From contig JAOZFI010000006.1 of the NCBI GenBank assembly GCA_027491395.1, positions 64,001 through 128,000 on the forward strand: a stretch of 64,000 nt of DNA. Direction: 5' to 3'. Source of the stretch: Thermoproteota archaeon. GTDB taxonomy: Archaea; Korarchaeota; Korarchaeia; Korarchaeales; Korarchaeaceae. Below the pieces are notes generated by a model. That model worked only from the letters and a program-made list of their open reading frames with translations. It did no database searches and was not told the origin of the DNA. Position 1 is the first letter of the stretch, and each line of letters starts with the position of its first letter. This document shows, one piece after another, positions 1 through 64,000 of this stretch. Made by a program: the position numbers and the translations under genes.

Positions 1-932
1 ACGTTCTCGAGCGCTGTTATTGCGAGGGATCTCACCACCTTCGCTAGTCCGCAGACTTTCTCGCTCTTTATGGGATTTCTCTTGTGGGGCATGGTGCTGG
101 ATCCGACCTGAGCGGTGGATTCGAAGTACTCTTGGATCTCTCCTATCTCCGTCCTGTGAAGGTTCCTTATCTCGTTAGCTATGGCATCTAAGGAGGAGGA
201 CATTGCTGACATCGATGTGATTAACCGGGCTAACCTGTCCCTAGGAACTACCTGTGTGCTTATCTCTGCGGCTTTGAGGCCGAGCCTATCCAACACATCT
301 TCTTGAAATTTTATGGGGTCCTCGACGCCCAGCTCCACGAGCGCGGCCATCGTCCCAACTGCGCCAGATATCTTGCCGACTGCAGCATCATTTAGGGCCT
401 CTAATAGGCTTTCCAAACTCTTCCTCACGAAATACGACCACAGCGCGAACTTCATTGAGAGAGGGATCGGGTCCGCTATGACGCCGTGCGTCCTACCCGG
501 AGCCACTATCATATTCTTCCTTACCTCCTCTCCCCTCCTGACAATTTCCTCTAGGAGGTTTATTGTCCTCCTCACGAGCAGAGATCCAGCTTCTCTGATT
601 TGCAGGGCCATCACCGTATCGAGCACATCGTTGGAGGTTATCCCGAGGTGCACATACATACCGCTCCTCCCCGCCTTTCTAGCTAGGACCCTGACTAGAG
701 CCATCGTCTCATGCTTCGTGATCCTCTCTTCCTTCCTCACCTCATCCCAGCTTACGGACTCAGCAGCCCTCGTCACATCCTCAACCGCCTCCCTGGGCAC
801 TATCCCCCTGTCCGCAAGTGCCTCGAGTAGGGCGACCTCCACTCGGGCCATGAGCCTCACTCTGTTTTCAGGTTCGAAGACGCGCCTCATCTCGCTCGAT
901 CCATATCTGTAATCAATCGGATGAACTGGCAT
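1..932 (-). CDS. purB: Adenylosuccinate lyase (5' part; runs off the window start)
   Basis: Manual translation from ATG 932: MPVHPIDYRYGSSEMRRVFEPENRVRLMARVEVALLEALA, later HLGITSND, GRTHG and GSSTMPHKRNP fumarase/ASL signature. Not in the ORF track; overlaps hel308 end. Confidence 0.95.
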   Translation of the reverse strand, partial: MPVHPIDYRYGSSEMRRVFEPENRVRLMARVEVALLEALADRGIVPREAVEDVTRAAESVSWDEVRKEERITKHETMALVRVLARKAGRSGMYVHLGITSNDVLDTVMALQIREAGSLLVRRTINLLEEIVRRGEEVRKNMIVAPGRTHGVIADPIPLSMKFALWSYFVRKSLESLLEALNDAAVGKISGAVGTMAALVELGVEDPIKFQEDVLDRLGLKAAEISTQVVPRDRLARLITSMSAMSSSLDAIANEIRNLHRTEIGEIQEYFESTAQVGSSTMPHKRNPIKSEKVCGLAKVVRSLAITALEN

Positions 933-3024
933 GGATCATTGACCTCGCTTGTTCTATTATCTCCTTAGATAGGCACCTTCCTATCCCCGGCAACCTCTCA
1001 AGATCCCTTGGAGTCGCCTCAGCTATATCCTTAACGGTCCTGTACCCAGCCTCAAAGAGGACTTTGGCCCTTATCCTACCCACCCCTCTTATTGAGACGA
1101 GTTGGAGCATCTCCTCCGGTGTGCCGTGCTTCAGCCTCATGGACAGGGTGCCCAGCCAGTTAGCGAGCGCCTTCTTCCTCATTAATCTGGCTATCTCCGA
1201 GAAAGCGTAACAGAGCCAAGCACCTGTCTCAGCCAGTCCTCTCAGATCGCCCGGCTCTATTCCAATCCTCTCCTCGATATCTCCTTCAGCAACACCCTCG
1301 ATCCAAAGTTTCAAGGAGAGCGCAGCCTTGGTAATTTGAAGGAGTTCGTTCATTGAAGAGACGGGGATCTCCTCAATTGGAAGAAGGGGATCAACTTCGT
1401 CCAGTACCTCCTCTATCAGGGATCTACCGCCACGCTGGAGGGAAACCCTCGGCATGTCGGGAACCATTGAGATGAGGTGTAGGACGGGTAACTCTACGGA
1501 ATCGCCGGAGCCGAATCTCCGATCAAGCTCGCCCAAGGATCGAATCATTAGGTGAGCTGATGAAGGATCTACATAGAGCTCGGAGACCCTCTTACCAATC
1601 GAGGTAGCCTTGTAACCGTCGTGCTCGCTTACCAAGAACCCTTCCCGCTCCAGAGACGACAGGACGTAGGGTAAGGATCTCTCTATGAGCTTACTCCCGC
1701 CTTGGATATAAAGAAGAGTCCTTCCGAAGATTTCATCGAGATCAGACTTGCTCATATATCCCCGAGAAGATACAAGCGCCAAAACATGGTTCCTAAGCTG
1801 AGAGATATCGTAAAGCGACGAGGTTATCGGCTCAGGCTCCGATGAGAGATATCTCTTGAACACCCTCTCGGCATCACTCCCACTTCCAACGACCACGAAG
1901 GCCTCACCATAGGGATCGTATCTAGGTCGACCGGCTCTCCCAACCATCTGCCAGAATTCCATCACCGAGATGAGAGCCATTTTACCCAATCTCCTGTCGA
2001 ACCTCCTGTAGGAGCTTATGATGACGGTCCTAGCTGGCAAGTTCACTCCTGCTGCTAGGGTTGGAGTCGCAGTTATCACCCTGATCTTTCCAGAGCGAAA
2101 AGCGTTTTCTACAGCTTTCCTCAACTCGAAGGGTAATCCGGCATGGTGGAAGGCAACTCCCCTCCTCATGAAGAGGGCGAGCTTCTCCACGAGCTTGGAG
2201 GAGCTGTATCCGCCTAGACCTCCTTCAACCAACTCCCCCAACTCCACCCCTTCCAGATTCAACTTTGACGAGAGCTTCTCAGCCCAAGAGACCGCATCCA
2301 TCCTTCTGTTGTAGAATATTATGACCTGACCACCACTCTCCAAGCTCCTCACGACTAGAGGGAGGACCCCCTCCCCAGGCAGCGGTTCGATCTCTCCATC
2401 CTGAAATATCAGGTGTCCAGCGTGATACATGGCCACCCTCAAGGGAACGGGTCTCCAGTTAACTCTCAGGGGGGTAGCGCTCAGCCAAGATGAGATTTCC
2501 TCCAAGTTAGTGATAGTCGCGCTGAGGGCTATCCTCCTAGCATCGTCGTTATCGTGCATGAATTTGGAGACGGCCATCTCGAGAGTAGGTCCCCTGTAGG
2601 GATCTCCAACGTAGTGAACCTCGTCCAACACTAGGAGGGTCAGCTGCTCTAGCCAAGCGGCTCCATGCCTCTGAACCGAATCGAACTTCTCATACGTCAT
2701 CACTACGAGGTCGTACTGGGCCAGAGGCTCCTCGGACGAGTCGTAGTCGCCTATCGAGATTCTCACTCTATGACCGCTGAACACCCGAGAGAACTCCTCA
2801 TATTTCTCATAGGCCAAAGAACGCAGAGGTACTAGGTAGAGGACCTTTCCTCCCTTTTCTAGCTCTTCATTCATAACCATCTCGGCTGATAGCGTCTTCC
2901 CAGCCGCCGTGGGGGCAGCTAAAACGAAGTTCCCCTCCTCAAGCAAATTCCTATCTAGAATCACCCTCTGTGTCGGGTAAAGCTCCGTAACACCCAAACG
3001 CTCGAGGAGGTCCTCTATTCCCAT
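913..3024 (-). CDS. hel308: Ski2-like SF2 DNA helicase Hel308/Hjm
   Basis: APTAAGKT, DEVH, SAT, FHHAGL, ATPTLAAGVNLPA, QMVGRAGRP; C-terminal HhH. Confidence 0.93.
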   Translation of the reverse strand: MGIEDLLERLGVTELYPTQRVILDRNLLEEGNFVLAAPTAAGKTLSAEMVMNEELEKGGKVLYLVPLRSLAYEKYEEFSRVFSGHRVRISIGDYDSSEEPLAQYDLVVMTYEKFDSVQRHGAAWLEQLTLLVLDEVHYVGDPYRGPTLEMAVSKFMHDNDDARRIALSATITNLEEISSWLSATPLRVNWRPVPLRVAMYHAGHLIFQDGEIEPLPGEGVLPLVVRSLESGGQVIIFYNRRMDAVSWAEKLSSKLNLEGVELGELVEGGLGGYSSSKLVEKLALFMRRGVAFHHAGLPFELRKAVENAFRSGKIRVITATPTLAAGVNLPARTVIISSYRRFDRRLGKMALISVMEFWQMVGRAGRPRYDPYGEAFVVVGSGSDAERVFKRYLSSEPEPITSSLYDISQLRNHVLALVSSRGYMSKSDLDEIFGRTLLYIQGGSKLIERSLPYVLSSLEREGFLVSEHDGYKATSIGKRVSELYVDPSSAHLMIRSLGELDRRFGSGDSVELPVLHLISMVPDMPRVSLQRGGRSLIEEVLDEVDPLLPIEEIPVSSMNELLQITKAALSLKLWIEGVAEGDIEERIGIEPGDLRGLAETGAWLCYAFSEIARLMRKKALANWLGTLSMRLKHGTPEEMLQLVSIRGVGRIRAKVLFEAGYRTVKDIAEATPRDLERLPGIGRCLSKEIIEQARSMIHASSSD

Positions 3025-3028
3025 TCTT

Positions 3029-5170
3029 TCATCCTTCTAACAGGCTGATTTTGTCCAGCTTGGGGAATATTATCAGACCGTCCTCGTTGAGCTTCTTCAG
3101 GATGTCCTCTATTACGTACTCCTTCCCCCTTAGATTGAGCTTCTCAGCAGCCAGTCTCACCACTACATCCCTATCAACAGTACCATCCTCAGATTCCTCC
3201 ACTAGCTGCTTGATCAGAGAGTAGACTATCTCCCTCCTCTTGACCACGGTGTAGGAGACACCAGTCATGAGCCCAGTGATATCCCTTATCCCAGATACTA
3301 CATCGTGAGCGGCCCCCTCCAGCATTATATTCACCAACTTGATAGACATCTCGGCATCCTCGGCCGTCACCTCCTTCCTGAGGTGCATCCTAGCCCTGGC
3401 CTCGCTGAGCCTTATGAGAGCCTCTAATTGCCTCGGGGTTATTGCGATGGTCTCGAAGAGGACATCCCCTCCCTCCTCGTCTCTGGCTATACCCTTCTTC
3501 CTCATCTCTACGTAAAATTCCTTTATCTTTCTGGCGGCCTCGTCGGTTAGCGTCGGGTCTATGTTCTGCTTCGCATACGCTATGTACTTCTTCAACAGAG
3601 TAGGATCTATCGGAGGCTTGGCTTCGGGGTTCCTCCCCATTCTGGTGATGAGTATGTGCTCGGCTACCATGCTGTCGGCTTCGGGGCTAGGCCTGTCCTT
3701 CATTATGAACACTAGGTCGAACCTGGAGAGGATCGTTGGTGGGAGGTTTATGTTCTCAGTTATGGAAACGTAGTCATCGTACCTACCCTTTTTCGGGTTA
3801 GCTGCGGCAATAATGGTGGTCCGCGCGTTAAGTGTAGCCACTATCCCTGCCTTAGCTATTGAGATAGTTTGTTGCTCCATGGCTTCATGTATTGATCTCC
3901 TATCGTCCTCGTTCATCTTGTCAAACTCGTCGATGCAAGCGACTCCCCTGTCTGCCAGTACCAGCGCACCGGCCTCTAGAGTCCATCCGCCCGTTGTAGA
4001 GTCCCTAACAACCGCAGCAGTCAGGCCTGCCGCGGTCGATCCCTTTCCTGTCGTGTATAAGCCTCGAGGCGCTAATTGCGCAGCGTATTTGAGAAGCTGG
4101 CTCTTGGCAACTCCCGGATCTCCCACCATGAGAATGTTTATCTCTCCCCTTACCTTAGAGCCGTCGGCTAGTATCTTGGTACTGCCTCCGAAAAGGGCAT
4201 AAGCTATCGCCCTCTTTACCTCTATCCAGCCGAACACGGAGGGGGCGATGGACTTGACGATGAGATCCTCTAGATCTTCCCTCTCAGCTAACCTCCAGAT
4301 CTCCTCCTCGTCCTCTGGAGTTATTTCAAGCTTCTCGTAGATTCTATTTGGAACCTCGACATGCACTATCTCCAAATAACGCTTATAGATCGGGCCTTGC
4401 CCCCTTCCCTCGTCCCTTCTAGCTGGTTTGATCCTTATTATTCCCGTGATCTTGACCCTATCTCCCGGCTTGACCTCATCCACTATATCATCCAAGAGGA
4501 TCCCGTCTATATGCTCAGGCATCATACCTGGAGGGAGATCCTCTGGCCTCTCTTGGATCCTTATAGTCCTCCATCTCACGAACTCGCTGAGCTCGTGATC
4601 AAATCTCATTGGCGCCCCGCAGTCGGGACATTTATCAGGAGGCCTGAATCTTCCACTGATTACCTCAATTTCCTCTACTCTACCACACATGGGGTTGGTA
4701 CACACGTACACAGCTCTCTCCAGCTTATCATAGATGTCCGATACCCTGGTGATTATCCCCTCTATCTCTATCAGTCTCCCTATTGAGAACTTGGTCACAT
4801 CTCTCAGGGTTGCCTTTGTAGGGACGTTGTAGAACCTGAGGTGGAAGTCACCCTCGCTGTAGATCCTGAACTTATCCTCCCTGACCAGATCACCTAAGAG
4901 CTCGCTTACAAGCTCCTTCAGTGCTCTTGAAGCTGCCTCTAAATGGAAAGTCGGATGAACTATGATATCCTCGGCTATCTCCCTGAATTCTGGGTTGAAA
5001 TTGTAAAGGTGGACCCAATTAACCTCTAGAGATCTCCTTTGATCCTCTATCATCTGAGCTAGTGCGTTGCTATAGATGGGCTCACCGCCCTCATCTAAGT
5101 AGAACCGTATGAACTCTTTATACTTCTCGGCGAGCTCGTCGGGAGACAGAAGAGGGGCCCTCTCCACCAT
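3029..5170 (-). CDS. mcm: Replicative helicase MCM (no intein)
   Basis: Zn finger, GDPGVAKSQLL Walker A, IDEFDKM, SRFD, TPRQLE; C-terminal wH. Confidence 0.97.
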   Translation of the reverse strand: MVERAPLLSPDELAEKYKEFIRFYLDEGGEPIYSNALAQMIEDQRRSLEVNWVHLYNFNPEFREIAEDIIVHPTFHLEAASRALKELVSELLGDLVREDKFRIYSEGDFHLRFYNVPTKATLRDVTKFSIGRLIEIEGIITRVSDIYDKLERAVYVCTNPMCGRVEEIEVISGRFRPPDKCPDCGAPMRFDHELSEFVRWRTIRIQERPEDLPPGMMPEHIDGILLDDIVDEVKPGDRVKITGIIRIKPARRDEGRGQGPIYKRYLEIVHVEVPNRIYEKLEITPEDEEEIWRLAEREDLEDLIVKSIAPSVFGWIEVKRAIAYALFGGSTKILADGSKVRGEINILMVGDPGVAKSQLLKYAAQLAPRGLYTTGKGSTAAGLTAAVVRDSTTGGWTLEAGALVLADRGVACIDEFDKMNEDDRRSIHEAMEQQTISIAKAGIVATLNARTTIIAAANPKKGRYDDYVSITENINLPPTILSRFDLVFIMKDRPSPEADSMVAEHILITRMGRNPEAKPPIDPTLLKKYIAYAKQNIDPTLTDEAARKIKEFYVEMRKKGIARDEEGGDVLFETIAITPRQLEALIRLSEARARMHLRKEVTAEDAEMSIKLVNIMLEGAAHDVVSGIRDITGLMTGVSYTVVKRREIVYSLIKQLVEESEDGTVDRDVVVRLAAEKLNLRGKEYVIEDILKKLNEDGLIIFPKLDKISLLEG

Positions 5171-5724
5171 TATTCATCATCCCTTACTCCTAGGAAGGCG
5201 CTCATCCACCCATCTACAACCGCCCTCAGGGCATTATAAAGGATGAGTTCTTCAGGCAGGAGATTTTTGGGAGTTCTTTTACTCGTTAACGCTATCGAGG
5301 TCCTTATATGATTCAAGATCTTGGAAATCCTCTTATTTACTAGGGAAATCGCATCCCTACGTATCAGAGAATCTTCAGGGGAGTGCTCCAATATCTCCCT
5401 GATCAAGGGGTATGTGTAGGGAGGGAGTTCTAGGGGCATCAGGGACACTTTCTCCTTGTAAAGCTTCTCGCTGATGATCTTCCAGTTCACCTCCTCGACC
5501 TCAGCGAGTCCCTCCTCCGCTAGGATATCAGCCAACCACTTGGGTACTTCCACTTCCACATCCTTGAACAACCTGATTCCAAGCCTCTCCAATCCCAAAT
5601 CTCTTTTAGGTGTGATCCTAACCCGTTGTATCTCTTCTAAGACGCGAGCCATTCTCTTAGATATCACGGGAGGGCACCCATCTATTCCAGAAAGTATGTT
5701 AAATAAGCACGACTCCAAATTCAT
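5170..5724 (-). CDS. GINS subunit (Gins23-type); true start probably nearer 5652-5667
   Basis: EVEVPKWLA B-domain motif followed by helical A-domain with NLLPEE; abuts mcm. Confidence 0.75.
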   Translation of the reverse strand: MNLESCLFNILSGIDGCPPVISKRMARVLEEIQRVRITPKRDLGLERLGIRLFKDVEVEVPKWLADILAEEGLAEVEEVNWKIISEKLYKEKVSLMPLELPPYTYPLIREILEHSPEDSLIRRDAISLVNKRISKILNHIRTSIALTSKRTPKNLLPEELILYNALRAVVDGWMSAFLGVRDDE

Positions 5725-5727
5725 GCG

Positions 5728-6582
5728 ATGCTGGTAAAGGGCTCTCCAGCGAGCAGCGTAACGCTGATATACAATGACGGCAAGAAGAAGACGTTAAAGC
5801 TGGCCAAAAGGCTTGAGGATCTACTCAAAGAGTCTAAAATAAGGATCGTTGGACTGGAAGACGGTCCAGATGTGATCGTGGTCATCGGTGGGGACGGAAC
5901 ACTTCTCAGGGCTTTCCATCAGACCTTGGGTGGGATACCGATCTTGGGAGTGAAGGATGGGACGTACGGAACATTGCTGGAGGTCGATCCAGACGAGATA
6001 GAGTATATACCAGATATACTCTCGAGAGGAATGTACTGGCTCGAGGAGACGTCGACTATTGAAACTAGAGGTGATATAAGGCTCATAGCACTAAACGAGT
6101 TCTTGATAAGGAGTGGAAAGCTCGGTAAGTCGTCTAGGTTGGGAATAGCTGTTGATGGGATTCCAACTGGGGAGTGCATATGTGATGGGGTCATAATATC
6201 CACCCCAACCGGCTCCCTAGCTTATTCTCTTGCGGCTGGTGGTCCTCTAGTTGATCCCAGATCCAAGGACATGGTCGTGTCCTACGTAGCTCCGTGGCCA
6301 CCTAGCCTCACCCTCGCAGTCAAGTCATTCGTACTCCCCTTAGAGTCGGAGGTGGAGATATGGTCCCCAGATCCCCAAGCCTACATAGTAGCTGACGGTC
6401 TCACTCCACTGAAGATGAGACCCCCGATCAGAGTTTCAGGCTCGGATATCAAGGGCGTCTTCGTCCGATTGTCTTCCAACCCGGCCGACTTCTACAAGAG
6501 GATAGTCAAGAGGATGGTTCCAAGGAGGCTAACAGGCATAATGGACTACTTAGAAACAGGCATACTCCCGCAAAACCTTTAA
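5728..6582 (+). CDS. nadK: NAD(+) kinase
   Basis: GGDGTLL, LNE, DGVIISTPTGSLAYSLAAGGP. Confidence 0.93.
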   Translation: MLVKGSPASSVTLIYNDGKKKTLKLAKRLEDLLKESKIRIVGLEDGPDVIVVIGGDGTLLRAFHQTLGGIPILGVKDGTYGTLLEVDPDEIEYIPDILSRGMYWLEETSTIETRGDIRLIALNEFLIRSGKLGKSSRLGIAVDGIPTGECICDGVIISTPTGSLAYSLAAGGPLVDPRSKDMVVSYVAPWPPSLTLAVKSFVLPLESEVEIWSPDPQAYIVADGLTPLKMRPPIRVSGSDIKGVFVRLSSNPADFYKRIVKRMVPRRLTGIMDYLETGILPQNL

Positions 6583-6613
6583 ATTCCTGAGAATGGGAAG
6601 ACATGAACGCGGG

Positions 6614-6700
6614 GCGGGGGTGGCCGAGCCAGGTCCAAGGCGACGGACTCAAGATCCGTTGGGCGTCAGGCCCGCGTGGGTTCGAATCCCACCCCCCGCA
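6614..6700 (+). tRNA. tRNA-Leu(CAA), no encoded CCA, no intron
   Basis: GCGGGGG/CCCCCGC acceptor stem, ACGGA-CTCAAGA-TCCGT anticodon arm, long variable arm, GTTCGAATC T-loop; TTTAAAT TATA-like element near 6578. Confidence 0.97.
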
Positions 6701-6706
6701 CTCATC

Positions 6707-7852
6707 TCAAAGTTCTCCATACTCCTTGAACATCTCCACGAGAATCGGATTTATCTCAACTATTTTCGTTTTACCCACGGAGGTTCTCCTCACCACACCT
6801 GCCGAGTCCAATCGCTTCAAAATCCTAGATACCTTGCTTTTAGAGAAGCCCGTGAGTTCAGGGAGATCCTTCTGCTCGATTTTCCCCCCTTTCTCTAGTA
6901 TTATATCCAGTATACTGCGTTCATCCCTGTCAAGCCTCTCCACCAGCTCCTTGTACTGTTCCAATGTCTCATCATCTAAAACTATCTCCTCAGGCGAGGA
7001 ACCAGACCATCCCTCCAATTTGGGTTTCCTTGATGCTCTCTTGTAGAGCATGAATGCTGCCCCTCCCGTTATAGCGTTCGATCCTAGAATGGCCAACAGT
7101 AGCTCCGTGAGAGGTAGCCCTCTATCCACACCGTTTGACGGTGTAGTATTGGTGATGACTATCGTCTCTTCGCTTTTGGGAGGTAGAGTTTCTCCCTCTA
7201 CTCTAAATACTATGCTGAAGTCCCATGCGTTTCCTCTCGGTAGAGGGAAGGGTTTCCACAATGCTGTCAGCCTCTCCGATAGGGGATCCATCTCCACGGC
7301 ACCGGAAGTTCCTATCTTGGTTATGGCAGCTCCGTATGGAAGCAATATCCTCATCGTAGACCTGTTGTATTCTACGGTAGCATTGGGCATGTAGAATCGA
7401 TATACTAGCCTATACGTGTTGTCTTTAACCCTAACTAGTATGGTGTTCGGCTTGAACATGAAGGAGAATGTGATATTCCTTACATCACCTGGCCTCATCT
7501 CCTTTCCGAATTTTACCAGTATGACGTCGGCATAGGACTTCGTTTCGATCTTACTCACGGAGATGTCCCCTGAGAGCGGCCTCAGATTCTCTATGCCTTT
7601 ATACGGGTTCTCTATGACTATACCCACCGGAAGTACCGGGAACATTAGGGAGTTAACGCTACCATTGTACTCTTCATCGACAACGATCTCAGCAGTGATC
7701 GTTACCTTAACAGACGTATTCTCATAAAGCTCCGTGCTAACATTCATTTTATTTATAGTCACACCAGCGACGGGTCCTCCAGCGGAGTGGAAACTCAACT
7801 GGGCCATTATGAGTAGGAGTATTCCTGTTAGTATCGTTGCGTTTTGTTTCAT
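6707..7852 (-). CDS. Membrane-anchored winged-HTH transcriptional regulator with extracellular domain (COG2512-like)
   Basis: Signal peptide, beta-rich domain with many N-x-S/T sequons, Pro/Thr linker, TM helix, C-terminal QKDLPELTGFSKSKVSRILKRL wHTH. Confidence 0.8.
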   Translation of the reverse strand: MKQNATILTGILLLIMAQLSFHSAGGPVAGVTINKMNVSTELYENTSVKVTITAEIVVDEEYNGSVNSLMFPVLPVGIVIENPYKGIENLRPLSGDISVSKIETKSYADVILVKFGKEMRPGDVRNITFSFMFKPNTILVRVKDNTYRLVYRFYMPNATVEYNRSTMRILLPYGAAITKIGTSGAVEMDPLSERLTALWKPFPLPRGNAWDFSIVFRVEGETLPPKSEETIVITNTTPSNGVDRGLPLTELLLAILGSNAITGGAAFMLYKRASRKPKLEGWSGSSPEEIVLDDETLEQYKELVERLDRDERSILDIILEKGGKIEQKDLPELTGFSKSKVSRILKRLDSAGVVRRTSVGKTKIVEINPILVEMFKEYGEL

Positions 7853-7940
7853 AAGCTCTTCACCTTTTTATGGCTACCTAAGGGGGAACCTAGGAAAACA
7901 TTATTAAACTATCACGGCTCTAGTCGATGGGAGACCTGAC

Positions 7941-8366
7941 TTGAAGACAAATCCCCCCATTTTTCAGCATGTAGTGGATTGGGTTAGGAAATTGAACTCT
8001 AGAGCGTCCTTTTCTGATGTAGAGGTTATAGTAGAGGGCCCACGGGATGAAGCTGCTTTAGAGGATATAGGTGTTCACGCTACCTTCACACACGCCTCTC
8101 GGCTGATCAGGGAAATCAGAGATCTGGGAGAGGCTAGAGTGATAGGCAGGACTTTTATCATACTCACGGATTTTGATACGGAAGGATCAGATTTACACGA
8201 TAGATTGAAGAGAATAATCACAGAAATGGGGGGAAAAGTAGATGAATTTCCCAGAAGCTACTATAGGTCTATAGGTCTGCCCCCTTTGGTGGAGGAGGTA
8301 AGTGGCTTCCTGAAGAGGAGGGTCGTGGATTGGAGTATACTAATCGAAGGTTGGCGATCAGAGTAA
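7941..8366 (+). CDS. Small Toprim-domain protein (COG1658/RNase M5-like)
   Basis: IVEGPRD and LTDFDTEG Toprim motifs. Confidence 0.82.
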   Translation: MKTNPPIFQHVVDWVRKLNSRASFSDVEVIVEGPRDEAALEDIGVHATFTHASRLIREIRDLGEARVIGRTFIILTDFDTEGSDLHDRLKRIITEMGGKVDEFPRSYYRSIGLPPLVEEVSGFLKRRVVDWSILIEGWRSE

Positions 8367-8836
8367 CACTGGTAGCTGAAGTCTACCCGACTGAAGACAT
8401 CAAAAGAGTCCTCCAGGCTATGAACACCATAATCCCTTTCAGCGAGGAGGTCGATGATGTTGATATAGAGGAGGAAGGACGAAGGAAGCTGATAAAAGTG
8501 AGGAAGGAGGGTCATGAAGCGCTAATTAAGCTGAGATCGGCCTTTAGGAATAACAGGATACTAGATACTGCGAGAAGTCTGCTCATGACGAGGAGAGGAA
8601 ATCTAAGAGCCTTGAAATTCCACAAACAAGCAGCATACGTGGGTAAGGTGAGGCTTTGCGATGAGGACGAGATGTCTCCCCTGGGTGTGATATCTCTCAT
8701 CATAAATTACGAAGGAGACGCCCAAACACTGGCCGACTGGCTCGCTCCCAAAACGGAGAGGGGGAGGCCCATTAAGGAGGCCACCACTCACGAACTGCTC
8801 TACGGAAGAACTACCTCATCAGAGATCGACGGTTAG
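8351..8836 (+). CDS. UPF0201 (COG1931) putative RNA-binding protein
   Basis: AEVYPTED, ILDTARS, HKQAAYVG, WLAP motifs; TTG start at 8351 inferred. Confidence 0.82.
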   Translation: MAIRVTLVAEVYPTEDIKRVLQAMNTIIPFSEEVDDVDIEEEGRRKLIKVRKEGHEALIKLRSAFRNNRILDTARSLLMTRRGNLRALKFHKQAAYVGKVRLCDEDEMSPLGVISLIINYEGDAQTLADWLAPKTERGRPIKEATTHELLYGRTTSSEIDG

Positions 8837-9748
8837 AAAATCCCGAGCAGCCATAACTTGTCCACTATAAGCTTTAGCGGCCTCCTCTTCGAACCTAACT
8901 AGATCTTCCTCCCTGTATCTGGCGCTGAAGTGCGTCAGGATTAACCTCTTGACGCCAGCAGCCTCCGCAATCTTACCAGCCTCTAGTGCGGTGCTATGCC
9001 CGGTAGCTACAGCCCTCTCCCTTAACTCATCGAGGTAGGTGGCCTCGTGTATCAAAGCATCAGCTCCCCTTGCCGCAGATATGACCGATTCGGTCGGTCT
9101 CGTATCGGATGAATATACGAGGATGGCTCCTCTGCGGGGCGGGCCCATAACGTCCTGGGGCCTCACAATCCTACCATCGGGTAGCTTTACAGAGAATCCC
9201 CTCTGGAGAACGCTTCTTAATACCAAAGGAACGCCGAGCTCATCTGCCTTCACAGGATCGAATCTCCCCGGTCTATCTCTCTCTCTGATCCTGACGCCAT
9301 AGGTCTCGAATCCAGCATGGTCGACGGGGAAGAACTCCACGGTGAACTTACCTAGTTCTATGGACTTGGAGATCTCTATCTCCCTGAATACCACCTTGAA
9401 CTGTGGTTTAGAGCCGGTCTTCTCCTCAACCTCCTCCAGTATGTAACGCAAATCCTTAGGTCCTATTACTAGGAGCTCAGAACCCTTTCGCAGTATGCTC
9501 AGTGACTGGATCATAGGCATAATCCCGAAAAAGTGATCTCCATGGAGGTGAGTTATGATCACCTTGTCTATCTTCATTAAGCTCTCTCTGGCCTTGATCA
9601 ACTGCCTCTGAGTACCTTCACCGCAGTCCAATAGAAGAGAATCTCCTGATGTCTTCACAAGGATGGCAGGCAATCCTCTGTCGTCCGTAGGTACCGCTGA
9701 ACTCGTTCCGAGGAACCTCACCTTCACTCTCCCATCCTCGCTACCCAT
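8819..9748 (-). CDS. rnz: Ribonuclease Z (tRNA 3'-end processing)
   Basis: FLGTSSAVPT, DCGEGTQ, THLHGDH, flexible arm, DTRP, HEAT, HST, THFSARY. Confidence 0.95.
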   Translation of the reverse strand: MGSEDGRVKVRFLGTSSAVPTDDRGLPAILVKTSGDSLLLDCGEGTQRQLIKARESLMKIDKVIITHLHGDHFFGIMPMIQSLSILRKGSELLVIGPKDLRYILEEVEEKTGSKPQFKVVFREIEISKSIELGKFTVEFFPVDHAGFETYGVRIRERDRPGRFDPVKADELGVPLVLRSVLQRGFSVKLPDGRIVRPQDVMGPPRRGAILVYSSDTRPTESVISAARGADALIHEATYLDELRERAVATGHSTALEAGKIAEAAGVKRLILTHFSARYREEDLVRFEEEAAKAYSGQVMAARDFLTVDL

Positions 9749-10761
9749 ATCCTCCTAACGAGGGACCTGTGCTCCCTCACATCAAAATATTCGACTACCT
9801 CAAATCCACTCCTGCTGAAATCGTCCTCACTCAGATGATTCACGGGGACTGAGATCGTCATCCATCCGTTCTCCTTCAGATATGCTGGGGCCTTTCTTAC
9901 AAAATCTTTGGCCAAATCTTCAGGCAATCTGCCCACAGCCGAGCTCATCCTCCCATAGGGCGGATCCGTAACTATGCGATCCGCCCTCTCCTCCAACGCA
10001 AGACTTAGCGCATCTCCGACCATCAGCTTGAAACCATCTAGGAAACCATAGGCTATGAGGTTGTTCTTGGCCTCTATAACTCTACTTTCGCTTATATCGG
10101 CACCTACCAAGCGAGCACCGATAGATAACACCTCAAGGGCTATGCCCCCAACCCCCAAGAAAGGATCCAGTACTAGATCTCCCTCACGAGTCCTCGCTAG
10201 ATTCACCATAGCCCTAGCTAGGGTAGGTCTCATGGAAGCCGGATGGACGAAAGGTCGTGCAGCAACCTCCTTTATCTTGAAAGATGTTCTGTCCACCTCG
10301 ACCTCCTTAACGTAGATCACCAGCAGCCCAGAGGTCATCACTATCACTACCTCGGAATTGGGGTTGGTGAGGTCTACCTTGGAACAGGGATTACCCCTCA
10401 GTACCCATCCACCGACCTCCCTCTCCACCTCCACACGTTTTAATTCGCTGCAGCATCCCTTTACCCTAATAGCAGTAGCTCTGAACCTCTTGCCGACTCT
10501 GGGCGGATCGATCCTCTTCAACTCCTGTGGAAAGTCGGCCGGGTTGAGAGCGGCTAAGAACCTTCCTATGGACCTAGTGTATGCGAGTCTAGCCGCTACC
10601 TTCCTCATGAGTGAGCTGGGGAGATCTCCCACATCTAAAACCAGCAGTGAGTCCAAGTCCAAATGGGTCTCGAACATTACATTGAACGATTCCAAGACAG
10701 CCTTTACCTCGGCCTTGGGAAGGGATGGGTGCTCACCTGACAGATGAAATGCTATCTTCAA
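9724..10761 (-). CDS. trm11: tRNA m2G10 methyltransferase Trm11/TrmG10 (THUMP + Rossmann)
   Basis: LSGEHPSLP N-terminus, PASMRPTLARAMVNL, LDPFLGVGG, TDPPYGR. Confidence 0.88.
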   Translation of the reverse strand: MKIAFHLSGEHPSLPKAEVKAVLESFNVMFETHLDLDSLLVLDVGDLPSSLMRKVAARLAYTRSIGRFLAALNPADFPQELKRIDPPRVGKRFRATAIRVKGCCSELKRVEVEREVGGWVLRGNPCSKVDLTNPNSEVVIVMTSGLLVIYVKEVEVDRTSFKIKEVAARPFVHPASMRPTLARAMVNLARTREGDLVLDPFLGVGGIALEVLSIGARLVGADISESRVIEAKNNLIAYGFLDGFKLMVGDALSLALEERADRIVTDPPYGRMSSAVGRLPEDLAKDFVRKAPAYLKENGWMTISVPVNHLSEDDFSRSGFEVVEYFDVREHRSLVRRIWVARMGE

Positions 10762-11791
10762 TTTGCCTTCCTCCCAGCTTTGATCTAACGGTTCTCAACA
10801 GCTCCTCTATTCCGAAACCCTTCTCTGCAGATATCTCCATGAATTCGGCCCCCTCCCTTACCAAGAAGTTTCTAGTCTCGGAGAACTTATCTAGATAGTC
10901 ACTTTCCATATCTATCTTATTGATCACGGCAACTATCTCCCCAGAAAAGTTAGCCACGATGTCCTTGAACAGGGACCTCTGTTCGTCTAGCGCATAGCCA
11001 CAAGTCTCAGTGGGATCGAACAAATACAGGACCAAACCACTCACATGCTTAAGGGCCACTATAGCCTGCATCTCTATCCTATTTCTCTTGGAGAGAGGTC
11101 TATCCAACAAACCAGGGGTGTCGATGAACTGGACCCTCCCAACGCCCTCCAAATCCCGGTGTCCTATGATGATGCCTTTGGTGGTAAAAGGATATGGGGC
11201 TATCTCAGGTTCCTTGGTGGTAATCTTGGAAAGAAGTGTGCTCTTTCCCGTGTTGGGCATGCCAGCTATTATTACAGAGGGCAGAGCAGGATCAAAATCC
11301 GGTAGATTCCTGAGCTTCGGTGTTACTCCTCTCAAGAAGTCCAATTCGGGCTTGATCCTCTTCAATACGGACGATATTCTACCTGCCGCCTCCCTTCTGA
11401 GGGTCGCCATGCGTTCAGGATCCTCTGTCCAATTTATCTTGGAGATGTAGGATCTGGAGATCCTCGAGATTGTCTTAGAGGCCCATTTAACGGCGCCTAG
11501 AGCATGTCTCACTTGATCTACACCAGCCAAGACGTCCAAAAGTTCTCTATAGAAGGGATCTAACCTTTCCACGCTGGGGAAGGACTTCACCACCTTATCT
11601 AGCCTGCTAACCACCGTGTCGGAAATCGTCTGAATTCTAGATATTTCCCTAGATCTGTAAATCGCTATCCTGTCCCCTCTCCTTGACACAGGCTTGGGTT
11701 TCTTGAATGCCCTCCTGAAGGAGATGTCTAGCAGTTCATCCACGCTAAGAGGGACTACGGCCCTCCTGAAGGGATTAGGCAATTTTATCAA
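10733..11791 (-). CDS. Nog1-like GTPase (ribosome biogenesis)
   Basis: FPSVERLDPFYREL, GMPNTGKS, PYPFTTKG, DTPGLLDRP, NKID; TTG start 11791 forms a TTGA overlap with the upstream stop. Confidence 0.92.
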   Translation of the reverse strand: MIKLPNPFRRAVVPLSVDELLDISFRRAFKKPKPVSRRGDRIAIYRSREISRIQTISDTVVSRLDKVVKSFPSVERLDPFYRELLDVLAGVDQVRHALGAVKWASKTISRISRSYISKINWTEDPERMATLRREAAGRISSVLKRIKPELDFLRGVTPKLRNLPDFDPALPSVIIAGMPNTGKSTLLSKITTKEPEIAPYPFTTKGIIIGHRDLEGVGRVQFIDTPGLLDRPLSKRNRIEMQAIVALKHVSGLVLYLFDPTETCGYALDEQRSLFKDIVANFSGEIVAVINKIDMESDYLDKFSETRNFLVREGAEFMEISAEKGFGIEELLRTVRSKLGGRQIEDSISSVR

Positions 11792-12924
11792 CTCAGGAAG
11801 AATAAGAGGACATTGTATATCAGCATTAGCGCGATAGGCGCTGACATGGCCCATGTTAGCTTGCGGGCCAGCTCCTCATCGCCCAAATACATGGTAAGTA
11901 TCTCTGAGAGGACCAATCCCCCGTCCAAAGGTAACATAGGCAGGGCATTGAGGCCAGCCAGTCCCAGATTGAACATGATCAGGAACCCAAGCAGCTCTAT
12001 CAGCTGGATTGCTACCCCGGTCGGCATAGGGACTATGGGATCGAAGTAGGGCACCCTCGATAGCATCACCCCTAAGAAGGGTGAGCTCGGATCGTCAGGC
12101 CTAGATCCCAGCCTCACCCTGTAGGTGCCCCTATCAGTGACGACATCCACCTCCTGACCAGGTCTCAGCTTTTCAAGTGCCTTCACCAAACTAGAGAAAT
12201 CCCTAACCCTGTAACCACCTATCTGCCTTATGACAACTCCATCCGGGAGTATCCCGTGGGATGGTCCGTCCTCTATAACCTCCTGAACATACACACCAGA
12301 AGGATGGGACATCCCTGGGAATATCGAGAAACCCGGGAATATGATCATGGCCAGAAGGAGAGCCACGAAGAACGTAGCGAAGTTCATGAAGATCCCGGCC
12401 GAATAGACGCCCATCCTCTTAAGAGGCTCTAGTTTCTTGAGTATCTCCTCATCCGGCTCTACAAAGGCACCTAACAGGACAAATAGAACGAAAAAAGCTA
12501 TCTTCCTGATGGGGACCCCGAAGTACCAGCTGGCAGCAGCATGTCCAAATTCATGCACGGCTAATATCACGAATATGGAGATCAGGAGGGGAGCGGATAT
12601 GTCGAAGGTGACCCCCGGTATCACAGGGGCTATCTGGGCGACCTTCGGACCGAATAAGGTGTCTATGGTTATTTTGACGAGGAATATGAGGAATAACGAG
12701 GAGGAGATCAGGAGAGCACCAATCCCGACCTTATATAGGGGACCGACGAACCTAGCCAATCCTCCTATGATCCCCCTGAAGCTCTCCGGCTTGAAGGAGA
12801 ACTCCAAGTAGAAGACACCCATCTTAGCCCTCTCCCCTCCGAGATAACGGTTCAATAAGAGGCCAGCAAGGTAAGCCACAGCCCAAAATACGAGGAAGTT
12901 CACTAGGAAACCTTGGGATATCAA
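11788..12924 (-). CDS. Site-2 intramembrane metalloprotease (M50) with PDZ domain
   Basis: HEFGH, GAFVEPDEE, AGIFMN, PDZ-like segment, NALPMLPLDGG. Confidence 0.92.
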   Translation of the reverse strand: MISQGFLVNFLVFWAVAYLAGLLLNRYLGGERAKMGVFYLEFSFKPESFRGIIGGLARFVGPLYKVGIGALLISSSLFLIFLVKITIDTLFGPKVAQIAPVIPGVTFDISAPLLISIFVILAVHEFGHAAASWYFGVPIRKIAFFVLFVLLGAFVEPDEEILKKLEPLKRMGVYSAGIFMNFATFFVALLLAMIIFPGFSIFPGMSHPSGVYVQEVIEDGPSHGILPDGVVIRQIGGYRVRDFSSLVKALEKLRPGQEVDVVTDRGTYRVRLGSRPDDPSSPFLGVMLSRVPYFDPIVPMPTGVAIQLIELLGFLIMFNLGLAGLNALPMLPLDGGLVLSEILTMYLGDEELARKLTWAMSAPIALMLIYNVLLFFLS

Positions 12925-12930
12925 GACGGA

Positions 12931-14055
12931 TCAACCCTTCAAGAGGTGCGCCAAGAACTCCGCCATCTCATACACGGAGGGGAGCTTGACGTACTCATCC
13001 GCTGAGTGGTGATTACCCCCCTCAGGCCCCAGTATAATGGGCTTAATGCTAGCCATCTTGTAGAGGTAATTGGCATCAGAGACCGTCCTGTAAACGTCCG
13101 TCTCAAGACGCCCTCCAAACACATTCTCTGCAACTTCTTGCACTTTCTTAACGAATTCATCATCCTCAGGAAGTTCATAGGGCTCCATGAAGGGAGTAGG
13201 CCTCTTCATTAGGGATATCTTGATTTTGGCCCTCAACTCAGGTGTCTTCCTTAGATGGTCCATGAACTTCTTTCTTATAACACCCGGATCGTTACCGGGC
13301 GGGTAATGCCTATCCAGCCTGACCAGACATCTGTCCGGATGGGCCATTACCAGCTCCGGAGACTTTATACTCAAGGGAGCTACGCTACCGCCTATTCCAT
13401 CGACCTTAGGCAGGTCCACAGCCCACAGAATGACCTTAGCTGCTTCTATGACGGCGTTTATACCGGCCTCCTCAGTCCCAGGCGCTGCCAATCCCTTTAC
13501 GTCGACATCGAATACGAACCTGCCGAATGCTCCCCTGAAGAGCTTCTTATTGGTCGGTCCGGCCACGATGGCCTCACTGACTCGCGGCAGGATACCACTC
13601 CTCAGGAGCTCGTAGGTCCCCCTGCTGAAACCCTCGGCATCGCATACAGCAGCAAAGACGACTCCCCTACTGTCATCCCATTTTGAGGCAGCTATGAAGG
13701 CCTCTATCATCGCAGCCAGCATTCCCTTGTCGTCAAAAACCCCCAGTCCATAGAGTTTGTCCTCCTCCAGCTCACCCCAGGGATTCTTGGTCCAATTGGA
13801 GTATATCTCGAATGTGTCGGTGTGGGCAAGGAACAGCAGGTTATCCTGATTTTTCACATTGAGGAAGGCCACGACGTTACCGGCACAATCTTTGACCGGT
13901 TGGTGGACTACCTTGTCAGCATACCTCGATAGAGTGTCTGTTATGTAGTAAACAGCCTCACCCTCCCTTCCCCTCAAACTCTTTATACCGACTAAATCTA
14001 TCAACAAATTGCGCGTCCTTTCCTGATCCGTAAGGCCCATCTGATCCCCCCTCAT
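12931..14055 (-). CDS. M20 family peptidase/deacylase (ArgE/DapE-like); alternative start 14040
   Basis: AHTDT, GLGVFDDKG, SDANY, HSADE; the DEE motif appears as DAE. Confidence 0.85.
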   Translation of the reverse strand: MRGDQMGLTDQERTRNLLIDLVGIKSLRGREGEAVYYITDTLSRYADKVVHQPVKDCAGNVVAFLNVKNQDNLLFLAHTDTFEIYSNWTKNPWGELEEDKLYGLGVFDDKGMLAAMIEAFIAASKWDDSRGVVFAAVCDAEGFSRGTYELLRSGILPRVSEAIVAGPTNKKLFRGAFGRFVFDVDVKGLAAPGTEEAGINAVIEAAKVILWAVDLPKVDGIGGSVAPLSIKSPELVMAHPDRCLVRLDRHYPPGNDPGVIRKKFMDHLRKTPELRAKIKISLMKRPTPFMEPYELPEDDEFVKKVQEVAENVFGGRLETDVYRTVSDANYLYKMASIKPIILGPEGGNHHSADEYVKLPSVYEMAEFLAHLLKG

Positions 14056-14648
14056 GCCGATCTCAGGGGGATATACAGCTGCCTAGCACCCGATTCGGTA
14101 ATCACCAGCAGGTCCACACCGTCTCCTGACAGGGCGTCCCTCGATATGGCCTCCTTCATTGCCTTCTCAGCTAAAGAAAGGGCTTCCTCTTCACTCAAGT
14201 CCTCCCTATATTCCCTCTCCAAGATACCCGTGGCTATCTGCGCTCCAGTACCTACAGCCGCGAACTTTTCCTCCATAAGCCCTCCAGCAGGATCTAAGAC
14301 TAATATCTTGGGTTCTCCGTCCTCTAAACCACCTACTATAAGCTCAGTGTAGTAAATTCCCCTAAACCTCCCCTGATAGAGAAGCAGAGATAGTAGCTTG
14401 GCGACATTCGTAGGAGAAGCCTTCTTATCCAAATCCAGCTCATACAGAGTCGTGTTGAACTTCACGACATCGACTAACTCTTGGAAGTCGCCAGGAAGTC
14501 CGGCAGTGGAAATACCGACCTTATCATTAACTAGGAACACTTTCTTGGCGGACTTACTGAGGACGAATGTACCGTAAGATACTCTCCTGTCCGCCGCGAG
14601 AACGACACCGCCCTTGAATTTCAAGCCCAGAGCAGTAGCCAGAACCAC
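14052..14648 (-). CDS. psmB: Proteasome beta subunit, probably non-catalytic type
   Basis: ATALGLKF, AADRRVSYG, GLPGDFQ, DPAGG, AVGTG, RDALSGDG; GTG start after SD GAGGGGTG (track ORF extends into the tRNA). Confidence 0.92.
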   Translation of the reverse strand: MVLATALGLKFKGGVVLAADRRVSYGTFVLSKSAKKVFLVNDKVGISTAGLPGDFQELVDVVKFNTTLYELDLDKKASPTNVAKLLSLLLYQGRFRGIYYTELIVGGLEDGEPKILVLDPAGGLMEEKFAAVGTGAQIATGILEREYREDLSEEEALSLAEKAMKEAISRDALSGDGVDLLVITESGARQLYIPLRSA

Positions 14649-14669
14649 TGTAACACCCCTCAAGTTAAA

Positions 14670-14747
14670 TGGAGCCCCGGGCGGGATTCGAACCCGCGAC
14701 CTCCGCCTTACCAAGGCGGCGCTCTAACCGAGCTGAGCTACCGGGGC
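14670..14747 (-). tRNA. tRNA-Thr(GGT) with encoded CCA
   Basis: GCCCCGG/CCGGGGC acceptor stem, CCGCC-TTGGTAA-GGCGG, GTTCGAATC. Confidence 0.97.
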
Positions 14748-14772
14748 CCACCTCAAACTGTATCCTAATCTC

Positions 14773-14780
14773 TTTATAAA
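14773..14780 (-). promoter_or_regulatory. TATA box of tRNA-Thr
   Basis: TTTATAAA about 26 nt upstream of the tRNA 5' end. Confidence 0.7.
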
Positions 14781-14785
14781 TGCTA

Positions 14786-16438
14786 TCAGGTAATCCTCCT
14801 AGCTCTTATGAGGGCCGCTAAGGAGATGATCGCGACGAGCATGATGGCTAGGTATGGAATGTACTCTAGGTAGCCATGGCGCCTCCTGAGCTCGATTTTC
14901 ACGCTCGTGTCCTCCCTAAAGTACCCAGTAAAGCTCGAGGAGAGGGTTGACACATAGATGAATAGGCCTCCCTCATCCTCATACCACTTAAAGTAAACGG
15001 AGGGGAGGTCTACCTCCACATCGGGAAGGAAATTCCCTTCATCAGGCAATTGCAGTCGAAGGTATACAACTGGAGTGACCTTGGAGATGCTCACTCTGTA
15101 CATGTAACCATTCCTCTCTATGATATAGGGGGTCTGGTGAGATGCCAGACTCAAGGTAGGATCACCCAGCAGGACCTCATAAGCCGCCTCTTTGGGGCTT
15201 ATCCCTTTCTCCGTGGCCTCTTTTATGTGTAAGTTGTTCACCGTCATAACAGCCTCTCCCAACGTGCGACCCGTCAGGGCCATCATCAAGATGAGATCTG
15301 GATAGGAGGTACCCGCCTCAGATCCTATGCTGAACTCTACTCTCGTGGCTCCTATATATGCAAACGCTCCGGCTTCTAGAAACGAATAGGCTATGGAACT
15401 CTTGGGATCATCGAGATCTGAGAACCTCAGGGTATCGCATGACAGGGTGATCACTATAGCTCCCAACGGTCTAGCGGACCTCACTATGGAGGGTATGATG
15501 ACTACATGCCCCTCGGTCTTCAGGGCCATGGCGTAGGGGTTTCCGTGCAGGTTGAGATAGATAATACCATTTCTTGCCTCTCTGAGCATCTTAGCGGAGT
15601 CCTTCACCGTCAGATTGGAATACTCCACATCGGGGTGCAACACCTTCGTGCTCAATCCGTAGGATGATGCTATGAATTCCACTTTCCTAGCTAAAGGGAG
15701 ATCCTCAATGAGGGAGATACCTCTAAGTCTGTTGATCAAACCCATTGAAGCAGCATCGTCCGCGAGCAGCATCAGGAAGGGTGCAGCCACATCGGGACCG
15801 GTAAGGACTCCTAAGGAGGCGTCTAGATACGGATCATCGTCTATACAGGTTAGGAAGTCTATAACATTCAGATACCTCTCATAGTTTCGGGAGGTGAGGG
15901 GCTTGGTCAATAAGATGACGTACCTAACCCCCTTCAAGAGTTCCCGGCTCAGTTGAGCCGAATCCAAATCAATTAATTTAGCCTTTTTGAGAAAGGCTGC
16001 ATAGGCCGCCAGTAAAGAGTAATCCGGCCCATCCGAGCTGTAGAACAGGACTGCAACTTCACTCTCCATAGAAGATAGCTCTTGGGATATGAGATCCAAT
16101 TTCTTTAGGAGGGGTTCAAAGTCAGCCCCTTGAATACCCTTCTCTTTGGAGTAAAGTAGGAAATAAGCGAGTTCGTGAGGGGTCATCTCTCTAAGGATGG
16201 CTCCATATGATCCAACTTTTGCAGGGAATCCCATCTCCCTGAGCCGATCGCTCATATAGGAGGCGTTCCGGGCGACTACTATCCTCTCCTGCGGGCCCAT
16301 CGAGAGGAAGAATGCTGAAGCTGATCCGTAATCCTCGAAGACATGAACTAGGGGAAGGCTGCCGGCTTGAGCGGGTGTTAGGATCGAAACATCCGACATT
16401 ACCATCAGTGAAACGATGATGAGAAGAAAAGATCTCAA
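14786..16438 (-). CDS. Exported, C-terminally anchored C25 (gingipain)/caspase-fold cysteine peptidase-like protein
   Basis: Signal peptide; YLNLHGNP and ITLSCDT dyad motifs; AYSFLEAGAFAYIGATR, TLGEA, LLGDP typical of C25; C-terminal TM helix followed by basic residues. Confidence 0.72.
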   Translation of the reverse strand: MRSFLLIIVSLMVMSDVSILTPAQAGSLPLVHVFEDYGSASAFFLSMGPQERIVVARNASYMSDRLREMGFPAKVGSYGAILREMTPHELAYFLLYSKEKGIQGADFEPLLKKLDLISQELSSMESEVAVLFYSSDGPDYSLLAAYAAFLKKAKLIDLDSAQLSRELLKGVRYVILLTKPLTSRNYERYLNVIDFLTCIDDDPYLDASLGVLTGPDVAAPFLMLLADDAASMGLINRLRGISLIEDLPLARKVEFIASSYGLSTKVLHPDVEYSNLTVKDSAKMLREARNGIIYLNLHGNPYAMALKTEGHVVIIPSIVRSARPLGAIVITLSCDTLRFSDLDDPKSSIAYSFLEAGAFAYIGATRVEFSIGSEAGTSYPDLILMMALTGRTLGEAVMTVNNLHIKEATEKGISPKEAAYEVLLGDPTLSLASHQTPYIIERNGYMYRVSISKVTPVVYLRLQLPDEGNFLPDVEVDLPSVYFKWYEDEGGLFIYVSTLSSSFTGYFREDTSVKIELRRRHGYLEYIPYLAIMLVAIISLAALIRARRIT

Positions 16439-16776
16439 TCATTACCCCCGCATTCCTTCTTGAACAGTATCTGATACTGCAAACTGGTAAACCCGTAGTT
16501 TTGAAGTACCCTTTCCAAGTCCGAGGAGAAACGACATGGGATGGAGCAAACCGGAGTTCTCTTCACATAATACGCTATGTATTTCCACTCTTGGTCCTCG
16601 TCATCTAGAAGATCTGCTAGGGACCTGAGCCTCCTCTTAGAGGAGAGCACAGATCTAATGAAGGCGAGAGTGAGGTCAACCGCTAAATCTAACGACTTAT
16701 CTGACTTGAACCCTTCCCTCCTCGCAAGCTCCCTTACTGCAGAAGAGATGACCTCCTCCAGTTCGTCCGCTGCCAA
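16435..16776 (-). CDS. Hypothetical helical protein (113 aa)
   Basis: TTG start after AGGTG SD just downstream of tRNA-Gly; 4-nt overlap with the C25-like gene. Confidence 0.6.
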   Translation of the reverse strand: MAADELEEVISSAVRELARREGFKSDKSLDLAVDLTLAFIRSVLSSKRRLRSLADLLDDEDQEWKYIAYYVKRTPVCSIPCRFSSDLERVLQNYGFTSLQYQILFKKECGGND

Positions 16777-16796
16777 GACGCGACACCTGTATGTTA

Positions 16797-16873
16797 TGGT
16801 GCGGCCGCCGGGATTTGAACCCGGGTCTCCGGCTTGGAGGGCCGGCATCCTGTCCAGGCTAGACTACGGCCGC
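16797..16873 (-). tRNA. tRNA-Gly(TCC) with encoded CCA; atypical C33
   Basis: GCGGCCG/CGGCCGC acceptor stem, CCGGC-CCTCCAA-GCCGG anticodon arm, GTTCAAATC. Confidence 0.93.
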
Positions 16874-17078
16874 CAGCTGTCTATGCTGCCTTCTGGATCT
16901 AAAAACTTTAGCTCAGCACCCGCGCTGGGGGAGTTGCGAAACGAATTAGTAAATATATTTATTGATGATAACTGGTTATGCCATACCGAAACTAGAAGAA
17001 TCCGTCCACAGTAGTTTATTATAACGCAGCGATCTTAGAGGATGAGTAGGGCTAGGGACCCGCTCATTGATAAGTTTA

Positions 17079-17102
17079 GCGAAACTTTTATATATGCATA
17101 TA
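17079..17102 (+). promoter_or_regulatory. BRE/TATA of tfb with overlapping 12-bp palindrome
   Basis: GCGAAAC then TTTATATA (17087-17094); TATATGCATATA at 17091-17102. Confidence 0.65.
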
Positions 17103-17128
17103 GGGGTCTACACTTCGGCAATTTACTA

Positions 17129-18154
17129 ATGGGGTGGTGGGTTTTCCTGTCTCGGGAGAAGAGAGATTATCCTAAGGCCGCCGAACCTTCCTCTCAAGAA
17201 GAGGAGGAGCTAAGGTGCCCTAGATGCGGGAGCACTAACATAGTGGAGGATCCTGAAACTGGGGACCTGGTTTGTCAAGATTGCGGCCTCATTATAGATT
17301 CAAGCGTCCTGAACTTCTCGAAGGACTGGCGGGCCTTCGATTCAGATGAATACATGGAGAGGGCTCACGCCGGTGCCCCGGTTACTCCATTAAGACCGGG
17401 CTTCGGTCTCGACACCGAGATAACTCTTACTAGAGGACTAAGCAAGAAATCCGTGAACCAATTGAAGAGGACCCAGAAGCATGTGGCGGACTCCAAGGAG
17501 AAGACCGTGGAACCTGCCCTAAGGAAGATAAGAGATGCTGCTGAGTCTCTAAACCTACCGCAAGAGACTGTCGAGGATGCAGCCACTCTCTACAGGATGG
17601 CCGCACGGGCTGGACTGGTTAAAGGGAGAAGCATGGATGCCATGGTAGCCGCGGTCATCTATGCCGCCTGTAGGAGAACAGATGTACCTAGGACCTTAGA
17701 GGAGGTATCGAGATACTTCTCTCTGGAGGAGAAAGAGGTTGGGAGGAGCTTCAGGTTCCTGTTCAGGAAGCTAGGGATACAGATACCTCCACCGAAACCG
17801 GAGAATTTTGTATATCTCATATGCTCCAAGCTGAACCTCCCTGAAGAGATCGCGACGCAAGCAATAAGGATAATCAAGATAGCCAAGAAGAACGGAGCTA
17901 CGATGGGAAGAGAGCCGGTAGGCGTGGCCGCAGCAGCAGTCTACATGGCCTGCCAAGAGTTAGGCATACACAGGACTCAGAGAGAGCTAGCTCAGGCAGC
18001 TAACGTTACTGAGGTCACCGTGAGGAATAGGTACAAGGAACTCATCCAGAAGGCCCGCAAAGAATGGTTAGATGAGATAGGAGAGGAAAGATTGAATGAA
18101 ATAAAGAAGAGAATAGCCGAGAAGGTGAAAGCAGCCTCACAGGTGAAAGAATAA
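17129..18154 (+). CDS. tfb: Transcription initiation factor IIB
   Basis: CPRC...CQDC Zn ribbon, DWRAF B-reader, two cyclin repeats (GRSMDAMVAA, TEVTVRNRYKEL); start placed downstream of the TATA box. Confidence 0.96.
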   Translation: MGWWVFLSREKRDYPKAAEPSSQEEEELRCPRCGSTNIVEDPETGDLVCQDCGLIIDSSVLNFSKDWRAFDSDEYMERAHAGAPVTPLRPGFGLDTEITLTRGLSKKSVNQLKRTQKHVADSKEKTVEPALRKIRDAAESLNLPQETVEDAATLYRMAARAGLVKGRSMDAMVAAVIYAACRRTDVPRTLEEVSRYFSLEEKEVGRSFRFLFRKLGIQIPPPKPENFVYLICSKLNLPEEIATQAIRIIKIAKKNGATMGREPVGVAAAAVYMACQELGIHRTQRELAQAANVTEVTVRNRYKELIQKARKEWLDEIGEERLNEIKKRIAEKVKAASQVKE

Positions 18155-18193
18155 TCTTTTTATTCCCCTTCAACGGCTCCATGGTGAGTTGGA

Positions 18194-18337
18194 ATGTATC
18201 AGTGCCTAAGGTGCGGCTACATCTTCACTAAGGAGGAGATGGAGGAATACTTCAAGGACTTTAAATGCCCTAGATGCGGGTACAGGATCCTAAGGAAAGT
18301 GAGGAAAGAGGAACCCAAGGTGGTGAAGGCGATCTGA
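18194..18337 (+). CDS. rpo12: RNA polymerase subunit Rpo12 (RpoP), 47 aa
   Basis: Manual translation MYQCLRCGYIFTKEEMEEYFKDFKCPRCGYRILRKVRKEEPKVVKAI; SD GGTGA; not in the ORF track. Confidence 0.92.
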   Translation: MYQCLRCGYIFTKEEMEEYFKDFKCPRCGYRILRKVRKEEPKVVKAI

Positions 18338-18338
18338 G

Positions 18339-18911
18339 TTGCCAGCCGATGAGGCGAACAAGTGGTTAACAAAGGAAATACTCACGCTGGCCGTATTATT
18401 CCTGATCTTTTTAGCATTCTTCAAGGTAGTCCTACCCCTGCTGACAGGTGTGGACTCCCCATTTACCGTGGTGACATCGGGATCGATGAGACCCACCTTG
18501 GAAGTGGGGGATCTACTCATAGTGGTGGGCGCTGACCCTTACAATCTAAAGGTAGGGGACATAATAGTGTTCAGAGTCCCTTGGTCGAGCTCGCTCATAG
18601 TCCACAGGATAATCAGAATAGACATGAGCATGAACGGGCCAGTCTTTTACACTAAGGGAGATAACAACGCGCTTCCTGATCCGGGTTTCAGGACCTCTAG
18701 GGACATATACGGCAAAGTGGTTCTCAGAATTCCCTACTTGGGTTCCGCTCTGGAGCTGCTCCAGTCGCTTCCAGCCAAGCTGGCGATTGTCGGAATTATT
18801 GCAGCCTATCTCCTCTATGAGTATTCCAAGGTATTAGGAAAGGAGAGTACCGATAATGAGCCTTATGAGCTTTACACAACCGAACAAGACGATAAATGGG
18901 AAGAAACCTGA
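18339..18911 (+). CDS. Signal peptidase I (Sec11-type)
   Basis: VVTSGSMRPTL, GDIIVF, IVHRII, TKGDNN. Confidence 0.93.
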   Translation: MPADEANKWLTKEILTLAVLFLIFLAFFKVVLPLLTGVDSPFTVVTSGSMRPTLEVGDLLIVVGADPYNLKVGDIIVFRVPWSSSLIVHRIIRIDMSMNGPVFYTKGDNNALPDPGFRTSRDIYGKVVLRIPYLGSALELLQSLPAKLAIVGIIAAYLLYEYSKVLGKESTDNEPYELYTTEQDDKWEET

Positions 18912-18944
18912 AATTCTAGTGATTAGAGGTATCTAGTGGTAGAT

Positions 18945-18979
18945 CAAGTGGGGGAATAAAGGAGGCCCAAGTGGGGGAA
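18945..18979 (+). repeat. 12-bp direct repeat CAAGTGGGGGAA (two copies) upstream of the tbp TATA box
   Basis: Copies at 18945-18956 and 18968-18979; TTTATATA at 18995-19002. Confidence 0.75.
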
Positions 18980-19040
18980 GGTAGCTGCCTCTCCTTTATA
19001 TATAATGGGCCACTCGGATAGTAGTGAAACGGGGAAAACT

Positions 19041-19676
19041 ATGTCATTCGACGATAGTGAAAGCGAAGTAATGGAAGAAAAATCCACAAAAAAGGAAGAT
19101 GTGGAAGAAATTTTAAGAAGGCTGAGGGAGCCCGAGATAACCATCCAGAACGTCGTGTCATCAGCTGACATAAGGCAGAGACTCGATCTACACGAGATTG
19201 CCAAGAAGATAAAGAAATCAAGGTATGATCCGGAGAAGTTCCCCGGACTAGTGCTCAAGCTAGATGAACCCAAGGCCGCCCTCCTGCTCTTCAGCAGTGG
19301 GAAGTTCGTATGCACTGGTACTAAGTCCGTAGAGGAATCGGCTAGAGCCATAAATGCGGCGATAGAGGTCCTCAAGAAGCATGGGATAGAGGTCAAAAGG
19401 AGGCCTCTCATCAAGGCAGAGAACATAGTTGCTTCCGCAAAGCTCTTCGTCAAGGTAGACATAGAGAAACTGGCTTTGGAGCTTCCTAACACTCTCTACG
19501 AGCCAGAACAGTTCCCAGGTCTGATATTCAGGATGAAGGATCCCGATGTAGTTTTCCTGATATTCGCCTCTGGAAGCCTAGTTTGTACCGGTGCGAAGAA
19601 GGAGTCTGATGTAAAGAGGGCAGTCTATAAATTGAGGAGGATCCTAGCTGAAGGCGGATATCTAGTTTTCGATTGA
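19041..19676 (+). CDS. tbp: TATA-binding protein
   Basis: Two repeats: NVVSS..YDPEKFPGL..LFSSGKFVCTG and NIVAS..YEPEQFPGL..IFASGSLVCTG; acidic N-terminal extension. Confidence 0.97.
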   Translation: MSFDDSESEVMEEKSTKKEDVEEILRRLREPEITIQNVVSSADIRQRLDLHEIAKKIKKSRYDPEKFPGLVLKLDEPKAALLLFSSGKFVCTGTKSVEESARAINAAIEVLKKHGIEVKRRPLIKAENIVASAKLFVKVDIEKLALELPNTLYEPEQFPGLIFRMKDPDVVFLIFASGSLVCTGAKKESDVKRAVYKLRRILAEGGYLVFD

Positions 19677-19740
19677 ATGCCGGTTCTCTCGACTCCAGCT
19701 CTTTTTATTTTAGTCAGGCGCTAACTGTGGGGGTGGGTCC

Positions 19741-20838
19741 ATGGTAAAGACGACAGTCTCAGTCATCAAAGCCGATATAGGTGGTCTGGCCGGGCATCAC
19801 GTGGTTCACCCCAAGCTCAAGGAAGTAGCTGCTCAGGAGCTGTCTAAAGCCAAAGACTCTAGGCTTATAGAGGATTTCTACGTGACGGCAGTAGGGGATG
19901 ACCTTCAACTGATAATGACACACAGGAAAGGAGTAGAGAACCCCGAAATCCACGAACTGGCTTGGAATGTTTTCAAGAAAGGTACTGAGGTGGCGAAGGA
20001 GTTAGGACTCTATGGTGCGGGACAGGACCTCCTAAAGGATGCGTTCTCAGGAAATCTAAAGGGCATGGGACCTGGAGTGGCTGAAATGGAGTTCGAAGAG
20101 AGGCCATCTGATCCTTTAATTGTGTTCATGGCGGATAAGACCGAACCGGGCGCCTTCAACCTCCCCATGTTCCGGATATTCGCGGATCCCTTCAACACAG
20201 CCGGCTTGGTTATAGACCCTAGGCTCCACGACGGTTTCATATTCGAGATAATGGATGTGATGGAGAGCAAGGTCGTGGAGATGTCCTCTCCGGAGGAGAT
20301 GTACGACATCCTCTCCCTAATCGGTACTCCAGGCAGATATGTGATACGCAGGGTGTTTAGGAAGTCCGATAGAGAGATAGCAGCCGTGGTCAGTACAACT
20401 AGGCTGAACCTGATCGCTGGCAAGTATGTGGGTAAGGACGATCCCGTAGCTATAGTTAGGGCGCAAAGCGGATTTCCGGCGCTAGGAGAGGTGCTCGAAC
20501 CCTTCTCGTTCCCCTTCTTGGTAGCTGGCTGGATGAGAGGATCTCACCACGGTCCCCTCATGCCCGTCTCCGAGGCCGACGCGAGGCCCAGTAGATTCGA
20601 TGGCCCTCCCAGAATAGTCGCCTTAGGATTCCAAGTGCAGGACTCCAAGCTAATAGGACCGAGCGATCTCTTCTCTGATGTGGCCTTTGATGAAGCTAGG
20701 AGAATGGCCAACATGATAACTGACTACATGAGGAGGCACGGTCCCTTCATGCCACATAGACTCGGACCCGAGGAGATGGAGTACACGACATTGCCCAAGG
20801 TACTTGAGAAATTGAAGGACAGGTTCAGGCCCGAGTGA
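19741..20838 (+). CDS. fbp: Bifunctional fructose-1,6-bisphosphate aldolase/phosphatase
   Basis: KADIGG, GDD, YGAGQDLL, DKTEPGAFN, YVGKDDP, GWMRGSH. Confidence 0.97.
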   Translation: MVKTTVSVIKADIGGLAGHHVVHPKLKEVAAQELSKAKDSRLIEDFYVTAVGDDLQLIMTHRKGVENPEIHELAWNVFKKGTEVAKELGLYGAGQDLLKDAFSGNLKGMGPGVAEMEFEERPSDPLIVFMADKTEPGAFNLPMFRIFADPFNTAGLVIDPRLHDGFIFEIMDVMESKVVEMSSPEEMYDILSLIGTPGRYVIRRVFRKSDREIAAVVSTTRLNLIAGKYVGKDDPVAIVRAQSGFPALGEVLEPFSFPFLVAGWMRGSHHGPLMPVSEADARPSRFDGPPRIVALGFQVQDSKLIGPSDLFSDVAFDEARRMANMITDYMRRHGPFMPHRLGPEEMEYTTLPKVLEKLKDRFRPE

Positions 20839-21514
20839 TTTCCACGAAAGGCTCCACCAACTCTTCCATTTTTTCGTAAGGATTTGGACTTTTGGCTACA
20901 GCGGAGGCAACAAGCACACCATAGCTACCGAGCCTTATCGCAGCTCTTACATCTTCTCCACTGGTGATTCCTGCACCGCAGAGGAGATCAACGTTAGGAT
21001 TGACATCTATCACGGCCTTAAGCGAGTTCTGAACGACCTCCGGTTTGGCCTTTGATACCGGAATGCCCGTTCCGATGAGTTCAGGAGGTTCTATGGCGAC
21101 CGCGTCTGGGGATAAGGCCGCGACGGCTGCCGACTCTTGAGGCGTTGGAGCGCACACTATGGGAGAGAGACCCAATTCTTTCAGCTTTGTAACGGCCACA
21201 CTTATATGATGGAGCTCTATCTGCTTCTCAGAATGGTTCAACAGGGAACCTCTAGCACCAGACTTTTTTACGAGTTCAGGCGGAATATGACCCGTGTGGG
21301 CCCCCGGGTCTATGGGATCCACATGCTGGGAGTACACTGGGATATCAACGCTTTCCGCCACTACTTTCAAATCCAGTACATTCGGAGCAATGCCGATAAG
21401 AACCCCTGTTTCCCTCCAGACCTTCTCCGCTTGTCTAGCTATCTCCACGGCCTTCACTCCCGAAGCCTGTGAGTATGTCTTCAGGTTAACCAGCAGCCTA
21501 GGAACCTCTGTCAT
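20825..21514 (-). CDS. tpiA: Triosephosphate isomerase (archaeal type)
   Basis: NLKTY, NHSE, IEPPELIGTG, CGAGI, VLVAS. Confidence 0.96.
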   Translation of the reverse strand: MTEVPRLLVNLKTYSQASGVKAVEIARQAEKVWRETGVLIGIAPNVLDLKVVAESVDIPVYSQHVDPIDPGAHTGHIPPELVKKSGARGSLLNHSEKQIELHHISVAVTKLKELGLSPIVCAPTPQESAAVAALSPDAVAIEPPELIGTGIPVSKAKPEVVQNSLKAVIDVNPNVDLLCGAGITSGEDVRAAIRLGSYGVLVASAVAKSPNPYEKMEELVEPFVEITRA

Positions 21515-21573
21515 AATTTAGTTGCTCTCCCAAATCTTAATCAGCTTTTTGTTAGGTGGGGATCCCGATTGAA

Positions 21574-22437
21574 ATGAAGCTGGATTACAGGTGCCCCGCC
21601 TGTATATTTAAGGTGGCAGCTAGAGAGGCTAGGTATGTACCGACCGATAGGAGACTTCCCTTTGTCAGGGATGTAGTGCGGGCCCTCCACTCTATGATGG
21701 ACGAGGCTCCTACTCCCGCTCACATAGCGGCCGAGAGGGAGAAACTCCTCAAATCATACTCTGGATCGGAAGATCCCTATGCGACCAGAAAGGGGGAGCT
21801 AATAGAACTAGTCCTAAAGGATCTAGTTCCCCTGATAGAGGAAGAGCTAGTTAACCTACCTGAGGGCTACCACAGGTTCAGATGGCTTGCCCTGAACTCC
21901 GCATCGGCGAACGGATACGAAGTCCCACTAATGGGGGGAAAAGACCTCGTAGAGAGGTTCACCAAGGTGGTAGCTAGGGACCTAGAGATAGACGGCACTG
22001 AGGAGGCGTTCGATATAATAACTAAAGCCGGTCCGGGGGACATAATATCCTTCATCTTCGACAACGCCCACGAAGCCCCAATAGACTTAATCCTAGTCAA
22101 GTATCTAGAACAGATGGGCAAGACCGTATATCTGTTTGCGAAAAAGTCTCCCATGGCTGACGATCTGACTGTGGAGGAACTACGATCACTGCACAAGTCA
22201 CCCTACATCTTCGGTTTGAGTTCCCCGCTTGGAGTCATGCCTGAAAGGGAGACGGAGGTTAACATGAACATCCTTAGATCCTCGAAGCTTATCATAGCCA
22301 AGGGGATGGCCAGCTACGAGACCCTCACCGAGGTGGACTTAGGTGTAAAGGTATTACACTTGCTCACACTAAAATGCGAGGCCGTTGCAGAACATGCTGG
22401 TGGAAAGCTGGGGAGCCCAGTAGCCATAATGAGGTGA
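21574..22437 (+). CDS. DUF89/ARMT1-like damage-control phosphatase
   Basis: CPAC, DPY, DNAHE, AKGMASYETL, LKC motifs. Confidence 0.8.
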   Translation: MKLDYRCPACIFKVAAREARYVPTDRRLPFVRDVVRALHSMMDEAPTPAHIAAEREKLLKSYSGSEDPYATRKGELIELVLKDLVPLIEEELVNLPEGYHRFRWLALNSASANGYEVPLMGGKDLVERFTKVVARDLEIDGTEEAFDIITKAGPGDIISFIFDNAHEAPIDLILVKYLEQMGKTVYLFAKKSPMADDLTVEELRSLHKSPYIFGLSSPLGVMPERETEVNMNILRSSKLIIAKGMASYETLTEVDLGVKVLHLLTLKCEAVAEHAGGKLGSPVAIMR

Positions 22438-22441
22438 TAGG

Positions 22442-23056
22442 ATGGCGGAGTTCTCTATGGGGGAGGGAGAATACCTAGTCAGGCTAGCTAGAAAATCTAT
22501 AGAGCACTACATGGAAAGGAGATCAGTTCTCGAGGTCGATCCTCCCTATTCCAAGCTGAAGATCCCTTACGGAGCCTTCGTAACCCTGAGCACATATCCT
22601 GAGAGAAATCTTAGAGGCTGCATAGGTTATCCGGAACCTATTCTGCCCCTTTACAAGGCCGTCATAAGGGCAGCCATAGCGGCGGCTTTCGAGGATCCTA
22701 GGTTCCCTCCTCTAGCTAAGGAGGAGCTTGATAGGGTCGCAGTCGAGGTCTCAATACTGACCCCTCCCGAGAGGATAGACGACAAAGTGGAGAGCAGGTT
22801 CGATCTACGGAGGATGGTGAAAGTGGGGAAACATGGACTGATAGTTCGCCGCGGTGTGTATTCCGGCCTCTTGCTTCCACAGGTCGCCGTGGAATACTCT
22901 TGGGACTCCGAAGAATTTCTAAGCCAGACTTGTATCAAAGCCGGAATGTGGGTGGACTGCTGGCTCAAGGAGGGAACTGAAGTATATAGGTTCACTGCGG
23001 AGATCTTTGAGGAAGAGAAACCCAGGAGACGGATCATCAGGAGAGAGATAGGATAA
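22442..23056 (+). CDS. AMMECR1-domain protein
   Basis: GAFVTL, LRGCIG, DPRFPP, GLLLPQV, CIKAG. Confidence 0.93.
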   Translation: MAEFSMGEGEYLVRLARKSIEHYMERRSVLEVDPPYSKLKIPYGAFVTLSTYPERNLRGCIGYPEPILPLYKAVIRAAIAAAFEDPRFPPLAKEELDRVAVEVSILTPPERIDDKVESRFDLRRMVKVGKHGLIVRRGVYSGLLLPQVAVEYSWDSEEFLSQTCIKAGMWVDCWLKEGTEVYRFTAEIFEEEKPRRRIIRREIG

Positions 23057-23070
23057 GAAGGTTCGATCGC

Positions 23071-24252
23071 ATGCCGAGGGCCTACTTCTCACCCTTAGGT
23101 ATAGGATACGGACACGCGTCTAGATCCTTGAACCTAGCTAGAAGGCTTAAGAAAGAGGGATTCTCCATCTTCTTCTCAGCATACGGAGATGCCTCCTCTT
23201 ATCTGATGGGGGCGGAGGAAGTGGAGGTTGTGTATTGCGGTGAGGAAATGCTATGGAAGCAGAAGCCGGATGGAAGCCCTGACCTCTGGGGGACGCTCAA
23301 GAGTTTATCTGAACTGAGGAACTTCCTTCACCACATAAAGACCGAGAAGGAGAACATAGAGGCAGCATCTCCAGATGTCGTAGTATCCGACTCCAGAATA
23401 TCCACATTGATCGCAGCTCAGTACCTTGGAGTGCCCAGCGTCGTGGTGCTCAACCAACCTAAATTACTCCTCTCGCCCCTCATGAGGAGAAACACTCCTC
23501 CAGATGATCTAAGTGATAGCGAGGGTTACAGCGTACTATCCACAGTGGTGGAGAAGCTACTCAACACGGCGATAACTAGGTTCTGGGGGCTCTCCCAAGC
23601 ATCAATAATAGCGGATTTTCCTCCACCCTTCAGCATATCCAAGTACCATACCTCAGATCTCCCGAAACCTCTCATGGACAGGATAGTCTTCTCAGGCCCC
23701 CTGATAGAGCCTAACTGCAGACCGGGCAGGAAAGAGGACGTGATCCTGATAATGATATCTGGACCAGGCGCCGAGAGAAAGTCCTTGGCTGATGTTATAC
23801 TGAAACTCCTGAATGACATACCGAAGGATCTCAGGGACTACGAATTCATAGTATCCTTGGGTGAGCCGTCCAATTCCGGAGACGAGGAGGTCCGGGACAA
23901 CGTGAAGATATACAAGTGGCTGCCTGACAAGTGGAGCGTCTTGGAGAGGGCTAGGCTGGTGGTTTCCAGAGCTGGGCATACGACTATCACTGAGGCGCTC
24001 ATGTGCGGGAAGCCCCTCCTGTTGATACCCGTTCCGGGACAGACGGAAAAAATGGAGAACGCCCGCTCCATAGAAGAGATGGGTCTGGGCAGGATGGTCA
24101 GGCAGTCAGAGGTGGAGGCTAAGTTCTTTGAGGTGTTGAGATCCCTGCTTAAGCAAGAGTATGAGAGGAGGGTTAAGAGGTTCAGGGAGAGATTTAAAGA
24201 CTGGAATTTCCTAGATAGGGCAGCTGGGATAATAGAGTCAGTTCTCTACTGA
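23071..24252 (+). CDS. GT28/MurG-like glycosyltransferase
   Basis: GIGYGHASR, VSRAGHTTITEA, PVPGQTE..NA. Confidence 0.85.
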   Translation: MPRAYFSPLGIGYGHASRSLNLARRLKKEGFSIFFSAYGDASSYLMGAEEVEVVYCGEEMLWKQKPDGSPDLWGTLKSLSELRNFLHHIKTEKENIEAASPDVVVSDSRISTLIAAQYLGVPSVVVLNQPKLLLSPLMRRNTPPDDLSDSEGYSVLSTVVEKLLNTAITRFWGLSQASIIADFPPPFSISKYHTSDLPKPLMDRIVFSGPLIEPNCRPGRKEDVILIMISGPGAERKSLADVILKLLNDIPKDLRDYEFIVSLGEPSNSGDEEVRDNVKIYKWLPDKWSVLERARLVVSRAGHTTITEALMCGKPLLLIPVPGQTEKMENARSIEEMGLGRMVRQSEVEAKFFEVLRSLLKQEYERRVKRFRERFKDWNFLDRAAGIIESVLY

Positions 24253-24737
24253 ACTAAAGATTTGGTTACCGCCCATCTCAGTGCTCTAAAGATTCTCTCC
24301 AAGTTATTCAGTTCATCGACTTGGATCCTTATTGCTCTGAGTCTGCCGTCAGGATATTCGTCGATCTCGCATCTCCCCCCGTACTCCTCCACTTTTCTCA
24401 TGAGGAACGAGCTTATGGGCCTCTCCCTGGCATCTACTACCACGTTTTCGGTCGGCACGAACGCAATACTGCCCGTTCTCTTGTTAACCCTGGCGATACC
24501 GATCAAAGTGCCGTCCTCCGAGGTGAGCCTCCTCTCCTCTACATCCCTAGGCTGCTGAATCTCAGGTTCCGACTTGAGTTGATCTGCAGTCACTAGGGTC
24601 TGCTCTAACAGGACCTGATCAAGGGCCTCGACCATTTCCCTCAACTGAAGGACTTCCCTCTCCAACTTCTCTATCCTCCTCTTCAGGAACTCCCTGAGCT
24701 TGAGTAAATTCTTTATCCTCTCACTCCTTTCGGACAA
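24246..24737 (-). CDS. Hypothetical protein with N-terminal coiled coil
   Basis: Overlaps lysS end; heptad-rich N-terminus. Confidence 0.7.
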   Translation of the reverse strand: MSERSERIKNLLKLREFLKRRIEKLEREVLQLREMVEALDQVLLEQTLVTADQLKSEPEIQQPRDVEERRLTSEDGTLIGIARVNKRTGSIAFVPTENVVVDARERPISSFLMRKVEEYGGRCEIDEYPDGRLRAIRIQVDELNNLERIFRALRWAVTKSLVQ

Positions 24738-26343
24738 TCCTACCTTCCTCCAAAGATTTCCTGTACAAGTCCTTAAATCTGTTCACGCCGACCCTCGAGA
24801 TGAGTGGGCCCAACTTGGGACCCTGTGGCTGACCCAGCAGTATCATGTATAGGGCCCTGAAGAACTCTCTTACTGGTACACCCTTGCCCCTAGCGGTCTC
24901 GAATGCTAGGTTCTGTATGTCCTCATCGACCATATCCTCAGAAAGACTCTCCACAAAGGAGTTCACGGCTTCGAGAACTTTACCATTTATCTCCACGATT
25001 CCGAGCTCTCTGCTGCCGAAGTTCTCCACGTAGTTCTTGGCATAGTACACGTATCTTCTGAAGATATCATCGTTCAGCAGGGAATCTGGATCCACGCCGT
25101 AATACTTTGAGATAAGGTCTGCAGCCAGCCTCAGCAACTCCTCGAAGCCCATATTTCTCGGAAGCATCGATACGACATTGAGGACCGCGGAGTACCTGTA
25201 AGGCCACGGCTCGGGGACGCCCTCCATCAGATAGGTGAACTCCATGAGTCTCTTCAAGGTGATGCGATCCCTTTCACTCCTTATTCTCTCCAAGTTGTGA
25301 TACTTCCTCACGTTGTTTTCCAGCTCGTTTATGTAGAGAGGAGAGCTCTGCAGGGATATGCTCCTAGTTCCGTGGTATCTCTTGAACATGAGCATCCTCA
25401 AGGCCTCAGGGGGAGAGAACTCCATCCACATCTGGGGCGTTATGACGTTCCCAGCGCTCTTACTTATCTTCCTCTTAGTAGAATCTAGGAACATCTCGTA
25501 CATCACCGTAAGCGGTGGCTCGTACCCTAAGACTTCCCTAGCTATCCTCTCGTTCACCCTGAACGAGTCGGTTATGTCCTTCCCGTGAGGTTCAAACACT
25601 ATCCCTAACGCGGCCCACCTAGCTGCGAACTCTCCCTTCCAAGAGAGCTTACCCTCTCCCTTCAGATATGAGGCCTCACCGATGTACCCGCACCCCTTCA
25701 TCCCCTTGAACTCCTGATCACAGGCGTAAATGACCTTGCCCTCCTCAGGAATGACCTTCAGCACCCTAGTTGTATATATCCTACCGCATCTCTCGCATCT
25801 AGGCCAGTAATGAATCCATCCCTCGGGTTTACTCGATCCCACCTCCTCTCTGATTATCCTGTCGACCTTATCGTTGTTCTCCAATAGTTTAGAGACCTGC
25901 TCGTCTAACAATCCGGATTTATAGGCCTCGGTCCCGGAGATAAATGTGAACTCTATGCCCAACTTCTCCAAGGCATCTATCAACATAGAGCTCATGTGTT
26001 CCCCGTAGCTGGAATGGCATCCCCAAGGATCGGGGATCTCGCTCACCGGCATTCCCAAATACTTGGAGTATTCCTCGGGCACTCCTGCAGGTACCTTTCT
26101 CAACCCATCTCTATCATCGCTGTACGCTATCAATTCACTCTTGTATCCCAGCTCCTCCAGAGCCAGCTTGACCCCGTAGGCCCTGAGCGAATCTCCCACA
26201 GAACCTATGTGAGGGAAGCCGCTTGCCCCTATCCCCGATTCAACCCTCAAAACATCTATCTTCCTTCCGAGCCCCTCCTCTCTCTCTATTATGTCCTTAG
26301 CTATTTTATCCAGCCAGAAATGAGGCCTCCTCTCCGAACCCAT
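24721..26343 (-). CDS. lysS: Lysyl-tRNA synthetase, class I
   Basis: SGFPHIG, DGLRKVP, CERC, GKLSWK, EPHGKD, KISKS, GPKLG. Confidence 0.96.
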   Translation of the reverse strand: MGSERRPHFWLDKIAKDIIEREEGLGRKIDVLRVESGIGASGFPHIGSVGDSLRAYGVKLALEELGYKSELIAYSDDRDGLRKVPAGVPEEYSKYLGMPVSEIPDPWGCHSSYGEHMSSMLIDALEKLGIEFTFISGTEAYKSGLLDEQVSKLLENNDKVDRIIREEVGSSKPEGWIHYWPRCERCGRIYTTRVLKVIPEEGKVIYACDQEFKGMKGCGYIGEASYLKGEGKLSWKGEFAARWAALGIVFEPHGKDITDSFRVNERIAREVLGYEPPLTVMYEMFLDSTKRKISKSAGNVITPQMWMEFSPPEALRMLMFKRYHGTRSISLQSSPLYINELENNVRKYHNLERIRSERDRITLKRLMEFTYLMEGVPEPWPYRYSAVLNVVSMLPRNMGFEELLRLAADLISKYYGVDPDSLLNDDIFRRYVYYAKNYVENFGSRELGIVEINGKVLEAVNSFVESLSEDMVDEDIQNLAFETARGKGVPVREFFRALYMILLGQPQGPKLGPLISRVGVNRFKDLYRKSLEEGRIVRKE

Positions 26344-26417
26344 GTAGATCGGTCCTACCGGTCTGTGAGCAATAAGAAATTTACCCAAAAATTAGAGGGG
26401 GTTTTCTCCCCCCGGGC

Positions 26418-26699
26418 TCACACTTGGGTGAGCTCGATCTCTATTACGCTTATGTCCCTCCTGCTACCGTTCTCGTCGATGATTTCCTCAGTGCCAGTCC
26501 TGAGGTCGGTTATCTTGATCTTGCCAGGGAAGTACTTAAGCCTAGTTATCTCAGCCACATCGACGGCCCTGGATATAGACCTACCCCTGGCCTTCAGCAC
26601 GATCTTCTTCACACCCCTGTTTATCTGAAGGGTGGTAGCCATAACGTAGTTGATAGCAGGCTTCTTACCAACATAGACGATTCCCTCTTCAGCCACCAT
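26418..26699 (-). CDS. albA: DNA/RNA-binding protein Alba
   Basis: VYVGKKPAINYV, KARGRSISRAVDVAE, SVIEI. Confidence 0.96.
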   Translation of the reverse strand: MVAEEGIVYVGKKPAINYVMATTLQINRGVKKIVLKARGRSISRAVDVAEITRLKYFPGKIKITDLRTGTEEIIDENGSRRDISVIEIELTQV

Positions 26700-26794
26700 G
26701 CGTATCACCTCTCTATCCTCTGTAGGCCCGCCTCTTTCACTGGGGAGCCTGGAGGGCGAGCTGTGTCTGACTCACCACTCAGCAATTAAAAAAG

Positions 26795-27055
26795 TTACTC
26801 TCGCTTCAGGAGCTTCCTAACATCTAGGAGGGAGATCTTCTCTCCTTCCCTCCTCTCCAAGATGAGAGGCAACTTTCCTTTCTCCAGCTCCAATTTAGCT
26901 AGCTCGACGGGATCGGTCAGACCTTCAGGTATCTCGTTCTCATCTAAAAAGAGGGGAGAGCCAGCCGCGATCTGCTGGGCCCTAATGGATATTATCCTTA
27001 TGCGCTCGAACTTGGTGAGCCTCTTGGGGCCCAACAGATCGCTATTAGCTGACAC
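26795..27055 (-). CDS. rpo6: RNA polymerase subunit Rpo6 (RpoK)
   Basis: LTKFERIRIISIRAQQIAAG, LPL; GTG start after GGTGAGG. Confidence 0.92.
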   Translation of the reverse strand: MSANSDLLGPKRLTKFERIRIISIRAQQIAAGSPLFLDENEIPEGLTDPVELAKLELEKGKLPLILERREGEKISLLDVRKLLKRE

Positions 27056-27056
27056 C

Positions 27057-28688
27057 TTACTCCTCACCTTTGCCCTTTCCACCTTCGAATTTCTTGCCGG
27101 CAGCAGCTATTATATCATCGATCTTGAGCACAGTGGTCGCGAACTCAGCTGCGGACTCTACGGCCCTCCTGATCACCCTCTCAGGCTCTATTATGTCCTT
27201 CTCGTACATGTTCTCCACCTCTCCGGTGTATATGTTGAAGCCATACTCCCTCTTACCCTCGGCGTGCGCCTTCCTCAGTTCGGCCAGCTTGACTATCGGG
27301 TCGTGGCCAGCGTTCTCTATCAGAGTCTTAGGTATGGACTCGAGGGCCTCAGCGAACTTCTCCACCACGTTCTGCTCCTTTCCACCGAGCTGGACCGCGT
27401 AGTCCTTGAGCTTGAGCACTAGATCCGTCCAAGCGGCACCAGCGCCCACAACTATTTTCTCATCCTCTATGACGTTTCTGACCACGCTTAAAGCGTCATG
27501 CAGGTTCCTCTCAGCCTCATCTATGACCTGCTTCTCTCCACCCCTTATCAGTATGCTAACGGCCCTGGGATCCTTGCATCCCTCGACGAAGACCATCTTG
27601 TCCTCTCCGACCCTCCTCTCCTCAACTAGCTCCGCGTAACCGAGGTCCTTTTCAGATATCTCCTTAACGTTAACGATTATCTTGGCTCCAGTGGCCTTGG
27701 CGAGCTTCTCCATATCGGATTTCCTCACCCTCCTGACAGCTAGTATGCCGTGCTTCGCTAAGAAGTGCTGGGCGACGTCATCGATGCCCTTCTGGCAGAA
27801 CACCACGTTCGCTCCGGTGGCGGCTATCTTCTCAACCAACTCGGCCAGCATCTGCTTCTCCTGGTCCAAGAACTCCTTAACCTGAGTCGGTGAGGTTACC
27901 CTGATCTTAGAGGAGAGCTCAGGCTTCTTTATCTCAAGGGCGCTCTCTATGAGAGCTATCTTGGCGTTCTCTATCCTCCTAGGCATCCTAGGATGTACGA
28001 CCTCCTTGTCGATCACTATACCCCTGATGAGCTTTGTGTCAAACAGGGAACCGCCCTCCTTCTTCTCCAGCTTTATGTTATCGAGATCAACAATTCTCTT
28101 ACCGTCTCTCTCCTCCACGACCTGTAGAGCGGCATCGACGACGAGATCGGCCAGATAGTCCTGTGCCACCCGGGCGGACTTGCTGCTCATGGCTATCTTA
28201 GCTATCTTCTTCAGCAACTCTTTGTCGTTCCACGGGACCTTGATCGCTATCTCATTCAAGTACTCCACCGCCTTTTCCGCGGCCTTCCTGTACCCGGAGA
28301 TTACTACTGTAGGATGTATGCCTAGATCCAATAGGTCCTCCGCCTTGGCCAGTAATTCACCGGCTAGGAGAACTACGGTAGTTGTACCGTCTCCAGCTTC
28401 CTGCTCTTGGGATTTCGCTAAGTCCACCATCATCTTAGCAGTGGGATGCTCGACCTCTATCTCCTTCATTATGGTGGCACCGTCGTGTGTGATTATCACA
28501 TCCCCAAAGGGGTCGACGAGCATCTTCTGCATGCCCTTAGGACTGAGGGAAGTCCTTATGGTATCAGCTATGGCCTTTGCAACGGTTATATTCAACCTCA
28601 GGGCTTCCCTACCCTTGGTCCTTGAGGTTCCTTCTTTCAATATCAGAACGGGGATTGCTCCAGCTCCCTCGCCACCTTGAACGGCCAT
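27057..28688 (-). CDS. ths: Thermosome (group II chaperonin) subunit
   Basis: PKGMQKML, THDGATI, GDGTTT, QKGIDD, KIDD. Confidence 0.97.
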   Translation of the reverse strand: MAVQGGEGAGAIPVLILKEGTSRTKGREALRLNITVAKAIADTIRTSLSPKGMQKMLVDPFGDVIITHDGATIMKEIEVEHPTAKMMVDLAKSQEQEAGDGTTTVVLLAGELLAKAEDLLDLGIHPTVVISGYRKAAEKAVEYLNEIAIKVPWNDKELLKKIAKIAMSSKSARVAQDYLADLVVDAALQVVEERDGKRIVDLDNIKLEKKEGGSLFDTKLIRGIVIDKEVVHPRMPRRIENAKIALIESALEIKKPELSSKIRVTSPTQVKEFLDQEKQMLAELVEKIAATGANVVFCQKGIDDVAQHFLAKHGILAVRRVRKSDMEKLAKATGAKIIVNVKEISEKDLGYAELVEERRVGEDKMVFVEGCKDPRAVSILIRGGEKQVIDEAERNLHDALSVVRNVIEDEKIVVGAGAAWTDLVLKLKDYAVQLGGKEQNVVEKFAEALESIPKTLIENAGHDPIVKLAELRKAHAEGKREYGFNIYTGEVENMYEKDIIEPERVIRRAVESAAEFATTVLKIDDIIAAAGKKFEGGKGKGEE

Positions 28689-28841
28689 ACATATCACCTC
28701 TTTTACTGGGTCTCTCAGAACTTGTCGCTGGGATTACCCATGTTAGGGTCGATAACCGAGTTAAAAAAGCTTATCAATCTATCCAGCCCTCCCGTTAACT
28801 TGAGGAGCTCCAAGAGAGAGTAAAAATGGTGAAATATTTGA

Positions 28842-31736
28842 ATGATAGACGAGGATCTCTTCAATCTATTGCCTAGTTGCCTGAGATCAGCTATGAAAGA
28901 TAGAGGAATTGGGAGGCTAACGGAGATACAGGAGATGGCCATTCCACTCATCCTCTCAGGTAAAAATGCCCTTCTGATAGCTCCAACGGGTTCTGGAAAG
29001 ACTGAAGCAGCCCTTTGGCCCATCCTCACAATGATGAAGAGTGAAGGAATAGGAGAGGGATTTATCACGCTTTATGTGACCCCCTTAAGGGCCCTGAACA
29101 GGGACCTAGAGGAAAGGATAACCTACTGGTCCTCTAGATGTGGCTTCGATGTTGGAGTGAGGCATGGTGATACCTCCAAGGCGGAGAGGACTAGACAATC
29201 GAGATCTCCTCCTCATATCCTCATAACGACACCAGAGACCCTCCTGATTATAATGTCCGGACCTAAGATCTCTAAGTGGCTTAAAAACGTGAGGTATGTC
29301 ATTATAGACGAGGTTCACGAGCTACTGGACGACAAGAGGGGCACGCAACTCTCCTTATCCCTAGAGAGGCTTGAGAGGATACGGGGGAGGGCATTCCAGA
29401 GGATAATGCTCTCAGCCTCCCTAGGCAACCCCGCGATGGCCCTAGAATATTTCTCCTATAGAAGGGACGGGGAGATCTCATATTCGCGAGAGAGCCGCTT
29501 AATGAAAATATCAGTAGCCTATCCGGAGCCTTCTCAAAGGGACATCGAGCTATCTAAGGCCATGCTCCTAGAACCGGGGGTGATAGCTAGGATCAGAATA
29601 CTGGCGGATTTGATAAGGGAGGCCAGATCGGCCATAGTCTTCACGAACACTAGGTCCATGGCGGAGGCCCTTGGCTACAGGATGAGGAAAGCATTCGAGG
29701 AGCTGAAGATACATGTCCATCATAGCTCTTTATCGAAGGACGCTAGGGTGGAGAGCGAATCACTCCTCAAGAGGGGAGAACTCTCTGCGGTGATCAGCAC
29801 GAGCTCGTTGGAGCTAGGAATAGATGTAGGGTACGTAGATTTGGTAGTACAGTACGGTTCCCCTAGGCAGGCGATGAAGTTGCTTCAGAGGGTCGGCAGA
29901 TCTGGGCACGGTCCAGGCAGGGTGGCTAGAGGTGTAGTAGTTGCCCAGGACTCTGACGACTATCTGGAGTCGATAGTACTGGCTAAGAGGGCCCTCTCGG
30001 GCGATTTGGAGGAGCTAAGGCCTTTGGAGAAGTCCTATGATGTGCTCTACCACAGCACCATCGGACTGCTCTTGGGAGAGAGATCCGTCTCACTGCAGGA
30101 TCTGGTGGACATGGCCAAGCGATCATGGCCGTACAGGGAGATAACCATCGACGAGGTTAGGGGAATATTCTCCTTCATGTCCAAGGCTTGGCCCAGAATC
30201 ATCTGGTACGATGAAGTAGGGGATAGCGTCAAGAGGTATGGAGGCGGGCTAGCCCATGAGTACTTCTTCTCGAACATCTCCACGATACCCGACACCACAT
30301 CATACCCTGTCATAGATGACACCACGGGATTCTACATAGGCCAGCTGGATGAGACCTTCGTCTTGGAGTACCTGCTTCCCGGCGTTAAGTTCGTCTTCAG
30401 GGGATCGGTCTGGAAGGTCAAGAGGATAGAAGGCGGTCGCATTTTCGTGGAACAGGTCTTCGACCCGGTCGGTGCCATACCCAGCTGGATAGGGGAACAG
30501 TTACCCGTGGCAAGGGAGACTGCAATTGAGGTGGGAGCTATCAGGGGACTCGTGGAGGAGGCCATATCCGAGGACGCATTGGACGAGCTCGTAAATAATC
30601 TGGTGAGGGGGTACCCCTTCACAAAGTCTGAGGATCTCAGAAGAGCTCTAGCCACAGTAGTGGATCACGTGAAACAGGGTTATCCGCTTCCTACAGATCG
30701 GAGGATCGTGATAGAGGGTATAACTGGCTCAGGCGTCGTGATCCACTCCACTCAGGGTAGCTTGGTTAACAGGACATTAGGGAGAGGCCTGTCCTTCGTC
30801 ATCTCCAGGGACTTCAAGGTCGCTGTAAGAGTGACTGAGGATCCCTACAGGATAGTGATAATGGGTGTTGGTAAAGAGGCAGTGGCTGAGTCCCTACATC
30901 GCCTCTCTAGGGAGGGTAGGGACACTCTGGTGAAGGCCGTAGCCAACAGTTCATTCTTCAGGATCAGGTTACTCCATGTGGCTAAGAGGATGGGCCTGAT
31001 AAGAGATACGGCGAACTCTAGGATCGTGAGCTTGGTCAGGCTGGCCAAGGCATACGAAGGTACTCCCGTCTACGAGGAAGCTTTAAGGGAGTCCCTCACG
31101 AAGGATTTCGATGTTGATGGGACGCTGGACCTACTCAGGTCGATATTCTTAGGAAAGATAGAAGTGGTCATATCTGAGAAGCAGGGTCCGAGTCCCCTAT
31201 CTCTGCTAGGATTGGAGAGATCAGGTCTACCCCTAGAGATAATTCCTCCATCGGAATTGAGCAGGAGGCTGCTGGAGAGCTTCAAGTACAGGATACTTTC
31301 ACAGCAGATCACGCTGGTCTGCTCCAACTGTTGGAGATGGAGCATGGACACCACGGTATTGAGCCTCCTAGATTTGGGGAAAGTGCCCAAATGTCCTGTG
31401 TGTGGAAGTGATAGGGTAGCGGCCCTCTCCGGATACTGGGCATCCGAAGCCAAGGAATATGTGGAGGAATCTAAGAGGAGGGGGAGGCCCTCTGTACCCA
31501 ACTGGGAGCTCGCTAACAGGGTCTATGAACTCGGCTCACTCACCGAGAGGTACGGGCTACCAGCCGTAGTCGCGATGGCCGCTAGGGGGGTGGATCCAAT
31601 GGACATCGAGTGGCTGGTATCGAGGCGTACCGAGTTGGACGAGGATTTCATGGCCGAACTCGCTAAAGTTGAGACTGAGGCCGTAAAGAGGAGGTTGACC
31701 GGGAAGAAGAGGAGAAGGAGGAAGAGGTCTGGTTAG
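28842..31736 (+). CDS. lhr: Lhr-like ATP-dependent helicase with C-terminal Zn finger
   Basis: APTGSGKT, RALNRD, TTPETL, DEVH, SSLELGID, QRVGRSGH, SWIGEQ; CSNC..CPVC; basic tail. Confidence 0.92.
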   Translation: MIDEDLFNLLPSCLRSAMKDRGIGRLTEIQEMAIPLILSGKNALLIAPTGSGKTEAALWPILTMMKSEGIGEGFITLYVTPLRALNRDLEERITYWSSRCGFDVGVRHGDTSKAERTRQSRSPPHILITTPETLLIIMSGPKISKWLKNVRYVIIDEVHELLDDKRGTQLSLSLERLERIRGRAFQRIMLSASLGNPAMALEYFSYRRDGEISYSRESRLMKISVAYPEPSQRDIELSKAMLLEPGVIARIRILADLIREARSAIVFTNTRSMAEALGYRMRKAFEELKIHVHHSSLSKDARVESESLLKRGELSAVISTSSLELGIDVGYVDLVVQYGSPRQAMKLLQRVGRSGHGPGRVARGVVVAQDSDDYLESIVLAKRALSGDLEELRPLEKSYDVLYHSTIGLLLGERSVSLQDLVDMAKRSWPYREITIDEVRGIFSFMSKAWPRIIWYDEVGDSVKRYGGGLAHEYFFSNISTIPDTTSYPVIDDTTGFYIGQLDETFVLEYLLPGVKFVFRGSVWKVKRIEGGRIFVEQVFDPVGAIPSWIGEQLPVARETAIEVGAIRGLVEEAISEDALDELVNNLVRGYPFTKSEDLRRALATVVDHVKQGYPLPTDRRIVIEGITGSGVVIHSTQGSLVNRTLGRGLSFVISRDFKVAVRVTEDPYRIVIMGVGKEAVAESLHRLSREGRDTLVKAVANSSFFRIRLLHVAKRMGLIRDTANSRIVSLVRLAKAYEGTPVYEEALRESLTKDFDVDGTLDLLRSIFLGKIEVVISEKQGPSPLSLLGLERSGLPLEIIPPSELSRRLLESFKYRILSQQITLVCSNCWRWSMDTTVLSLLDLGKVPKCPVCGSDRVAALSGYWASEAKEYVEESKRRGRPSVPNWELANRVYELGSLTERYGLPAVVAMAARGVDPMDIEWLVSRRTELDEDFMAELAKVETEAVKRRLTGKKRRRRKRSG

Positions 31737-31740
31737 GTTG

Positions 31741-32367
31741 TCAAGTCAGGAGGCCCGCACCCCTCAGGATTCTAATGGCGGCACTCCTCGGATCGCTCGA
31801 CTTCGTTATTGCCCTTCCCACCATGACGAAATCGGCTCTTTTAGCTACTTCCCCTATGGTAGACTCATTTATACCACCGGCGACACCTATCTTGACTCCC
31901 AGCTCTTTAGCGGAGTCTAGCAACTCGTATTCGGAGAATACCCCCTCATCAACCCCCCTGTGCAGGCATATCCTGTGTATTCCGAACTCTATGATCTCTT
32001 TCAAACGGGGCACCACATCTCTTAGGCCTAAAGTGTCCACCAGTACCTCTCCCCCGGATTCTTCTGCTCTCCTGACCGCTTCCTTTATGGTTTCATCCGG
32101 TGACACAGCCATTACGCTCATCAGATCGGCGCCGGAGGAGAAGGCCAGATCCGCCTCTAGGTACCCCGTGTCCATGGTCTTAGTGTCAGCGAACAGCTTG
32201 ATCTCAGGAAATCTCTCCCTGAGCTTTCTCACGGATCTCATTCCTTCAGCCTTTATCAGTGGAGTTCCAACCTCAATCTCCCTGAAGCCGGCCCCCACCG
32301 CCAGCTCAGCTATCCTAATAGCCTCGTCCAAGGATGTCAGGTCGATTGACAGGAACACCTCTACCAT
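31741..32367 (-). CDS. 3-hexulose-6-phosphate synthase-like protein (OMPDC/HUMPS family)
   Basis: EVGTPLIK, ADTKTMDTG, HRGVD, VAGGI, VGRAIT. Confidence 0.85.
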   Translation of the reverse strand: MVEVFLSIDLTSLDEAIRIAELAVGAGFREIEVGTPLIKAEGMRSVRKLRERFPEIKLFADTKTMDTGYLEADLAFSSGADLMSVMAVSPDETIKEAVRRAEESGGEVLVDTLGLRDVVPRLKEIIEFGIHRICLHRGVDEGVFSEYELLDSAKELGVKIGVAGGINESTIGEVAKRADFVMVGRAITKSSDPRSAAIRILRGAGLLT

Positions 32368-32633
32368 TCCGAGCCCCCCATCCATCTCCTGACCACGTAA
32401 ATGAGTGCCAGAATTAAAACTAGCGAGATCAGGATCAGTGCCACAGTGATATGCAGGGGAATGTTCTCTCCAGCGGCGAAGATGAAGGGACCTATTATCA
32501 CCACGAAACCTCCACCGGAACCAGCTTCGGTGGAGTGGGAGATCATCAAGGCCATGAAGCCCATTATGATGAGGGACACTCCCATGAAGATCAAGAACAC
32601 TCTGACGAAAATCTTCTCATCTATCTCGCTCAT
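32361..32633 (-). CDS. DUF131-like small membrane protein
   Basis: TM helix, GGGFVVIIGPF, TM helix. Confidence 0.65.
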   Translation of the reverse strand: MSEIDEKIFVRVFLIFMGVSLIIMGFMALMISHSTEAGSGGGFVVIIGPFIFAAGENIPLHITVALILISLVLILALIYVVRRWMGGSEW

Positions 32634-32884
32634 GACCAAGCCCCCATGAGGACGATCATGGTCAGCATCAGCAGGACGGATATAGCTACTAGTACGATGA
32701 GGAGCGATGTCTTAATGTTCCTACCGAACACTATGGGGATAGGCCCTATCAGTATCACCCCACCGACGCTGTAGTCTCCGAACTTCCGGGATGGCAGTAG
32801 CAGCGCCAACGCGATTAACACAAGCCCCATAACTATTAGGAGAATTCCCATGAGGTCTAGAGGACTCAAGATCTCATCCCCCAA
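32630..32884 (-). CDS. DUF131 (TIGR00304-like) membrane protein
   Basis: GGVILIGPIPIVFG signature between TM helices. Confidence 0.82.
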   Translation of the reverse strand: MGDEILSPLDLMGILLIVMGLVLIALALLLPSRKFGDYSVGGVILIGPIPIVFGRNIKTSLLIVLVAISVLLMLTMIVLMGAWS

Positions 32885-34262
32885 TCAACTTAGCGAGCTT
32901 GGGATAATTGGACGGATCCCCCCTGACCCTAACTATCTCCCCATCCATTAAAGGCGTACTTGGGCTAAAGGGAAGGGAGGAACCGGATGGATCGTATATG
33001 GCAATGACCTCGTATCCAGTAACCTCTATGAATTGGGAAACGGTCATTCCTCTGGACTTGGATCTCCCCTCTACCTTAAAAGCCACATAGTGCGGTGAAC
33101 CTCCCTTGAAGTGGGGTGATTCGTGCCTCAAGGACCTTAGATCCCAGATCCTCCAGAGGACCTCGGCTATCATCTTGGATGCCGTACCGTTCCCAAACGG
33201 ATTGGGAAGGCCCTCTATCCTCCTCCTAACCTCCTCCTCGTAGAGGAACCTTCTAACCGATGACACTATGGAGGAGGGATTGGCGCCCGCTACCTCGCCG
33301 AATCCCAGTTCAACTATCTCAGGCCTCTCCGTGTTATCCCTCAATATGATGCAGGGCTTCTTCAGGGTGGCCGACTCCTCCTGAACCCCACCGGAATCGG
33401 TAGCCACCACATCCGAGGCCGAGAGAAGTCTCAAAAAATCTATGTAGCCTAGAGGCTCGATCAACATCACGTGCTCTAACGTCCTCAATTCGCTCAACAG
33501 ACCGAAAGCCTTCAGCCTCTTGTAAGTTCTCGGATGCAGGGGCCACACTATGGTCAGCTCATCCAATTCCCTCAGGGCTTTCACTATCCCCAGCATTCTA
33601 TACTCCTTGTCGGCATTCTCCTTTCTATGAACTGTGATGGTCATGAGAGGCTCACCCTCTACTACACCCAATTCCTTTAGGATGTTAGATCGTCTAATGG
33701 TGCTCCACATCTTCTCGACGACGTCAACTATGGTATTACCGCTCAATACAATCCTCTCGGGGGGATAGCCCTCCTCATTGAGATTGGAGAATGCTCTGGG
33801 GGTGGGGGCGAAGTTCAGCGACGCGAGGTGATCAGCGACCCTCCTGTTTATCTCCTCCGGCATCGTGAAATCGTAGCTCCTGAGCCCCGATTCTATGTGT
33901 ATGAAGGGAACCTCTAGTTTGGAAGCAGCCAGAGCGGTTCCAAGTACGGAGTTCGTATCACCTACCGATAGGACAGCATCCGGTTCGTAGTTCTCCACAA
34001 CCTTTCCCATCTCATGTAGAACCCTAGCAGTCTGATCCACCTGATCTCCCGATCCTATGCCCAAGTTGAGGTCTGGCTCGTCGAGTCCAAGCTCGGAGAA
34101 GAATACATCGCTCATTTCCCAATCGTAATGCTGCCCAGTGTGCACTAGAAACAGCTCTACACCCTTTATACGCGATAGAGCCTCGTATACAGGCGCCATC
34201 TTGATGATCTCGGGTCTAGTGCCCACCGACAGAAGCAACCTCATATCCCTTCGCTTCTCCAT
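32874..34262 (-). CDS. wecB: UDP-GlcNAc 2-epimerase (non-hydrolysing) with C-terminal RCK_C-like extension
   Basis: GTRPEIIKMAP, TGQHYD, GDTNS, HIESGLRS, PEEINR, HRKEN, DSGGVQEE, TERPE, NPFG. Confidence 0.92.
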   Translation of the reverse strand: MEKRRDMRLLLSVGTRPEIIKMAPVYEALSRIKGVELFLVHTGQHYDWEMSDVFFSELGLDEPDLNLGIGSGDQVDQTARVLHEMGKVVENYEPDAVLSVGDTNSVLGTALAASKLEVPFIHIESGLRSYDFTMPEEINRRVADHLASLNFAPTPRAFSNLNEEGYPPERIVLSGNTIVDVVEKMWSTIRRSNILKELGVVEGEPLMTITVHRKENADKEYRMLGIVKALRELDELTIVWPLHPRTYKRLKAFGLLSELRTLEHVMLIEPLGYIDFLRLLSASDVVATDSGGVQEESATLKKPCIILRDNTERPEIVELGFGEVAGANPSSIVSSVRRFLYEEEVRRRIEGLPNPFGNGTASKMIAEVLWRIWDLRSLRHESPHFKGGSPHYVAFKVEGRSKSRGMTVSQFIEVTGYEVIAIYDPSGSSLPFSPSTPLMDGEIVRVRGDPSNYPKLAKLIGG

Positions 34263-34314
34263 GACCTGTAATCATTTTTAATAAACGGAGGTGGACCTAC
34301 CAGACACCTGAAAG

Positions 34315-36732
34315 GTGATCTACATGCTCAAGCCGGAAAAGGTAGTCCGATTCTACGCTTACACAACTAAACTGCATGTGGACGATATGGCAGAGGCCCT
34401 CATGGAGTTCGATGATGTCCACGTAGAACCCCCAGAGGGACTTCCCGGCGTCAAACCTCCGGAGGGCCTAGAAACTCCAGATTTAGATGCTTACGAAGAA
34501 ATAATCAGGGCTTTAGAAAGAGCGAGCGCGTTAACTGGAATATCTCTAGAGGATATCTTGAATCAGGCTACTTCTAATAAAATTCCAGAGACCGTTGATC
34601 ACAAGGAGCTGATCTCGGAACTGGATGAATTGGTGGGAAAGTACCTCTCCTTGAGGAAAGAGCTTGAGCTAGCAAAGAAGGCGAAATCCTTGCTCAAAGA
34701 AAGGACTAATAGATTGAGGGAGCTAGAGGAGAAGCTCGAGGAGCTCGAGATGAAAATAAAGGAGTACTACGCGGCAGCTCTTGAGATAACTGAGGAAGAT
34801 CCCACAAAGCTGCGACTGGGAAGAATGCTGCTAGAAATAGATAGGGATCTCCTGAGGACTTCTTCGCTAGTAAATGCGGCCCTAAACCCCTCCATGTCCA
34901 TAAACGATATAAGAGAGATCCTGAGGAATCTACTGGAGTCCTTATCCGAGTTAGAGGCAAGATTATTGGCGGTACAAGATGAATTGAAGGAAGAGAAAGA
35001 GATAGAGGAAGTTAAACGAGGCATACAAGATCTCAAGGAGATTCTTGAAGAACTAAATAGAGAGATAGAAGGATACATGAGGAGGAAAGACAAATTATCC
35101 GAACTCAAAGCTGTGGAAAGTCTTTGGAATAGGATGAGAGATACCATAAGGAAGGTTCCGGAGCTGAGCCCTCTATTGGTTGAGAGAGAACCAGCGATAG
35201 CTAAGGTTACACAGCAGATAGCTGATCTAGAAAACGAGATAGGTAGAAGGGAGGGCATTATAAGGGAGAAGCTTCAGTTAGCTAAGAAACTCATCGCTAA
35301 TGTGAGAGAGGCCTTTATCAGGCTTAGAGATAGGATGCTTACTATTAAGGCGGTAGCAGCAGGAGAAGCTGAACAAAGGGTATCTGAGCTCATAGAGGGG
35401 GCTAAACCGATAATCTCTGAGAAAGGTAAGTTAGAGGAGGAGATCAAGAAACTAGAAGTACTCAGCAACAAAGAAGAGGTGGGCAAACTGAAGGAGGAGG
35501 CAGAAAAACTACTCTTAAAAGTGAGGGAAACCGCAGCCAAGCTCGCCTCGAAGGCACTCTCGGTGAAACCGAGGGCGATTCTACAGAAACTGAAGAAAAT
35601 GACCTACCTAGGTGAGGAGATAGCGGTGATATCAGGATGGGTCCCTTCATCTAAAATCGATGACTTCGAGAGGAGCATTAAGGATAAGCTGGGTAATTAC
35701 GTGGCTCTGGAGTTCGAAGAGCCGAAAAAGGGAGAAGGAGTCCCTTCCAAGGTCAAATTGCCTACAATACTAAGACCTGTCCGTCTACTAACTCACAGGC
35801 TTTACGGATTACCATCGATAAGGGAGCTGGATCCGACGCCAATAACTGCGATATTCTTCCCGCTGATGTTCGGGATGATGTACGGTGACGTAGGTCATGG
35901 TCTCACTTTAGCCCTCTTTGGTGCTCTGCTATGGAGTAGATCTAGAGGAGCAATGAAGGAACTGGCTGGTCTGTTAATCTACTCTGGAATGGCGGCAGCA
36001 TTCTTTGGCTATCTATATGGCATGATTTACTTCATAGAATTCACCGAACATCCTATACTCAGCCCTCTTCACGATACCATGAGGCTGATGGCTGTCGCTC
36101 TTCTATTCGGTGCTTTTGAACTAATGGTCGGCTTCATCATGAACACCATTAACAAATTGCTGGAGAAGGATATATTTGCTGCACTATTTGAATATAAAGG
36201 AGTTACGACGCTAATCATGTATGCAGGCGCTGTCTACGCAGTTGTGAGGAACAATGCCGACATAGTAGGTACAATAACTGATCCACTATTCATATCAATG
36301 GTAGTGCCTCTCCTTATAACAGCTATAGCTCCTGTAATAAGGGCTGCGAGGGAAGGACACGGTATAGGCGAAGGGATGTCCGAAATGATCGCAACATTAT
36401 TAGAGAGTGTGCTAGCTCTCTTCAGCAACTCACTGTCCTACATCAGGTTGGCTGCCTTCGCGGTGATTCACGAGGTCTTCGGGGTCCTAACGGCGCAGCT
36501 TATACTCGGTAAGGAGATCGCTACTATAGCCGATCTGGGATCTTTAATAGCTCCAGGGGCCCTAATAGGATTCGTGTTCATGAACATAGCCGTTATGGGG
36601 CTCGAAGGGATGCTCTCATTCATACAAGCCACTAGGTTGACATTCTATGAGTTCTTCTCGAAATTCTACAAAGCGGCTGGGAGGGAGTTCAAGTGCGTCT
36701 CCGAGCTTCTCGGACCCACTCTCTCATCATAA
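34315..36732 (+). CDS. atpI: A-type ATP synthase subunit I (a), elongated
   Basis: GWVP, YGLP..ELDPT, FGMMYGDVGHG, SYIRLAA (essential Arg), RLTFYEFFSKFY. Confidence 0.93.
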   Translation: MIYMLKPEKVVRFYAYTTKLHVDDMAEALMEFDDVHVEPPEGLPGVKPPEGLETPDLDAYEEIIRALERASALTGISLEDILNQATSNKIPETVDHKELISELDELVGKYLSLRKELELAKKAKSLLKERTNRLRELEEKLEELEMKIKEYYAAALEITEEDPTKLRLGRMLLEIDRDLLRTSSLVNAALNPSMSINDIREILRNLLESLSELEARLLAVQDELKEEKEIEEVKRGIQDLKEILEELNREIEGYMRRKDKLSELKAVESLWNRMRDTIRKVPELSPLLVEREPAIAKVTQQIADLENEIGRREGIIREKLQLAKKLIANVREAFIRLRDRMLTIKAVAAGEAEQRVSELIEGAKPIISEKGKLEEEIKKLEVLSNKEEVGKLKEEAEKLLLKVRETAAKLASKALSVKPRAILQKLKKMTYLGEEIAVISGWVPSSKIDDFERSIKDKLGNYVALEFEEPKKGEGVPSKVKLPTILRPVRLLTHRLYGLPSIRELDPTPITAIFFPLMFGMMYGDVGHGLTLALFGALLWSRSRGAMKELAGLLIYSGMAAAFFGYLYGMIYFIEFTEHPILSPLHDTMRLMAVALLFGAFELMVGFIMNTINKLLEKDIFAALFEYKGVTTLIMYAGAVYAVVRNNADIVGTITDPLFISMVVPLLITAIAPVIRAAREGHGIGEGMSEMIATLLESVLALFSNSLSYIRLAAFAVIHEVFGVLTAQLILGKEIATIADLGSLIAPGALIGFVFMNIAVMGLEGMLSFIQATRLTFYEFFSKFYKAAGREFKCVSELLGPTLSS

Positions 36733-36739
36733 CAAATTT

Positions 36740-36747
36740 TTTATTAA
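36740..36747 (+). promoter_or_regulatory. Putative internal TATA box for atpK (may double as atpI T-rich terminator)
   Basis: TTTATTAA 56 nt upstream of the atpK ATG. Confidence 0.5.
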
Positions 36748-36802
36748 TGGTAATCATGAGCTCAGAGGTCTCCACAGATCGAGATATGCTACGGGTGATC
36801 GT

Positions 36803-37132
36803 ATGGTCAACATGAGGAAGAAGAAATTGCTGTCCTATGTGATATTAGGACTTCCCCTATTGCTCCTGCCCCTGTCAATTGTTGGCGCCGCTGCTGCATC
36901 TCCTGAGGAGGCTGCGGCTGGAGCCGGTGGTCTAAAGTTTATAGGAGCCGCCGTTGCCATTCTTGGAAGCACAATCGCCGCTGGAATAGCTCTGTACGGT
37001 GTAGCTATAGGTGGCAGCGCTCTCCTTGCTGAGAACCCGAACGCATTCACTCAAGTCCTTATACTAGGGGGTCTGGCAGAGGGAGTGGCAGTTTACGGTC
37101 TGCTAGTAGCCTTCCTCATACTGGGAGGCTAA
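36803..37132 (+). CDS. atpK: A-type ATP synthase proteolipid subunit K (c), single hairpin with leader
   Basis: AGIALYGVAIGG..ENP..GGLAEGVAVYGLL; SD GGGTGA. Confidence 0.92.
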   Translation: MVNMRKKKLLSYVILGLPLLLLPLSIVGAAAASPEEAAAGAGGLKFIGAAVAILGSTIAAGIALYGVAIGGSALLAENPNAFTQVLILGGLAEGVAVYGLLVAFLILGG

Positions 37133-37251
37133 GTCCTCCCCCTTTATTTATGTGAAAGCCTCTTTCTCTCTCCTAACTAGAGATCAACGTAGCGTCAGCC
37201 TTAAAAGGGTCTTGAGAAGCTTTAAAGAAGGAAAAGGGGAAATAGGAATCA

Positions 37252-38295
37252 TCACTCGATGGGAGGAGCTAGCAGCTCATACAGCACTTCGGGGCTTACT
37301 CCACTCATCCTCCCGAGTAGGACCGTCTTTATGCTCTGAGACTCCCACTCAGAGCCTATCAAATACATGAGTATATACGCTTCCGTCATCGATCCCTTCA
37401 AAGCTATTCTGAGCGAGTCTATGTAAGTCTTCTTAGTTAAGACATGCTCTATTACCCAAGGCTCTCCGATCTGCTTCATAGCTCTTTCTATCTCGATGGA
37501 AACGGGCCTATATGGAGCTAAGTTCACTAGTTCATCTAGAAATTCATTCAAGCTGTCTGTTTTAGTGGCGATATAAAGTAATTTTCTGAAGGGGAGCTTG
37601 GAGAATATCTTAGTGAGTACATCTTTCTTAACTCCTAGATACTTCGCCTTCAATAAGTCTCTCAGGAGCATATTTTCCATATAGGAATAGAGTAGCAAGG
37701 AGAGAGGGGATCTTTTACCTGCCTTCATAGTCTTAAGTTGGGCCTCAAGGCGGCCCATGTAGTACCTATCTAAGGCCAGATCCACCTCGGTGACATCTCT
37801 CTCACTGGAGGAGAGCCACGAGGATAGTAGCCTAACTAGTCCTCTATCCTCCAGCATCTCCAATAATGTCTCAAATCTATCTGCCTTAGACAGCTTTTCC
37901 ACATCAATTACATAGTGTTCCACGGGCAGAAGCCTCAGCTCCTTACCTCTACCTCCGAATAGCAGTGAGAAAACTATCCTCCTCAAGTTCTCTATGTCGT
38001 ACTTACTCATGAATGTCCTGATGAGACCCTCAATGGGTGTCCCTCTAGATAAGGAGATCAATCTCCTAGCTCTTATTGAGTTAACTCTCAAGCATGCTTC
38101 TTCTACCCTTGACACGTCGAGCAAATCTTCGGGTCCCTCGAAAAAACTTCCGTAAGCAGTAGGAGATAGCTTATCGAAGAGAGCCCTTTCATCCTCTAAA
38201 AACACCCAAGACCTTATGTCCTCCGGATCAGTCAAGTGAGAGGCTAAACCGTGCGTTCTTACAACTAGATACTTCCTCTTCGCACCTTTTAACAT
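37252..38295 (-). CDS. atpC: A-type ATP synthase subunit C
   Basis: YLVVRTHGL, KYDIENL, LDRYY, terminal EWE..IK..L.G; follows atpD. Confidence 0.78.
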   Translation of the reverse strand: MLKGAKRKYLVVRTHGLASHLTDPEDIRSWVFLEDERALFDKLSPTAYGSFFEGPEDLLDVSRVEEACLRVNSIRARRLISLSRGTPIEGLIRTFMSKYDIENLRRIVFSLLFGGRGKELRLLPVEHYVIDVEKLSKADRFETLLEMLEDRGLVRLLSSWLSSSERDVTEVDLALDRYYMGRLEAQLKTMKAGKRSPLSLLLYSYMENMLLRDLLKAKYLGVKKDVLTKIFSKLPFRKLLYIATKTDSLNEFLDELVNLAPYRPVSIEIERAMKQIGEPWVIEHVLTKKTYIDSLRIALKGSMTEAYILMYLIGSEWESQSIKTVLLGRMSGVSPEVLYELLAPPIE

Positions 38296-38296
38296 T

Positions 38297-38920
38297 TCAA
38301 ACACCTCTTTTCAGCTGTCTATACTTCTTTACACGAAGGAACTCCTCCAGAGCGTCCTCCTCCAGGGCTTCCTCGATGTACTTGATGGCGGCCTCGTGGT
38401 CAGGTATTATTATCTTCTCCAGAGCATTCACTTTCCTCATTGTATCTGCTAGAGCCGCAGCTAGCCTCTCGAACTTGGCCTCGGAGTTTACTAGCGGCAT
38501 CAACTCCTTTATTGCCTCTGAGAACTTTCTAGCGGCGGCTATCACCACTGCGTTTAAGGAGGGGGAAGTAGCCAAAGCGAACTCCCTTATCTCTATCTCA
38601 GGTATCTCCACGCCTATGACGCTCCGCACCTTCATTTCCGTGAGGAGGGGCATAGTCAGCAAGGCCGCTTTCCTCATCTCATCGGGTCCGGCGGCGGCAT
38701 AAGCCAGCCTTAGAAGCTTGTAGGCCTCCTCTAACTTCTTCTCGACCTCGCTCCTCCTCCTAAGGTCCGGAAGTAAGTTCTGACTCTCCTTGACCAGCTG
38801 ATCCCTCTTCATCTTGAGAGCGTCGACTCCCGAGCGGAGGAGGCGCGTTCTCTCCCTTAAGCGGATCAAAAATCCCTTGGTGGGGAGGACCCTCCCCACA
38901 GAGCGGAAGCTCAATCTCAC
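38297..38920 (-). CDS. atpD: A-type ATP synthase subunit D
   Basis: [29 protein letters not shown]. Confidence 0.93.
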
Positions 38921-40323
38921 TCACCCTCTGCCTGGGCTGCGATCCTCCTCTTAGGATGGAACTTGTTGAGGGTCTTCTCGCTTATCCTCGTCAGTTCGGC
39001 TTCAGGCAGTATGGACAATATGTCCCATGCTATGTTCAACGTCTCCTCTATGTTTCTTCTCTCCCTGAATCCCTGAGCCACGAATTCCCTCTCGAATCTC
39101 CTAGCGAACTCCAAGTACAACTTTTCCCTTGGGCTCAATCCCGCCTCACCCACGATCTGAACGAGTTCTCTAGCCTTGGTACCCTGACTATAGGCAGCGT
39201 AAAGCTGGTCTGAGACCTCCTTGTGGTCCTCTCTCGTCTTTCCTGGACCTATACCATCCTTCATGAGCCTGCTAAGGCTCGGCAGAACGTTGATCGGAGG
39301 ATAGATGCCCCTGTTGTGGAGATCCAAGTCCAAGAATATCTGGCCCTCGGTGATGTAGCCAGTGAGATCTGGTATGGGGTGGGTGAGGTCCCCACCGGGC
39401 ATCGTCAGTATGGGCATGAAGGTTATGGAGCCAGGTCTGCCGATTATCCTGCCTGCCCTCTCGTAGATGCTTGCTAGGTCGCTGTACATGTATCCGGGAT
39501 ATCCCTTCCTACTTGGTACCTCCTCCCTAGCGGAGCTGAGCTCCCTCAGCGCCTCGCAATAGTTGGTCATGTCCGTGATTATGACTAAGACATCCATACC
39601 CAAGTCGAACGCTAGGTACTCAGCAGCGGTCAAGGCAACCCTCGGGGTGGTTATCCTCTCTATGACCGGATCATTAGCTAGGTTTAGGAAGAGCACGGAC
39701 CTGCTCAGCGCTCCGAATTCCTCGAACTGCCTCCTGAAGAAGAGAACGTCATCGTACTTCAGACCAACTGCCGCGAAGACTATGGAGAATCTCTCAGCCT
39801 TTCCAGGGACGATCGCCTGCCTCGCCACCTGAGCGGCTACCTCGTTGTGAGGTAGTCCGGACTCGGAGAATATCGGAAGCTTCTGGCCCCTGACCAAGCT
39901 CAACATTCCGTCAATGGCGGATATACCGGTCTCGATGAACTCGTCCGGGTAGTCCCTCTTGGCCGGATTTATGGGAGCGCCGTTTATGTCCCTGTAGTCA
40001 TCAGCCCTTATCTTAGGGCCTCCATCTATCGGCTCACCTGCGCCGTTGAACACTCTACCGAGCATCTCATCCGATACAGGGATCTTTAAGGTCGAGCCGG
40101 TGAACTTGACCATAGCGTTGGAATCAAGCCCTTCAGTGTCTCCCAGCACCTGTATGACGACCTTATCCCTACCGGCCTCCAGCACCTGACCGAACCACTC
40201 CCTGCCATCTTCGGAGTATATTCTGACCACTTCCTCGTAAGCAGCCCCAGGGACACCCCTCATTATGACGAGGGGTCCCTTCACCTGATCAATCCCCTTG
40301 AAGGTCAGACCGTACACGGACAT
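38917..40323 (-). CDS. atpB: A-type ATP synthase subunit B
   Basis: [53 protein letters not shown]. Confidence 0.97.
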
Positions 40324-40324
40324 C

Positions 40325-42112
40325 TCATCTCACCTCCGCGAGAAGGGAGGATATCTCAGCCTCAAGTTGCGCTATAGCCTCCTTGACAGCGTTCTCGAAT
40401 TCCTCCTCAGGCACGAACTTGAGCCTCCTGAGGAGACCCAGTGATTTCATTTCAGCTATCCTAGATATGGGAACGCCCGCATCTATAATGGGTCTGGCTC
40501 TATCGTAGAACTCCAGTAGCGTCTTCAGGAGGAGGGCCTGCTTCTTCGGGGAGCAGTAGGTATCTACCTCGTGGTAGGCGTTCTGCACCAAGAATCCCTC
40601 CTTGATGAGCTCTGCAGACAGGAGGACGAGCCTGTTCTCATCGGAGAGAGCAGCCTCCCCCACTACTCTGGCCACCTCCTCCAAGCTGGAGGCCCTCTGC
40701 AGAAGGTCCATGGCCTTGTCCCTGTAAGCCATCATGTCATGTCCGGTGTTCTTGATCCACCACTCCTTCAATCCACCAGTATACTTTGAGAAGCTCCTCA
40801 GCCAGTTTATGGACGGGAAGTGCCTCTTGAACGCTAAGTCCTTGTCCAAAGCCCAGAAGGCGCCCACGTACCTCATGGTGTGCTGAGTGACGGGCTCGTT
40901 GAGGTCCCCTCCGGAGGGACTCACGGCCCCTATAACGGCGACGGACCCTAATTCGTCTCTCCTACCTCGGACCTTAATCCTACCAGCCCTCTCGTAGAAC
41001 GAGGCTATGTAGTCGGGTAGATAGGCTGGATACCCTCTCTCGGATGGTATCTCCTCAAGCCTAGAGCTGAGCTCCCTTAACGCTTCAGCCCACCTGGAGG
41101 TCGAATCTGCCGTGAGAACCACGTGAAGCCCCATATCCCTGTAGTACTCGGCGTAGGTGATTCCCATGAAGATACTGGCCTCCCTAGCGGGGACTGGCAT
41201 GTTGCTGGTGTTGGCAATGAGGACGCTCCTCTCCAGCAGAGGCTTCCCGCTCTTGGGGTCGACCAGCTTTGGGAAAGTGTGGAGCAGATCGGTCATCTCA
41301 TTACCTCTCTCCCCACAACCCACGTATACCACGACATCTGCGTCTGCCCACTTCGAGATTTGGTGAAGGGTCACCGTCTTACCGGTGCCAAAGCCACCAG
41401 GCACGGCGGAAGTGCCTCCCTTGACTATGGGGAAAAAGGTATCTATCACCCTCTGCCCGGTTACTAGAAGCTCTACGGGGGCTAGCTTCTCCTTGAAAGG
41501 TCTGGGCGTCCTGACAGGCCATTTATGATACATCTTGACCTCTTCCTTACCGCCTATGTGCTCTACCACGACTACAGGCTCCTCTATAGTGTAGTCTCCC
41601 TCAGGGAGGACCTCTATGACCTTAGCTTTCTCTATGGTCGGTGGGAGCATTATCTTGTGAGTGACGGAGCCCTCTGGGACGGTTCCTAGGACGTCTCCAG
41701 CGACGACATCGTCCCCAGGCTTGACCAAGGGAGTCCACTGCCACTTTTTATCTCTAGGGAGGGTGGGCGCCTTAATTCCCCTAGTGATGAATGGACCGCC
41801 AGCTTTCTCGGCTATGACTTCCAAGGGCCTGCCCAGCCCGTCGAGGACCTGCCCCAGTAGTCCCGGCCCTAATTCAGCTGAGAGGGGCTCTCCAGTCCTC
41901 TCGACGGGTTCACCCGCCTTCACTCCACCAGTAGGCTCGTAGACTTGTATTATCGCCTTGTCCCCCTCTATCCTGACTATCTCACCTATGAGTCTCTCCT
42001 CTCCGACGTAAACGACCTCCCTGATCTTAGCACCCCTCATTCCCTCGGCTTCTACTACGGGACCCTTTATGTGAACGATAATACCTTTACTCTCATAAAC
42101 TAACTCGGACAA
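40325..42112 (-). CDS. atpA: A-type ATP synthase subunit A (no intein)
   Basis: [41 protein letters not shown]. Confidence 0.97.
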
Positions 42113-42114
42113 GC

Positions 42115-42732
42115 TTACACCCCCTCAAACAATCTCCCTATTATCTCTATCTCCTTGGTCTCTCTGTAGGCCCTCAGCCTACCATCGAAGGTGTTGTAGT
42201 ACCTCCTCTCATCCCTGCTGTCCCTCACCACGACCCCTCCGATGACCGGGACCGTTCTCTCGTCAACGGAGGCCTTTATATCTTCCTTCTCCAACTTCCT
42301 AGCCACCTTTTCGAGCAGGGATATATCCTTCTCCCTACCCATGAGGAATACCTCCTTCTCTCCTAGGACCTTCGCCCCCTCCAGCGAGTATCTCGTCAGT
42401 ATCTCCTCGTAGTTCCATCCCGGCTCTTGGCCATCGGCTATAGCGGCCAGCTTCTCGTGCACTCTCCTGAAGAATTCACTCAGCAGCTCGGATTTGGTCA
42501 TGAGAACTATTTGATTAGCCTCTACCTCAGCAGCGCTTCTCTTCCTCGCAATCTCCTCCCTCATCTCCCTCTCTGCCCTCTCCCTCTTGGATCTCAGTAT
42601 CTCCTCCGCCTCTCTCCGGGCTGACTCGATTATCTCCTTAGCTCTCTTCTCGGCCTCCTTCCTGATGGCATCAGCCCTATCCTCAGCCATCTTGAGGATA
42701 GCCCTGACGATAGCCTCGGAGTCCTTATCCAC
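42115..42732 (-). CDS. atpE: A-type ATP synthase subunit E
   Basis: N-terminal coiled coil, IGGVVV..YNTFDGRL; GTG start after GGAGG. Confidence 0.88.
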   Translation of the reverse strand: MDKDSEAIVRAILKMAEDRADAIRKEAEKRAKEIIESARREAEEILRSKRERAEREMREEIARKRSAAEVEANQIVLMTKSELLSEFFRRVHEKLAAIADGQEPGWNYEEILTRYSLEGAKVLGEKEVFLMGREKDISLLEKVARKLEKEDIKASVDERTVPVIGGVVVRDSRDERRYYNTFDGRLRAYRETKEIEIIGRLFEGV

Positions 42733-42733
42733 G

Positions 42734-43045
42734 CTAACTACTTCCTCCCCACTCACCCTCGAGCACCTCCCTAACGACTTCATCGACGAGGGAACTCATC
42801 CTCTCGGATGCCACCCTCCTTAGCTCCTCAGCTTTCATCTTAGCCCTATCAACAATCTCCTTAACTTCCCTCCCGATATCTTCCATTACCGCCACCTCCA
42901 CCGGAGTGTTCCTGGCCTCCTCGATTATTTTCTTTGCCTCTTCCTCGGCTTCCTCGATCATTCTCTTGGCTTCCTCCTCGGCCTCCTGAATGATCTTGGC
43001 AGCCTCCTTCTCGGCCTCCATAATGGCCTCAACCAATCTCGGCAT
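42734..43045 (-). CDS. atpH: A-type ATP synthase subunit H/G (peripheral stalk)
   Basis: AEKEAAKIIQEAEEEAKRMIEEAEEEAKKIIEEA repeat pattern; operon position. Confidence 0.8.
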   Translation of the reverse strand: MPRLVEAIMEAEKEAAKIIQEAEEEAKRMIEEAEEEAKKIIEEARNTPVEVAVMEDIGREVKEIVDRAKMKAEELRRVASERMSSLVDEVVREVLEGEWGGSS

Positions 43046-43061
43046 TTCTCTCACCTCATAA

Positions 43062-43406
43062 TCAGAACTTCAGCTCCTCGCTACCTAAAGCTCTAGCCAG
43101 CAAGGATGCCAGCTCCTTCAACCTCACCCCCCTCGCACCTTCCATATCGGGCACTACCGCGAACACAGGGCTCACCTTACCCCTTCTGAGTAGATCCTCC
43201 CTGTAATCTCTGATCTCCTCAGCTACCCTCTCGTTGATGAATACCACATGAGGTAACTCGCTCTCATTGTCCCTGAAAAATTTTATCAGATTCCTGCGAC
43301 CCCTGATTACCTTCGCGGGCACTCCGACCATCTCGAATCCCAGCGCGAGCACTTCGTCGTCCGTTACAGCTATAGGGGAGCTGGCAATCCTCGTCCGTTC
43401 GCTCAC
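43062..43406 (-). CDS. atpF: A-type ATP synthase subunit F
   Basis: IAV..D..LALGFEMVGV, P.F.VVP, ARALG. Confidence 0.82.
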   Translation of the reverse strand: MSERTRIASSPIAVTDDEVLALGFEMVGVPAKVIRGRRNLIKFFRDNESELPHVVFINERVAEEIRDYREDLLRRGKVSPVFAVVPDMEGARGVRLKELASLLARALGSEELKF

Positions 43407-43467
43407 TGAAGCACCCCATGCCCGAAAGTTGGAAAATTATAAAAAGCCATATAGCCCGCTTACCCTA

Positions 43468-43557
43468 GCGGGGGTGGCCGAGCTCGGACCAAGGCGGCGG
43501 ACTTAAGATCCGCTGGGCGTCAGGCCCGCGTGGGTTCGAATCCCACCCCCCGCACCA
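43468..43557 (+). tRNA. tRNA-Leu(TAA) with encoded CCA
   Basis: GCGGA-CTTAAGA-TCCGC anticodon arm, long variable arm; TTATAAAA at 43437-43444. Confidence 0.97.
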
Positions 43558-43598
43558 GGGCCCCGCCGCCTTTCACCCCTCATGAGGTGAGCATCTGC

Positions 43599-44168
43599 TT
43601 GGGAGTGGAAAGGGAGGTCAAGCTGAAGATCCCCCATAGCGAATTTCTGAGTCTCTTGAGGGGGAAGAAAATCTCCTTCAAGATACTGGAAGCGATAGAG
43701 CAGGAGGACTTCTATATGGACACTCGCTCCTGTGGCCTCCTCACCTCAGGAAGGGTATTGAGGGTGAGGATCATTGGTAATCTAGTCAGAATCACCTACA
43801 AGGGGAGGAGGAAGGGTGGAGGTATAGAGAAGGTCAGGGAGGAGATTGAAGGGGAATTGGGGGATGAGAAATGCGGGGAAGCCCTCTCCAAAGTAGGAAT
43901 AAACGTAAATTGCCCACCCGAACTCAACGAGCTGATGAACTTGCTCTCCAGTAGAGGTTATGAGGTGAAGATCGTGGTATGGAAGAGAAGGACGCCCGTT
44001 CTATTGGATGGATTCGATGTAGAGGTCACGCTGGACTACGTGAGAGATTTAGGAGAGTTCGTGGAGGTAGAGGGAGACGACGCAATGGATCTAGTTCGAA
44101 TACTCGGCATAGAGTGCAGAGCAGTCATACCCAGCTACGCTGATCTAATCCACGCCCTTAAGCAGTGA
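43599..44168 (+). CDS. CYTH/class IV adenylate cyclase-like triphosphate tunnel protein
   Basis: EREVK, QEDFY, LRVR, ITYKG, REEIE, KRR, LDYV..LGEFVEVE; TTG start after GAGGTGA. Confidence 0.88.
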   Translation: MGVEREVKLKIPHSEFLSLLRGKKISFKILEAIEQEDFYMDTRSCGLLTSGRVLRVRIIGNLVRITYKGRRKGGGIEKVREEIEGELGDEKCGEALSKVGINVNCPPELNELMNLLSSRGYEVKIVVWKRRTPVLLDGFDVEVTLDYVRDLGEFVEVEGDDAMDLVRILGIECRAVIPSYADLIHALKQ

Positions 44169-45479
44169 TTTCACGCCTGATTTCTCAAGCAAGTCCAGGG
44201 AAGCCCTCTCTGCCTCAGCAAAGATATCCTCCTCGTCCCTCTTGGTGAATTTGCCGTCCCTCAAGATCACCTTACCATCTATCAGGACGTGCCTCACATC
44301 TGTAGATCTGGCGGAGTAGACCAGATGGGACACCACGGAGTGGAGAGGCACCCACCAAGGTACTTTGACGTTCAAAAGAACAATATCTCCCCTGTATCCC
44401 TTGCAGATCCTCCCGATCTTCCATCGGAGGAAATCTCCGGGTATTCTAGTGGCCATGTCCAGCGCCGTCTGAGCCGGTATTGCCTTAGGATCCCTCTTCG
44501 AGACCTTGTGAATGAGGGCGGTCACCTTCATGGTCTCGAACATATCTAAGGTGTTGTTGCTGGCCGGTCCGTCGGTTCCAAGGGAAACCCTAACCCCTTT
44601 CTCGACTAGGTCGGGTACTGGGGAGATTCCTGAGGCCAACTTAAGATTGCTCACGGGATTGTGAGATACTAAGGTGGATGTCTCCCTAAGGAGAGCGATC
44701 TCCATCTTGCTAGGCCAAACTACGTGCGCAGCGACCGTTCTATCACCCAATATACCGTATTCATGGGCCAGCTCTATCGCCCCCTTCCCGTACTTCTCTT
44801 TAATATCAGACACCTCCTTCTCGGTCTCCGCTAGGTGAATCTGGATGGTGGACCCATTATCCTCCGCCTTCTCCGAAATTTCCCTCATCCTCTCCGGCGA
44901 GACCGTGTAGGGAGCGTGAGGTCCATAGCCCGGCTCGATCAATGGGTGATCTCGCCACTTCTGGACGAACCGATCTGCTAAAACCATACACTCGTCTACA
45001 TTCTTGCATTCCGGAGTTCCAAAGTCTATTATCGCCTCGCTCAGCGCACCTCTCATCCCTAGATCGCTGAGAACCTCAGCTACGACGTCCTCGAAGAAGT
45101 ACATATCGAAGATCGTCGTGGTACCGGTTCGCACCGCTTCTAGCACTCCTAGAGCGGTTCCGGCCCTTATGTGATCTGGTCTCAGGTGAGATTCCATGGG
45201 CCAGATCTTCTCCTGCAACCACGGGAAGAGGTCCATGTCGTCAGCCACTCCTCTTAGAAGGGTCATCGGTATGTGGGAGTGCGTATTAATCAACCCGGGA
45301 ATCGCCACCATGCTGCTCCCATCGATCACCTCATCAACAGGTCCCTTCACATCACCCACATCCTCAATCTCCCCGTCCTTTATCAGGATGCTTGCCCCCC
45401 TCAGGACCCTCCTCTTATCGTCCTGAGTAACCACGTACTCCAGCCCCTTGATGAGCACTTCCAAGGGAATCCCCCTCAT
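44145..45479 (-). CDS. mtaD: 5'-methylthioadenosine/S-adenosylhomocysteine deaminase (amidohydrolase)
   Basis: PGLINTHSH, PHAPYT, HLAET, HNPVSNLKLASG, GTDGPASNN. Confidence 0.85.
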   Translation of the reverse strand: MRGIPLEVLIKGLEYVVTQDDKRRVLRGASILIKDGEIEDVGDVKGPVDEVIDGSSMVAIPGLINTHSHIPMTLLRGVADDMDLFPWLQEKIWPMESHLRPDHIRAGTALGVLEAVRTGTTTIFDMYFFEDVVAEVLSDLGMRGALSEAIIDFGTPECKNVDECMVLADRFVQKWRDHPLIEPGYGPHAPYTVSPERMREISEKAEDNGSTIQIHLAETEKEVSDIKEKYGKGAIELAHEYGILGDRTVAAHVVWPSKMEIALLRETSTLVSHNPVSNLKLASGISPVPDLVEKGVRVSLGTDGPASNNTLDMFETMKVTALIHKVSKRDPKAIPAQTALDMATRIPGDFLRWKIGRICKGYRGDIVLLNVKVPWWVPLHSVVSHLVYSARSTDVRHVLIDGKVILRDGKFTKRDEEDIFAEAERASLDLLEKSGVKSLLKGVD

Positions 45480-45532
45480 CAGCAGCCGGATAAATTAAAT
45501 AGACGTTACTGGATTCCAGCTTGGTATCTTAA

Positions 45533-47167
45533 ATGAAGTGGAAGGCTCTTGTCCTATTGACGATTGTTCTAATGTTTCCTGAGATGATCCCCTCGGCTCA
45601 GCAGGAGGAGGGGAGTGGACATTACACTTACATATACACGGTCAAGGAGAGCGGTTGGATAGATATAGTGACTCGGTTCAACTCGACGGGGGAGGGAAGT
45701 ACCTGGGTCCTTGTGCCGAAATTCAGGGACTACAACTTCACGGTCCTCTCAGGGTCCATCAAGGATAAGGAGCTAATAAGGGACACGTCCTACTACTTCT
45801 ACTCGAACCTCACGTTCTCATACACACCAGAAACTAATGTGGAGATCTCGTGGAGTTATAGATTTGGCGCTCTCATCGTGGAACCCAACGGAGCGTTCTT
45901 CTCCACACAGATAGCCTTCTCTCGGGAGGATGATGCAACCATACTGGTGAAGCTTCCAAAGGGCTTCATCCCCCAGGGGATCGAGCCGAAGGGATACGAG
46001 CTTCGGAGAGAGGGGGAGTACAATGTGGTGAAGTATGACGTAGACGGGAGCAAGAACAATACGATGAGGGTCCTCATATCGTTCAAGGTGAAGGACGGTC
46101 AGGAGTTCAGTAAAAGGGAGGTCGGCAAGCTCACCATAAGCTACCCCCCCAGATACGAGGATGTCGTCGACAACATAACCAAGTACTACGAGGCCACTCT
46201 ACCCTTAATAGAGGAGTACACATCTGTTAGAGAGGAGATACCTGTAAAAGTCAATCTGTTCGTTCCAGGGACCATGGAGGAGATAACAACCTTGGGATAC
46301 ACGGGGCCTAGGTTCACATCTGATGTGATAACTCAGGGAGAGATAAATCTGAACATGATGCTGGTCAGAATGCCCGATTACGAGCTGCCGAACACCTTCG
46401 TGCACGAACTCCTCCATCAGTACATGCAGGCAGCAGGACTCAGTGTGGACCTGAGATGGGCCCACGAAGGTCTGGCCCAATATCTAAGCTCCGTGATAGT
46501 GGAGAAGGCGCTTAGATTCCATGTTCCCTACGATAAGGAAGCCGAAAGAGCCGTGATGATGCAAACCGGTGGAGACCTAAGTTTCATCTTAGGATGGAAG
46601 GGAGGGGGTCTCCCAGGCAACCCCGGTCTATACTACGCGGCTAGTGAGGTCCTGATAAGGAGGCTGGCGGACAAGTACGGAGGACCCGACCTCTACAAGA
46701 GGTTCTTCCAGCTCATCAGGAGAGACAGGGTCATCGTCAAGGAGCTAGGGGATTTCGTCAGGTACCTCAGCGAGGCAGCCGGTCAGGACATCTCCGACTT
46801 CCTCAAGTCATTCGGCATAGACGTAGAATCGATAGATGAGAGGACCTTAGCCCTAATGAAAACAGCTAGGGAGTATGCGGAGGCCACCTCGTGGTTCAAC
46901 CCGTTTTCAAAGGAGGCACTCGAGGTACTGAGCGAGAGCAGGACCAAAGAGGCGGCCATACAGGCAATGGCGATGGTGGCGCTCGGACTTGTCACCGAGG
47001 CCTTGACAGCCGCGGTGATAATCTCAGGCATTACATTCCTTCTAAGAGGCGGGAAAATTCCTTATGAACAGGGGTCAATCACGAACGAAAAGGAGGGGGG
47101 CGAGGAGGGTCTCAGAACACCCTCTCCGACTTCTCAAGGTGGAGCAGAAAATTCCACTTCTCCATGA
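45533..47167 (+). CDS. Exported membrane-anchored gluzincin metallopeptidase (M1/MA-like)
   Basis: Signal peptide, HELLH, WAHEGLAQY, YY motif, C-terminal TM helix. Confidence 0.8.
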   Translation: MKWKALVLLTIVLMFPEMIPSAQQEEGSGHYTYIYTVKESGWIDIVTRFNSTGEGSTWVLVPKFRDYNFTVLSGSIKDKELIRDTSYYFYSNLTFSYTPETNVEISWSYRFGALIVEPNGAFFSTQIAFSREDDATILVKLPKGFIPQGIEPKGYELRREGEYNVVKYDVDGSKNNTMRVLISFKVKDGQEFSKREVGKLTISYPPRYEDVVDNITKYYEATLPLIEEYTSVREEIPVKVNLFVPGTMEEITTLGYTGPRFTSDVITQGEINLNMMLVRMPDYELPNTFVHELLHQYMQAAGLSVDLRWAHEGLAQYLSSVIVEKALRFHVPYDKEAERAVMMQTGGDLSFILGWKGGGLPGNPGLYYAASEVLIRRLADKYGGPDLYKRFFQLIRRDRVIVKELGDFVRYLSEAAGQDISDFLKSFGIDVESIDERTLALMKTAREYAEATSWFNPFSKEALEVLSESRTKEAAIQAMAMVALGLVTEALTAAVIISGITFLLRGGKIPYEQGSITNEKEGGEEGLRTPSPTSQGGAENSTSP

Positions 47168-47999
47168 CTATTTTCTCCAACTCCTCAATTTCCTCATCAC
47201 TTAACCCCCTGAATCTGTCCTGAAGCTCCAAGAACTCCTTAAGGGGCCTCTTCCTCGGTTTAACCGTTATTCTCAATTTCCCATTCTCTATCTCGTATAG
47301 AGGCCAGAAGTAGGTATCTACCGCGAGCTTGGCCACTTCAGCGGTTTTACTTACTGGGGAATTCCAGCCAGGCGGACAGGTAGAGAATATGTGAATGTAT
47401 CTGAATCCCTTTATCTTCTTGGCCTTCTCGAACTTGTTCGCTAGATCAAAGGGATATCCGACACTGGCGGTGGCTACGTAAGGAACCCTATGCGCCGCCA
47501 CTATCATGGGCATGTCCTTGGGCATCTCCCTCTTGCCGGTCGGAGTGGTCTTGGTCCAAGCCCTAAAGGGGGTGGCTCCTGACCTCTGAATGCCCGTATT
47601 CATGTATGCTTCGTTATCGTAACATACGTAGATTATGTTTTCTCCCCTCTCAGCAGCCCCTGATAGGGCCTGTATACCTATATCGACAGTCCCTCCGTCT
47701 CCCGCCCAGACGACAACATTCACATCCCTCCCAAGCATCTTATAAGCCCTGTACACTCCGGATGCCGTGGCAGCAGCTGCTGGGAATGCTATATTGTAGA
47801 GAGGTGCTGAGATAGCGCTCTTGGGGAACGGCGACTGAATGACACTGAAGCACGAGGCAGGAACCACGTACACGGTGTTAGGTCCCAGCACCCTAGAAGC
47901 TATTCTGAACGCTAAAGTCGCCCCACAGCCGGGACAGGCTGCAGATCCCGGAAGATAGGAACCAGATTCCTTCCTTAGATCGTGTATGGTCAAGGTCAT
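47112..47999 (-). CDS. porB: 2-oxoacid:ferredoxin oxidoreductase beta subunit
   Basis: ACPGCG, GDGGTVDIG, YDNEAYMNTGIQRS, CPPGW. Confidence 0.93.
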   Translation of the reverse strand: MTLTIHDLRKESGSYLPGSAACPGCGATLAFRIASRVLGPNTVYVVPASCFSVIQSPFPKSAISAPLYNIAFPAAAATASGVYRAYKMLGRDVNVVVWAGDGGTVDIGIQALSGAAERGENIIYVCYDNEAYMNTGIQRSGATPFRAWTKTTPTGKREMPKDMPMIVAAHRVPYVATASVGYPFDLANKFEKAKKIKGFRYIHIFSTCPPGWNSPVSKTAEVAKLAVDTYFWPLYEIENGKLRITVKPRKRPLKEFLELQDRFRGLSDEEIEELEKIVMEKWNFLLHLEKSERVF

Positions 48000-49225
48000 A
48001 ACCTCACCTCCTCCGAGAGTTCTATCTTCTCATACTCCGGCTTGAGCTTGTACCAGTAGTAGGGTCTCCTCAGTCGATCGGAGGTTATCCTCCCGATCCC
48101 ATCCTTGGTCATCTTAACTATGTCCTCGTAAGTTACATCCCTGCCTCCTAAACCCGTAACGTAGTTGACTATGGGAGGACTGCCAGATATGTTGTAGAGC
48201 GAAGATCTTACCTCTATCCCAATGGGACCGCCAGAGCTGAAGGCGATGCTCCTGTCTATGATGATCACTCCCTTCCTGTCCTGCAGAACCTCAGCCACGT
48301 CTCTGTGAGGGAACGGCCTGAACGCCCTTACCTTCAGGAGTCCGACCCTCATTCCCTCCTCCCTGAGCTCATCCACCGCCACTTCAGCCTCAGAGGCCAT
48401 AGTGCCAGCCGTCACTACGATGTAGTCGGCGTCCTCCACCTTGTACTTCCAAGTGGCCCCTCCGTGGTACCTGCCGAACTTCTGGAAGAACTCTTCAGCG
48501 ACATCCTCGATGAGATCGAGGGCTCTCCTCATTGAGAGATCCATGGACCACCTCATCTCCTGATACTCGTCAGGAAGCGCCAGATTGCCGAATGTTATAG
48601 GATTCTCAGGATCCAGCTTCCAGTGAGGTGGGCTGTACTCTGGGAGAAACTCATCGACATCCTCCTGCCTCGGGATATTGACAGGCATGTAGGTGTGACT
48701 GAGCACGAACCCATCCAAACACACCATGAATGGCAGGAGGACATCAGGATGTTCAGCCACCTTGTACATCATGAGTATGGTGTCCAACACTTCCTGATTG
48801 GACGATATGTAGACTTGGAGCCAGCCGGTATCCCTCTGGGACATGGCGTCTTGGTGATCGACATGAATGTTCCAAGGGGGACCCACCGCCCTATTGACGA
48901 CGGCCATTCCTATCGGCAGCCTGGAGCCAGCTGCCCAGTGGAGGACCTCTGACATCAGCAGTAACCCTTGACTGGCGGTGGCCGTGAAGGCCCTCACCCC
49001 AGCCGCCGACGCCCCTATGGCTGCGGCCATGGCACTGTGCTCGCTCTCAACCCTTATGTACTCAGCATCCATGTGCCCAGATTCTATGAATGAAGCTATG
49101 TACTCAACTATGGTTGTCTGAGGGGTAATGGGGTACGCTGGAACGACCTTAACACGAGCCAGCTTAGCTGCTATGGCTGCGGCCTGATTACCAGTTATTA
49201 TCTCCCAAGTTCCCTCGATCGCCAT
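47996..49225 (-). CDS. porA: 2-oxoacid:ferredoxin oxidoreductase alpha subunit
   Basis: YPITPQT, ESEHSA, TATASQGL, DGFVLSH, GLGGRD. Confidence 0.93.
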   Translation of the reverse strand: MAIEGTWEIITGNQAAAIAAKLARVKVVPAYPITPQTTIVEYIASFIESGHMDAEYIRVESEHSAMAAAIGASAAGVRAFTATASQGLLLMSEVLHWAAGSRLPIGMAVVNRAVGPPWNIHVDHQDAMSQRDTGWLQVYISSNQEVLDTILMMYKVAEHPDVLLPFMVCLDGFVLSHTYMPVNIPRQEDVDEFLPEYSPPHWKLDPENPITFGNLALPDEYQEMRWSMDLSMRRALDLIEDVAEEFFQKFGRYHGGATWKYKVEDADYIVVTAGTMASEAEVAVDELREEGMRVGLLKVRAFRPFPHRDVAEVLQDRKGVIIIDRSIAFSSGGPIGIEVRSSLYNISGSPPIVNYVTGLGGRDVTYEDIVKMTKDGIGRITSDRLRRPYYWYKLKPEYEKIELSEEVRL

Positions 49226-49226
49226 A

Positions 49227-49496
49227 TTACTCCTCCTCCTTGATCATTTGTATGGCCTTCGTGGGGCACACGTCAGCGCATACGCCGCATCCTTTGCAGA
49301 AAGTATAGTCTATCTGTGGGAACCCGTTGGGCCCCTCGGTTATCACATCCTCAGGGCAGTAAAGCCAGCACAGCCAGCACTTTATGCACTTATCCTCGTC
49401 AACTACGGGCTTCTCGACCCTCCAGAGACCAGTTTTACCAGCCGCTCCTTTAGACGGCTTGGACACTGGGATAATGATCGGGACACCTAGGCCCAT
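49227..49496 (-). CDS. porD: 2-oxoacid:ferredoxin oxidoreductase delta subunit (2x[4Fe-4S])
   Basis: TGLWR..P, CIKCWLCWLYCP, CKGCGVCADVCP. Confidence 0.93.
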   Translation of the reverse strand: MGLGVPIIIPVSKPSKGAAGKTGLWRVEKPVVDEDKCIKCWLCWLYCPEDVITEGPNGFPQIDYTFCKGCGVCADVCPTKAIQMIKEEE

Positions 49497-49564
49497 CTAA
49501 CAGGCACCAAGGACTCCTACAAGAAAACCCCTATAAACATTGTTAAGCATAGAACGGTCAAGGG

Positions 49565-49599
49565 GAGCCTCTACTAAAATAAGGAATTTGTAGGGGCTC
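49565..49599. terminator. Inverted repeat at the 3' end of the small hypothetical gene
   Basis: GAGCCTCTAC-N15-GTAGGGGCTC with an AT-rich loop. Confidence 0.4.
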
Positions 49600-49852
49600 A
49601 GTAAGCCCCCGCACCGGCTCTAGCAGGCCTCCTCTCGACGGCCTCCTCCTTTACTATGAGCCTCTTGCCCTCGAACTCGAGCTCGAGGGTCTCCCCAGCA
49701 AGAGCACCGGGCTTCACGCTCACCTCAATGGGCTGCTCGTCTCTCATGGGGTAAAAGATCTTCCAGACGTTGGCCTTGAGTCCAGGCCTCTTCTCCTCAA
49801 GGAATTCAAGTATCCGGTCCGTCATGGGAACTCCAACCCTTCTCGTTACCAT
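49598..49852 (-). CDS. Small hypothetical protein (84 aa)
   Basis: Strong SD GAGGTGA before ATG 49852; codons mostly end in G/C. Confidence 0.75.
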   Translation of the reverse strand: MVTRRVGVPMTDRILEFLEEKRPGLKANVWKIFYPMRDEQPIEVSVKPGALAGETLELEFEGKRLIVKEEAVERRPARAGAGAY

Positions 49853-49950
49853 ATTGCTCACCTCTCGCACTGCCCGTTATGGGGCCAGTCTACTCCCTCG
49901 TGCTACTGTCCATTTAAAAATATAACTGCGAGAGTTATCCTGTCGGACAG

Positions 49951-50865
49951 GTGGTTTCCCTGAGCGGTCTAGAGGGTAGTATTGTCCCGTATAGCTTCCT
50001 AGGAATTCAGGAGAGCTACGAGGATTCGAGTTATGTTATAGTGGGCGTCCCTTATGATGCGACCTCATCTTGGATGCCCGGTTCCAGAGCAGGACCCCTA
50101 GCCATAATCGAGGCATCTCGCTATATGGACCCTTACGACATGGAGCTGGGATGCATACCAGCTGAAGCTGGTCTGCACACCATTCCAGAGCTCTCAGTGA
50201 TGGAATCAACCCCAGAATCCATGGTGAGCACAGTTAGAGGGGCGGTAGGCAGGGTGATCGATGATGAGAAAGTCCCCATTTTACTAGGAGGAGAACATAC
50301 CCTGAGCTTAGGAGCCATACAGGGGGTTAAGGATAGGATCGAGGTTTATGTGACACTAGATGCTCACGCAGACTTTTACGACGAGTACGAGGGGCGAAGA
50401 ATATCTCACGCAACAGTCTCTAAGAGGATCAGCGAACTCGTAGGGGATGTAATCATTTACGGGGTAAGGACCTTAGGATGGGAGGAGAGGGAGGAACTAG
50501 ACTCCTTAGACAATGTAACCCTAATCCCTCTACTCGCTCGTGATGGTGAAGCTATGGGTGCACTCCTCAGAGGGATAGAAGGGAAAAATGTGTATCTGAG
50601 CGTGGATGTGGATGTGCTCGACCCATCTGCACTTCCATGCTTGGGAACACCGGAGCCCGGGGGGATGAGCTATAGAGACGTAGTAATGGTCCTCAGGGAG
50701 GTCTTCAGGAGGGCGAATGTCGTGGCGATGGACTTCGTAGAATTCTCCCCGTGCCCGGGCATGAGGTCCGATGCTTACACCGTGGCTAGGTTAGTCTACA
50801 AGTCCATAGGATATCATGTCCTTTACTCTGGGAAGCAGAACCTCAGATGCAGCGCCGATGAGTAG
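49951..50865 (+). CDS. speB: Agmatinase (ureohydrolase)
   Basis: PGSRAGP, GGEH, DAHAD, SHAT, DVDVLD, GTPEPGG. Confidence 0.92.
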   Translation: MVSLSGLEGSIVPYSFLGIQESYEDSSYVIVGVPYDATSSWMPGSRAGPLAIIEASRYMDPYDMELGCIPAEAGLHTIPELSVMESTPESMVSTVRGAVGRVIDDEKVPILLGGEHTLSLGAIQGVKDRIEVYVTLDAHADFYDEYEGRRISHATVSKRISELVGDVIIYGVRTLGWEEREELDSLDNVTLIPLLARDGEAMGALLRGIEGKNVYLSVDVDVLDPSALPCLGTPEPGGMSYRDVVMVLREVFRRANVVAMDFVEFSPCPGMRSDAYTVARLVYKSIGYHVLYSGKQNLRCSADE

Positions 50866-51348
50866 GATCTCTATCCACGCCTTTATTAGAATCCCATAGA
50901 TCACCGCGTCGGTGATCCATCCCGATACTTGGGGGGCTATCACCGGGATCCACAGCTTGAAGCTGGCCCATGTGAAGAGGGACTCTGGGATATACCCCAC
51001 CAATAGGGCTAGGAGTGGGTGACTCGTTTTCTTGGCTAGTAGTCCAGTGAACAGACCAGTCAGGGCCTTCCCCGGGAATATCAGGGATCCAGCTAAAGGT
51101 CCCAACCCACCTAGCAGTCCGAATCTGACGAAGGGCACTAGGGAGATTGTTGCCCCCACTAGGGTAGCTTCAGCGGGGCCTAGCATATAGGCAGAAAATA
51201 CGGTAGCGATATGCGATAAGTCCACCGCTATCTGAGGATGTAAATTACCTAAAACCGTCGAAAATAGGGCAAGCACGTTCCCTAAAGCTCCAAACATCGA
51301 TACAGCGGCTATTCTCTTACTCGTATCATGGACCGCCAAGGTAGCCAC
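50791..51348 (-). CDS. ECF transporter S-component-like membrane protein
   Basis: About six TM helices; A...AL first helix; DLSHIA..F...LGP. Confidence 0.65.
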   Translation of the reverse strand: MATLAVHDTSKRIAAVSMFGALGNVLALFSTVLGNLHPQIAVDLSHIATVFSAYMLGPAEATLVGATISLVPFVRFGLLGGLGPLAGSLIFPGKALTGLFTGLLAKKTSHPLLALLVGYIPESLFTWASFKLWIPVIAPQVSGWITDAVIYGILIKAWIEILLIGAASEVLLPRVKDMISYGLVD

Positions 51349-51393
51349 CGGTGCGGCTATATTTTCAAAAATAAAAATATTTCTAAAATGAAA

Positions 51394-52500
51394 TCACCCC
51401 GCTACCTCTAACTCCGGGGCCCGGACTATCGCTCTAACGAGTTCTCGGAGTCCTTCCCCACTCTTAGCCGATACTGGGATTATGGGGACTCCATCACCTA
51501 GCATTTCCCTAATGACTTCCTCTCTCTCATCGTACTCGTAGTCCTCTAGCCTGTCCACCTTGTTAGCAGCTACCACAAAAGTCTCCCTTCCTTTACCTAG
51601 TTCAGATAGAATCTTCAGACTCTCAGCGAGCTTGACCCTCATGAGGTCCAGCTTGTCGGATACGTCCACCACCAGCACCTGCTTATGGGAATGAGTTATG
51701 TCCAAGAGGTTCAACTGGAAGGAAGCTATCAGTCGCGGGTCCAGATCTAGAACGAACCCTATGGTATCCACTAAATATGTATTCTCTCCCTCTATTCCCC
51801 CGTACTTGGACGACAGGGTGGTGAAGGGCATGTCGCTGACGGGCTTCTCGAATCCCGTCAAAGCATTGAATAAGCTCGTCTTCCCCGCGTTGTAGTAGCC
51901 GGTCAATACGGCGATCCTCGCCCCTCCCTCGATCCTCTTCATTATTTCGAGCTCCTTCTGCCTGCTGAGCTTGTCTATCTTCCTCCTCAAGATCTTCATC
52001 CTCTTCTGTATGGCCCTGATCTGCTTGTGGTAGGCGTACTCACCTCCTCCCCTGAAACCTGCCCTCATCTTCTTGTACTTTATCGATGCCGACAGCTTTA
52101 CGTAGGGGAATGCCTTCTCTAGGGTGGCTAGCTCTATCTGGAGCTTCGATAGTATGTCACTGGCGGCCTCTCTGAATATCATCAGGGTGACATCGTACCT
52201 GTCTATGACCTCAACGCCCAGTTTCCTCTCCAAATTCCACTTCTGCTTGCTGGTTAGGGTGTTGTAGATCACAAATACGTCAGGATCTATCCTCTTGATC
52301 CTTTCACGTATCTCCTCGACCTTTCCCTTCCCGAATACATAGTCCACGGTCTCCTTGGGTCTCACCTGAATTATTCTCTCCACTATACTGTAACCGAGAG
52401 CCCTAAGTAGGGACTCCAGCTCACCTATCCTTATCTTGTACATGTGATGGTCGTGGACGTTAGTCTTGACCATTCCCGTTACGGCCCTGTATCCGGCCAC
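51394..52500 (-). CDS. hflX: GTPase HflX
   Basis: GKGKVEE, LQIELA, GYYNAGKTS, FTTL, DTIGF, NKVD, SAK. Confidence 0.92.
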   Translation of the reverse strand: MAGYRAVTGMVKTNVHDHHMYKIRIGELESLLRALGYSIVERIIQVRPKETVDYVFGKGKVEEIRERIKRIDPDVFVIYNTLTSKQKWNLERKLGVEVIDRYDVTLMIFREAASDILSKLQIELATLEKAFPYVKLSASIKYKKMRAGFRGGGEYAYHKQIRAIQKRMKILRRKIDKLSRQKELEIMKRIEGGARIAVLTGYYNAGKTSLFNALTGFEKPVSDMPFTTLSSKYGGIEGENTYLVDTIGFVLDLDPRLIASFQLNLLDITHSHKQVLVVDVSDKLDLMRVKLAESLKILSELGKGRETFVVAANKVDRLEDYEYDEREEVIREMLGDGVPIIPVSAKSGEGLRELVRAIVRAPELEVAG

Positions 52501-52563
52501 CTACTCTTTCCTCCCCTCTCTGTGCATCTTGGTATCGAGTAAATAAACTGTTCGCTCTCGAGG

Positions 52564-53889
52564 CTACAGGTATGGGTTACGAGGTCTCTCTGTAAGCTCC
52601 TTCGGACCCTTAACAGTGGCATCTATTATCATCTTGCCTTGAGGGAGCTTGATGAGTCTCTTTTCGCCATTCAATTCTATCTCCCTCAGGTTGCTGTGAT
52701 CTAGGGAGGACCCCTTAATCCCGGAGATCACCTTGAAATCGTCTGGTATGTGCGCCCTCTGCAGCACGGCCCTCATGACCTCAACGTAGTCCGATACATC
52801 CACATCATCATCGACCACGATGACCCTCTTCAGGCTTTTATGAGCCGCAATGGCCATCAACCCCGCTAAGGCAGGCTGATCAGGAGAGCTCTTCCTTATG
52901 GAAATCGCAGCCTCGATCCATCCGGCTCCACCGGGGGTAATGGCCACATCCACCACATCCGCCACCTCGGAGACCCTGTCCTCGATGAGCGGTTCCACAG
53001 GAAGGCCCATCAGGAGCTGATGCTCACTCCCAGCTGGAAGTATCGCTTGGTAGAATCCATCAGGCCTCGTATAGATTTCCTCCACTTCAAAGACCGGCTG
53101 CTGTCTAACGATGTCCTTTCCCAATATCTCGTAGAAGGGACCCTCGGGAGCCCTCTTCTTGGCCAGAATCTTTCCACAGATGACTATCTCTGATCTGGAG
53201 GGGGCCCGCGCTTCAACCTCTTCGCATTGGGAAATGCTTACGGGCTCTCCAGCTATCCCCCCAGCCAATGCTATTTTGTCTATGCTCTCCGCTGGCACCG
53301 CCGAGGCCAGCATTACCTCAAGAGGGCTTCCAATGGAGATCGCCGCCGGTAAGTCCTCACCCTTCTCCGAAAATCTCTCTATGGTTCTGCTGAGCTTTCT
53401 GCCCTCAACAGCCCTCAAAACGAGCTTTTTATCTCCGATAGGCATCATCCTGTGGTAAGATGATGAGAAGAGACCATCTTCATCCTTGAATACGACAATA
53501 GAGGCCGTCATGTAAGGACCGGGTTCACCTGTGTAGTGCTTCAGTATGGGAAGCTCTGATAGGGTTATACCTGCCCTAACCCATTCAGGATCCCCTTCCA
53601 CTGGTGGGATGGGATTCTTGAGGGCCCTCCTTATCCTGCCTCTCATCTCCCTCATATCAGAGATTTTGAAGGAAGTAAGGAGGGTCTCCCTTGACGTCGC
53701 CACACCACCCACTACCCGGAAAGCGCTCCTTCTCCCATCAACTAACAGAGGATTTTTGAAGAGGACCGCCTTCCTGCCATCCCATTTCTTCAGGTGAGCT
53801 GCCATCTCATACTCTACGGAGGTTTCCTTGTCGATTATGTGCAGAAGATCTCTTTCCTCCAGTCTTTTCAAGGCAAGCCTGAGATCCAT
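52564..53889 (-). CDS. UbiD-family prFMN decarboxylase (candidate anhydromevalonate-phosphate decarboxylase)
   Basis: GPYMTAS, SYHRM, EGPF, EHQLLMG, VVDDDVD, SSLD, IDAT. Confidence 0.85.
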   Translation of the reverse strand: MDLRLALKRLEERDLLHIIDKETSVEYEMAAHLKKWDGRKAVLFKNPLLVDGRRSAFRVVGGVATSRETLLTSFKISDMREMRGRIRRALKNPIPPVEGDPEWVRAGITLSELPILKHYTGEPGPYMTASIVVFKDEDGLFSSSYHRMMPIGDKKLVLRAVEGRKLSRTIERFSEKGEDLPAAISIGSPLEVMLASAVPAESIDKIALAGGIAGEPVSISQCEEVEARAPSRSEIVICGKILAKKRAPEGPFYEILGKDIVRQQPVFEVEEIYTRPDGFYQAILPAGSEHQLLMGLPVEPLIEDRVSEVADVVDVAITPGGAGWIEAAISIRKSSPDQPALAGLMAIAAHKSLKRVIVVDDDVDVSDYVEVMRAVLQRAHIPDDFKVISGIKGSSLDHSNLREIELNGEKRLIKLPQGKMIIDATVKGPKELTERPRNPYL

Positions 53890-53960
53890 AAGCCTCCCCC
53901 TACCCGACCCTAACATCTTTTTATTCCCTACTCCGGATTCCCACCGAGGTGTCCTTCCCC

Positions 53961-55259
53961 ATGTGGAAATTCGGTGAAAAGACTCACTTCATAAGAGAGC
54001 TCCGAGATCTTCCTGAGGGAGAACGCGTTAGGATAGCGGGCTGGGTGTACAGAAAGAGCGAGCTGGGAGGCGTGGTGTTCATACGACTTCGAGACTCCAC
54101 AGGTGTTGTCCAAGTGGTGGTGAAAGAGGGAGAAGTTGGGCAAGACGATCTAGAGCGCGCCAGGAGCGCGGGCATCGAGGCATCCTTGGTTGTGGAGGGC
54201 AAGGTGAAGAGGGATCCGAGGTCCCCCACGGGGGTCGAACTTCTAGCCTCCAGCATCAAGATAGTCGGCTCCTCTCACGACTTCCCGATAAAACCTGACT
54301 CTGGTGAGGAGTTCCTGCTAGATAACAGGCATCTCCATCTCAGGACTACTAAAATGAGGAACGCCCTTTTGATCAGAAGGGAGGTCATGAGAGCCGTTGA
54401 GGAGTGGTTCATAACCAACGGCTTCGTCAGGGTTGAGGGCCCGACCTTCGTGGGAGCTGCGGTTGAAGGAGGGGCCACACTGTTCGAGGTACCTTACTTC
54501 AACAGGAAGGCATATTTAACCCAAAGCTCTCAATTCTACCTAGAGGCCGCCATATTCGCGTTCGAGAACGTGTATACAGTACAGCCTAGCTTCAGAGCAG
54601 AGAAGTCCAGAACTAGGAGGCATCTGACCGAGTTCTGGCACGCCGAGGCGGAGATGGCTTGGGCCGATCTCAAGGGCATGATGGATGTGGTCGAATCACT
54701 GCTCAAATATGTCTCCCAGAAGGTGGTGGAGAGAGCTGGTCATGTGTTAGAAGCCCTAGGCAGGAGATTCGAACCTTTGGAAGGAAACTTCCCGAGAATC
54801 ACGTACGATGAGGCATTGGACATAGCCAAAAGAAAGGGCGCATCCATAGAATGGGGGGAGGATTTCGGGACCGAGGTGGAGAGGGCCATCTCGCTCGAAT
54901 TCGATCTACCTGTATTCGTGACCCACTATCCGAAGCAGGCCAAGGCCTTCTACCACAAACCAGATCCTGAGAGGCCTGAAGTGGTCCTCTGCGCTGACCT
55001 ATTGGCACCAGAGGGAATAGGTGAAATAGTGGGAGGAGGTCAGAGGATAGAATCCGAGGAAGAGCTCCTCAAGAGGATTAGAGAGGAGGGGTTGAATCCT
55101 TCAGACTACAAATGGTACATAGACCTCAGGAAGTACGGCAGCGTACCTCACTCTGGCTTCGGCCTAGGAATAGAGAGGACGATAAGGTGGATAGCCGGCC
55201 TACCACACATAAGGGATGCGATACCCTTCCCGAGGACTCCGACAAGGCTCTATCCCTGA
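53961..55259 (+). CDS. asnS: Asparaginyl-tRNA synthetase
   Basis: OB fold, LTQSSQFYLE, FRAEKSRTRRHLTEFW, EIVGGGQR, YGSVPHSGFGLGIER. Confidence 0.9.
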   Translation: MWKFGEKTHFIRELRDLPEGERVRIAGWVYRKSELGGVVFIRLRDSTGVVQVVVKEGEVGQDDLERARSAGIEASLVVEGKVKRDPRSPTGVELLASSIKIVGSSHDFPIKPDSGEEFLLDNRHLHLRTTKMRNALLIRREVMRAVEEWFITNGFVRVEGPTFVGAAVEGGATLFEVPYFNRKAYLTQSSQFYLEAAIFAFENVYTVQPSFRAEKSRTRRHLTEFWHAEAEMAWADLKGMMDVVESLLKYVSQKVVERAGHVLEALGRRFEPLEGNFPRITYDEALDIAKRKGASIEWGEDFGTEVERAISLEFDLPVFVTHYPKQAKAFYHKPDPERPEVVLCADLLAPEGIGEIVGGGQRIESEEELLKRIREEGLNPSDYKWYIDLRKYGSVPHSGFGLGIERTIRWIAGLPHIRDAIPFPRTPTRLYP

Positions 55260-55918
55260 TCCTCCACATCCTCCAACTTCGCCTCTTTCACCCGCTTGAA
55301 AGGCGTGTTCAGGACCTCTTGGAGTTTCCTAGCCTTGGCCTCGCCCACCACCCTCCTCAACCTATGGAAATCAGCACTAAAAACGTCTCTTAGCGTTCCA
55401 AACTCGTTTAACAACTTCTCGGCTGATTTAGGACCTATAGAGGGAAAGCTCACGAGGATCGCGTAGGCCTCCTCCCAAGACTTCGGCTTCCTCCTCTTTT
55501 TGACGGGTATTATAGAGGGTCTGTCCCCCTCAACCTTCTTGGATAGGTAGGCCAGAAACTTAGCCGTATCCTCGGGGGATGTGACGTGGATGACTGAGAC
55601 GCCTCTCAGGGCTAAGGAGGAGAGAGCCCCCAAGTAATGAGGGACAGCATTTCGTCTGATATGGAAATAGGGCTCCTCTATGACTATTACGATGATCTCA
55701 CAGTTAGTTCTCATTTGCTCAACCTGATCGAATAGTCTACCGTCGTAGATGGACTTGATGAAATCGTTCAGTGATTTTCTTTCGACGCAGACGTTGGTGC
55801 CAATCAGATAATCCGATACCTCTATTCTCCTCCTCTCAACGACCACCCCTTGCTTTCTAAGCAGTTTCTCTATTAGTTCTGGCTCTCTATCATCCATGAT
55901 TATCCTCAATGTCCTCAC
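55250..55918 (-). CDS. xpf: XPF/ERCC4 3'-flap endonuclease (short form, no helicase domain)
   Basis: DDRE, SDY, VERKSLND, GRLFDQ, (HhH)2. Confidence 0.92.
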   Translation of the reverse strand: MRTLRIIMDDREPELIEKLLRKQGVVVERRRIEVSDYLIGTNVCVERKSLNDFIKSIYDGRLFDQVEQMRTNCEIIVIVIEEPYFHIRRNAVPHYLGALSSLALRGVSVIHVTSPEDTAKFLAYLSKKVEGDRPSIIPVKKRRKPKSWEEAYAILVSFPSIGPKSAEKLLNEFGTLRDVFSADFHRLRRVVGEAKARKLQEVLNTPFKRVKEAKLEDVEDQG

Positions 55919-57602
55919 CGCTGAGCCATACGCCCCTTATCTCCTTAATTAGTTCCCTACTCTCCTCAGCTGAGTCAGAGCCCTCCAGCTCATCTAATAC
56001 CATCCTAACGGCACCGCTCTCCAAGTAGGTGGCCCTTCCCCTGACTATCACTTCCCGACCTATCATCTCTCTCGCTATTTTATCAGTTGGTACGGAGTGA
56101 GAGGGCTCCCCCAACTCATCAGCTGCCTTTATCACATCCTCAGTGCTCATTCCCAGTATCCTCTCGGCCCTGTCCCTGAAGGCCACGACCCTTGCTATTC
56201 CCGTCCCATCATCTATTGTGAATGTGAGGTAGAGCAGCGGGGTGGCTCTCTCCAACTCACCGCAATTGGGACAGTGAAATCTACCATACTCAAACTCTAC
56301 ACGCGCACCGCAGTTAGGACAGTGCCAAGTCACTCTAGCAGTGTCGGAGAACGAGATGATTGTCCCCCTGAACTCCCTTAGGCCATCAGATGATTCGCCT
56401 ATCCACATCCTCCTATACTTTATCCTCTTAGCTGCCTTTTCCAGTTTGGGAGGAATTGGCTGCGCAATCTTCTCGAGAATTTCAACCGTTCCGGATCTAC
56501 TGAGGACGACTATTCCATCATTGTCAGTGTATACTGGCCCAAACCTGAGCCTAAAGGGAGGGGCCTCCTCGGCCAGCAGGTCAGCCCAATCTCCCCATAC
56601 TCTGAGGATCTCTAAAGAACCATCGACCTCGACCAGTAAGTCGAGGAATTTCCTACCCTTGGTTCCTATCTCCTCCAAGGGGAATGAGAAGAGAACCGTG
56701 CCCTCCAGCATTCCGCTGCTACCCTCTTCTGACACTTCCAATTTAGTGAGCGGCGTGGAGTGAAGCTCTAGTGAGTCGTCCCTCATGACTACTCTAGCAC
56801 CTGTGAGAATAACGGTAGATCCCTCCACGATCCCATCCGTCAGGGAGGCCTTATCTCCCCAGAGAACAACCCTAACCATATCTCCTTCCTCATCCCTTAG
56901 TAAGAAGGAACTCCTCCTCCCGATACTACCATCGCTTCTGGTGAATTCTGAGACAGGATAGACCCTAACAACCGTCCCCTTGAAATCAACAACATCACCA
57001 TCTTTATCGTAGAGCTCCCTCACCTTCAGGATTTTCCTCTCCTCTACTGGAAGATCCTCATAACCGCCGGGTAGGACCTCTATATCTGACCCGGAATCGA
57101 GATGCAGGGCCACCCTACCGAACCTCTCCGAGACCCGCGCGTTAGTCACCTTGATAACATCGCCCTCCCCTATCTCCCCTTTACGTATCCTGTCGACCAA
57201 GCTCTTTGACCAAACGATGACATCTATATGCCCGGTCTCATCTGCCAGTTTGAACTCCGCCCTCTCAGATGGCTCTCCTCTTCTGTTGATGTAGCTGAGT
57301 ATACCGTACATTCTCACTATCTTTCCTTGGACGGTGGCTTTCCTCATACCGGGAACTAGCTTGCTGATCTTGATTGTTGGGTAGTGGACCTGCTCGTCTT
57401 TGGTTACTTGACCCACATCGAGCTCAACGGCTATGAGGGAGAGGGCACCATCGGGCTTAACGAGACCCTTCATCTCCTCCACGTACTTCCTTACCCTCTC
57501 CAGCACCTCTTCCACTGTAAGGCCTGCCTTGGAAGCCACTAACCTCACTTTCTCCATGAACTCCTCGTCAAAGCCCTCATCGCGTCCAGCATCCAACCTC
57601 AA
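55890..57602 (-). CDS. rpa: Replication protein A (multi-OB fold with Zn finger)
   Basis: Repeated DETG/DEEG/DDGTG..W OB motifs; CPNC..CPNC. Confidence 0.87.
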   Translation of the reverse strand: MRLDAGRDEGFDEEFMEKVRLVASKAGLTVEEVLERVRKYVEEMKGLVKPDGALSLIAVELDVGQVTKDEQVHYPTIKISKLVPGMRKATVQGKIVRMYGILSYINRRGEPSERAEFKLADETGHIDVIVWSKSLVDRIRKGEIGEGDVIKVTNARVSERFGRVALHLDSGSDIEVLPGGYEDLPVEERKILKVRELYDKDGDVVDFKGTVVRVYPVSEFTRSDGSIGRRSSFLLRDEEGDMVRVVLWGDKASLTDGIVEGSTVILTGARVVMRDDSLELHSTPLTKLEVSEEGSSGMLEGTVLFSFPLEEIGTKGRKFLDLLVEVDGSLEILRVWGDWADLLAEEAPPFRLRFGPVYTDNDGIVVLSRSGTVEILEKIAQPIPPKLEKAAKRIKYRRMWIGESSDGLREFRGTIISFSDTARVTWHCPNCGARVEFEYGRFHCPNCGELERATPLLYLTFTIDDGTGIARVVAFRDRAERILGMSTEDVIKAADELGEPSHSVPTDKIAREMIGREVIVRGRATYLESGAVRMVLDELEGSDSAEESRELIKEIRGVWLSGEDIEDNHG

Positions 57603-58639
57603 ACACCCGAGCTCTCCACCTCAACAATCGACGGTCTATCTAACCCACCCTCCACTCTAAACTTAACCGGTAGGAATTTCTCCACCAGCCATATATTACT
57701 TTCAGCATGCAGGGTCAACCTTGAGATGCCTATTCTCGACCTTCCCGAGGCTATTGCCAAGTAGGGGATTATCATATCACCTGAATGATTGTCAAAAGCC
57801 ATCCCGGTATCTAACTCCTCCAGCAACTTGGTTGCAGCGTTCTTCCCGACTGCCTCACTCGGCTTACCCCTCTCTCCAAGATCGTCAGCGCCTATAACTG
57901 GCTTACTTTCGGTCCAGAGGACTATGCCGGCACCCGGACCGAGATGCCTGTCTTGAGACCAATCCTCCTCTATGAACACCTTGAACCCCTTGCCCTCCAA
58001 TAACTCGCTCGCTGCCCTGATCATCCTCTTCGTGATATGATTAGGTAGCTTGACCGCGTGCGCTCTTCCTCTGATTAGAGAGATGTCATCCCTCTTCACC
58101 CTACTGAGACCTGAGAGGTCCGATGGCCACACCCTCAGCTCCACCAGTCCGCCGCCCTTTGGATAGTGGCCCCTCCTGATCAGTCTAATTTCTGCATGAG
58201 CTCCCATCATGGTGAGATTCGGGAGAAAGACCTCTCTCATATAGTCGATGGGAGGTGCCATGGGGACATCCGTTCCCCCCCTAATGAGGAACCTCACATC
58301 ACTGTCAGATGTCAGGCAAGCTGGCAACAACGCTTGAATCACGAGAGTCACGCTTCCAGCTGTACCTATGTCTACCTCAAATGATCCCCCTCTCTTATTC
58401 TTGGGTACGAAGAGCACTCTAGTGGAACCCACCCTAGCTCCTTCCACGTGAGCTTCCGTTAGCTTAGCGAGGGCCATCACGGCATTGAGATGCTGCGGTC
58501 TGAGGCCTGGTTTCTTCCTCTTGGCCCTTATATTGTACACCTCAACAGGCTTGAGCGTGACGGCAGACAGGGATAAGGCGTATCTTAGTATGGATCCCCC
58601 ACCTTCTCCGTAACTTCCATCTATCCTTATCAGCTCCAT
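57599..58639 (-). CDS. rtcA: RNA 3'-terminal phosphate cyclase
   Basis: DGSYGEGGG, PGLRPQH, TAGS, GGTDV, RRGHYPKGGG, TLHAESN. Confidence 0.95.
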   Translation of the reverse strand: MELIRIDGSYGEGGGSILRYALSLSAVTLKPVEVYNIRAKRKKPGLRPQHLNAVMALAKLTEAHVEGARVGSTRVLFVPKNKRGGSFEVDIGTAGSVTLVIQALLPACLTSDSDVRFLIRGGTDVPMAPPIDYMREVFLPNLTMMGAHAEIRLIRRGHYPKGGGLVELRVWPSDLSGLSRVKRDDISLIRGRAHAVKLPNHITKRMIRAASELLEGKGFKVFIEEDWSQDRHLGPGAGIVLWTESKPVIGADDLGERGKPSEAVGKNAATKLLEELDTGMAFDNHSGDMIIPYLAIASGRSRIGISRLTLHAESNIWLVEKFLPVKFRVEGGLDRPSIVEVESSGV

Positions 58640-58706
58640 ACAGATGGGAAGGCCCTGTGTTCCCCTTTAAATAGCATTCCCTAGTCCTTTAGATCGGTGA
58701 AAGGGG

Positions 58707-59348
58707 ATGGCGGGGACGAAGATTAAGTTCGTCATAGAGGAGGTGGACGGTAGATACGTGGGAATTGGAGTTGGTGGAAGGGAGCTCTACTGCAATACGA
58801 TCCCCCTCCCCTCCAAAGAGGAGGCAGAGGCCGACCTGAGAGCTACCTGCTACTCGGCGTGGGGGGATTCATTGGATCTAGTGCCAGAGTATCACATACC
58901 CTCAGCTTACGGATTGGCCCTCCTTATAAGTAAGCTGTTCTCCGGCGAGAGTACAGATCTCTCCGGAATCAGACTGGCCCGCCATCCCCGGGACAAATTT
59001 TGGAACGCTATCTTGCTGATGAGCTCAATACCGAGGGGCATGGTAACAACCTACGGGGAGCTGGCGAGGGCCTTGGGCACGTCGCCGAGGGCCGCTGGAA
59101 ACTATGCCTCTCGAAACCCGTTTCCGCTCATAGTTCCCTGCCACAGGGTGATAAGGAGCGACATGAGGATAGGGGGCTACAGCTACGGTCCCATACTTAA
59201 AGCATCACTGTTAATTGCAGAAGGTGTGAAGGTGGACTTCGACACAGGTAAGGTAGATCCCTCAAGGGTGATCAGATCCGAGGATTTACTGTCCCTTAAG
59301 GAGGTGCAGGGAATTGTCAGTTACCACCAAACACGTCTTCGCATCTGA
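58707..59348 (+). CDS. ogt: O6-alkylguanine-DNA alkyltransferase
   Basis: IPRG..TYGELA, RAAG, NP..LIVPCHRV. Confidence 0.92.
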   Translation: MAGTKIKFVIEEVDGRYVGIGVGGRELYCNTIPLPSKEEAEADLRATCYSAWGDSLDLVPEYHIPSAYGLALLISKLFSGESTDLSGIRLARHPRDKFWNAILLMSSIPRGMVTTYGELARALGTSPRAAGNYASRNPFPLIVPCHRVIRSDMRIGGYSYGPILKASLLIAEGVKVDFDTGKVDPSRVIRSEDLLSLKEVQGIVSYHQTRLRI

Positions 59349-60597
59349 CTTCGGTACTTCATACTACAAGTTCGGGCCTTGGTGGCTCATGAAGACCGGT
59401 CCCGACATGGTAGAGAACAGGGGGTACTTTCCGAGGATATCGAAGCTCTCGGCCGAGGTCAGGGGCATAAAGTCTAGGGAAGTAGTGGTGGGTAACGAGG
59501 TAGCAGAGTACTTGGAGTCTAGAGCTGACCTATCTAGGCTATATTATCCCATGAGAAATGGCATAGTGGAGAGAGGGGATGAGAGGGGCTGGAAGGTTAT
59601 AAAGGAGCTCGTGAGATACGGGCTTCTCAAATACCATCCCGGAAGAACGGATTCTACTGGAGTTCCCTTCCATGGCTTCTTCGTAGTCGCATCGCTAGCT
59701 GCCCAAGCACCCACCTACATGTACGAGAGGATGTTTGAGATCCATAGGGAGGTGAACGCCGAGGAAGGAGGTGGCCTCGTGAGGGCGGTCACTATAATAC
59801 CACAGCCGCTAGCTGTTGCTATAGCGGAGAAGGCGGTAACATGCATCGTGGTTGAAGCTGGACATGGAAACACCCAGATAACGCCCATAAGCAGGGACGT
59901 AATCAAGGCCGCCTTGATTCCCCTCAACAGGGGAGGAAGCGACTCGGACAGGATCGCGGCCCAGATACTGAAGGATCTCGGTTACTCCGACTTAGCTAGG
60001 GAGGAGAAATTCGTCCGTATATTCAAGGAATCAGTGGGCCTCCTTCCCTTAGACGTAGATAAAGCCGTATCCTGGGCGAAGGATCATCCCAGCGCGTTGC
60101 AGTCGGTCTTCCGCATTCCCGGTACTACCGTGGAGGTGGACATGGGAGATAAAGCGTGGCAGAGGTTCCTCATCGGCGAGTTCTTCTTCAATCCCGGACA
60201 CGAGATCTTCGAGAGCTACTACTCTAGGGGCTTTACTCCCCCCAAGGACACTCTAGTGGGAGGTGAAGTAATCCCAGGGGATGTGAGCCTCGCCGAAGCC
60301 CTGAGGGAAGCCATTTCCAAGACCCCTGTTGAACTACAATCGTCCATAGTTAGGCACGTTATACTATCGGGAGGGGCCTTCAACTGGCAAGTCCCCAAAG
60401 GATTGGAAGGGATAGCTACGGACTCGCCGACCAAGCTTAAGGTGATGATGAAATCCGTGGGTCTGGAAACCGGTCCCAAGATGGTCTCAGACCCTCAGTT
60501 CAGCGTGTGGAGAGGAGCCGTAGTCTACGGATTGGCAGTCGGGGAAGGAATAAAGTGGGACTGGGGAAAAATGGAGGGCTGGTTCTACGTGGAATGA
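59314..60597 (+). CDS. Crenactin (archaeal actin)
   Basis: DFGTSYYKFGP, PQPLAVAIAE, EAGHGNTQ, LNRGG, RFLIGE, ILSGGAF, PQFSVWRGAVVYG, EGW match Thermoproteales crenactin as recalled; TTG start with GGAGGTG SD. Confidence 0.93.
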   Translation: MSVTTKHVFASDFGTSYYKFGPWWLMKTGPDMVENRGYFPRISKLSAEVRGIKSREVVVGNEVAEYLESRADLSRLYYPMRNGIVERGDERGWKVIKELVRYGLLKYHPGRTDSTGVPFHGFFVVASLAAQAPTYMYERMFEIHREVNAEEGGGLVRAVTIIPQPLAVAIAEKAVTCIVVEAGHGNTQITPISRDVIKAALIPLNRGGSDSDRIAAQILKDLGYSDLAREEKFVRIFKESVGLLPLDVDKAVSWAKDHPSALQSVFRIPGTTVEVDMGDKAWQRFLIGEFFFNPGHEIFESYYSRGFTPPKDTLVGGEVIPGDVSLAEALREAISKTPVELQSSIVRHVILSGGAFNWQVPKGLEGIATDSPTKLKVMMKSVGLETGPKMVSDPQFSVWRGAVVYGLAVGEGIKWDWGKMEGWFYVE

Positions 60598-61328
60598 ACC
60601 ATCTCTTGGAATTGGATGGCATTCTCGAAGCTAAAATAGGAGTTATTGAATAGTACGTAGTTCTCCCTCAAGGACCACTTCTCCACGATCTCCCTAAGCT
60701 TCTCTAATTCCTCCTGACCGTACTTGTGAGAGTAAACAATCTTCTTTCCCTCCTTCCTCCCATGCAGTCTATAATACCGAATCTTACCGTAAACAGGAAC
60801 TTCGTACATGGGGTCTACAACATGGGAGATACCTAGGTCCTCCAGCAGATCCCTGAACTCCGGGCTCTTGAACCAACCAGCCTCTCTGACCTCCCATGTC
60901 AGCAGGAAATCCCCTGATATGGCTGAGAAGAACTCTCGCGCGTTGGTGAGATTGACCTCGTTGAATTCGAAGGAGGGCGGGCTTTGAAAAACTACAATAT
61001 TAGCTCCGAGCTCCTTCACTAGAGTCCTGAATTCCTCCCAAAGGTCGAAGTTCTCCTTGGTGGGCTTTAGCGACCCGTAAGAGTCTTCCTTAGGAAGGCC
61101 CGTCTTATCCCATATCCTGCTCTTGGGATCGTGGGTGAAGGCCATCCAGGCCTTTACGGTGAATTCAAAGTCTTTAGGGGATTCTCCACGCCATTTTCTT
61201 AAAGTTTCAACCTTTGGAGGTTTATAAAATGTCTTTTGGATCTCCACCAACCTGAGTTTCTCGTAGTACTTCTTCCTAGAGACCTGAAACCCGCAGCAAC
61301 CCACCTTCACGGTAACAGATATCCCCAT
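60585..61328 (-). CDS. DUF72 (UPF0759) TIM-barrel protein
   Basis: VGCCGF, VEIQKTFY, FTVKA, FQSPPSF, WEVR, YYRLHG, FNN. Confidence 0.9.
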   Translation of the reverse strand: MGISVTVKVGCCGFQVSRKKYYEKLRLVEIQKTFYKPPKVETLRKWRGESPKDFEFTVKAWMAFTHDPKSRIWDKTGLPKEDSYGSLKPTKENFDLWEEFRTLVKELGANIVVFQSPPSFEFNEVNLTNAREFFSAISGDFLLTWEVREAGWFKSPEFRDLLEDLGISHVVDPMYEVPVYGKIRYYRLHGRKEGKKIVYSHKYGQEELEKLREIVEKWSLRENYVLFNNSYFSFENAIQFQEMVHST

Positions 61329-62392
61329 TTCTCCACTATCGCCTCCACATCCCTATCCCTTCTAATTACTGATAAGAGGTTTTCACCCCTCATGAAAGAG
61401 TCTAGCACCTCCCTCATGGATCTAACTCCAGCTAAGATCCCTCTGGGGTGATCATATATTCCTAGATCCCCGTTGAGGATCACCTGCAGGTCCTCAGGTA
61501 CGTTAGCGATGGCTATTCCCTGATGGACTTGGGGAGCAGTCAACGGCATCGCGGCGTCCTTCCCACCTCCTATGATTTCGTCTAGCTCCATAACGATTCC
61601 CAAATCTTCCCGCTTCCACGCCACGGGTCTCTCAATCAGATCAAAGCCACTAACCCTTAGGAGCTCGTAAGTGGCTTTAATTCCCAGACCTACCTCTCTA
61701 ATGAGGCAGTTCACCCCCCTCGCTGCTAAAAATATGTCATCTAGGAACTCGATCGCAAGCTCAAGCCTGCCTAAATCCCAGCACAGATGAACGTAAAATC
61801 CCCTCATCCCCAAGGAGATGGCGCGCTCTAGGTCTTCCGAAGATGTAGGAAGTCTCATGAAGTACAACACCCGCCTTCCTTTCTCCTCTTTTATTCTATC
61901 GGTGATTTCGACTATTTGATGAGCCCTATCTAGGTAGGGAGAAGCCTCCTTGTCCATTAAATTGAGAGGATCGAAGCCCACGTGAAGACCAGCTTTACAC
62001 ATCTCCCTAAATAATCTCGCATGCGAGAGAGGATGCAAAACAATATTTTTTCCTACTGAGGCCGCCACACCAGGTCCTCTCAGCCCCAAATACTTCTTCA
62101 GTCCAGATTTACCGGGAATAGGGGGTCTCACTCTGTCGAGAGGAAATTCAACGCTCTTCACCTCACAGATCAGGGGGAGATGCTCCAATAGCGATCCCAC
62201 CGCATAGTATACGGATGGAAGGAGGAGATCCCCGCCCACCAATTCCTCGGGTAGCTCGATGATGTATCGGTACTTCCCTACCTCCTCCAGCTTTACCCTC
62301 GCCTCTACCTCTCCTTCTAAGTCTGTTGGTACAGACGTCTCTTCCAAGGACTTTTTACACTTGAGTTCCAAGATCAAGACCTTTTCACCCAC
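61307..62392 (-). CDS. Highly divergent RuBisCO large-subunit-fold protein lacking catalytic motifs
   Basis: SPYLDR..EEKG..LY, RVSGFD, GIYDHPRGILAGVRSMRE and EKWG match the RuBisCO scaffold; KDDE appears as FDPL. Confidence 0.75.
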   Translation of the reverse strand: MGEKVLILELKCKKSLEETSVPTDLEGEVEARVKLEEVGKYRYIIELPEELVGGDLLLPSVYYAVGSLLEHLPLICEVKSVEFPLDRVRPPIPGKSGLKKYLGLRGPGVAASVGKNIVLHPLSHARLFREMCKAGLHVGFDPLNLMDKEASPYLDRAHQIVEITDRIKEEKGRRVLYFMRLPTSSEDLERAISLGMRGFYVHLCWDLGRLELAIEFLDDIFLAARGVNCLIREVGLGIKATYELLRVSGFDLIERPVAWKREDLGIVMELDEIIGGGKDAAMPLTAPQVHQGIAIANVPEDLQVILNGDLGIYDHPRGILAGVRSMREVLDSFMRGENLLSVIRRDRDVEAIVEKWGYLLP

Positions 62393-62444
62393 ATTCGGTC
62401 ATTACCCGGGGTTCCCTTAAATGATTCCGGTGTAGGTATGTCCG

Positions 62445-63680
62445 ATGCCGGAAGAGGTGGAAGTGCCGAGGGGTAAGGGAGTGTTAGTGAGGTCACCAGC
62501 CTATATTAAACCTCTAAGCGGCAACATTGAAGTTTGGGGTGCCGAGTTCGATGAGATATCGGTTCAGATGGACGGTGTAGAGCTACTAATCACATCCTCA
62601 ATCGATTCGAAAGTGGCTATAGATGGACACTACGTGAAGTTAGAGAACCCCATCCCGGACTGGTGGGAAGAGCTTCCTGAAACCGTAGCAGGCAAAAATA
62701 CCATGTTCATAGGAAGAGTAGACTCCGGCAAGAGTTCCACGGTAGTTTTTACGATCAACAGGATAGTAGGGAGCGGTAGCGCAGTCTCCATAATCGATTC
62801 AGACGTTGGCCAGTCTGATCTGGGACCACCTGGGGTGATCTCCAGCAAGGATGTGGGAAAGCCCGTCATCCACACCAAGTTACTGGAACCTGACTTCATG
62901 TACTTCATCGGCGACAAGACACCAAGCGGTCATTTCCTCCCGATGGTGAAGGGACTTCTAGAAGCTTTGAATAGATCTAGGAGCGATACAGTTCTAATAA
63001 ACACCACGGGTTTCGTGGATGGAGGGGCAGCTAGGGCTCTAAAGAGGTTCAAAGTCGAGTTCTTAGATCCAGATATCGTAGTGCTGATAGAGAAGGAAGA
63101 AGGGGACTTGAATCACATTGCTAAGACAATTCCCAAAGATGTAAAGGTTCTAAAGGTTAGATCACCAGTAGGAGATCTGGCCAAAAGCAGGAATTACAGG
63201 ATCGCCGTAAGGAGGGCTCTACTCAGGAGATACCTATCTGGCGCCGCTACGAGAAAGTTTGACCTCCGGGAGATTGAGCTGATGAATACATTCCTCATGA
63301 CCGGCAAGGCGAAGGACGAGTACATCCCATTTTTGGAGCGCATCTTAGGAGCGAGAGTTCATTGGATGGAGGAGTCCCCCGACATGCTCATAGCGATCAC
63401 GGAAAGCGAAGTAGATAGGAGGAAAATTGCGATGCTCTCAGGGCTCTTGAACAAGGAGGTGAGAATAGGCCCAATGATTGTATACAAGGGACTTTACGTG
63501 GGCCTTATCCGAGGGAGGGGGTGCAAGGGCGTCGGCATAATACAATCAATGGACATTAGGGAGGGTTGGATGAGCGTCTTAACCAAGTATGAGGGACCAC
63601 TAGATGGAATTGCACTGGGATACATCAGGTTTAATGCTGAGGGCGAGGAACTCGGCTCAAGGGGGATGAACGTTCCATGA
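62445..63680 (+). CDS. Clp1/Nol9-family polynucleotide 5'-kinase
   Basis: GRVDSGKSS, DSDVGQSDLGPPG, INTTGFV, R...R motif. Confidence 0.9.
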   Translation: MPEEVEVPRGKGVLVRSPAYIKPLSGNIEVWGAEFDEISVQMDGVELLITSSIDSKVAIDGHYVKLENPIPDWWEELPETVAGKNTMFIGRVDSGKSSTVVFTINRIVGSGSAVSIIDSDVGQSDLGPPGVISSKDVGKPVIHTKLLEPDFMYFIGDKTPSGHFLPMVKGLLEALNRSRSDTVLINTTGFVDGGAARALKRFKVEFLDPDIVVLIEKEEGDLNHIAKTIPKDVKVLKVRSPVGDLAKSRNYRIAVRRALLRRYLSGAATRKFDLREIELMNTFLMTGKAKDEYIPFLERILGARVHWMEESPDMLIAITESEVDRRKIAMLSGLLNKEVRIGPMIVYKGLYVGLIRGRGCKGVGIIQSMDIREGWMSVLTKYEGPLDGIALGYIRFNAEGEELGSRGMNVP

Positions 63681-64000
63681 GCTCCTCCTACATAAAAAAT
63701 CTCGATGAGCTTGTTGATAACGGGGCAACTAGGAAGGACAAGGACGCTAGAAGGGCCCTGTTGCTGGCTTTTGATAAGGCGATAACGGCAGCTGACGCTT
63801 ACAAAGCGGTATTTTCCAGATTCTCGGATCAGGAGATAGTGTTCGGTACCTCATCCATCGACATAGGATCTTTTAAGGATGTATACGTGGTGGGAGCGGG
63901 AAAAGCTGGGAGCATGATGGCTAAAGCCGTGGAGGACAGAATTGGGAAACGCATATCATTTGGTTGGGTAAATGTCCCTGCTAAGACTGAGAAGACCGTT
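63677..64000 (+). CDS. Glycerate 2-kinase (DUF4147/MOFRL), 5' part
   Basis: Manual translation from ATG 63677 (ATGA overlap): MSSLYIKN...AADAYKAV...VYVVGAGKAGSMMA. Confidence 0.85.
   Translation, partial: MSSSYIKNLDELVDNGATRKDKDARRALLLAFDKAITAADAYKAVFSRFSDQEIVFGTSSIDIGSFKDVYVVGAGKAGSMMAKAVEDRIGKRISFGWVNVPAKTEKTV

Follow-up and report, generated by a model that had tools for sequence, protein, structure and literature searches.

The window, the whole 64,000-nucleotide stretch of Korarchaeal DNA analysed here, carries near one end a gene for a RuBisCO-like protein (RLP), hereafter Kor-RLP, which runs into the start of a DUF72 gene and diverges from a Clp1-like gene. The features of the locus are as follows.

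61307..62392, minus strand: Kor-RLP gene, GTG start, 361 aa, predicted RuBisCO-large-subunit-fold protein without the canonical active site
62129..62392, minus strand: shortened N-terminal alpha/beta domain, residues 1-88 (alignment, DSSP, invariant fraction)
61391..62128, minus strand: (beta/alpha)8 barrel, residues 89-334 (alignments, AlphaFold2 model)
61310..61390, minus strand: C-terminal helices, residues 335-361 (RGENLLSV...VEKWGYLLP), the best-conserved segment of Kor-RLP
61307..61328, minus strand: 22-nt overlap of the Kor-RLP 3' end with the DUF72 5' end (ORF ends)
60585..61328, minus strand: DUF72 gene, 247 aa (Pfam PF01904, 140.8 bits), downstream of Kor-RLP and co-oriented with it
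62445..63680, plus strand: Clp1-type P-loop kinase gene (Pfam CLP1_P, 113 bits), divergent from Kor-RLP
62416..62422, minus strand: TATA-like ATTTAAG, putative promoter, ending 23 nt upstream of the Kor-RLP GTG

Reading of the Kor-RLP frame revealed no internal stops, in agreement with the earlier note, which had described an intact ORF of 361 residues; database homologs start at a TTG five codons downstream of the gene's GTG. The TATA-like element reported in the same note proved to be unchanged in 8 of 8 aligned orthologous loci. This ATTTAAG sits in the 52-nt divergent intergenic region that Kor-RLP has in common with the Clp1-like gene, its conserved upstream neighbour and the marker of the syntenic locus, and is probably the promoter element of Kor-RLP. 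A search for sequencing runs containing this DNA returned no RNA run and eight DNA runs, with small shares of 0.05-0.09. The 22-nt overlap is likewise present, the last seven codons of Kor-RLP doubling as the start of DUF72.

Both sequence and structure comparisons place the protein in the RuBisCO superfamily. The homology is far stronger than chance would give: among PDB chains phmmer matches the protein to 8dht, a form III RuBisCO (E 2e-11), and gives a full-length alignment (residues 80-358) with the MtnW RLP 2oej, and a protein-atlas search returned RuBisCO-family clusters only (scores 0.92-0.93). Every top Foldseek match is a RuBisCO or an RLP, with probability 1.0. An AlphaFold2 model built on a 45-sequence alignment (pLDDT 90.5, pTM 0.89) replaced an earlier one from 11 sequences (pLDDT 72.1). 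The later model shows a full-length two-domain protein of RuBisCO-large-subunit fold, with the predicted N-terminal alpha/beta domain and C-terminal (beta/alpha)8 barrel that characterise the superfamily at the level of the fold. The earlier note had proposed this fold from scaffold landmarks, and every one of these (GLKKYLG, SPYLDR..EEKG..LY, SGFD, HPRG..AG..MRE, EKWG) matches the corresponding form III segment. The N-domain falls some 50 residues short of its form III counterpart, is without E60, T65, W66 and N123, and shows the lowest conservation in the protein. Family profiles score it below their thresholds: Pfam RuBisCO_large (PF00016) gives 29.5 bits against a gathering value of 30.1, over residues 284-356 only (relatives do reach it: 6 of 10 homologs carry a precomputed PF00016 match, and the one in genome G004 scores 49.8 bits); the form III profile TIGR03326 gives 44.4 against 497, the MtnW profile NF007095 38.7 against 409, TIGR03332 27.8 against 513.6 and the OiaX profile NF042437 34.5 against 700. 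Database names are inconsistent, the type found in the window's genus being called 'hypothetical protein' and that of another genus 'RuBisCO large subunit-like protein'.

Examination of the catalytic positions revealed an extensive replacement. Eleven form III controls are invariant at 19 of 19 canonical positions; the ten Kor-RLPs of the window's genus keep the canonical residue at 0 of the 17 that align reliably, the E60 and K334 columns, which fall in poorly aligned stretches, being ambiguous. At the metal site, K201 aligns with F140, D203 with P142 and E204 with L143; elsewhere, H327 is replaced by E254, G380/G381 by P287/Q288 and G403/G404 by D309/L310, and the S379 column holds S in six of the genus's ten proteins and A in that of the window. 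K201 is missing in all 18 of the 18 clade rows compared. The alignments bear out the motif readings of the earlier note for the metal site (KDDE as FDPL), for SGG (as APQ) and for KxK (as GKNI), with the refinement that K115 pairs with K175 in phmmer and one residue away in MAFFT and is not conserved in the clade, being L in P0008-P0010. Its reading of HxHR as LAAR varies with the alignment: R225 pairs with H292, with R295 or with neither in three alignments. Its premise that most RLPs retain the Mg site is consistent with the 93 non-Korarchaeal RuBisCO-family representatives, 71 of which keep K201 and 62 of which keep K201, D203 and E204 together.

Kor-RLP therefore lacks the residues of a bona fide RuBisCO, both at the metal site and in the substrate and catalytic set that includes the four N-domain residues above. 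Judged from these alignments, the glycine loops that bind both substrate phosphates are now proline or acidic residues, and the catalytic machinery of the family is replaced throughout: metal site, K175/K177, H294, H327, loop-6 K334, phosphate loops and N-domain residues. With that machinery replaced, Kor-RLP would be unable to act as a carboxylase, or to perform the enolase or isomerase reactions of characterised RLPs. A separate candidate, a metal site formed by the cysteines C76, C204 and C229, which are invariant in an 11-sequence alignment, was rejected because G020 has residues other than Cys at columns 204 and 229.

The lineage is restricted and old. Kor-RLP occurs in 22 of 40 genomes of one Korarchaeota class and in 10 of the 21 genomes of the window's genus; no match was found in three genomes of the phylum outside the class, and in an exhaustive profile search the matches with E < 1e-20 were members of the Kor-clade only. 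In a 116-row tree (a quick LG+G4 inference with midpoint root and long branches, its rows carrying no labels of the six published RLP clades), 27 rows form this clade with an SH-aLRT of 99, its branching tracks the genera, and it stands apart from form III, including Korarchaeal form III, and from the MtnW groups. Kor-RLP is an old, vertically inherited lineage restricted to one class of Korarchaeota. In the parts available to us, the literature on RLPs, archaeal form IV, RuBisCO pseudoenzymes and Korarchaeal RuBisCO yielded no earlier description of it.

A catalytically depleted gene could be a neutrally decaying relic of a former form III RuBisCO, a pseudogene in progress, and the loss of catalytic residues, repeated gene loss and rapid divergence would all fit: Kor-RLP is the fastest-evolving gene of its neighbourhood, sharing 45% identity with its counterpart in the most distant congener where the neighbouring genes share 56-84%. 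The ORF, however, is intact in 22 of 22 carriers, with no stops inside the matches, including 10 of 10 congeners. Its dN/dS, in estimates that span saturating dS, is 0.05-0.14 against 0.03-0.17 for the neighbouring Clp1-like, DUF72 and RtcA genes, and lies at 0.095-0.13 in the window's genus, compared with 0.05-0.20 where the AMP pathway discussed below is retained in other genera. Together with the confidently predicted fold and the position of the clade outside the Korarchaeal form III sequences, these values make decay very improbable. The gene is maintained, as the earlier note had supposed, and the invariant promoter element points the same way. Lost residues, an intact ORF and purifying selection are together the marks of a pseudoenzyme, and at the level of sequence Kor-RLP would count as one. 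Maintenance is not universal: in at least nine congeners the gene is cleanly gone and the Clp1-like gene directly abuts DUF72, at least two changes of state are required on a crenactin plus DUF72 tree of 23 genomes, and losses fall in two clades of the window's genus and also in G032 and G033, pathway-keeping genomes of another genus. This repeated loss indicates that the function is not essential.

Purifying selection over the whole barrel fits an enzyme as well as a non-catalytic protein, and the most substantial competing explanation, less probable than our preferred one but to be taken seriously, is that Kor-RLP is a neo-functionalised enzyme, its barrel holding a rebuilt site that lacks the carbamate, is perhaps metal-free, draws on D141, E254, R255, D309, Y313 and H290, and acts on a substrate unrelated to RuBP. 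Switches of chemistry are common among TIM barrels. The dN/dS of about 0.1 equals that of neighbouring enzyme genes, and the clade as a whole conserves several barrel-mouth residues, namely D141, R255 (except in one genus), Y/F313 and an acidic residue at position 309 in 22 of 23 sequences; these could form a new site. Within the genus, E254 at the H327 column and D309 at the G403 column are each fixed in 10 of 10 proteins, and among the 13 from other genera the G403 column is acidic in 11 and the G404 column in all 13. Barrel-mouth residues nonetheless vary widely among the genera, three former ligand positions are invariant prolines (P142, P182, P287), and there is hardly any constraint on the N-domain, the part that completes the active site in every known member of the family: its invariant fraction is 0.02 in the genus, compared with 0.17 for the form III control.

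The distribution of invariant positions between the beta-alpha loops of the catalytic face and the alpha-beta loops at the bottom of the barrel also argues against a rebuilt site. Form III proteins (29/67 against 5/35, p 0.004) and MtnW-like RLPs (27/67 against 5/35, p 0.007) concentrate invariance in the beta-alpha loops, whereas in the genus's Kor-RLPs these loops are no better conserved than the others (12/67 against 10/35). What is constrained in Kor-RLP is the core of the barrel, its bottom loops and the C-terminal helices (invariant fraction 0.33-0.41), rather than the catalytic face or the N-domain. A third control of 11 mixed RLPs that keep K201, D203 and E204 also showed no enrichment (9/67 against 8/35); because one of the three control groups, this set of real RLPs, behaved like Kor-RLP, the test is not fully specific and the pattern is suggestive.

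Comparison of gene neighbourhoods revealed a consistent companion in other genera. In 12 of the 12 genomes that have both genes, all from genera other than the window's, a ribose-1,5-bisphosphate (R15P) isomerase gene lies tail-to-tail with Kor-RLP; where this gene lies between Kor-RLP and DUF72, its identity follows from TIGR00511 scores of 420-434 bits against a cut-off of 314. In genera g2-g4 of the same family it occupies that interval on the opposite strand; in G038, from a fourth genus of that family (g5), the isomerase gene alone adjoins Kor-RLP, with no DUF72 at the locus, and in G004 (g6), where DUF72 is also absent from the locus, the isomerase adjoins Kor-RLP although the surrounding genes are unrelated. 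The genomes with Kor-RLP and the isomerase also hold a true form III RuBisCO and AMP phosphorylase. The accessible parts of two papers describe the isomerase as feeding form III RuBisCO in the AMP pathway (PMC12787533; PMC9700705). Counted over their cut-offs, form III RuBisCO is found in 15, R15P isomerase in 14 and AMP phosphorylase in 16 of the 40 genomes of the class, and each in 0 of the 21 genomes of the window's genus.

The earlier note had suggested that Kor-RLP might join an active form III enzyme in a hetero-oligomer or regulate it, and had asked for a search of the genome for a canonical form III rbcL. RuBisCO active sites form across a dimer, so that a dead subunit could in principle modulate an active one, and the co-occurrence of Kor-RLP, true form III and the adjoining isomerase in other genera is in keeping with the idea. 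The search came back empty: the source genome, 98.4% complete, has no second RuBisCO homolog, and the congeners have no form III gene over the NCBIfam cut-off. Partnership with form III is excluded in the source genome, and since selection on Kor-RLP is not relaxed in the genus and G032 and G033 have the pathway but no Kor-RLP, a wider tie to the AMP pathway in the source organism is highly unlikely too. Only in the other genera, where both proteins occur, might Kor-RLP and form III make a heterodimer. The source genome's own IF-2B-family gene encodes MtnA (379 bits; the cut-off is 279); MtnA-level matches occur in congeners with and without Kor-RLP, which rules out co-variation, and MtnA was set aside as a partner.

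The same neighbourhoods bear on the coupling to DUF72 that the earlier note had put forward. The overlap itself is real: the two genes overlap in 10 of 10 Kor-RLP-bearing genomes of the genus, and the same 22 nt recur in G020 and in 6 of 6 related loci for which both ORF ends were read. Given this conservation and the co-orientation of both genes behind a single conserved putative promoter element, DUF72 might be a functional partner acting in one complex or pathway, with the overlap serving translational coupling. The claim of a shared function fares less well, and we consider it improbable, since DUF72 is present in 38 of 40 class genomes irrespective of Kor-RLP, stands alone at the same place in nine congeners that lack Kor-RLP, is split from it by the opposite-strand isomerase in g2-g4 and lies away from the locus in G038 and G004; the overlap, moreover, covers a non-conserved N-terminal extension of DUF72. 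Because the isomerase gene intervenes elsewhere and is lost in this genus, the overlap is a by-product of its deletion.

The explanation we prefer is that Kor-RLP is a non-catalytic user of the RuBisCO scaffold, probably oligomeric, which would bind or regulate through surfaces elsewhere than the barrel mouth. In the ancestral state, comparative genomics shows, Kor-RLP lay tail-to-tail with the R15P isomerase gene in genomes running the AMP/pentose-bisphosphate pathway alongside a true form III RuBisCO. That pathway was lost in the window's genus, where deletion of the isomerase gene brought the 3' end of Kor-RLP into contact with DUF72. Roughly half of the genus retains Kor-RLP, an accessory gene that can be dispensed with, under selection independent of the AMP pathway. 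Taken whole, this reading of a non-catalytic scaffold protein with a pathway-independent role and a history of deletion is, in our judgement, evenly poised between right and wrong. Of the earlier note's proposal of a retained non-catalytic homolog, the fold, the missing canonical residues and the absence of decay stand; the form III partner in this organism and the functional coupling to DUF72 do not. A bolder version, which we regard as rather doubtful, makes Kor-RLP the first lineage-wide RuBisCO pseudoenzyme, descended from a dead subunit encoded beside the R15P isomerase that regulated, inhibited or scaffolded the AMP pathway (for example through inactive form III heterodimers or by binding the isomerase), and later given a second, pathway-independent role that keeps it under selection in the pathway-less genus.

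To our knowledge, a single carbamate-Mg2+ site for enolate stabilisation is common to all characterised members of the RuBisCO superfamily, carboxylases and RLPs alike. Purifying selection has preserved the whole two-domain fold of Kor-RLP from before the class split into its genera, a span in which the metal site, the two phosphate sites and what the N-domain contributed were replaced. Because the fold is kept while the chemistry is replaced, Kor-RLP offers a natural test of the RuBisCO scaffold without its chemistry. The gene lies beside the R15P isomerase where the AMP pathway exists, is alone where the pathway has gone, and has been cleanly lost several times. In Korarchaeota MAGs, Kor-RLP genes must not be counted as evidence that CO2 is fixed or AMP salvaged.

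Archaeal form III RuBisCO (for example, PDB 2cwx, 3a12 and 6hun) has the scaffold motifs GP..G, ETGR, HP.G..AG and EKWGY in common with Kor-RLP, which differs in its length, some 70 residues less with most of the shortfall in the N-domain, and in the change of all 17 reliably aligned canonical positions. The form IV RLPs, whose clade names reportedly come from the Tabita review of 2007, are non-carboxylating members of the same superfamily (the DK-MTP-1-P enolase MtnW, 2oej/2zvi; the decarboxylase OiaX; Photo and DeepYkr). The characterised form IV enzymes retain K201, D203 and E204 as a metal site. The MtnW-like mechanism is an enolisation; MtnW-like rows all have K-D-D-E at the metal site and the proteins show conservation of the catalytic face, whereas Kor-RLP has F-D-P-L and no such conservation, and neither the K201/D203/E204 site nor an NCBIfam score over cut-off aligns it with the characterised form IV proteins. 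Absence of K at the K201 column is found in 22 of the 93 non-Korarchaeal representatives, and the metagenomic P0036, P0037 and P0059 are without K201, D203 and E204 together; these three lie on tree branches unrelated to the Kor-clade. The 'form IV-like' RLPs of phage and CPR are described, in the portion of the report available to us, as highly divergent, with key residues missing or partly conserved (Jaffe et al. 2019, PMC6389311). They belong to another lineage and other hosts, and against their partial conservation the loss in Kor-RLP is complete; unlike them, Kor-RLP is chromosomal, vertically inherited and held at a fixed locus.

The RuBisCO-fold ORF, whose lineage we call Kor-RLP, lies in a block that is syntenic across the family and runs, in order, glycerate-kinase-like (DUF4147+MOFRL), Clp1-like, Kor-RLP, DUF72, crenactin, MGMT-like and RtcA. 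Both the intact 361-aa frame and the 22-nt overlap with DUF72 described in the earlier note are present in the window sequence.

Genes at the Kor-RLP locus (coordinates, strand, feature)
57599-58639, -, RNA 3'-phosphate cyclase (RtcA) gene, flanking the Kor-RLP locus
58707-59348, +, MGMT-like DNA-binding-domain gene
59314-60597, +, crenactin-like gene (Pfam Actin, 44.8 bits)
60585..61328, -, DUF72 gene, co-oriented with Kor-RLP, 247 aa, its start overlapped by the last 22 nt of the Kor-RLP ORF
61307..62392, -, Kor-RLP ORF, 361 aa, GTG start, uninterrupted
62445-63680, +, Clp1-type P-loop kinase gene, flanking the Kor-RLP locus
63677-64000, +, DUF4147+MOFRL (glycerate-kinase-type) gene, overlapping the Clp1-type kinase gene by 4 nt

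The crenactin-like gene shares 35 nt with the 3' end of the MGMT-like gene and 13 nt (60585-60597) with that of DUF72, which is convergent to it.

At the level of family sequence models, the similarity of the window protein to RuBisCO is weak: Pfam RuBisCO_large scores 29.5 bits (cut-off 30.1) and matches only the C-terminal 73 residues, and NCBIfam rubisco_III gives 44 bits (cut-off 497). Among PDB sequences, phmmer matches the protein to a form III enzyme at E 2e-11 and aligns it over its full length with the MtnW RuBisCO-like protein (RLP) 2oej. An AlphaFold2 model built from 11 sequences (pLDDT 72.1) retrieves only RuBisCO and RLP chains in Foldseek, at probability 1.0, and with 45 aligned sequences as input a second model rises to pLDDT 90.5 and pTM 0.89. 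The alignments and models together show a protein with both an N-terminal domain and a barrel; the RuBisCO fold proposed earlier is upheld, and the similarity is unambiguous despite sub-threshold family scores.

Active-site positions were read from alignments of 111 family members and then of a curated set, with 11 form III controls (6 from Korarchaeal genomes) that do not vary at 19 canonical positions for catalysis and substrate binding.

Residues at canonical RuBisCO positions in the window protein and nine congeneric orthologs (n=10)
K201: F in 9/10, M in 1/10
D203: P in 10/10
E204: L, I or P
H327: E in 10/10
G380: P in 10/10
G381: Q, H, R or D
G403: D in 10/10
G404: L or V
T65, W66: deleted
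N123: S or L

The only position kept in these proteins is D202, which is not known to be a metal ligand. K115 of the window protein is a candidate equivalent of K175, but is L in three homologs. The K201 column holds no lysine in any of 18 Kor-clade rows in one alignment or 23 in another; among 93 non-Korarchaeal RuBisCO-family representatives, K201 is kept in 71, and K201, D203 and E204 together in 62. The known catalytic and phosphate-binding apparatus has thus been completely lost from the window protein, and we infer that Kor-RLP is neither a carboxylase nor an RLP-type enolase. These data agree with the earlier note both on the replaced catalytic motifs and on retention of the Mg site by most RLPs; its equation of LAAR with HxHR varies with the alignment used. 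Three unrelated metagenomic representatives of the RuBisCO family (P0036, P0037 and P0059) also lack K201, D203 and E204 together, indicating that the metal site was lost more than once in the superfamily.

Despite this loss, Kor-RLP is a real gene under long-term purifying selection. A search of 5.8 billion clustered proteins yields ten homologs, which are 347-362 aa long and 44-91% identical. Pairwise Nei-Gojobori estimates give dN/dS of 0.05-0.14 for Kor-RLP orthologs, with dS from 0.13 to saturation, alongside 0.03-0.17 for the neighboring Clp1-like, DUF72 and RtcA genes and 0.01-0.04 for crenactin, which is the best conserved of the block's genes. Selection is not relaxed in the window's genus, which lacks the AMP pathway of ribose-1,5-bisphosphate (R15P) isomerase, form III RuBisCO and AMP phosphorylase (0.095-0.13, versus 0.05-0.20 in other genera). 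Neutral decay, on which dN/dS across Korarchaeota orthologs had been proposed as a check, is contradicted by the purifying range of 0.05-0.20, and we give it almost no credence. The upstream TATA-like element likewise holds up: ATTTAAG, ending 23 nt before the GTG, is unchanged in 8/8 aligned loci, even where protein identity between orthologs falls to 45%. Since it sits in the 52-nt divergent intergenic region shared with the Clp1-like gene, this putative promoter may serve both genes.

To locate the constraint, strand and helix boundaries were taken from the models and invariant positions counted in beta-alpha loops (catalytic face) and alpha-beta loops (bottom face).

Invariant loop positions by group
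Form III controls: n=11, median identity 0.49, beta-alpha 29/67, alpha-beta 5/35, Fisher p 0.004
MtnW-like RLPs: n=6, median identity 0.40, beta-alpha 27/67, alpha-beta 5/35, Fisher p 0.007
Kor-RLP of the genus: n=10, median identity 0.48, beta-alpha 12/67, alpha-beta 10/35, Fisher p 0.31

Kor-RLP appears to have no catalytic-face signature, a result that is suggestive only, because a third control of 11 mixed RLPs with a metal site shows no such enrichment either (9/67 vs 8/35). In Kor-RLP of the genus the N-domain is almost free of constraint (invariant fraction 0.02, versus 0.17 in form III), and conservation peaks in the C-terminal helices (0.33), whose last seven codons are constrained also by the overlapping DUF72 start. 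The reading we prefer, at about an even chance, is a non-catalytic role in which Kor-RLP would act through its scaffold. Its main rival, a rebuilt active site, is possible though rather unlikely. The catalytic-face residues invariant in the genus are L119, D141, P142, D147, E149, P182, P287, D309, Y313, H315, P316 and G318, three of which are prolines at former ligand positions.

The lineage is restricted to Korarchaeota and has been inherited vertically. A 91%-identical protein belongs to a cluster with a member that NCBI lists as 'hypothetical protein [Candidatus Korarchaeota archaeon]'. When 1.84 billion representatives were searched exhaustively with a HMMER profile, 118 matched, with E < 1e-20 for P0004 and P0011-P0016 only; in the tree, P0013, P0014, P0016 and P0024 agree exactly or almost exactly with sequences from Korarchaeal genomes of the same class. 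In this 116-row quick tree (IQ-TREE, LG+G4, midpoint root, long branches), the Kor-RLP sequences and P0012 form a single clade of 27 rows (SH-aLRT 99), apart from MtnW-like groups and from form III, including Korarchaeal form III sequences, and its internal branching tracks genera. A member occurs in 22/40 genomes of the class, where another three matches represent form III alone, and none was found in 3 genomes of the phylum outside it.

In four other genera of the family (g2-g5), the Clp1-like gene is followed by a Kor-RLP of 364-406 aa, and tail-to-tail with it, on the opposite strand, lies a ~334-aa gene scoring 420-434 bits against TIGR00511 (R15P isomerase; cut-off 314). DUF72 lies beyond the isomerase gene in g2-g4; the g5 locus has none. 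The isomerase gene adjoins Kor-RLP in 12/12 genomes with both, including G004, of another family, where the neighbors are otherwise different (ABC transporter, carbamoyltransferase, amidohydrolase, phosphoesterase, CdvA-like). As the pair is kept there amid unrelated genes, the pairing exceeds background synteny; the ancestral position of Kor-RLP is beside R15P isomerase.

Form III RuBisCO is over cut-off in 15/40 genomes of the class and AMP phosphorylase in 16/40, and the genera with isomerase pairing have both; this agrees with the form III-b rbcL, deoA and e2b2 that PMC12787533 reports for some Korarchaeota clades. In the window's genus, form III RuBisCO, R15P isomerase and AMP phosphorylase are each over cut-off in 0/21 genomes: the AMP pathway has been lost. 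The sole IF-2B-family enzyme of the window genome is MtnA, 5-methylthioribose-1-phosphate isomerase (L085 1363-2406 (+), contig C47; TIGR00512 379 bits, cut-off 279), and MtnA-level matches occur throughout the genus. The earlier idea that Kor-RLP partners a form III enzyme does not apply to this organism, whose genome (98.4% complete) yielded neither a canonical form III rbcL nor any RuBisCO homolog besides the Kor-RLP ORF, and we consider it extremely improbable here; such a partnership may have been the ancestral role. One congener, G020, carries a second RuBisCO-family ORF (L087 1968-3206 (-), contig C9; 412 aa) with intact K-D-D-E, H-R..H and S-G-G motifs, S at K177 and an apparently changed loop-6 lysine; it scores 167.6 bits with rubisco_III, below cut-off, and its attribution to the genome is uncertain given the short, 7.9-kb contig.

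Kor-RLP abuts DUF72 in all 10 carrier genomes of the genus, with the 22-nt overlap wherever ORF ends could be read. Because the isomerase lies between the two in g2-g4 and the overlap is uniform, a single isomerase deletion in the ancestor of the genus created it, fusing Kor-RLP secondarily onto DUF72 at the gene level. The coupling claimed earlier is therefore conserved as an overlap but not as a sign of function: DUF72 (according to PMC11791011, a TIM-barrel relative of UV-damage endonuclease to which no function is assigned) occurs in 38/40 genomes of the class with or without Kor-RLP, making a functional tie improbable. In G009, the Kor-RLP homolog lies within a 549-aa ORF (L028 1486-3135 (-), contig C3; open frame 564 aa; congeners 376 aa), which may reflect a wrongly called start, a fusion or an extended N terminus.

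The gene is evidently dispensable, and its clean loss is repeated. No Kor-RLP match occurs in 11/21 genomes of the genus, four of them 99% complete. In the 9 of these 11 whose loci were inspected (the other two are 83% and 63% complete), the Clp1-like gene lies immediately next to DUF72, with no space between them for a remnant. In a tree of 23 genomes built on crenactin and DUF72, the Kor-RLP-less genomes fall into two fully supported clades, implying at least 2 state changes; because the tree does not resolve the fork joining these clades, a single loss within the genus is possible. G032 and G033, of another genus, lack Kor-RLP yet retain the Clp1-like gene, isomerase, DUF72, form III and AMP phosphorylase. 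Thus, pathway and Kor-RLP can each exist alone. In G014, a Kor-RLP-less congener, the Clp1-like gene matches in three pieces in different frames (L073, contig C35, about 6240-7660; L048) and is possibly frameshifted, broken or an assembly error.

No description of the Kor-RLP lineage was found in the literature searched; its sequences may or may not appear in the RuBisCO tree and gene tables of PMC12787533 (figs S10, S11). That paper counts Korarchaeal RuBisCO through above-threshold K01601 matches, an approach that would probably miss Kor-RLP, since its family scores are sub-threshold here. Dead-looking RLPs as such are not new, as PMC6389311 describes, from phages and CPR bacteria, divergent 'form IV-like' proteins whose key residues are conserved only in part. 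Among RuBisCO-like proteins, Kor-RLP is a genuine, well-delimited case, the most completely stripped form in this analysis still under selection, with an informative evolutionary context.
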